Origin: a virus
Virus record (IMG/VR): IMGVR_UViG_3300045988_004635
Coordinates: 1-6,029 of that record
Reading direction: 5' to 3' (one strand)
Length of the DNA stretch: 6,029 nt
Made by a program: the position numbers and the translations under genes. The notes under the pieces were generated by a model. That model worked only from the letters and a program-made list of their open reading frames with translations, was not told the origin of the DNA and did not search any database. Position 1 is the stretch's first letter, and each line of letters opens with the position of its first letter. Shown here one piece after another: positions 1 to 6,029 of the stretch.

Positions 1-55
1 AAAGATGATGGAAGCTGAAAACCCACAAAGGTTGTGGAGAATTAAGCAGAACAGA
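1..55. repeat. Left copy of a 55-nt terminal direct repeat, identical to 5975-6029. This is the overlap of a circular contig; the unit genome is 5,974 nt.
   Basis: Base-by-base comparison: aaagatgatggaagctgaaaacccacaaaggttgtggagaattaagcagaacaga occurs at both ends. The rep reading frame is continuous across the junction. Confidence 0.95.
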
Positions 56-172
56 CAAGCAGCAGCAATAGAAGCAAACCGTAAAAAATACGAAAACGCA
101 GACTTTGCAGAGCAATGTAAGACAAAAGAAAGAGTAATCAAAAAGCAGATGAAAAAGAGAGGGACACTTTAA
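1..172 (+). CDS. VP4: Replication initiation protein (Microviridae VP4/Rep), C-terminal ~57 codons. It continues 5127..6029 across the circular junction. Stop is TAA at 170-172.
   Basis: Codons starting at position 2 read KMMEAENPQRLWRIKQNRQAAAIEANRKKYENADFAEQCKTKERVIKKQMKKRGTL*. The first 18 residues duplicate the end of the open frame at 5976-6029. Joined length is 1,020 nt (339 aa). Confidence 0.9.
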   Translation, partial: KMMEAENPQRLWRIKQNRQAAAIEANRKKYENADFAEQCKTKERVIKKQMKKRGTL

Positions 173-190
173 CAGTGTCATGGTGTCACC

Positions 191-224
191 TAGCCCAGTA
201 CCTATCAAGTAAGGTACTGGGCTA
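191..224 (+). other. Perfect hairpin with a 12-bp stem, TAGCCCAGTACC (191-202) pairing with GGTACTGGGCTA (213-224), and a 10-nt loop. It lies 19 nt after the rep stop. It may be a transcript-end or ssDNA structural element.
   Basis: All 12 pairs checked by hand; t203-a212 could add a 13th. There is no clean T-run after the stem (tattagatt), so it is not a textbook intrinsic terminator. Confidence 0.75.
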
Positions 225-283
225 TATTAGATTAAAAGCTCCATGTATCGCTTTATTCAGTCTATCAAATAGCTATGTCTTAT

Positions 284-326
284 CGCGCGTGCACGCGCGC
301 GCGAAGCGCGCACGCGCGCACGCGCG
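284..326. repeat. Alternating pyrimidine-purine CG-rich island with two tracts, 284-303 (20 nt) and 306-326 (21 nt). It contains a 16-bp perfect palindrome CGCGCGTGCACGCGCG (284-299), the 8-mer CACGCGCG three times (292-299, 311-318, 319-326) plus one inverted copy (284-291), and GCGAAGC at 301-307.
   Basis: Read directly from the sequence. The flanks are AT-rich, so the island stands out sharply. Confidence 0.9.
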
Positions 327-403
327 GCCTTTTCGGCGCTGTTGTTCGCAAGCTCACAAGCGCCGTATATTATATAACTTGTTGTAGCCGTAGTAGTAGA
401 GAC

Positions 404-412
404 TGTGGAAAA
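404..412 (-). promoter_or_regulatory. DnaA-box-like 9-mer TGTGGAAAA, the reverse complement of TTTTCCACA. It fits the relaxed consensus TTWTNCACA.
   Basis: Exact 9-mer, repeated at 541-549. Each copy is followed by a similar ..TG(T)TGAWAAC context. Confidence 0.35.
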
Positions 413-540
413 GTTGATAACAGTAAAAATTATCCGTTATCACGTTATTTTTAAGAGAAATCACTAGTTGAAAGTCTTGTTAAAAACTTGTTGAAATGTT
501 AAAAGTTAGTCAAAATGACGAAAATCGTTGTGCAACATTT

Positions 541-549
541 TGTGGAAAA
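541..549 (-). promoter_or_regulatory. Second DnaA-box-like 9-mer TGTGGAAAA, immediately upstream of the tandem iterons.
   Basis: Identical to 404-412 and fits TTWTNCACA on the - strand. Confidence 0.35.
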
Positions 550-550
550 C

Positions 551-577
551 CTGTTGAAACTGTTGAAACTGTTGAAA
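551..577. repeat. Three perfect tandem copies of the 9-bp unit CTGTTGAAA (551-559, 560-568, 569-577). This is an iteron-like array.
   Basis: Read directly. Degenerate copies lie upstream: TAGTTGAAA 465-473, TTGTTAAAA 477-485, TTGTTGAAA 488-496. CTGTTG also occurs at 339-344. Confidence 0.9.
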
Positions 578-718
578 ACGCGCAAGCGCGCAAGGAGTGG
601 ATTTAGCCGAGCTCCGCGTTCGCTGCGCACGGCAAGGCGCTAAAGCGCCATTCAAAACAAAGGAACAAAACCAGATTACAAGAGAAGGTTACAAATATAT
701 TACAAAACAACAAAACTA

Positions 719-747
719 TAGAAAATCCTATTGACAAGTGATATAAT
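719..747 (+). promoter_or_regulatory. Candidate sigma-70/sigma-A type promoter with an extended -10 element, driving the gene string that starts at 776.
   Basis: TATAAT at 742-747 is preceded by TG at 739-740 (TGaTATAAT). TAGAAA at 719-724 gives a 17-nt spacer (4/6 match to TTGACA). The Shine-Dalgarno at 761-767 follows 14 nt later. A perfect TTGACA at 731-736 is only 5 nt from the -10, so it cannot be its -35. Confidence 0.5.
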
Positions 748-775
748 AAAGTCAGAGAAGAAAGGAGCAAAACCT

Positions 776-1003
776 ATGAAAAAATTCTACGAAATCAGTT
801 TCTGGACTAAAAAAGGCGGTGAGCAAAAGTGGAAAATCCACATTGAAGCAAAAAACGCAAAGGAAGCAAAAGAAATTGCAACTCTTGAATGGGAAAACGA
901 CAATCGTCTAAACGGAATGCACCGATTCACTATCAATGTCAGAATCTTAAAAGACAATGAGGAATTTAAGTGGCACTATTTCACAAAAATAAAGGAGACT
1001 TGA
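776..1003 (+). CDS. Hypothetical protein, 75 aa (MKKFYEISFWTKKGGEQKWKIHIEAK...). No family recognised.
   Basis: ATG at 776 is preceded by AAAGGAG (761-767) with an 8-nt spacer. The track ORF start at 731 is a TTG that is really the TTGACA hexamer. The ORF is tightly packed against the next gene. Confidence 0.7.
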   Translation: MKKFYEISFWTKKGGEQKWKIHIEAKNAKEAKEIATLEWENDNRLNGMHRFTINVRILKDNEEFKWHYFTKIKET

Positions 1004-1008
1004 CAAAA

Positions 1009-1398
1009 ATGATTAAATGCTATATCATGGACACAGACGCAAACGAAAATGTTGGAAAACATTTCAAGGTAAAAGAATTTGCTTGCAAAGACGGCTCTCA
1101 GGTAGTTTTCATAGACGACTATTTAGTATCTATCCTTGACATACTCAGAAATCAAATCGGCAAACCGGTACACATAAACAGCGGATACCGGACGCCGGCA
1201 AGAAATAAAGCCGTAAACGGTGCGAAATACTCGTACCATATGCGAGGAATGGCAGCAGATATCCGGGTCAATGGCATGAGTGCCAAAGAGGTTGCCAACA
1301 AGCTGAATAAAATTGTCCCGGCAGAATGCGGTATCATCGTATACAGTACATGGGTACACATCGACACACGCAAAAAAAAATACAGAAAGGGGGTGTAA
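1009..1398 (+). CDS. Zinc peptidase of the M15 family (Peptidase_M15_3 / YcbK-DUF882-like D-Ala-D-Ala carboxypeptidase fold), 129 aa. Probable peptidoglycan hydrolase.
   Basis: Motifs read from the translation: HFKVKEFACKDG; INSGYRTPARN; SYHMRGMAADI (H-x6-D zinc ligands); WVHID (third ligand). ATG at 1009 follows AAAGGAG (991-997). The GTG at 970 in the track has no Shine-Dalgarno and overlaps the previous gene. Confidence 0.88.
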   Translation: MIKCYIMDTDANENVGKHFKVKEFACKDGSQVVFIDDYLVSILDILRNQIGKPVHINSGYRTPARNKAVNGAKYSYHMRGMAADIRVNGMSAKEVANKLNKIVPAECGIIVYSTWVHIDTRKKKYRKGV

Positions 1399-1400
1399 AA

Positions 1401-1505
1401 ATGGCACTGGTAAGTCTGAAAGACATTAAGCAGGCAATCGCAGTACTGCGGGAAATCCTCGAAAAGCTGGACGAAATCTACCACGCTCTGCACGACAAGA
1501 GCTGA
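1401..1505 (+). CDS. Small hypothetical protein, 34 aa (MALVSLKDIKQAIAVLREILEKLDEIYHALHDKS), predicted to be a single amphipathic helix.
   Basis: ATG at 1401 is 7 nt after AAGGGGG (1387-1393) and 2 nt after the peptidase stop. It fills an otherwise empty gap before the next Shine-Dalgarno. It is below the length cut-off of the ORF track. Confidence 0.4.
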   Translation: MALVSLKDIKQAIAVLREILEKLDEIYHALHDKS

Positions 1506-1520
1506 AAAAGGAGAACAGCA

Positions 1521-1745
1521 ATGATAAAACCATGGAATGTACGTGACCAGACCAAAGAAGCTCTTGAAGAGCTATTAAGACGTAAATACAAGGAGATAGA
1601 CGGCAACTTCAAAATACTGAAAAAAATCTCAAACATCAACGATGCAAAGAAGCTGTTAGACGAAATCTGGCAGATGAAGAGCTTTACGAACGCAATCGAG
1701 ATGGAGCTTATCAGAAGGGAGTATAACGATGGCACGACATCGTAA
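1521..1745 (+). CDS. Hypothetical protein, 74 aa, charged and helical (MIKPWNVRDQTKEALEELLRRKYKEIDG...).
   Basis: ATG at 1521 follows AAAGGAG (1507-1513) with a 7-nt spacer. It overlaps the next gene by 17 nt, which is typical microvirus packing. Confidence 0.7.
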   Translation: MIKPWNVRDQTKEALEELLRRKYKEIDGNFKILKKISNINDAKKLLDEIWQMKSFTNAIEMELIRREYNDGTTS

Positions 1746-1851
1746 GAGGATGAGCGGCGCAAAAGACCGCCGTATGTTCAACGTAACCGCACGCAAAACC
1801 AAGACTATCAACCTCAGCCAGAAGCCTATGCGCGGTGGAATCCGGCTGTAA
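1729..1851 (+). CDS. Small basic DNA-binding/packaging protein, 40 aa. It is the gokushovirus ORF8 type and the functional analogue of phiX174 protein J.
   Basis: Translation is MARHRKRMSGAKDRRMFNVTARKTKTINLSQKPMRGGIRL. It is Arg/Lys-rich and has the C-terminal MRGGIR[LF] signature I recall from Chlamydia-phage ORF8-like proteins. GGGAG at 1717-1721 lies 7 nt before the ATG. It is too short for the ORF track. Confidence 0.82.
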   Translation: MARHRKRMSGAKDRRMFNVTARKTKTINLSQKPMRGGIRL

Positions 1852-1869
1852 GAGAAAAGGAGCAAAACA

Positions 1870-2109
1870 ATGAAACACAACTACTACGGAATCTGGGACA
1901 GTGTAGCAAAATGTTACGCATGGGTTGGTGAGAGCAAGAACGATGCAACCTTTGCGCGTATGTGCAACGTGATGGCAAAGGACGAAAAAACCTTCATTGG
2001 GCAGAGCCCGCAGGACTACACCGGCTTTAAGCTGGCAGAATTCGAAGACGAGACGGGACTTTTCCAGAACTGGAAAGAAAAAGTATGGGAGGGCAAGCCG
2101 AATGAATAA
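1870..2109 (+). CDS. Conserved small non-structural protein of gokushovirus-like Microviridae, 79 aa.
   Basis: AAAGGAG (1856-1862) lies 7 nt before the ATG. The pattern YGIWDSVA..Y....KND..FAR.....KT.IG.SPQDY..F.L.EFEDETGLF resembles the family pattern (..I.D.KA..F...F...ND..A.R.F....PEDF.L..IG.FDD.TG) as I recall it. Confidence 0.78.
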   Translation: MKHNYYGIWDSVAKCYAWVGESKNDATFARMCNVMAKDEKTFIGQSPQDYTGFKLAEFEDETGLFQNWKEKVWEGKPNE

Positions 2110-2509
2110 ACGATACGAGGAAGGGCGAAAGCCCTTCTTTTCGGATGCAGGCGAAAACGAACGAAAGCAGTACGTCTGGGCAAAAGACGAAAACGGCGAA
2201 GAATACCTTCAAGAGACAGCATCTATCGACATTCAGGCTGAAATCGAAAGCTATGCAGACGAGTGTGATATTAAAAACATCGTGCGGAAAGCAAGTTTCG
2301 ACCCGGAATTTCTGAAAAGTCTATCACAAGGCGCAATAACCACAGAGGAAACGCCAATCACAGACATCACGGAATTTCCGCAGAATATCCACGAGTATCA
2401 CCAGATGATGGCAACGGCACAGGCAAAAGCCATGGAGCTGGCAAAGCTACAGGAGATGGCAAAAACAGAGCCTAAACCGAAAACCGAAGCAAAGGAGGAA
2501 GAACAGTGA
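2102..2509 (+). CDS. VP3: Internal scaffolding protein VP3, 135 aa.
   Basis: ATG at 2102 is 9 nt after GGAGG (2088-2092) and overlaps the previous stop (ATGAATAA). It contains the ECDIKNIVRK motif typical of gokushovirus VP3 (..ECDI.NI..) and has an acidic/Lys-rich tail. The 35-codon upstream extension in the track (from 1997) has no Shine-Dalgarno and lies inside the previous gene. Confidence 0.8.
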   Translation: MNKRYEEGRKPFFSDAGENERKQYVWAKDENGEEYLQETASIDIQAEIESYADECDIKNIVRKASFDPEFLKSLSQGAITTEETPITDITEFPQNIHEYHQMMATAQAKAMELAKLQEMAKTEPKPKTEAKEEEQ

Positions 2510-4215
2510 ACAGAAACAACGAAAGACGCTTTCTGAATGTGCCACAGATGCACACAAGCAGAACGCGTTTTAACCGTGACCAGACGATTTTAACCACGTT
2601 TGACAGCGGCAAACTTATCCCGTTTTTCGTAGATGAAGTGTTGCCGGGCGACACTTTCCAAATCGACACAAGCGCGATCATCCGAATGACCACGCCTAAG
2701 TATCCGGTCATGGATGATGCGTTCATAGACTTCTACTACTTCTATTGTCCAAACAGAATCCTGTGGGATGACTTCAAATACTTCATGGGAGAAGTAGAGG
2801 ACAAGCCATGGGCACCGACCAAAGATTACAGAGTACCGGAACTAGCATGCATTGGAAGTGAAAAAAACCCAGTGCCATACGAAAGAAGCATTCTAGACTA
2901 TATGGGAGTGCCAACAAAAATCAAAAAAGAATTCAGAATAAACGCGCTGCCGGTACGAGCCTATGTAAAAATCTGGAATGAATACTTCAGAGATGAAAAC
3001 GTAGAAAACAGAGCAGTGCTAGTAACAGCTGGACAAGATGAAGCATACCAGGATTCATACAGTGCAGCATACCCAACTCCAGGCACAAAAGAAAATCTGG
3101 ACGATACGCTTAAAAAAGCATACACCGGTGGACGATGCTTGCCAGTAAACAAGTTCCATGACTACTTCACAAGCTGTTTACCTTATCCGCAGAGAGGGCC
3201 GGAAGTAACATTACCGTTAGGTGGTAACGCACCGGTTGGATTGTATAAAGACACAGCGCTAACACAGTTTGGAACGGTAGGAGGACACGCGGGAATTTAT
3301 TTGAACCAGACGCTAAGCGGAAGCGCACTTGCACCAAATATCGGTAACAGCCAAAACGAAAACTACAAAGGATATGCGCTAGTAGCAGGCAGTTCAGACC
3401 CGACAAATCAAGTAAACGACACGGCCTATTTAGGTGCAGATCTGACAAGGGTAACCGCAGCAACAATCAACGACTTGCGAAATGCTGTTGCAGTGCAGCA
3501 GTACTACGAAGCCCTGGCGCGCGGTGGCAGCAGGTATCGCGAACAGATACAGGCACTATGGAACGTCACAATCAGCGACAAAACGGTACAGATTCCCGAA
3601 TATTTGGGCGGTGGACGCTATCACATCAACATGAATCAGATTGTTCAGACGAGCAGCCAGCAAAACGAAACAGATACACCCATCGGCGAAACTGGCGCAA
3701 TGTCAGTAACACCGGTAAATGAAAGCAGTTTCACAAAATCGTTCGAGGAGCACGGCTTTGTAATCGGTGTAATGTGTGTTCGTCATAATCACAGCTACCA
3801 GCAGGGACTTGAGCGTTTCTGGAGCAGAAGAGACAGACTAGACTACTATGTACCACAGTTTGCAAACCTTGGCGAGCAGCCTGTAAAGAAAAAGGAAATC
3901 ATGCTGACCGGTAACAAGTCAGACGAAGAAACATTCGGCTATCAGGAAGCATGGGCAGAATACCGGATGAAACCAAACCGTGTAAGCGGGCTTATGAGAA
4001 GCAACGCAACAGGATCTCTGGACTTCTGGCACTATGCAGACAACTATTCAACCGTGCCGACACTGTCGCAAGGCTGGATGGTAGAAGGAAAGGACGAAAT
4101 CGCAAGAACGCTCATCGTTCAAGACGAACCGCAGTTCTTCGGAGCAATCCGCGTAGCAAACAAAACTACCCGTTGTATGCCGCTGTACAGCGTACCGGGG
4201 CTGTACAAACTGTAA
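2506..4215 (+). CDS. VP1: Major capsid protein VP1 (Microviridae F-type jelly-roll), 569 aa.
   Basis: Hallmark motifs: TTFDSGKLIPFFVDEVLPGDTF, YFYCPNRILWD, RAYVKIWNEYFRD, TINDLRNAVAVQQYYEALARGGSRY, GFVIGVMCVR. The GTG start at 2506 is 7 nt after AAGGAGG (2492-2498) and overlaps the VP3 stop as GTGA. Confidence 0.97.
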   Translation: MNRNNERRFLNVPQMHTSRTRFNRDQTILTTFDSGKLIPFFVDEVLPGDTFQIDTSAIIRMTTPKYPVMDDAFIDFYYFYCPNRILWDDFKYFMGEVEDKPWAPTKDYRVPELACIGSEKNPVPYERSILDYMGVPTKIKKEFRINALPVRAYVKIWNEYFRDENVENRAVLVTAGQDEAYQDSYSAAYPTPGTKENLDDTLKKAYTGGRCLPVNKFHDYFTSCLPYPQRGPEVTLPLGGNAPVGLYKDTALTQFGTVGGHAGIYLNQTLSGSALAPNIGNSQNENYKGYALVAGSSDPTNQVNDTAYLGADLTRVTAATINDLRNAVAVQQYYEALARGGSRYREQIQALWNVTISDKTVQIPEYLGGGRYHINMNQIVQTSSQQNETDTPIGETGAMSVTPVNESSFTKSFEEHGFVIGVMCVRHNHSYQQGLERFWSRRDRLDYYVPQFANLGEQPVKKKEIMLTGNKSDEETFGYQEAWAEYRMKPNRVSGLMRSNATGSLDFWHYADNYSTVPTLSQGWMVEGKDEIARTLIVQDEPQFFGAIRVANKTTRCMPLYSVPGLYKL

Positions 4216-4225
4216 GAAAGGAGGA

Positions 4226-4252
4226 AGCCCGGGCAAAACCCGGGCTATTTTT
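4226..4252 (+). terminator. Intrinsic-terminator-like hairpin after VP1: an 8-bp stem AGCCCGGG/CCCGGGCT, loop CAAAA, then A-TTTTT.
   Basis: Stem 4226-4233 pairs with 4239-4246 (checked by hand). T-run is at 4248-4252. It sits between the VP2 Shine-Dalgarno (4217-4224) and the VP2 ATG (4255). Confidence 0.7.
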
Positions 4253-4254
4253 AA

Positions 4255-5130
4255 ATGGCAGCCTTATCAACATTCTTAACCGCACTCAACATAGCGGGAA
4301 ACGTTGCAAACACGGTTGGAACATTCGCAAATGCTGGAAAACAAATCGCAGGAGCATTTGGAGGATGGGGGCAAACAGGCAACAGCCAAAGCAGCGGAGG
4401 AAGCACACAGCAAGGCGGTGGACACTCTGAAAGCGGAAGTCAATCAGGAACAAACGTGCAGCAGGTTGATGACTGGCTTAAACAGGCATATGCATACCAA
4501 GGACAAGAAAGCGCCATGCAGGGCAAATACAACAGCCAAAGTATGTTAAAACAGATGGGATACAACACCTTACAAGCAATTATGCAGGGCGTATACAATC
4601 ACATCGAAAATAGCGTAGCCATGAACTACAACAGTGCAGAAGCACTAGCAAACAGAGAATGGCAAGAACATATGTCAAACACGGCATATCAGAGAGCCGT
4701 AGAGGACATGAAAAAAGCAGGGATTAACCCAATACTTGCATTTGCAAACGGAGGAGCAAGCACACCGGGAGGAAGTGCAGGAACAATCAGCGGAACAAGT
4801 ATGGGGCTGGCAAGCAGCAGCGCACTTGGAGTAAGTCGAAGCGGAGGATTTGTACCAAACGCATACGAAAGCTCTAGTTGGTCACAAAGTGACTGGTTTA
4901 ATGCCGCGCAAAGCTGGCAACAGATGCTCAGCACAACACAAATGACACCTTACGGACTACAGAAAGCCTTAACCGAAATCGGAGACGACACCGGAAAAGC
5001 AATCCAAAAGAGCGTAAAGACCAATACAAAAATCCAAGGAAACACACACGGAAACAGACAAACCGAAATGAGACAAGACAAAACTGGAAGCTATGGTGAA
5101 AAAAGAAAGCCGGGTGACTATTTAAGGTGA
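4255..5130 (+). CDS. VP2: Minor capsid / DNA pilot protein VP2, 291 aa.
   Basis: Hydrophobic N-terminus and Gly/Ser/Gln-rich linkers. It has the conserved core REWQEHMSNTAYQRAVEDMKKAGINPILAF, characteristic of microvirus VP2. It lies directly after VP1. Confidence 0.9.
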   Translation: MAALSTFLTALNIAGNVANTVGTFANAGKQIAGAFGGWGQTGNSQSSGGSTQQGGGHSESGSQSGTNVQQVDDWLKQAYAYQGQESAMQGKYNSQSMLKQMGYNTLQAIMQGVYNHIENSVAMNYNSAEALANREWQEHMSNTAYQRAVEDMKKAGINPILAFANGGASTPGGSAGTISGTSMGLASSSALGVSRSGGFVPNAYESSSWSQSDWFNAAQSWQQMLSTTQMTPYGLQKALTEIGDDTGKAIQKSVKTNTKIQGNTHGNRQTEMRQDKTGSYGEKRKPGDYLR

Positions 5131-6029
5131 GTTGTTACAAGCCATTAATAAGGCTGTACAATCCCGAAAACAAAGAAATAAGCGGGCGGGTGTATTCACT
5201 CGCCCGTTTTTCAGAAATATCGGGAAAACAGCTAAAATATGAAGATTTAATGTACAGAAAAGATGTAATGTTGATACCATGCGGGCAATGCATCGGATGT
5301 AGAATCAGACAACGCGAGGACTGGACAACACGCATAGAGTTAGAAGCAAGAGATTATCCAAGGGAAGAAGTATGGTTTATTACACTAACCTATGATGATG
5401 ATCACGTACCGGGTATGATAATCGAGACAGGCGAAATCATGCGAAAAGTGCAATACGTCTGGAAACCGAATAAGAAGCGTCCTGAAAGCGTCCAAACGTT
5501 GCTATATACTGACGTTCAAAAATTCTTAAAACGTCTCAGAAAGGCTTACAGGGGCAAATTACGCTATTTTGTAGCGGGAGAATACGGAGAGCAGACAGCA
5601 AGACCGCATTACCACATGATACTATACGGATGGCAACCGACAGACCTAGAAAATCTATACAAGATACACCACAACGGATACTATACTAGTAAATGGTTAG
5701 CAGACCTATGGGGCATGGGTCAGATACAGATAGCACAAGCAGTACCAGAAACATATAGATATGTTGCAGGGTATGTAACCAAAAAAATGTATGAAATAGA
5801 CGGAAAGAAAGGAAATGAATATTATGAACTAGGGCAGCAAAAACCGTTCGCTTGTATGAGCCTTAAACCAGGTCTAGGAGATAACTATTACAAAAAACAC
5901 AAGGCCGAAATCTGGAAGCAAGGCTACATCCAATGTACAAACGGAAAGCACGCACAGATACCACGCTATTACGAAAAGATGATGGAAGCTGAAAACCCAC
6001 AAAGGTTGTGGAGAATTAAGCAGAACAGA
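5127..6029 (+). CDS. VP4: Replication initiation protein VP4 (HUH rolling-circle endonuclease), N-terminal 301 codons. It is open at the window edge and completed by 1..172.
   Basis: No stop codon from 5118 to 6029 in this frame (translated by hand). N-terminus is (M)SCYKPLIRLYNP. Other motifs: CGQCIGCR; motif I FITLTY (5376-5393); HUH motif RPHYHMILYG (HYH at 5607-5615); two-tyrosine motif YVAGYVTKK (5760-5786), compare phiX174 A protein YVAKYVNK. The GTG start at 5127 overlaps the VP2 stop as GTGA. An in-frame TGA at 5115-5117 bounds the frame upstream. Confidence 0.93.
   Translation, partial: MSCYKPLIRLYNPENKEISGRVYSLARFSEISGKQLKYEDLMYRKDVMLIPCGQCIGCRIRQREDWTTRIELEARDYPREEVWFITLTYDDDHVPGMIIETGEIMRKVQYVWKPNKKRPESVQTLLYTDVQKFLKRLRKAYRGKLRYFVAGEYGEQTARPHYHMILYGWQPTDLENLYKIHHNGYYTSKWLADLWGMGQIQIAQAVPETYRYVAGYVTKKMYEIDGKKGNEYYELGQQKPFACMSLKPGLGDNYYKKHKAEIWKQGYIQCTNGKHAQIPRYYEKMMEAENPQRLWRIKQNR
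5183..5211 (+). terminator. Intrinsic-terminator-like hairpin inside the rep coding sequence: a 10-bp stem (one G-T/G-U wobble), loop TATT, then TTTTT.
   Basis: CGGGCGGGTG (5183-5192) pairs with CACTCGCCCG (5197-5206). T-run is at 5207-5211. It lies 57-85 nt downstream of the rep start and the VP2 stop. Confidence 0.6.
5975..6029. repeat. Right copy of the 55-nt terminal direct repeat, identical to 1-55.
   Basis: Same comparison as for 1-55. Confidence 0.95.

What the first reader, a model, noticed from the sequence alone, without database searches (positions are those of the whole stretch)
173..775. A 603-nt gene-free block makes up about 10% of an otherwise overlapping, tightly packed genome
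Elsewhere, genes abut or overlap (ATGAATAA, GTGA twice, a 17-nt overlap). From the rep stop (172) to the next credible start (776) there is no ORF with a Shine-Dalgarno. The block is modular. It has a hairpin (191-224), a CG island (284-329), a 7-bp stem CGGCGCT/AGCGCCG (334-340/359-365), and an AT palindrome (366-376). It also has an A/T-rich field of GTTGAAA-type repeats (378-577), a GC hairpin cluster (578-650), and an A-rich leader with a promoter (651-775). This layout looks like an origin/control region or a non-coding RNA locus, not decayed coding sequence. Replication origins of gokushovirus-like phages are, to my knowledge, not experimentally mapped.
Basis: partly seen in the sequence, partly recalled or inferred. 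Interest (0 to 1): 0.65.

Follow-up and report, generated by a model that had tools for sequence, protein, structure and literature searches.

The report
Host-type chromosome origin inside a microvirus
The 603-base gene-free block of this small single-stranded-DNA gut phage is real, and its core copies the chromosome replication origin of Oscillospiraceae/Ruminococcus bacteria, which suggests that the phage recruits the host initiator protein DnaA and points to its likely host.

Summary
Bases 173-775 are non-coding, modular and conserved in well over 100 related gokushovirus genomes.

The core, 366-578, is not a phage-specific iteron field. On the minus strand it reads two DnaA boxes (one a perfect TTTTCCACA), a 4-nt spacer, CTA CTA CTA and an AT-rich stretch. 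This is the layout of the bacterial oriC basal unwinding system. Eight more same-sense boxes, TGT[T/G]GAAA(A), follow.

The dnaA-dnaN intergenic origins of nine Oscillospiraceae/Ruminococcus-type bacteria have the same box, including its flanking bases, and the same layout: box pair, CCCC, (CTA)n, AT-rich stretch. Their DnaA carries RDHSTIVY where E. coli, B. subtilis and Aquifex have RDHTTVxH.

The cassette has no stable single-strand fold. It is inverted or relocated in about 22% of relatives, and it is the same across Rep proteins of 37-100% identity. It therefore most likely acts on the double-stranded replicative form through host DnaA. Origin opening or helicase loading is favoured; DnaA titration is the main rival.

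Hairpin 191-224 travels with rep. Element 579-655 and promoter 719-747 keep gene orientation. No function was tested experimentally. I found no prior description.

The parts
163..179 (+). Small hairpin (GACACT/AGTGTC) that spans the rep stop codon. On the minus strand it reads as a terminator-like hairpin followed by CCTCTCTTTT.
191..224 (+). Hairpin A: 13-bp perfect stem with loop ATCAAGTA. It always lies just after rep and in rep's orientation, and occurs only in Rep clades of 56% identity or more. Candidate Rep-linked cis element (rolling-circle site) or rep terminator.
   Evidence: Single-stranded DNA z -6.0. One stem pair is C:G in 48, A:T in 13 and T:A in 2 sequences. Position and orientation.
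284..329 (.). Alternating CG/CA tract (Z-DNA-prone, self-complementary). It is the left flank of the cassette. 306-318 is an inverted repeat of 579-591.
   Evidence: (I13, I15). Inversion breakpoints in relatives lie next to these tracts.
334..365 (+). Hairpin with a 7-bp GC-rich stem, CGGCGCT/AGCGCCG.
366..578 (.). oriC-like cassette: an AT-rich element, DnaA-trios, a proximal DnaA-box pair and a distal DnaA-box cluster. It behaves as one unit that is inverted or relocated among related phages.
366..377 (.). AT-only run TATATTATATAA, the putative DNA unwinding element.
   Evidence: In host origins an AT-rich stretch sits in the same position.
376..384 (+). AACTTGTTG, present in every phage cassette examined and absent from the host origins. 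Its function is unexplained.
   Evidence: versus 43, 50, 102. The phiX174-type nick decamer occurs only at chance level.
385..399 (+). DnaA-trio tract TAG CCG TAG TAG TAG (3'-GAT-5' repeats on the + strand). The variable triplet is often TAG in relatives, which gives (TAG)5-6.
   Evidence: Literature definition of trios: PMC8287927, PMC6669920, PMC7561715.
400..403 (.). 4-nt spacer AGAC. It is GGGG, GGAG or GGGC in many relatives and GGGG or GGTA in hosts.
404..420 (-). Proximal DnaA-box pair. 404-412 is TTTTCCACA, a perfect TTWTNCACA. 412-420 is TTATCAACT.
466..504 (-). Four DnaA-type boxes (AGTTGAAA, TGTTAAAA, TGTTGAAA, TGTTAAAA on the + strand).
506..522 (.). Palindrome TTAGTCA-AAA-TGACGAA. 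It is a perfect TTCGTCA-N3-TGACGAA in relatives and is replaced by other sequence in some cassette variants.
541..577 (-). Four DnaA-type boxes: TGTGGAAA (a perfect box) followed by three copies of TGTTGAAA spaced 9 nt apart. Copy number varies by 9-nt units in relatives.
579..655 (+). Element E: about 75 nt, 86-100% conserved even in the Rep-37% clade, and always in gene orientation. Contains the small hairpin GGCGC-TAAA-GCGCC (637-650). Its function is open; a complementary-strand origin or a terminator are candidates.
656..775 (+). A-rich leader F with a promoter-like site (TAGAAA 719-724; TG 739-740; TATAAT 742-747) and the Shine-Dalgarno AAAGGAG (761-767) of ORF 776. It is flanked by a repeated 17-mer (656-672 and 758-774).
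   Evidence: (D11)

Best explanation
The block is a composite non-coding control region.

Its core, 366-578, copies the chromosomal replication origin of the phage's probable hosts, which are Oscillospiraceae/Ruminococcus-type Clostridia. The core holds ten DnaA boxes of the host dialect, TGT[T/G]GAAA(A). The proximal pair sits 4 nt from a run of TAG 'DnaA-trios', which abuts a 12-nt AT-only element. This is the geometry of the oriC basal unwinding system (BUS).

Proposed mechanism (inferred, not shown): on the double-stranded replicative form, host DnaA-ATP fills the boxes, extends as a filament onto the trio strand and melts the AT-rich element. This gives the phage a DnaA-dependent entry point for the host helicase and primase. 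The opening could drive replication of the replicative form by the host replisome, or it could expose single-stranded DNA for the phage HUH Rep.

The cassette is a portable module bounded by CG-rich inverted repeats.

The other parts serve phage-specific roles:
- hairpin 191-224 is a Rep-linked cis element;
- element 579-655 is locked to gene orientation;
- 719-747 is the promoter for the downstream genes.

Confidence is split. That the cassette is a DnaA-binding copy of the host origin: about 0.85. That it actually opens DNA or loads the replisome, rather than only binding DnaA: about 0.5.
For: 1. Layout. The regex (TAG)3, then 0-16 nt, then TGT[TG]GAAA occurs once in the window and in 0 of 20,000 dinucleotide-preserving shuffles. 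Box density is 31.6 per kb inside the cassette and 0.55 per kb outside, and the boxes are strongly one-sensed.

2. Host match found through the repeat. A scan of species-representative genomes with three tandem GTTGAAA found arrays next to dnaA in five genomes labelled Oscillospiraceae, Ruminococcus or Negativibacillus. DnaA and DnaN were confirmed by Pfam. Four of the five show AT-rich, (TAG)n (TAG TAG TAA TAG in L232), GGGG or GGTA, then a tandem TGTTGAAAc + (T/G)GT(T/G)GAAAa pair. The fifth (L205) has the trios but no adjacent consensus box.

3. Independent test. Four further origins were chosen only by DnaA homology. All show 10-36 boxes per kb in the dnaA-dnaN spacer against 0-1.4 per kb elsewhere. 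All show a box or box-like sequence, then CCCC or GCCC, CTA-type triplets and an AT-rich stretch.

4. Same logo. The host box logo (n=101) and the phage iteron logo (n=1032) agree. This includes the T/G ratio at position 4 (0.79/0.21 versus 0.84/0.16) and the unconstrained flanking bases.

5. Host DnaA. It carries RDHSTIVY in 116 of 120 homologues, where B. subtilis, Aquifex and E. coli have RDHTTV(I/L)H. This fits a shifted box preference.

6. Double-stranded, host-directed function.
- The cassette has no stable single-strand fold.
- It is inverted within close relatives (Rep 90-93% identity) and sits upstream of rep in a Rep-37% clade: 26 of 116 genomes in all.
- It is nearly the same across Rep proteins of 37-100% identity.

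7. Selection. Diversity is 0.12, against 0.26-0.42 at third codon positions. Every new microvirus contig (11) found through its box array alone also carries ACTTGTTG upstream, and 8 of the 11 show the trio-spacer-box pattern.
Against: - Nothing was tested experimentally. That TGTTGAAA is the DnaA box of these bacteria is inferred from position, density, layout and the DnaA helix change.
- The AT-only element is only 12 nt long.
- The proximal box is degenerate in some relatives (CTGTAGAAA in KX513877).
- Rolling-circle phages are not known to need DnaA.
- The same sequence would also work as a pure DnaA sink.
- No bipolar skew marks bidirectional replication.
- AACTTGTTG, present in every cassette, has no counterpart in host origins.
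Confidence: 0.55

Rival explanations
1. DnaA decoy or regulator. The box cluster on a multicopy replicative form soaks up host DnaA, like datA or the DnaA-box clusters of B. subtilis. This would block or retime host chromosome initiation, or couple phage promoters to DnaA-ATP level, without acting as an origin.
For: Ten or more boxes per genome match host origin boxes. The function is independent of orientation and position. Box copy number varies freely by 9-nt units.
Against: A sink needs only boxes. Yet the trio tract, the 4-nt spacer and the abutting AT-rich run are the best-kept part of the cassette. They keep the polarity required for unwinding in all cassettes, including those found through the boxes alone. 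In several GenBank relatives only the 53-nt BUS core is retained at BLAST level (hits H81-H87).
Confidence: 0.25
2. Phage rolling-circle origin. The repeats are iterons for the phage Rep (VP4), and the nick site lies in the cassette, for example AACTTG|TTG by analogy with phiX174 CAACTTG|ATA.
For: AACTTGTTG is present in all cassettes and absent from host origins. It shares AACTTG with the phiX174 nick site. The cassette always lies next to rep.
Against: The iterons are the same for Rep proteins of 37-100% identity and equal the host origin boxes. Matches to the phiX decamer are at chance level: 7 found, 5.8 expected. Cassette inversion would switch the packaged strand, yet coding-strand fourfold-site skew is the same in direct and inverted clades. 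Hairpin 191-224 is the element that tracks rep.
Confidence: 0.07
3. Complementary-strand (single-strand) origin. The cassette folds in the injected viral strand to recruit primase or RNA polymerase, as in G4 oric, the phiX174 primosome assembly site, M13 ori or plasmid ssoA.
For: Every microvirus needs such a site (PMC9865509). The whole block as single-stranded DNA has z -6.2.
Against: That stability comes from hairpin A and the CG tract. The cassette itself has z +0.65 and -0.01. Single-strand origins depend on orientation, but the cassette is inverted in 22% of genomes. Element E or hairpin A are better candidates.
Confidence: 0.05
4. Non-coding RNA locus or hidden small gene.
For: An ORF of 42 aa starts at ATG 515, and a 69-aa 'hypothetical protein' is annotated at the same place in MG945233. 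A promoter-like ACAAGTTATATAAT lies on the minus strand at the cassette end, and a minus-strand terminator-like hairpin lies at 179-163.
Against: There is no 3-nt periodicity. The start codon is not conserved, and the window is frameshifted relative to its relatives. There is no Shine-Dalgarno. There is no Rfam family, no stable fold, and orientation relative to promoters is not kept.
Confidence: 0.03

Closest known systems
Basal unwinding system (BUS) of bacterial oriC: B. subtilis incC DnaA-boxes 6/7 plus DnaA-trios, and C. difficile oriC2 (Richardson 2016/2019; Pelliciari 2021, PMC8287927; PMC7561715)
   Same: A tandem DnaA-box pair, a short G-rich spacer, three or more trios (3'-GAT-5') with the polarity set by the boxes, an AT-rich element beyond them, and more distal boxes. 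The sequence dialect is the same as in nine Oscillospiraceae/Ruminococcus dnaA-dnaN origins.
   Different: It sits on a 6-kb single-stranded-DNA phage and not between dnaA and dnaN. The AT element is only 12 nt. There is an extra AACTTGTTG in every cassette. CG tracts flank it. It occurs in either orientation and in two positions relative to rep. Activity is untested.
DnaA-box clusters that titrate or regulate: E. coli datA, B. subtilis DnaA-box clusters, and the DnaA boxes at the phage T5 injection-stop region (bioRxiv 10.1101/866236)
   Same: Many same-sense DnaA boxes on a non-origin DNA, in one case a phage genome.
   Different: Those clusters lack a trio tract and an unwinding element placed for melting.
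DnaA-assisted plasmid and phage origins (pSC101, P1, F, RK2) and the R6K 'A-site' hairpin that builds a DnaA-dependent primosome (from my own knowledge)
   Same: A mobile replicon that borrows host DnaA.
   Different: Those replicons have their own iteron-binding initiator, or a hairpin carrying one box. Here no such initiator gene exists, the boxes are not in a hairpin, and the full chromosomal unwinding layout is present.
phiX174 viral-strand origin (30 nt in gene A), the phiX174 primosome assembly site and G4 oric
   Same: Same virus family, and a cis site next to or within rep.
   Different: There is no significant match to CAACTTGATA. Those are Rep, PriA or primase sites and are not DnaA-dependent.
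ssoA-type single-strand origins of Gram-positive rolling-circle plasmids (RSB TTATGCCGAGAAAATTT, CS-6 TAGCGT; PMC4598088)
   Same: Element E contains TTAGCCGAG, is locked to one orientation, and is exchanged as a module among divergent replicons.
   Different: There is no CS-6 on the + strand, E is only about 75 nt, and it is not more stable than shuffled sequence. The resemblance is weak.

Membership tests
oriC basal unwinding system (BUS) | A DnaA box within 2 mismatches of the species' consensus, next to the trios | tested here: met
   404-412 is TTTTCCACA, with 0 mismatches to TTWTNCACA. It matches the host origin box logo.
oriC basal unwinding system (BUS) | A second, tandem and less conserved box | tested here: met
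   412-420 is TTATCAACT. Relatives have GTTGAAAAC. Hosts have TGTTGAAAc-TGTTGAAAa.
oriC basal unwinding system (BUS) | Spacer of 0-16 bp between the box and the first trio (rule in PMC8287927) | tested here: met
   4 nt (AGAC). It is 4 nt in most cassettes examined and 0 nt in the Rep-37% clade. Hosts have 4 nt: GGGG, GGTA, CCCC or GCCC.
oriC basal unwinding system (BUS) | Three or more consecutive trios with a central A (3'-NAN-5', best GAT) on the strand fixed by box polarity | tested here: met
   TAG TAG TAG at 391-399 plus TAG at 385-387. Relatives have up to (TAG)6. The combined pattern occurs in 0 of 20,000 shuffles.
oriC basal unwinding system (BUS) | An AT-rich unwinding element distal to the trios | tested here: met
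   366-377 is 12 of 12 A/T. It is shorter than chromosomal elements, and the 9 nt AACTTGTTG partly overlaps it and lies between it and the trios.
oriC basal unwinding system (BUS) | Location at the chromosome origin beside dnaA/dnaN | tested here: not met
   It lies on a circular 5974-nt microvirus genome between rep and a peptidase M15 gene.
oriC basal unwinding system (BUS) | DnaA-ATP-dependent strand separation | not testable with these tools
   Needs purified DnaA and P1/KMnO4 or scaffold unwinding assays.
Iteron-type theta origin with its own initiator | An element-encoded initiator whose specificity co-varies with the iterons | tested here: not met
   No such gene exists. The iterons are the same across Rep proteins of 37-100% identity and equal the host boxes.
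phiX174-type viral-strand origin | The CAACTTG|ATA recognition and nick decamer on the viral strand | tested here: not met
   With up to 2 mismatches there are 7 matches against 5.8 expected, and none on the + strand within conserved elements.
ssoA-type single-strand origin (tested for element E) | RSB and CS-6 motifs within a long, stable, orientation-dependent hairpin | tested here: inconclusive
   RSB-like TTAGCCGAG is present and the orientation is fixed. There is no CS-6 on the + strand, and z is -0.43.
Structured non-coding RNA | A stable, covarying fold or a match to a known family | tested here: not met
   There is no Rfam hit in the block. The cassette z-scores are +0.65 and -0.01.

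The most novel reading that the evidence does not exclude
These gut gokushoviruses carry a working host-type chromosomal origin. DnaA opens the replicative form at 366-399 and loads the host replisome. The phage could then replicate like an oriC minichromosome, independently of Rep. This would give a plasmid-like carrier state in Oscillospiraceae/Ruminococcus hosts and would compete with the host chromosome for DnaA. A variant reading is that DnaA melting licenses Rep nicking at AACTTGTTG.
Probability: 0.3. Interest if true: 0.9.

Novelty: new variant of a known kind. Interest (0 to 1): 0.8.

Why it matters
1. It would be the first case, as far as the searchable literature shows, of an oriC-type DnaA-box, DnaA-trio and unwinding module in a microvirus. 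Searches for DnaA with Microviridae, gokushovirus or microvirus returned nothing relevant.

2. It turns the unmapped replication control of gokushoviruses into concrete experiments with defined bases.

3. It gives a sequence-based host call for a large, uncultured clade of human and animal gut gokushoviruses. Their origin 'dialect' (TTTTC[A/C]ACA boxes) matches bacteria whose DnaA carries RDHSTIVY.

4. It shows that an origin module can move as a cassette among phages, in either orientation.

5. It offers a mechanism for the long-term carriage of gokushoviruses seen in gut and laboratory studies (PMC7062461).

Tried and rejected
- **Rfam and tRNA scans:** nothing in the block.
- **Coding tests:** no periodicity and no conserved start codon.
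- **dif/XerCD site at 355-385:** considered by eye only. The AT-rich part upstream of ACTTG varies among relatives and no XerC-like arm is kept. No formal dif model was run.
- **Spo0A boxes:** the palindrome TTCGTCA-N3-TGACGAA fits TGNCGAA as I recall it. It exists in only one of three cassette variants and the main repeat has T where the 0A box has C. Not pursued.
- **phiX174-type origin decamer:** chance level.
- **Antisense packaging:** the coding strand is very A-rich at fourfold sites. However, phiMH2K is too, and the skew does not flip with cassette orientation.
- **'Single-strand promoter' from pairing of 368-382 with 734-748:** the promoter motif itself varies (ACAAGT, ACATAT, ACATGT), and the pairing is lost in genomes with an inverted cassette.
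- **BUS with canonical boxes (TAGTAGTAG-N0-8-TGTGGATAA) in viral contigs:** 46 hits. Those in small contigs look like chance, with no box cluster and no AT-rich run.
- **Plasmid database:** no match.
- **Long IMG/VR contigs hit by the 21-mer:** chance matches in low-complexity coding repeats.
- **Bipolar skew:** none.
- **Metagenome scan:** lost to a tool error.
Full report
**1. What the window is**

The window is a circular gokushovirus-type genome of 5974 nt; bases 1-55 recur at 5975-6029. All genes are on the + strand:
- rep (VP4) runs from 5127 across the junction to 172.
- A 75-aa ORF lies at 776-1003.
- A peptidase M15 gene lies at 1009-1398 (Pfam).
- Small ORFs follow, then VP3, VP1 (2506-4215) and VP2 (4255-5130).

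Its nearest GenBank relatives are human, pig and monkey gut gokushoviruses with 76-86% identity.

**2. The observation**

The exception is the 'GC hairpin cluster' 578-650, which is no more stable than shuffled sequence (z -0.43).

The block is not coding:
- Across 31 close relatives, site diversity by codon position is 0.069/0.033/0.258 in rep and 0.20/0.15/0.42 in VP1.
- It is flat in the block (0.159/0.135/0.172), in the cassette, and in the frame of the only tempting ORF (ATG 515).
- That ATG is ATA or TTG, or is missing, in relatives. The window is also frameshifted relative to the 69-aa ORF annotated in MG945233.

The block is under constraint. Its diversity is 0.12-0.16, well below that of third codon positions.

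**3. Anatomy from comparison**

blastn finds the block in 69 phage records, with nested conservation. A 21-mer from its core hits more than 120 IMG/VR contigs, and almost all are 5-6 kb microviruses. The few long contigs are chance hits.

I split the block into six modules:
- A: hairpin, 182-224
- B: CG tract, 284-329
- C: core, 366-421
- D: repeats, 466-578
- E: 579-655
- F: leader and promoter, 656-775

C and D always travel together as one cassette, but not with the rest:
- In most genomes the order is rep-A-B-[C D]-E-F.
- In four close relatives (Rep 90-93% identical) the cassette alone is inverted between B and E. The breakpoints lie at the CG-rich tracts, which are inverted repeats of each other (306-318 and 579-591).
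- In a distant clade (Rep 37%, VP1 40%) the cassette lies upstream of rep and opposite to the genes, while E and F stay downstream of rep.
- Overall, 26 of 116 genomes have the cassette opposite to the genes.

**4. What the cassette is**

On the minus strand, 421-366 reads GTTATCAAC TTTTCCACA GTCT CTA CTA CTA CGG CTA CAACAAGTT ATATAATATA. In order, this is:
- a box-like 9-mer and a perfect DnaA box (TTWTNCACA);
- a 4-nt spacer;
- three or more CTA triplets, which are 3'-GAT-5' 'DnaA-trios' on the other strand;
- an AT-only run.

This is the published layout of the oriC basal unwinding system (PMC8287927, PMC6669920). It also resembles the C. difficile oriC2 trio tract CACCTACTACTATTACTACTATGA that lies upstream of the unwinding element (PMC7561715).

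Module D adds eight more boxes. Over 117 distinct cassettes the repeat logo is T G T [T 0.84 / G 0.16] G A A A [A 0.59]. There are about 9 copies per cassette. Density is 31.6 per kb inside and 0.55 per kb outside, and nearly all copies are in one sense. The combined trio-spacer-box pattern occurs in none of 20,000 dinucleotide-preserving shuffles of the genome.

**5. The host connection**

I scanned one genome per bacterial species for three tandem GTTGAAA.

Five loci carry the array beside dnaA. Their records are labelled Oscillospiraceae, Ruminococcus or Negativibacillus. DnaA and DnaN were confirmed by Pfam.
- In L165 the array lies between dnaA and dnaN.
- It reads, on the strand antisense to dnaA, AT-rich-(TAG)5-GGGG-TGTTGAAAc-TGTTGAAAa, followed by more than 15 further boxes.
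- L193, L128 and L232 are alike. L205 has (TAG)6 but no adjacent consensus box.

As an independent test, I took DnaA homologues of 61-85% identity and fetched their contigs. All four dnaA-dnaN spacers show 10-36 boxes per kb against 0-1.4 per kb elsewhere. All four show a box or box-like sequence, then CCCC or GCCC, CTA-type triplets and an AT-rich stretch. One example is TTTCCACAgTTTCAACAccccCTACTACTACTA in a Ruminococcus sp. genome.

The host box logo (n=101) equals the phage logo, down to the flanking bases that my search did not constrain.

These DnaA proteins carry RDHST(I/V)(I/V)Y in 116 of 120 cases. B. subtilis, Aquifex and E. coli have RDHTTV(I/L)H. By my recollection of the E. coli DnaA domain IV-DNA structure, the changed Thr and His contact bases. 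That would fit the C-to-A shift at box position 6.

One phage clade has (TAG)5-GGGG/GGAG-TGTTGAAA, which is 91% identical to the host BUS over 44 nt.

**6. How it most likely works**

Shown:
- sequence identity of layout and dialect with host origins;
- purifying selection;
- lack of a single-strand fold (z +0.65 and -0.01);
- independence from orientation, position and Rep lineage.

Inferred: the cassette acts on the double-stranded replicative form through host DnaA.

The trios, the spacer and the AT run are the best-kept part. They keep the polarity needed for melting even in cassettes found only through their boxes. I therefore favour DnaA-driven opening, either for helicase and primase entry or to expose single-stranded DNA for Rep, over pure titration. 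Titration would still be an unavoidable side effect of a multicopy replicative form with ten boxes.

An origin for the rolling-circle Rep inside the cassette is unlikely:
- The iterons do not co-vary with Rep.
- The phiX174 nick decamer occurs only at chance level.
- Fourfold-site skew of the coding strand is the same in clades with direct and inverted cassettes.

**7. The other modules**

- **Hairpin A.** It has z -6.0. One stem pair is C:G in 48, A:T in 13 and T:A in 2 sequences, and the loop ATCAAGTA is conserved in the consensus of the 63 distinct sequences aligned. It always follows rep in rep's orientation and is confined to Rep clades of 56% identity or more. It is the best candidate for a Rep-specific cis site. 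A terminator role is not excluded.
- **Element E.** It is about 75 nt, nearly the same even in the Rep-37% clade, and always in gene orientation. One small hairpin has a covarying closing pair, and there is a weak likeness to the RSB motif of ssoA origins. Its role is open.
- **Module F.** It holds a TG-n-TATAAT promoter-like site and the ribosome-binding site of ORF 776.
- **Unexplained.** These are the AACTTGTTG motif present in every cassette, which has no host counterpart, and the CG tracts that flank the cassette.

**8. Comparison with known systems, and novelty**

The element passes every sequence criterion of a BUS except chromosomal location. Activity cannot be tested here.

It is not an iteron origin with its own initiator, not a phiX174-type origin, and not a structured RNA.

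I found no paper that links DnaA to Microviridae, gokushoviruses or microviruses. There is no similar sequence in plasmids, and no BUS with canonical boxes in small viral contigs. Phage T5 is a precedent for phage DnaA-box clusters, but it has no trios.

I rate this a new variant of a known kind. The element is well defined and chromosomal in type, and it sits in an unexpected carrier. It has direct value for host assignment and for experiments on gokushovirus replication.

**9. Caveats**

- All functional statements are inference.
- The host-dialect claim rests on nine origins and a truncated scan.
- The base-contact argument for DnaA rests on my memory of the structure.
- The metagenome scan was lost to a tool error.

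Noticed in passing
window 776-1003: The first ORF after the block (75 aa, with a strong Shine-Dalgarno) has no tblastn homologue in any of about 116 related microvirus loci and no Pfam hit. The slot between element E/F and the peptidase M15 gene seems to hold different small genes in different relatives.
   Followed up: partly
window 5181-5208, 2119-2138 and 4226-4246 (+ strand): Terminator-like RNA hairpins followed by U runs. Two lie just inside the 5' ends of genes: about 55 nt into rep (z -6.9, also the sub-threshold Rfam 'Termite-leu' hit) and about 17 nt into VP3 (z -3.1). One lies between VP1 and VP2. They may be attenuators.
   Followed up: partly
whole window, coding strand: Fourfold-degenerate sites are very A-rich and T-poor (A 0.51, T 0.14). 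This is the opposite of phiX174 (T 0.61), Chp2 (T 0.50) and SpV4 (T 0.65). phiMH2K is also A-rich (0.47). The skew is the same in clades with direct and inverted cassettes.
   Followed up: partly
window 368-382 and 734-748: A 15-nt inverted repeat (93%). The left end of the cassette is the reverse complement of the -10 region of the downstream promoter (ACAAGTGATATAAT). Read on the minus strand, the cassette end is itself promoter-like (ACAAGTTATATAAT) and points away from the boxes.
   Followed up: partly
window 656-672 and 758-774: A 17-mer containing the ribosome-binding site is repeated (AACAAAGGAACAAAACC and AAGAAAGGAGCAAAACC) on both sides of the promoter segment. This looks as if that segment was inserted or duplicated.
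   Followed up: no
window 179-163 (minus strand): A terminator-like hairpin plus CCTCTCTTTT lies on the minus strand and overlaps the rep stop codon. Together with the promoter-like cassette end, it could bound an antisense RNA of about 200 nt. This is untested.
   Followed up: no
L165, L193, L377-L380 and 120 DnaA homologues (P0001-P0120): DnaA of Oscillospiraceae/Ruminococcus-type bacteria has RDHST(I/V)(I/V)Y in the DNA-recognition helix where E. coli, B. subtilis and Aquifex have RDHTTV(I/L)H. Their origins use TTTTC[A/C]ACA boxes. This points to a lineage-specific DnaA-box dialect.
   Followed up: partly
L119 1690-1705; L042/L044 and the Rep-37% clade cassettes: Some cassettes end with an inverted perfect box (TGTTGAAAAC-TCAA-GTTTTCCACA). 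In single-stranded DNA this could form a hairpin with a double-stranded DnaA box. The window lacks this feature.
   Followed up: no

Follow-up and report, generated by a model that had tools for sequence, protein, structure and literature searches.

The window, i.e., the whole 6,029-nt stretch of DNA that was analysed, represents one complete genome, circular and 5,974 nt long, the last 55 nt of the window duplicating its first 55. All genes lie on one strand (+) and encode a major capsid protein (Phage_F match, E = 7e-139), a VP4-type replication initiator (5250–6029, continuing over the circular junction to a stop at 172; Pfam REP_ORF2-G2P, E = 2e-18), a Chp2-type scaffold, ORF5 and an M15 peptidase. 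The window is a gut gokushovirus (microvirus), related to human, pig and monkey gut gokushoviruses (72–86% identity). Its Shine-Dalgarno sites are strong and it has an extended −10 promoter, which suggests a Firmicute-like host.

The CG island considered here (284–326, − strand) lies in the single long non-coding region (173–775, ~600 nt), between a conserved hairpin just past the VP4 stop codon (181–224, − strand) and an invertible AT-rich module. The spacer that separates hairpin and island (234–283, no strand assigned) measures 34–236 nt among relatives and includes a second, degenerate copy of the hairpin loop motif (CTATCAAATA, 262–271). Downstream of the island, a ~38-nt lineage-specific insertion with small GC hairpins (327–364, no strand) reaches to the AT-rich block; it is missing from basal relatives, where the distance from the island to ACTTGTTG is 6–13 nt. 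The conserved module itself (365–578, + strand) consists of the AT-rich block, TATATTATATAACTTGTTGTAG..GTAGTAGTAG in the window and TATTATATAACTTGTTGTAG..GTAGTAGTAG after the island in relatives, and of about eight TGTTGAAA-type repeats. This AT-block/repeat module of ~212 nt is common to many gokushoviruses in either orientation relative to the genes, and where it has the usual orientation the gap between island and AT block is 6–13 nt, or ~49 or 78 nt with small-hairpin insertions. A second GC-rich cluster of small hairpins (577–650, no strand; CGCGCAAGCGCG, GGCGCTAAAGCGCC) forms the right border of the module, and positions 576–592 are similar to the repeat unit of the CG island. The region ends with a predicted sigma-70-type promoter with extended −10 (719–747, + strand; TAGAAA-17-TGATATAAT, from a consensus scan and direct reading), followed by a ribosome-binding site and the ATG at 777. 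An Rfam search of the whole window (E <= 1) returned no match in the non-coding region, the sole sub-threshold hit being Termite-leu at 5177–5262.

The hairpin at 181–224 has a perfect 13-bp stem and reads, on the − strand, TAGCCCAGTACC / TTACTTGATAG / GTACTGGGCTA, then GGTGACACC, its loop carrying a phiX174-like nick motif, ACTTG^ATA, on the non-coding strand. It is ~90% identical even in distant microviruses, with stems that covary and a loop that is retained, and the same architecture (TAG-stem / ..TACTTGAT.. / stem-CTA / GGTGAC) is found on the coding strand of Chp2, SpV4 and 26 other diverse IMG/VR microviruses of 4–6 kb. The viral-strand origin of phiX174 (rep_origin annotated at position 4306; CAACTTG^ATATTAATAAC) has the ACTTGAT(A) core in common with it; unlike the phiX174 origin, the motif of this clade sits in a hairpin loop, is intergenic and lies on the strand opposite the genes. 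We consider this hairpin the best candidate for the Rep nick site, i.e., the rolling-circle origin. Read on the + strand, it precedes a T-run in most relatives and could also terminate the VP4 mRNA.

Sequence, conservation and losses of the CG island

An earlier note on this DNA had drawn attention to the island for its letters, and the description was accurate: two tracts of alternating pyrimidines and purines (284–303, 20 nt, and 306–326, 21 nt) separated by AA, a perfect palindrome at 284–299 (CGCGCGTGCACGCGCG), the repeat CACGCGCG at 292, 311 and 319 with its inverse CGCGCGTG at 284, and a single GCGAAGC in the genome, at 301–307, that matches the Hirao mini-hairpin rule exactly. Since the longest alternating run in 300 first-order Markov simulations of the genome averaged 13.1 nt and never exceeded 22, one run of 21 nt is already rare and an adjacent pair far rarer. 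Read as a hairpin (arms 284–303 and 307–326, loop 304–306), the island forms 20 uninterrupted pairs on the − strand (G-C, A-T and G·T), while the arms on the + strand are 90% complementary, with two A·C mismatches (293·317 and 298·312). It is the most stable 60-nt stretch of the genome on either strand, the fold energies (+ strand −28.5, − strand −33.0 kcal/mol) lying ~8–9 SD from the genome mean of −4.5 +/- 3.3.

Relatives were collected with anchors outside the island, so that alternation itself played no part in the choice of genomes. The motif of the neighbouring hairpin retrieved 119 IMG/VR contigs, 114 of them clade members, of which 108 carry the island. Although the genomes differ by 12–23%, an equivalent two-part CG/CA island, sought from an unrelated flanking motif, is present in about 109/115 clade genomes, a count of related sequences, many of them from one metagenome (3300045988), and not of independent events. 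An island of ~43–45 nt also stands at the same place in 14/14 GenBank relatives, which come from independent studies. Relatives that have over 90% of the window's length in common with it reach only 77–87% identity. The strand of the island is constant, always downstream of the hairpin, and its orientation to the nick-motif hairpin is fixed in 109/109 genomes. A second sample, anchored on the AT-block motif, had the island in 38 of 72 genomes and lacked it in the other 34, and it is absent from other microviruses with the same origin-like hairpin. We found no earlier description of such a CG island in the searchable literature.

Within the clade, the sequence of the island drifts under constraint, by hardly anything but transitions. 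In flank-anchored comparisons of 31 subfamily relatives the arms show 12 transition and 3 transversion alleles against 127 and 151 in the flanks (Fisher p = 0.014), with 0.37 minor alleles per column in the island against 0.89. Arms that are less variable and poor in transversions, while their sequence drifts, argue for purifying selection on something other than the exact sequence. The island is thus real, conserved and under selection, as the earlier note had supposed from its contrast with the AT-rich flanks. It is also dispensable. A clean deletion of ~120 nt (window about 234–356) removes it from two genomes that are 86–89% identical to the window (L063 and L086), two others lack it (L060, L061) and one carries a truncated form (L074), so that what had been proposed as a prime candidate for a priming or packaging signal is not an essential one; because the island is missing from close relatives and from the 34 genomes of the AT-block sample, any role must be auxiliary or redundant. 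An apparent 3-kb insertion at the island in L057 was set aside, as its portal-like and other dsDNA-phage or bacterial ORFs look like a chimeric assembly.

The heptamer GCGAAGC (301–307, + strand), which the earlier note had pointed out, is a lineage-specific form of the loop region: in its exact form it is confined to the sub-lineage of the window, and the centres of other lineages read GAAAC, GATAGC, GTAGC, GTAGAC or AAAAGY, or have no break at all. The mini-hairpin rule is GCGNAGC/GCGNNAGC (PMC13037366); roughly a third of the genomes have a centre that fits it (GCGAAGC, GCGATAGC, GCGGTAGC or GCGTAGC, as read from the listed centres), and the heptamer of the folding (−) strand, GCTTCGC, falls outside it. 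As the alleles read, the GCGAAGC motif is incidental and not the conserved, selected feature. A link of the motif to the phiX174 origin, mentioned in the earlier note, finds no support in Hirao's 2026 review, which lists the complementary-strand origins of G4, St-1 and alpha3, RSF1010 ssiA and N4 promoters and leaves phiX174 unmentioned (PMC13037366). The + strand of the window carries a motif of the mini-hairpin type, GCGAAGC, as the G4-type origins do.

Pairing and strand asymmetry

The two strands of the island differ as folds. Shuffling the same 76 nt with dinucleotides kept gives folds as good as that of the + strand (z = −1.3), and so does permuting its pyrimidine-purine steps (z about 0), whereas the − strand (dG −33.0) reaches z = −3.1 and was matched by 2 of 200 shuffles; values of z < −2.5 for purine-starting islands are an artefact of a null model that mixed RY and YR units. 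A verdict of no selected hairpin, drawn from the + strand shuffles, was superseded by a strand-aware analysis of pairing, in which 79 distinct islands were set in the central register to give 1,619 opposed positions. Read on the coding strand, C-G stands at 1,142 of these, T-A at 137, A·C at 313, T·G at 17 and other combinations at 10, and since a coding-strand A·C is G·T (or G·U) on the complement, 98.3% of positions pair on the − strand. T stands opposite A 137 times, where 1000 permutations give 49 +/- 5 and at most 69; its count opposite G is 17, where 106 +/- 5 would be expected. An alignment of 22 sequences gives 99.5% paired cells on the − strand and 83.4% on the + strand, with compensatory changes at three pairs (1:44 CG<->TA, 7:38 TA<->CG and 10:35 GC<->AT) and a further eleven pairs that vary solely between G-C and G·T. 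The − strand hairpin is the more stable one in 78 of the 79 islands (DNA parameters, −23.8 versus −18.4 kcal/mol, p = 1e-14).

The excess of CA steps has a simple source: they are four times as frequent as TG steps, where a perfect hairpin would need 1:1, because the genome is A-rich at neutral sites. This leaves unexplained why T·G, a mild mismatch on the coding strand, is avoided, and A·C, a severe one there, is accepted. After normalisation to 4-fold sites (a hand calculation) T·G is still ~6 times more depleted than A·C, and thus mutation bias alone is insufficient to explain the asymmetry. The asymmetry of the mismatches leads us to conclude that selection acts on a hairpin formed while the non-coding strand is single: the island is specified by its structure, on the strand complementary to the genes. 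The proposal of a hairpin in single-stranded DNA therefore stands as regards the selected feature, given the T·A excess and the compensatory pairs; the strand that had been folded was the wrong one.

The same sequences belong to the class that forms Z-DNA, the two runs of the window measuring 20 and 21 nt, and alternation extending unbroken over 38–45 nt in three relatives (L004, L009, L031). Tracts of d(CG)n and d(CA)n flip to Z-DNA in negatively supercoiled plasmids, and the island, with more than 40 bp of CpG-rich, alternating purine-pyrimidine sequence, is of the same kind. Accordingly, one could imagine the island at work in the duplex replicative form: as Z-DNA or as a cruciform, next to the AT-rich module, it would take up negative supercoiling or signal it. 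The strict alternation, the purging of transversions and the very AT-rich tract adjoining the island suit this idea, and so does the order of its steps, CG >> CA/TG > TA, which is the order of Z-DNA propensity. Both structures, however, are strand-symmetric and do not predict the 18:1 ratio of A·C to T·G, nor that T should need A opposite while A needs no T; Z-DNA has no use for a central non-alternating break, which 72 of the 79 distinct islands possess and keep centred, and predicts no compensatory changes. Strand asymmetry, centring on a loop and base-pair covariation, all seen in the constraint on the island, are not properties of Z-DNA, and given above all the strand asymmetry we regard Z-DNA, which the earlier note had put forward, and non-B-DNA in general, as quite unlikely to be the selected feature.

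A repeat of this kind might also have no function and simply be slippage-prone, GC-rich and homogenised by slippage or gene conversion, marking a hot spot of rearrangement. Deletions, duplications, single-unit forms and insertions do occur naturally at the site, island-like sequence borders the inversion of the neighbouring module on both sides, and CA exceeds TG by the same factor (4.0) as A exceeds T at 4-fold sites. Against this, C-G pairs make up 71% of the opposed positions where ~17% would be expected from 4-fold frequencies, T·G lies 6-fold below the permutation null, and transversions and minor alleles are both reduced in comparison with the flanks, which makes an absence of function improbable in our view. 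Recombination sites were also considered. Enterobacterial gokushovirus prophages carry a 28-bp dif-like motif, the prophage copies being flanked by host dif (PMC7062461), and in the literature dif motifs are described only in other gokushovirus clades. A dif/Xer identity for the island was rejected: the adjacent conserved block, compared with 185,579 species genomes, gave no prophage junction, and the matches were one free 5.7-kb phage contig and one chance match in a coding region. The sequence TATATTATATAACTT is only weakly like a XerD arm.

One subfamily consists of perfect direct repeats of 22–23 nt whose halves share substitutions (L012, L025, L102, L112), and the number of units varies from one (L088, L184, each with one half only) to four (L208). 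Together with a direct identity of the halves that exceeds the inverted one in 37 of 68 non-tied islands, this would fit tandem, iteron-like sites recognised by a DNA-binding protein of phage or host. Between subfamilies, however, only alternation and GC content are conserved and not sequence, no candidate binding protein was identified, and the direct repeats also serve as arms of the − strand hairpin, 98% of positions pairing in every subfamily. Such pairing follows from the fact that any (YG)n tract pairs with any other on the − strand, and it therefore holds in the direct-repeat subfamily too. As protein sites in a duplex are strand-symmetric, they would not predict the asymmetry of mismatches, and we consider iteron-like binding sites very improbable.

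Polarity of the virion strand and a possible role in priming

A hairpin selected on one single strand could be borne by RNA or by virion DNA. In the former case it would act in an antisense RNA, a leftward non-coding-strand transcript starting at or near the island, in which the 20-bp, G·U-tolerant stem might stabilise the 5' end, be a target of RNase III or have a regulatory function. An asymmetry that leaves G·U pairs valid is a classic signature of RNA structure, the − strand is again the more stable with RNA parameters (−39.1 versus −27.8 kcal/mol), and wobbles and A-T pairs are about equally tolerated, which suits RNA (G·U) somewhat better than DNA. Moreover, the − strand of the AT block contains ..CAACAAGTTATATAAT.., resembling the + strand promoter TTGACAAGTGATATAAT, and a terminator-like hairpin followed by a T-run is read on the − strand at 179–163. 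A consensus scan, however, found no − strand promoter, the candidate −10 having no −35 element; genomes with an inverted module (L008, L017, L038, L070, L113) keep the island though this −10 then points away from it; no Rfam family matches the region; and an RNA would leave both the mirror-image composition (see below) and the orientation of the nick motif unexplained. We consider an antisense RNA unlikely.

Other identities of the region were tried and rejected. The island was unflagged on either strand by a terminator scan and is not followed by a T-run on the − strand, so that it is no Rho-independent terminator; on the + strand it is followed by GGCCTTTTC in the window's own lineage only. 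A single-stranded promoter mimic, in which 368–382 would pair with 734–748, is not conserved in the inverted-module genomes. Three further likenesses were given no weight: − strand CTACTACTACG(A/G)C resembles the pMV158 nick site TACTACGAC, CTA triplets resemble Firmicute primase start sites, and TGTGGAAAA is DnaA-box-like.

That the single-stranded species is virion DNA rather than RNA is suggested by the orientation of the nick-motif hairpin together with the composition of 4-fold sites. In the clade these sites are A-rich on the coding strand (A 0.50, T 0.12), and when the window's profile is complemented, its values (T.50, A.15, C.20, G.16) come close to those found in phiX174 (T.52, A.12, C.20, G.16). 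In ssDNA phages, C->T change in the single strand is known to produce an abundance of NNT codons (PMC3278643), with which the T-rich 4-fold sites of phiX174 and of the following genomes agree. Chp2 has T.51 and A.24 at its 4-fold sites, SpV4 is likewise T-rich, and the 26 microviruses with the hairpin on the coding strand have a mean T minus A of +0.33; L382, which alone among the other genomes has the hairpin on the non-coding strand, is T-poor as well (A.33, T.13). The skew is independent of the orientation of the neighbouring iteron module. The rule that links composition to polarity is weakened by phiMH2K, which has an A-rich coding strand and yet carries the ACTTGTTG-loop hairpin on that strand. 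Taken together, it is a serious possibility, though one that we hold tentatively, that the rolling-circle origin of this clade is inverted with respect to the genes, that the antisense strand is packaged, making these the first "negative-sense" Microviridae, and that the island is a single-strand origin (sso) particular to the clade.

For an element that is conserved, selected for pairing, strand-specific, fixed in position and dispensable, our best explanation, which we favour while holding it short of probable, is a strand-specific, sso-like structure on a virion strand antisense to the genes; both the packaged strand and the role in priming are what we infer. In the proposed sequence of events the non-coding strand would be displaced by rolling-circle replication and then packaged. 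On the − strand the island lies 34–236 nt 5' of the ACTTG^ATA hairpin, i.e., upstream of the presumed nick on the strand presumed to be displaced, and would not be exposed as single strand until a round of replication ends. There, the hairpin of ~20 bp, made up of C-G pairs, with G·T wobbles allowed, and closed by a loop of 1–6 nt, would stand on the strand complementary to the genes as a duplex landmark resistant to SSB, and it may help the host priming machinery (RNA polymerase, primase or a PriA primosome) to start complementary-strand synthesis. The earlier proposal of a complementary-strand origin thus survives, as the best reading, in the form of an accessory role in complementary-strand synthesis, and on the opposite strand.

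Few ssDNA phages of the gut are as abundant as gokushoviruses, of which almost none are cultured, and to our knowledge their cis-acting replication signals are undescribed. The present analysis provides a clade-wide, structure-defined non-coding element with a clear strand of action, and a candidate hairpin for the viral-strand origin (..TACTTGAT.. loop, then GGTGAC) that is common to very distant microviruses. The orientation of this hairpin and the A/T skew at 4-fold sites offer a sequence test for the packaged strand. If antisense packaging is true, hundreds of gut phages would be an exception to the textbook positive-sense Microviridae, and strand-aware methods of virome library construction must allow for antisense virions. 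The island and its natural deletion variants are a ready system for the study of ssDNA phage priming in Firmicute-type hosts.

Comparison with known priming structures

The minus-strand origin of filamentous phages and Frpo of the F plasmid are ssDNA hairpins that mimic promoters and are read by RNA polymerase. As proposed here for the island, they recruit a host enzyme that makes the primer for the complementary strand; their hairpins, however, imitate −35 and −10 boxes, whereas the island is without promoter-like sequence.

G4, St-1 and alpha3 start their complementary strands at hairpins that depend on primase and contain a mini-hairpin, GCGAAAGC or GCGTTAGC. These origins are stable structures that resist SSB and lie between genes in the ssDNA genome of a microvirus (PMC13037366), and the island, likewise stable and intergenic, would be of the same nature. 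The G4 signal differs in lying on the coding (virion) strand and in having three hairpins and a defined CTG start, while in the island the mini-hairpin motif is unconserved and on the non-selected strand, and no primase start site can be assigned.

The ssoA subtype of single-strand origins carries an RS_B site and the CS-6 loop motif TAGCGT/A. Neither this signature (RS_B, CS-6 TAGCGT) nor a G4-type start site could be assigned in the island; some lineages have TAGCGC or TAGACG at the centre of the + strand, i.e., on the strand that does not fold, and these are unconserved and absent from the window. Known sso elements measure 130–340 nt, with several imperfect stem-loops and conserved RS_B and CS-6 motifs, whereas the island is a single hairpin of 43 nt, nearly all CG, with no motif match. 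In rolling-circle replicons, sso promote the conversion of ssDNA to dsDNA and lower the accumulation of ssDNA. The sso of rolling-circle plasmids and ICEs (ssoA, ssoT, ssoU and ssoW; sso1 of ICEBs1) are active only as ssDNA, and they usually lie just upstream of the nick site, where they are exposed last (PMC4595007), a position like the one proposed for the island. They are orientation-specific, defined by structure, usually upstream of the double-strand origin (dso) and non-essential (PMC4595007). In the island, pairing is confined to the − strand at a fixed orientation, and 79 distinct sequences share one fold, so that structure prevails over primary sequence. By this comparison the island, which would also lie upstream of the nick if the nick site and the displaced strand are those proposed here, agrees with sso in its fixed orientation, its drifting sequence and its natural deletions.

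An invertible module to the right of the island

To the right of the alternating CG/CA island lies an AT-rich module of about 212 nt that contains ACTTGTTGTAG and TGTTGAAA-type repeats (window 365-578). It is 72-86% conserved among many gokushoviruses, and it can point either way with respect to the genes, the island and the origin-like hairpin. Orientation variants were found in the compared genomes L008, L017, L038, L070 and L113, and, of 72 genomes from L138-L211 analysed by anchoring on the AT block, in 27. Island-like quasi-palindromes flank the module on both sides (284-326 and 576-592), and the module is an invertible or recombining cassette.

The arms of a 15-nt inverted repeat, TATTATATAACTTGT at 368-382 and ACAAGTGATATAATA at 734-748, are 93% complementary (the similarity reaches about 19/23 nt), and its right arm coincides with the -10 region of the main promoter; the repeat may serve as a divergent second promoter or provide long-range ssDNA pairing. 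A free 5.7-kb genome of the clade (the window's relatives among gut gokushoviruses), L136 (CAVKUS010000079.1), is binned with a metagenome-assembled genome of 'Bacteroides sp. CAG:545', but the strong Shine-Dalgarno sites and sigma-A-like promoters of the phage point rather to a Firmicute as the candidate host.

Stem-loops, insertions and alternating tracts

Two further hairpins lie at gene ends. The first is small (GACACTTTAACAGTGTC, 163-179), spans the VP4 stop codon, continues on the - strand into CCTCTCTTTTT and was flagged as terminator-like. The second, a GC hairpin with a T-run directly after VP2, is overlapped by a sub-threshold match to the Rfam Termite-leu RNA at 5177-5262 (27.3 bits, where the gathering score is 51; E = 0.009), and this match is probably just a terminator.

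Small GC-rich, hairpin-forming insertions that differ by lineage have accumulated on either side of the island, in the stretch that runs from the origin-like hairpin to the AT block; the window carries one at 327-364, while those of other genomes measure about 75 nt (L002, L005, L007 and L013) or about 100 nt (L004, L012 and L038). It is as if the spacer between the origin-like hairpin and the AT block tolerated or collected stable stem-loops. At the expected site of the island, L057 (IMGVR_UViG_3300045988_086966, 8,781 nt) has a segment of ~3 kb with portal-like and Mu-F-like ORFs and one kinase-like ORF, and is most likely a chimeric assembly broken at the repeat.

Alternating CG/CA tracts of 20-99 nt are also present in many viral contigs that are unrelated to the window and for the most part GC-rich (L212-L293, e.g., L223, L234, L251, L254, L269 and L276). 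Longer inverted repeats often abut these tracts exactly on both sides, or the tracts are located near contig ends; phage genomes may thus contain a broader class of such hairpin-apex or repeat elements.

The origin-like hairpin and the packaged strand

The origin-like hairpin (181-224, - strand) combines a loop (..yTACTTGAT..), a stem (TAG...CTA) and a following GGTGAyACC, and its core is the phiX174 nick site. Very distant Microviridae keep it, with covarying stems, and it is located at about 2925-2965 in Chp2 and about 1636-1665 in SpV4; gokushovirus-like phages probably use it generally as their viral-strand origin. Genomes from the range L298-L407 harbor it as well. Between this hairpin and the island, the hairpin-loop motif CTATCAAGTA recurs once in degenerate form, as CTATCAAATA at 262-271, inside a short direct repeat that reads CAGTCTAT..CAGTCTAT in relatives.

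In the window's clade the origin-like hairpin lies on the strand opposite the genes, and the sign of the A/T skew tracks its orientation: 26 genomes that carry the hairpin on the coding strand are rich in T, and the clade, together with the compared genome L382, is A-rich at 4-fold degenerate sites (coding strand A.50, T.12, G.21, C.17 for the whole window and clade genomes L015-L211). phiMH2K has a hairpin (GTTCGGCTAC/GGACCCTACTTGTTGTAA/GTAGCCGAAC, 3290-3345) on its coding strand, and the loop of this hairpin has ACTTGTTGTA in common with the + strand AT block of the window. The phiMH2K coding strand is rich in A and contains very little G, with a G frequency of.07 at 4-fold sites. The match between skew sign and hairpin orientation suggests that the clade packages the antisense strand, as does its 4-fold-site profile, which is the mirror image of those of phiX174, Chp2 and SpV4.

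Follow-up and report, generated by a model that had tools for sequence, protein, structure and literature searches.

A gokushovirus genome carries tandem repeats that are probably host-type DnaA boxes in a compact look-alike of an Oscillospirales chromosome origin

Several mobile replicons borrow the DnaA protein of their host, among them P1 oriR, F, pSC101 and RK2, and so does the ABC primosome at its 'A site', a hairpin with a DnaA box. These pair a few boxes with the iterons of their own initiator or with a hairpin, and among the DnaA-assisted origins of plasmids and phage-plasmids we know of none described with a DnaA-trio module and of none that is a microvirus. Microviridae replication is taught from phiX174, with a nick by Rep, the host Rep helicase and the PriA primosome. 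In the chromosome origin of Bacillus subtilis, the basal unwinding system (BUS) reportedly consists of the incC DnaA-boxes #6 and #7, a GC spacer, DnaA-trios and an A/T-rich region (Richardson 2016, 2019; Pelliciari 2021, 2023). More generally, in a BUS one or more DnaA boxes are separated by a short spacer from a run of three or more DnaA-trios (3'-GAT-5', of which the middle A is conserved), and the unwinding region lies beyond these trios; a BUS is searched for as a box with no more than two mismatches, a spacer of 0-16 and at least three repeats of NAN (PMC8287927). The triplet 5'-TAG-3' corresponds to the DnaA-trio 3'-GAT-5' (PMC8287927, PMC7561715). In the top strand of Clostridioides difficile oriC2, three boxes are followed by 5'-CACCTACTACTATTACTACTATGA-3', after which comes the unwinding element (PMC7561715).

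The DNA analyzed here (IMG/VR record IMGVR_UViG_3300045988_004635, 6,029 nucleotides, in its full length referred to as the window) represents a single circular gokushovirus genome, 5974 nt in length. It bears an exact 55-nt terminal duplication (1-55 and 5975-6029), which is an assembler k-mer overlap; IMG/VR classes the record under direct terminal repeats. All genes lie on the + strand, VP4 closes at 339-340 codons across the junction, and 173-776 is non-coding. Within this non-coding region, about 195 nt downstream of the VP4 stop and between VP4 and the accessory genes, lies the cassette whose parts are compiled in Table 1. No Rfam match was obtained in the cassette region that would indicate a structured RNA. 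Elsewhere in the genome, some 50 nt into the VP4 gene, GCGGGCGGG...CUCGCCCG forms a strong G/C hairpin that precedes UUUUU and resembles a terminator or an attenuator; it causes a sub-threshold Rfam match to Termite-leu at 5177-5262 on the + strand (27.3 bits, gathering score 51).

Table 1. Features of the cassette, of the genome that carries it and of a related clade (coordinates are those of the window)
Feature	Position	Strand	Basis or remark
Whole conserved non-coding cassette (oriC-like module), about 212 bp	368-579	+	Alignment; exact in-place inversion in relatives
A/T-only tract TATATTATATAA at the position of a DNA-unwinding element, distal to the trinucleotide run	366-377	.	Sequence reading
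Trinucleotide run TTG TTG TAG CCG TAG TAG TAG	379-399	+	Near-maximal conservation
4-nt spacer AGAC between trios and proximal box	400-403	+	Exactly 4 nt in the 61 strictly matching elements
Proximal DnaA box TGTGGAAAA; its reverse complement TTTTCCACA fits TTWTNCACA	404-412	+	
Second, weaker tandem box AGTTGATAA	412-420	+	GTTGAAAA or GTTGAATA in relatives
Four-box cluster: 466-473 AGTTGAAA, 478-485 TGTTAAAA, 489-496 TGTTGAAA, 497-504 TGTTAAAA	466-504	+	
Conserved spacer with TGACGAA (516-522) and TTGTGCAAC (528-536)	505-540	+	
Box TGTGGAAAA preceding the tandem array	541-549	+	
Three abutting 9-nt boxes CTGTTGAAA, cores at 552, 561 and 570	551-577	+	Same pattern in host dnaA-dnaN spacers
VP4/Rep gene	5127-6029, on to 56-172 past the 55-nt overlap	+	Pfam PF23343, phrog_942
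M15 peptidase gene		+	
Gene for ORF5-like DNA-binding protein	1870-2109	+	
VP3 scaffold gene		+	
VP1 capsid gene		+	
VP2 pilot gene		+	
Inverted and relocated cassette of a deep clade (L014, L046, L061, L066, L069, L072, L074, L092, L094, L100, L104)			

At 551-577, Tandem Repeats Finder returned a period of 9 with 3.0 copies, 100% matches and the unit CTGTTGAAA, and thus reproduced the perfect 27-nt array that had been claimed in an earlier note on this DNA. The near-copies named there are likewise present, at 465-473 (TAGTTGAAA, 7/9), 477-485 (TTGTTAAAA, 7/9) and 488-496 (TTGTTGAAA, 8/9). Two upstream seeds fared differently: CTTGTTG at 378 lies inside the conserved element and constitutes the TTG TTG of the trinucleotide run, whereas the seed at 339 falls outside the conserved block and is probably due to chance. 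The 8-nt core TGTTGAAA, searched with up to one mismatch, gave 14 matches in the window, nine of them within 404-577 and all on the + strand (starts at 404, 466, 478, 489, 497, 541, 552, 561 and 570). The largest same-strand cluster per 180 nt in 1000 dinucleotide-preserving shuffles contained three matches compared with the nine observed, and four exact copies stand against 0.33 expected on both strands. In full, the proximal part of the element reads TATATTATATAAC TTG TTG TAG CCG TAG TAG TAG-AGAC-TGTGGAAAA GTTGATAAC, and the distal part is made up of TGTGGAAAAC and then three TGTTGAAA. In relatives, the four-box cluster consists of TGTTGAAA, TGTTGATA or perfect TGTGGATAA at a spacing of 12, 11 and 8. 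As a separate observation, TGACGAA in the spacer sits in a small inverted repeat, CGTCAAAATGACG, and matches the Spo0A-box pattern TGNCGAA.

The proximal part agrees closely with a BUS. The reverse complement of 366-412, CTTTTCCACA-GTCT-CTACTACTACGGCTACAACAAG-TTATATAATATA, has the order and polarity of C. difficile oriC2. Adjacent to the trios, TGTGGAAAA at 404-412 deviates from TTATCCACA in one position, where two are allowed, and a second box follows at 412-420. On the TGTGGATAA strand and 5' of the box, three TAG at 391-399 and one more at 385-387 make up the trios, for which at least three NAN are demanded, and their polarity is that of the host loci and of the published C. difficile sequence. 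The spacer AGAC has 4 nt, where a G/C-rich spacer of 0-16 bp, about 4 bp, is expected. One trio of the window is CCG, and the A/T region distal to the trios is short, with 12 nt of pure A/T at 366-377 and 60% A+T over 30 nt. Altogether, 80 of 87 phage elements fit the formal BUS search rule, and in 61 of the 61 elements retrieved with a strict pattern the spacer is exactly 4 nt long.

In order, polarity and spacing, the arrangement 5'-(TAG)n, 4-nt spacer, TGTGGAAAA, second box-3', preceded by a short A/T tract, agrees with the BUS of bacterial oriC (B. subtilis incC, C. difficile oriC2), and it comes close to identity with the dnaA-dnaN modules of Oscillospirales genomes. The differences are that the phage element resides in a 6-kb ssDNA rolling-circle phage and not between dnaA and dnaN, that its A/T tract is shorter, that all boxes point one way and that a putative origin is compressed into 212 bp. 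Since the BUS of Firmicutes is located in the dnaA-dnaN spacer and the element studied here in a phage genome, we consider it a mimic or derivative rather than a chromosomal origin; it is a new context for, and a compressed form of, the known BUS of Firmicute oriC. A search of viral contigs for a BUS with the canonical box, (TAG)3-N4-TGTGGATAA, yielded 17 matches and among these none in a contig of microvirus size, so that a general use of the strategy does not follow from our data.

The closest counterparts were found in bacterial chromosomes. The triple-repeat pattern was compared with one genome per species from 185,579 bacterial and archaeal species, and its matches lay in non-coding DNA of Ruminococcus sp. 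and Oscillospiraceae assemblies that is crowded with TGTTGAAAA, TGTGGAAAA and their complements. In six assemblies (L162, L170, L171, L181, L209 and L234) the exact triple is positioned between dnaA and dnaN, as confirmed by Pfam (PF00308 and PF08299 for dnaA, three beta-clamp domains for dnaN). The host origins carry TTGTGGAAAAC-N5 followed by three TGTTGAAA, just as the window does at 539-577, and near dnaN their spacers run from an A/T-rich stretch through (TAG)4-6 and GGGG to TGTTGAAAC TGTKGAAAAC. The composite TAGTAGTAG-N4-TGTTGAAA-NN-GTKGAA occurs in only 96 DNA stretches among the genomes of the 185,579 species, mostly in genomes labelled Ruminococcus, Oscillospiraceae, Acutalibacteraceae or Clostridia. 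dnaA and/or dnaN lie within the 8-kb locus in 85 of 95 composite-pattern loci, and wherever both genes are present the pattern is found between them, just upstream of dnaN.

Box usage is equally similar. Twenty-five host spacers contain 347 copies of TGTTGAAA, 74 of TGTGGAAA and three of the canonical TGTGGATA, with a box density of 2.3 per 100 nt in the spacers versus 0.08 in the flanks (28-fold); the 87 phage elements show the same rank order with 6.2, 0.94 and 0.30 copies per element, respectively. Compared with Oscillospirales chromosomal origins (the six named above and about 80 more), the cassette is alike in the dominance of TGTTGAAA(A/C) over TGTGGAAAA and in abutting 9-nt tandem arrays, including the exact triple after TGTGGAAAAC. 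It differs in size and polarity: host spacers span 0.4-1.5 kb and hold 15-40 boxes in both orientations, whereas the 9-10 boxes of the phage all share one orientation (681 forward and 0 reverse in the 87 elements). Over 30 nt at the unwinding position, A+T amounts to 84% in hosts versus 60% in the window.

The trinucleotide run of the host loci is (TAG)3-7 with a 4-nt spacer, mostly GGGG or GGGC, and TTG/GAG variants are mixed into it in some cases (L282, L290). In one Ruminococcus origin (L181, reverse complement of 1932-3028, about 215-250), (TTG)5 takes the place of (TAG)n beside the proximal boxes, a trio run that lacks the middle A otherwise believed to be invariant. Because some hosts mix TTG/GAG or use (TTG)5, the TTG TTG of the phage needs no separate explanation. 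Readings of TATATTATATAACTTG as XerCD/dif-like or phiX-ori-like were abandoned in view of the TTG/TAG runs in the same register in these three host origins.

The host proteins are bona fide DnaA with B. subtilis DnaA in the BUS cryo-EM entry 8BTG as the best PDB match. Their domain-IV recognition helix is peculiar: it reads RDHSTIVY[AS] in Oscillospirales DnaA (L162, L171, L181, L209, L234 and others) as compared with RDHTTVIH in B. subtilis and the canonical form RDHTTV(I/L)H. The changed positions are presumably those that contact bases in the E. coli domain IV-DNA structure, Thr435 and His439. Among the loci retrieved, the 23 genomes with RDHSTIVY[AS] have on average 20-25 TGTTGAAA and no more than one TGTGGATA per locus, whereas genomes with the canonical ...TTV.H helix (xDHTTVxH; Companilactobacillus, L279) use TGTGGATA. 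From this covariation of helix and box we argue that TGTTGAAA is probably the cognate DnaA box of the lineage, which also narrows the predicted phage host. What emerges looks like a lineage-specific pair of DnaA and DnaA box in Oscillospirales; the main oriC box of these genomes is TGTTGAAA and not TGTGGATAA.

The cassette is widespread in gokushoviruses. With the non-coding region as query, BLASTN matched window positions 367-580 to some 60 GenBank gokushoviruses of faecal origin (human, pig and monkey) at 72-87% identity, and in all of these records the region is without annotation. In an alignment of 15 of these relatives, the 5' part comprises the A/T tract, CTTGTTGTAG-NN-GTAGTAGTAG, 4 nt, TGTKGAAAA GTTGAWAA and a variable stretch of 45 nt, and the 3' part four boxes (12, 11 and 8 nt), a 36-nt spacer with TTGTGCAAC, and TGTGGAAAAC plus two or three abutting TGTTGAAA. 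When IMG/VR was scanned for the exact triple, it turned up in at least 116 contigs, among them about 98 microviruses of 4-6 kb with VP4 38-96% and VP1 41-89% identical to those of the window. A second anchor, ACTTGTTGTAG-NN-GTAGTAGTAG, added 63 further elements with 7-10 boxes each. Anchor matches L373, L399 and L401 as well as triple matches in giant-virus or large contigs were left out as coding repeats. One IMG/VR contig of 10,917 nt (L110) with two VP1 and two VP4 genes (30-92% identity) is a chimeric assembly of two gokushoviruses and not a prophage.

When 87 elements are aligned, the conserved block extends over about 362-578 and AACTTGTTGTAG is nearly invariant. Nine to ten boxes are present in 59 of 64 anchor-selected loci, and the distal tandem has two or three copies. 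The A/T run measures 12-14 nt in the window's clade and 23-27 nt in other clades; a phage relative may read, for example, TATATAACTTGTTG(TAG)5-GGAG-TGTTGAAAT GTTGAATAC. Immediately after the cassette, 579-672 (CGCGCAAG twice, GCCGAGCTCCGC...GCGCACGGC and GGCGCTAAAGCGCC) is conserved in the close clade only, and other clades contain a long stem of another kind, in which the changes are compensatory (e.g. L009/L012 versus L013). The element thus persists in more than 150 gokushovirus genomes with VP4 proteins that are only 38-96% identical, although the apparent conservation is inflated by the fact that most relatives were gathered with patterns from the element itself; nevertheless, the sets collected by BLAST and by anchor agree. 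If the cassette has spread horizontally in recent times, this could account for part of the high nucleotide conservation across distant VP4 clades.

Most genomes carry the cassette after VP4, oriented with the gene strand. In three close relatives with VP4 91-92% identical (L054 at 1542-1753, L071 at 4995-5202 and L088 at 33-244), the segment that corresponds exactly to window 368-579 has been turned round in its place, with colinear flanks on either side. In a deep clade (VP4 about 39-44% identical; members in Table 1), the cassette is found between VP2 and VP4 on the opposite strand. The in-place inversion with colinear flanks implies that the cassette is a discrete module which works either way relative to the genes, and this independence of orientation favours a function in duplex DNA and makes a strand-specific signal, be it for priming of the complementary strand or for nicking by Rep, less likely. 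G/C-rich quasi-palindromes on both sides (284-326 and 579-594) could have mediated the flip.

Taken as a whole, the comparison makes it likely that the CTGTTGAAA repeats are host-type DnaA boxes within a 212-bp look-alike of a Ruminococcus/Oscillospiraceae chromosome origin, whose box field they would make up together with another six or seven boxes that all point the same way. Because the core, the triple and the (TAG)n module recur in Oscillospirales dnaA-dnaN origins, host DnaA is the most likely binder, and it is with considerable confidence that we predict its binding to the boxes. The earlier note had offered binding of a host regulator as a fallback, and this was right in spirit, with host DnaA as the probable regulator. 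For productive unwinding or helicase loading at the cassette we see a somewhat better than even chance. On the double-stranded replicative form, host DnaA-ATP would fill the ten boxes, oligomerise from the proximal boxes at 404-420 onto the TAG strand and open the duplex at 366-399, where host helicase and primase would then be loaded. The phage could thereby gain DnaA-dependent duplex replication for amplification or for episomal persistence, while rolling-circle synthesis by VP4/Rep would still provide the progeny single strands. Such a benefit can only be inferred, since the phiX174 paradigm of microvirus replication requires no DnaA.

The same DnaA boxes might instead serve as a decoy or sensor. 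Here, the boxes would bind host DnaA without origin firing, and the high-copy replicative form would titrate DnaA and halt host initiation; in a variant, DnaA would act as a transcription factor that couples phage expression to the replication state of the host. Titration has a classical precedent in the incompatibility exerted by cloned DnaA-box regions of B. subtilis (incA/B/C). Ten boxes per 6-kb genome represent a very high density, the A/T tract in the window's clade is short, and from the cassette it is about 150 nt downstream to the only promoter-like site that precedes the gene block. A decoy that does no more than bind DnaA well could also take the form of a complete BUS-like module. 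However, titration or sensing needs duplex boxes only, yet conservation is highest in (TAG)n, the 4-nt spacing and the A/T tract, and in the inverted clade the location between VP2 and VP4 abolishes any fixed relationship to a promoter. We regard both versions as rather unlikely and, given the strong conservation of trios, exact spacer and A/T tract, prefer unwinding over a sponge.

Much less probable is a role of the repeats as the 'bind' locus of a VP4 rolling-circle origin, comparable to those of pMV158 RepB and of the Reps of geminiviruses and circoviruses, with the conserved TAACTTG (376-382), which resembles the phiX174 cleavage site, as the nick region. Iteron-like elements had been the first proposal for this array, and one half of it stands: these are conserved direct repeats of the protein-binding type in an origin-type element. 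They share with iterons the short tandem direct repeats, all in one orientation, in a rolling-circle element; the cassette adjoins the rep gene in most genomes, and AACTTGTTGTAG is nearly invariant. The other half, Rep/VP4 as the binder, is not supported. Iterons change along with the Rep that binds them and lie beside a nick hairpin, whereas the core of the phage repeats is identical over VP4 proteins of 38-96% identity, and covariation between repeats and Rep, for which relatives were compared, was not detected: box usage is equal in four VP4 classes ranging from 30-43% to >85%. Between 360 and 540 no conserved or significant ssDNA hairpin that might present a nick site was found (z-scores of -0.8 to +0.9 against shuffles, one relative excepted). 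Moreover, repeats, triple and TAG/TTG run are common to bacterial chromosome origins that have no VP4, and the inversion in close relatives would flip the packaged strand.

Just as doubtful, or slightly more so, is recognition by host Spo0A (0A box TGNCGAA) or by a phage protein of the ORF5-like type that also targets the host origin. Spo0A binds oriC in B. subtilis, TGTTGAA is one mismatch away from TGTCGAA, as had been pointed out earlier, and a separate site of the TGNCGAA type (TGACGAA at 516-522 in the window) is present in about half of the related cassettes. In 715 copies of the core, however, T takes the fourth position 631 times, G 82 times and A twice, and the C that the 0A box calls for does not occur there. 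Furthermore, the proximal boxes occupy the exact BUS position beside the trios, and the box variant covaries with the recognition helix of host DnaA. Stacked weak promoters, a further suggestion, found no support either: the promoter scan detected no -10 partner in the array, and the one promoter-like site that precedes the genes lies at 719-747.

That the repeats encode a small basic protein or are neutral slippage noise can practically be dismissed: the ORF at 515-643 (MTKIVVQHFVENLLKLLKLLKTRKRARSG...) is open in the window and its peptide amphipathic and Arg-rich (LLKLLKLLK plus Arg-rich tail), but start, frame and length are not conserved (in-frame ATG missing in 51 of 87 relatives, and ATG also lost in the GenBank relatives L005, L006 and L008; distance to the stop 10 to >43 codons; frame shifted in L009-L012), what varies is the pair of bases between cores, at codon positions 1-2, a Shine-Dalgarno sequence is missing and the cassette is antisense in inverted genomes, while slippage noise, for which an array absent or freely variable in number among relatives had been named as the sign, is contradicted by an element that occurs in all relatives examined and in more than 150 genomes with the box number held.

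Returning to the origin-like reading, our predicted host is an Oscillospirales bacterium that possesses DnaA with the RDHSTIVY helix. A search of bacterial genomes with VP1 found no prophage. A complete gokushovirus contig with the cassette is contained in a metagenome-assembled genome labelled 'Prevotella sp.' (L194, CALBJK010000280.1, 5840 nt); it was not accepted as evidence for a Prevotella host, as it is a free microvirus contig and probably a binning artefact. In the open-access literature we found no description of a DnaA box or an oriC in Microviridae, of DnaA in connection with gokushoviruses or of DnaA-trios in bacteriophages, and where a recent microvirus paper treats intergenic regions, it deals with hairpins only.

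It is an even bet that gut gokushoviruses, in a large group of them, have taken up a functional chromosome origin in miniature, with DnaA boxes, DnaA-trios and an unwinding tract, at which the host initiator opens the duplex form for theta-like replication, and that they use VP4 only for the progeny strands. On the same balance, the cassette would be tuned to the lineage-specific DnaA of Oscillospirales and possibly maintain a persistent episome, with two origins and two initiators in one genome. If true, this life style is one not known in Microviridae, and a complete module of DnaA boxes and DnaA-trios would add either a host-initiator-dependent step or the hijacking of DnaA to the replication of the family. 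Hosts of the abundant Gokushovirinae of human and animal guts are mostly unknown. Since TGTTGAAA dominates only in origins of Ruminococcus, Oscillospiraceae and Acutalibacteraceae with the changed DnaA helix, a testable host prediction results, and the cassette would, if the reading is true, double as a sequence barcode for the host. As a by-product, evidence is provided for a lineage-specific pair of DnaA box and DnaA helix in Oscillospirales, and a portable origin of 212 bp may be of use for vectors in poorly tractable gut anaerobes.

Follow-up and report, generated by a model that had tools for sequence, protein, structure and literature searches.

Genome organization

The window, that is, the whole stretch of DNA analyzed here (6029 nt), is a complete gokushovirus-type microvirus genome (Table 1). 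Its last 55 nt (positions 5975 to 6029) match its first 55 nt (positions 1 to 55), and since we read this terminal repeat as an assembly overlap, the circle comprises 5974 nt. Every recognized gene is on the + strand, and the gene set is that of the Gokushovirinae type, with VP1 (Phage_F), VP2, VP3 (Chlamy_scaf), VP4 (Rep), and VP5 (Phage_ORF5) encoded on one strand of a circular genome in the size range of ~4.5 to 6 kb. The nearest GenBank genomes are those of gokushoviruses from human, pig, and monkey feces, with 76% to 85% nucleotide identity over part of the genome. Strong Shine-Dalgarno (SD) sequences precede every gene in the window, which fits a Firmicutes-type host. An Rfam search of the window gave no match.

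Table 1. Genes and sequence features of the gokushovirus-type genome (positions in the window)
Feature	Position	Strand	Remarks
VP4 replication initiator	5127-6029, continuing across the junction into 56-172	+	339 aa in total
Non-coding stretch	between VP4 and the 75-aa ORF		~600 nt
Promoter-like site TAGAAA-17-TATAAT	719-747	+	TG extended -10; consensus match only
Orphan 75-aa ORF	776-1003	+	Own SD; not hydrophobic; directly upstream of the peptidase gene
Shine-Dalgarno-like AAGGAG	992-997	+	11 nt before the peptidase ATG; read from the sequence
Peptidase (Peptidase_M15_3 / MEROPS M15A)	1009-1398	+	ATG start; 129 aa; single domain
34-aa ORF	1401-1505	+	Begins 2 nt past the peptidase stop codon; heptad-repeat amphipathic helix
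74-aa charged helical ORF	1521-1745	+	No TM segment; no family match
40-aa arginine- and lysine-rich protein	1729-1851	+	PHROG 10695
VP5	1870-2109	+	Pfam Phage_ORF5
VP3 internal scaffold	2102-2509	+	Pfam Chlamy_scaf
VP1 major capsid protein	2506-4215	+	Pfam Phage_F, E=6.7e-139
Terminator-like hairpin	4226-4246	+	8-bp stem with 7 G-C pairs; T-rich tail; just past VP1
VP2 pilot protein	4255-5130	+	Gly/Ala-rich N-terminus

A peptidase gene lies between VP4 and the structural genes and is surrounded by small ORFs. Searches of Pfam, PHROGs, NCBIfam, and the phage collection gave no match to the 75-aa ORF upstream of it, and none of 87 related genomes contains a homologue. The ORFs downstream are conserved in these relatives, the 34-aa ORF in 87 of 87 and the 74-aa ORF in 74 of 87, and the 40-aa basic protein that follows is taken to be a VP8-like DNA-binding protein. 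The PHROG 24309 match of VP3 begins at residue 36 of the TTG ORF.

The promoter-like site listed in Table 1 stands upstream of the block formed by the 75-aa ORF, the peptidase gene, and the structural genes. The strongest promoter-like match in the window, TTGACA-17-TATCAT at positions 1000 to 1028, would start transcription within the peptidase gene; because promoter-like sites are no more numerous in the window than in shuffled sequence, this match was given no weight.

Identification of the peptidase

The 129-aa product matched Pfam Peptidase_M15_3 (PF08291) over the whole profile (positions 1 to 108 of 108) with an E value of 1.7e-22 and a score of 80 bits against a cut-off of 23.2. The match to Peptidase_M15_2 was weaker, and that to PHROG 894, annotated as "endolysin," had an E value of 2e-43. 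The motifs S58-G-Y-R61, S75-Y-H77-M-R-G-M-A-A-D84 (H-x6-D within SxHxxGxAxD), and W115-V-H117-I-D119 are present, with H77, D84, and H117 as the predicted zinc ligands and R61 within SGYR. Papers on the peptidase M15A of phage ST79 and on LysPM1 define M15A enzymes by SxHxxGxAxD, a distal histidine in (W/F)xH, and a conserved arginine that binds the substrate carboxylate; the corresponding elements here are S75 to D84, W115-V-H117, and R61.

In an alignment of 130 sequences spanning 41% to 95% identity, which includes tailed-phage homologues at 41% to 50%, residues F19, E23, D28, S58, R61, T62, S75, H77, D84, W115, and D119 are invariant, and H117 is nearly so (at least 90%). Among the 87 related microvirus genomes, S58-G-Y-R-T62, S75-Y-H77, G80-M-A, D84, W115-V-H117, and R121 are invariant, and D119 is conserved in at least 60%.

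An AlphaFold (AF2) model built from the 130-sequence alignment reached a pLDDT of 97.2 and replaced a single-sequence model (pLDDT, 45.7), which was discarded. The model has the hedgehog/DD-peptidase (LAS) fold. Its top Foldseek match in the PDB was 1LBU (E=1.2e-4; TM score, 0.64), with hedgehog N-domains, Ply500, VanXYc, VanY, and LdcB ranking behind it. A search of the PDB by sequence gave 1LBU alone. The 1LBU structure is that of the Streptomyces albus Zn DD-peptidase (muramoyl-pentapeptide DD-carboxypeptidase), the type enzyme of M15A.

The sequence-only reading had proposed an M15_3-type peptidase from its H-x6-D...H triad and SGYR motif, and both the profile score and the confident model bear this out: ORF 1009-1398 is established as encoding a predicted zinc peptidase of the Peptidase_M15_3 / M15A type with an intact active site. 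Assignment to MepK (NCBIfam equivalog NF053624; Pfam Peptidase_M15_2) was rejected, since the protein scored 50.5 bits against a cut-off of 185 and has no Tat or Sec leader. By profile score, the enzyme is a relative of the MepK family and not a member of it.

Two single-domain Peptidase_M15_3 endolysins, the peptidase M15A of Burkholderia phage ST79 and LysPM1 of a Proteus phage, have been shown experimentally to be muralytic, either on permeabilized cells or by zymogram. They share with the window peptidase the HxxxxxxD and (W/F)xH motifs and 1LBU as the best structural relative, but the sequence similarity is at family level only, the hosts of both phages are Gram-negative, and ST79 encodes LysB and LysC besides a holin.

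Absence of a leader and of a holin

No signal peptide, SAR segment, or transmembrane (TM) segment was found in the peptidase by Kyte-Doolittle hydropathy or in the fold model, in agreement with the initial reading. The highest 19-residue mean is 1.09. The N-terminus, MIKCYIMDTDANENVG, is acidic, and residues 2 to 6 form a beta-strand of the globular fold (pLDDT, 98). Homologues align from residue 1, and an in-frame GTG at position 970, upstream of the ATG, adds only the hydrophilic stretch MALFHKNKGDLTK. The protein as a whole is basic, with a net charge of +10 and a pI of 9.6.

The three neighboring ORFs of 75, 34, and 74 aa are present as first described, and none is hydrophobic. We extended the search to all + strand stop-to-stop frames of at least 20 codons in all three frames of the circularized genome. 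At a threshold of 1.6, no TM segment was found in these frames, barring one 29-codon frame (378 to 464) that lies in the non-coding region and carries E and K within its hydrophobic stretch. On the same scale, phiX174 E scores 2.79, MS2 L 1.74, and lambda S 1.61. An overprinted TM ORF like that of phiX174 E is therefore absent from all three + frames of the genome. Conservation did not discriminate among alternative-frame ORFs, since short frames can remain open by chance, but none of these ORFs is hydrophobic. The minus-strand ORFs look very hydrophobic throughout, which was treated as a composition artifact of the A-rich coding strand.

The lack of a holin neighbor, noted at the outset for this locus, extends to the lineage. 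With one matched method for both phage groups (greedy non-overlapping ORFs; TM threshold, 1.8), a TM ORF was found in only 1 of 127 related microvirus genomes, that one being an odd 8.8-kb contig. Among tailed-phage or prophage loci that encode a homologous peptidase, the corresponding figure was 25 of 29, the TM ORF lying within 1.5 kb of the peptidase gene and usually ~20 nt downstream. At the level of predicted ORFs, the absence of a holin is thus lineage-wide: of a canonical holin-endolysin cassette, the leaderless muralytic-type enzyme is present and the small TM protein is not. As the lineage has no dedicated membrane-permeabilizing protein, the enzyme must reach the wall in another way.

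Across the lineage, hydrophobicity recurs in one segment only, the N-terminus of VP2, which is rich in Gly and Ala. The sequence-only reading had called this N-terminus hydrophobic and named it as a possible export route. With a maximum of 1.09 here it is only moderately hydrophobic, the relatives reaching up to 1.73, and this lends the proposed route slight support.

The situation resembles that of phiX174 in that a very small phage has no holin-endolysin pair. However, the E protein of phiX174 inhibits MraY and is a TM protein encoded by an overprinted gene, whereas the window genome has no TM ORF and its candidate effector is an enzyme.

Conservation in the lineage and variability of the slot

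Peptidases of this class are already known. Roux et al. (2012; PLoS One 7:e40418; PMC3394797) described M15_3 peptidases in human-gut Gokushovirinae, proposed that they are horizontally acquired endolysins linked to Faecalibacterium, and read the peptidase tree as pointing to a possible Gram-positive host. Kirchberger et al. (2022) listed peptidases among the accessory lysis genes of microviruses and reported the first microvirus prophages in Firmicutes isolates. The initial suggestion that the gene may not be new was therefore right and understated how well known the class is: the existence of such genes in gut gokushoviruses, their horizontal origin, the likely role as endolysins, and the idea of a Gram-positive host all predate this analysis, and later surveys make the point again. 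Relatives in GenBank reach 90.7% identity and already bear the annotation peptidase or "peptidase M15," and metagenome proteins reach 95%. In the gut Gokushovirinae records MG945383, KX513876/7, and KT264791/3, the same gene has the same length and the same position between VP4 and VP5. The window genome differs from these records in that its best whole-genome match has 82% to 85% nucleotide identity over 50% to 70% of the length and in its orphan 75-aa ORF, absent from all 87 relatives. What is added here concerns the fixation of the gene in the lineage and the selection on it, the lineage-wide lack of a holin, and the combinations of lysis genes in Clostridia prophages.

When IMG/VR genomes were picked by VP1 alone (71% to 89% similarity), 77 of 80 had the peptidase gene. 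The other three are truncated linear contigs broken at or near the gene, so that it is present in 77 of 77 informative genomes. Compared with 62 co-linear relatives, the median dN/dS was 0.08 at a median dS of 1.26. Fixation together with the low dN/dS indicates that the peptidase is maintained by selection, and these figures show a gene fixed in this capsid lineage and, as estimated from the substitution ratios, under strong purifying selection. More than 1500 protein clusters match the peptidase at E<=1e-5; among the best 120, identity is nowhere below 81%, and almost every one comes from a contig of at most 6.3 kb. Two long contigs with a near-identical peptidase were rejected as evidence of host flanks. 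L001 is a concatemer of two different microviruses, and in L002 a bacterial DUF2079 gene is joined to mid-VP1 with no gap, which points to a chimeric assembly and not to integration.

Outside the lineage, six gokushoviruses without a peptidase (VP1 identity, 45% to 51%) share the small-gene backbone of 34-aa ORF, VP8, and VP5. The 34-aa ORF adjoins VP8 in these genomes; its occurrence there rules it out as a dedicated partner of the peptidase and marks it as a core small protein. The slot downstream of VP4 is filled by other small ORFs, in KT264799 by one for a 24-aa single-TM peptide with a strong SD. Judged by gene content, the peptidase is an accessory gene within the wider group, located in a variable slot downstream of VP4. 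Since backbone relatives exist without it, the peptidase is not necessarily the only or the main lysis factor in this virus group.

Its accessory nature and its position in a slot of varying content would also fit a horizontally acquired passenger that is decaying or non-functional. The conservation data refute this: the dN/dS is 0.08, the catalytic residues are invariant (H117 in at least 90% of the 130 sequences), and every informative genome of the lineage carries the gene, which leaves the passenger reading with practically no probability.

Homologues in tailed phages

Outside the microviruses, the peptidase is closest to the endolysins encoded by two Faecalibacterium siphoviruses, FP_Toutatis and Lelie (47% identity). 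The FP_Toutatis endolysin has 137 aa and a single Peptidase_M15_3 domain, and its gene is followed by two genes for TM proteins, one of 131 aa with TM segments near the N-terminus and one of 105 aa with a TM segment near the C-terminus. The same type of cassette was also found in a bacterial prophage. The FP_Toutatis and Clostridia prophage endolysins thus resemble the window peptidase in sequence (47% identity), in having a single domain and no wall-binding domain, and in charge. They differ in context, as genes of the FP_Toutatis type have one or two holin-like TM proteins encoded within ~20 nt downstream, whereas the microvirus genome has none anywhere. Horizontal gain of the peptidase by an ancestor of the lineage from tailed phages of Clostridia is the best explanation for its origin. 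The microvirus and tailed-phage enzymes are alike in size and positive charge (median, +7; pI, ~9.5), and neither size nor charge gave a sign that the microvirus copy had been adapted for export. The tailed-phage homologues, linked to holins and otherwise indistinguishable, weaken each of three alternatives to an endolysin acting without a holin of its own.

The first concerns entry. A small, basic peptidase, carried on the virion or inside it together with the ssDNA, could locally open the thick Gram-positive wall at infection. A charge of +10 and a pI of 9.6 are like those of DNA-associated virion proteins, a presumably Gram-positive host would confront a tailless phage of 25 to 30 nm with a wall barrier, and a holin is absent. 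However, the tailed-phage homologues are equally cationic and are encoded in lysis cassettes, not in tail modules, and relatives that have the same capsid genes but no peptidase presumably gain entry to similar hosts all the same. A T=1 capsid, moreover, has little spare volume. We consider a role in entry very improbable.

The second is lysis from inside, in which a cytoplasmic peptidase would hydrolyze D-Ala-D-Ala or UDP-MurNAc-pentapeptide precursors in a VanX/VanY-like manner and starve transpeptidation, with no need for export. Such an activity would explain why leader and holin are lacking throughout the lineage; the nearest structure by both sequence and fold is the DD-carboxypeptidase 1LBU, with VanXYc and VanY among the fold matches, and expression of VanX lyses E. 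coli. This reading nevertheless appears decidedly unlikely, because the 47%-identical homologues of the same size and charge adjoin holins in tailed phages, a pairing that makes no sense for an enzyme able to lyse cells from the cytoplasm by itself. In addition, the characterized Peptidase_M15_3 phage enzymes cut mature peptidoglycan, and recombinant ST79 M15A, although a distant relative, was obtained in quantity from E. coli, which suggests no gross toxicity. Single-gene lysis by the leaderless peptidase through enzymatic destruction of D-Ala-D-Ala precursors in the cytoplasm is quite improbable; if this were true, the enzyme would be the first small-phage "protein antibiotic" that degrades a substrate and does not inhibit MraY, MurA, or MurJ.

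The third is a host route invisible in the sequence, i.e., non-classical or chaperone-assisted export of an enzyme that stays inactive at the wall until the membrane is de-energized. Export of leaderless endolysins is known in Gram-positive systems, and LysA of mycobacteriophage Ms6 with Gp1 is an example of the chaperone-assisted route. That the gene is fixed and conserved with no holin would fit, as would the adjacent conserved ORFs of 34 and 74 aa, which are without assigned function. Yet the 34-aa ORF also occurs in peptidase-less relatives and so is no dedicated partner, the N-terminus is an integral beta-strand of the fold, and the tailed-phage homologues with the same termini use holins. 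Export by the host is, on balance, unlikely.

Related prophages in Clostridia

A VP1 alignment was used to search one genome per prokaryotic species, and loci on contigs of >10 kb were considered. Fifteen of the 17 VP1-related loci were in Clostridia, as were all integrated loci with a VP1 identity of at least 40%, which include the isolates Oscillibacter sp. PC13 and Muriventricola aceti. The VP1 identity of the Clostridia prophages to the window genome is 40% to 47%, and we infer a Clostridia host for this lineage.

The prophage of Oscillibacter sp. PC13 (NZ_FOXE01000003.1; locus L115) is 5.2 kb long and is bracketed by 32-nt direct repeats with an internal palindrome; a gene for an Xer-like recombinase adjoins it. 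It encodes VP4, VP8, an M15 peptidase, VP5, VP3, VP1, and VP2, as well as a 42-aa ORF that has one TM segment and is preceded by an SD. Like the window, it has the genes of a gokushovirus and an M15_3 peptidase, which shares 46.7% identity with that of the window; its host, a cultured isolate, belongs to the Clostridia. The peptidase gene of the prophage lies between VP8 and VP5, and the 42-aa single-TM ORF follows VP2 inside the repeats, so that a two-component arrangement is possible there.

Other Clostridia prophages have the converse arrangement. The peptidase-less prophages L098, L119, and L122 (and, more weakly, L100) encode a protein matching Phage_holin_6_1 (Holin_LLH) and the holin family PHROG 6918. 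In L098, L119, and L122 the gene for this LL-H-type holin is located just upstream of VP8, and the match is above the Pfam threshold. No endolysin was found in the two holin-bearing prophages examined throughout. A holin without an endolysin in related prophages indicates that the components are not used as a canonical pair. Clostridia-associated gokushoviruses thus carry tailed-phage-type lysis genes in several combinations: a holin alone, an endolysin alone as in the lineage of the window, an endolysin with a tiny TM ORF as in PC13, or neither.

Proposed role in lysis

The locus is best read as encoding an endolysin, with no holin dedicated to it, in a phage whose hosts are Gram-positive Clostridia. 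As to the endolysin role, Roux et al. (2012) arrived at the same view. In full, we regard it as probable, although not strongly so, that the enzyme is a leaderless endolysin of the tailed-phage type, horizontally acquired from tailed phages of Clostridia, that acts without a dedicated holin. The initial proposal of a lysis effector accordingly stands in the form in which it was made, as that of a candidate, and both the lysis role and the route to the wall are what we infer from gene content and homology.

The peptidase gene would probably be co-transcribed with the capsid genes, possibly from the promoter-like site ahead of the 75-aa ORF, with the terminator-like hairpin lying past VP1. The enzyme may then accumulate in folded form in the cytoplasm. 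The breach of the membrane would come from another source, either a core gokushovirus function common to the peptidase-less relatives or, conceivably, the collapse of the infected cell. As the tailed-phage homologues need holins and the backbone relatives lyse without a peptidase, we consider cytoplasmic accumulation followed by such a breach most likely. After failure of the membrane, the peptidase would degrade the peptide part of the host wall, and progeny of the 5.97-kb phage would be released.

Gokushoviruses are among the most abundant phages of the mammalian gut. An intact endolysin without a membrane protein, together with prophage holins without an endolysin, offers a testable handle on holin-independent lysis, and the same data bear on the thinly documented infection of Gram-positive bacteria by microviruses. 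Our coverage of the literature was incomplete; in it we found no paper on how leaderless microvirus peptidases gain access to the wall or on the holins of gokushovirus prophages, and the literature searched contained no experimental report that any microvirus peptidase is muralytic or acts in lysis.

The Oscillibacter sp. PC13 prophage provides a cultured starting point. A scan of IMG/VR with the Oscillibacter peptidase recovered the PC13 prophage itself (L132), and most of the other loci on long parent contigs were tailed-phage-sized.

Genes and transcription signals around the peptidase gene

The M15 zinc peptidase gene is flanked by two small ORFs. The upstream ORF, encoding 75 aa, occupies the variable slot downstream of the gene for the replication initiator VP4; it has no homologue among the 87 related microvirus genomes, and searches of Pfam, PHROGs, NCBIfam, and the phage collection gave no hits. 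The downstream 34-aa ORF is retained in 87/87 relatives and is also present in peptidase-less gokushoviruses, where it adjoins the gene for the basic protein VP8, and it lacks annotation in nearly all GenBank records. Its product (net charge of about -1) has leucine and isoleucine residues in a clean 3-4 heptad pattern and is predicted to form an amphipathic, coiled-coil-like helix. The promoter-like and terminator-like elements, both recognized solely as consensus matches, suggest that the peptidase and capsid genes could be carried on a single transcript.

Features of the genome under study (window) and of related loci (L numbers)
Feature	Locus	Position	Strand	Remarks
Noncoding region	Window	173-775		~600 nt
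Perfect 13-bp hairpin	Window	191-224		Inside noncoding region
20-bp hairpin, almost pure G+C	Window	284-326		Surroundings otherwise A+T-rich
Several direct repeats, GTTGAAA(C/A)TGTTG type	Window	467-574		Inside noncoding region
Promoter-like site, extended -10	Window	719-747		5' of 75-aa ORF; consensus match only
Orphan 75-aa ORF	Window	776-1003	+	Good SD; immediately 5' of peptidase gene
34-aa ORF	Window	1401-1505	+	Starts 2 nt past peptidase stop codon
Terminator-like G+C hairpin with T tail	Window	4226-4246		Directly 3' of VP1; consensus match only
49-aa ORF	L070, one related genome	111-260		Very hydrophobic (Kyte-Doolittle, 2.83)
24-aa single-TM peptide, MVDVIQSIAIMLLSIAVIINAKRR	L091 (KT264799)	3972-4046		Variable slot of peptidase-less relative
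Holin_LLH gene	L098, prophage	6589-6927		Just 5' of VP8
Holin_LLH gene	L100, prophage (weaker match)	6546-6887		Just 5' of VP8
Holin_LLH gene	L119, prophage	1036-1383		Just 5' of VP8
Holin_LLH gene	L122, prophage	6664-6993		Just 5' of VP8
Gokushovirus prophage, 5.2 kb	L115 (NZ_FOXE01000003.1)	5700-10956		Oscillibacter sp. PC13, cultured isolate
M15 peptidase gene	L115	6879-7262
42-aa single-TM ORF	L115	10600-10728

Genome ends and noncoding region

Nucleotides 1 to 55 and 5975 to 6029 of the window are identical. This repeat is an assembler overlap, and because the ends repeat each other over these 55 nt, the genome is a circle of 5974 nt, with VP4 spanning the junction (5127 to 6029 and then 56 to 172). 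The noncoding region downstream of VP4, which may serve as an origin or in regulation, contains two hairpins and a set of direct repeats; relatives also preserve the DNA sequence of these repeats.

Hydrophobic proteins and holins in related genomes

A terminator-like hairpin and a strong SD lie upstream of the 24-aa peptide gene of KT264799, whose product may act in lysis or as a toxin-like peptide of very small size. The 49-aa ORF overprints the 5' portion of VP1 in a different frame, an arrangement reminiscent of phiX174 E. Neither the window nor the other relatives conserve this ORF, and it probably arose by chance in a T-rich stretch.

The holin-bearing loci in the table are gokushovirus prophages inserted into Clostridia genomes; the encoded protein is of the Holin_LLH type (Pfam Phage_holin_6_1). 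No endolysin gene was seen in L098 and L122, the two holin-bearing prophages read through, and we found no report of gokushovirus holins in the literature searched.

Near-identical peptidases were also borne by two long metagenome contigs, both rejected as assembly artefacts: L001 joins two different microviruses head-to-tail, and in L002 (1 to 1510) VP1 is fused at its middle to a DUF2079 gene from a bacterium.

The peptidase-encoding prophage of Oscillibacter sp. PC13 is bordered on both sides by 32-nt direct repeats, each containing the palindrome AACAAAA-N6-TTTTGTT, and is adjoined by a gene for a Xer-like tyrosine recombinase.
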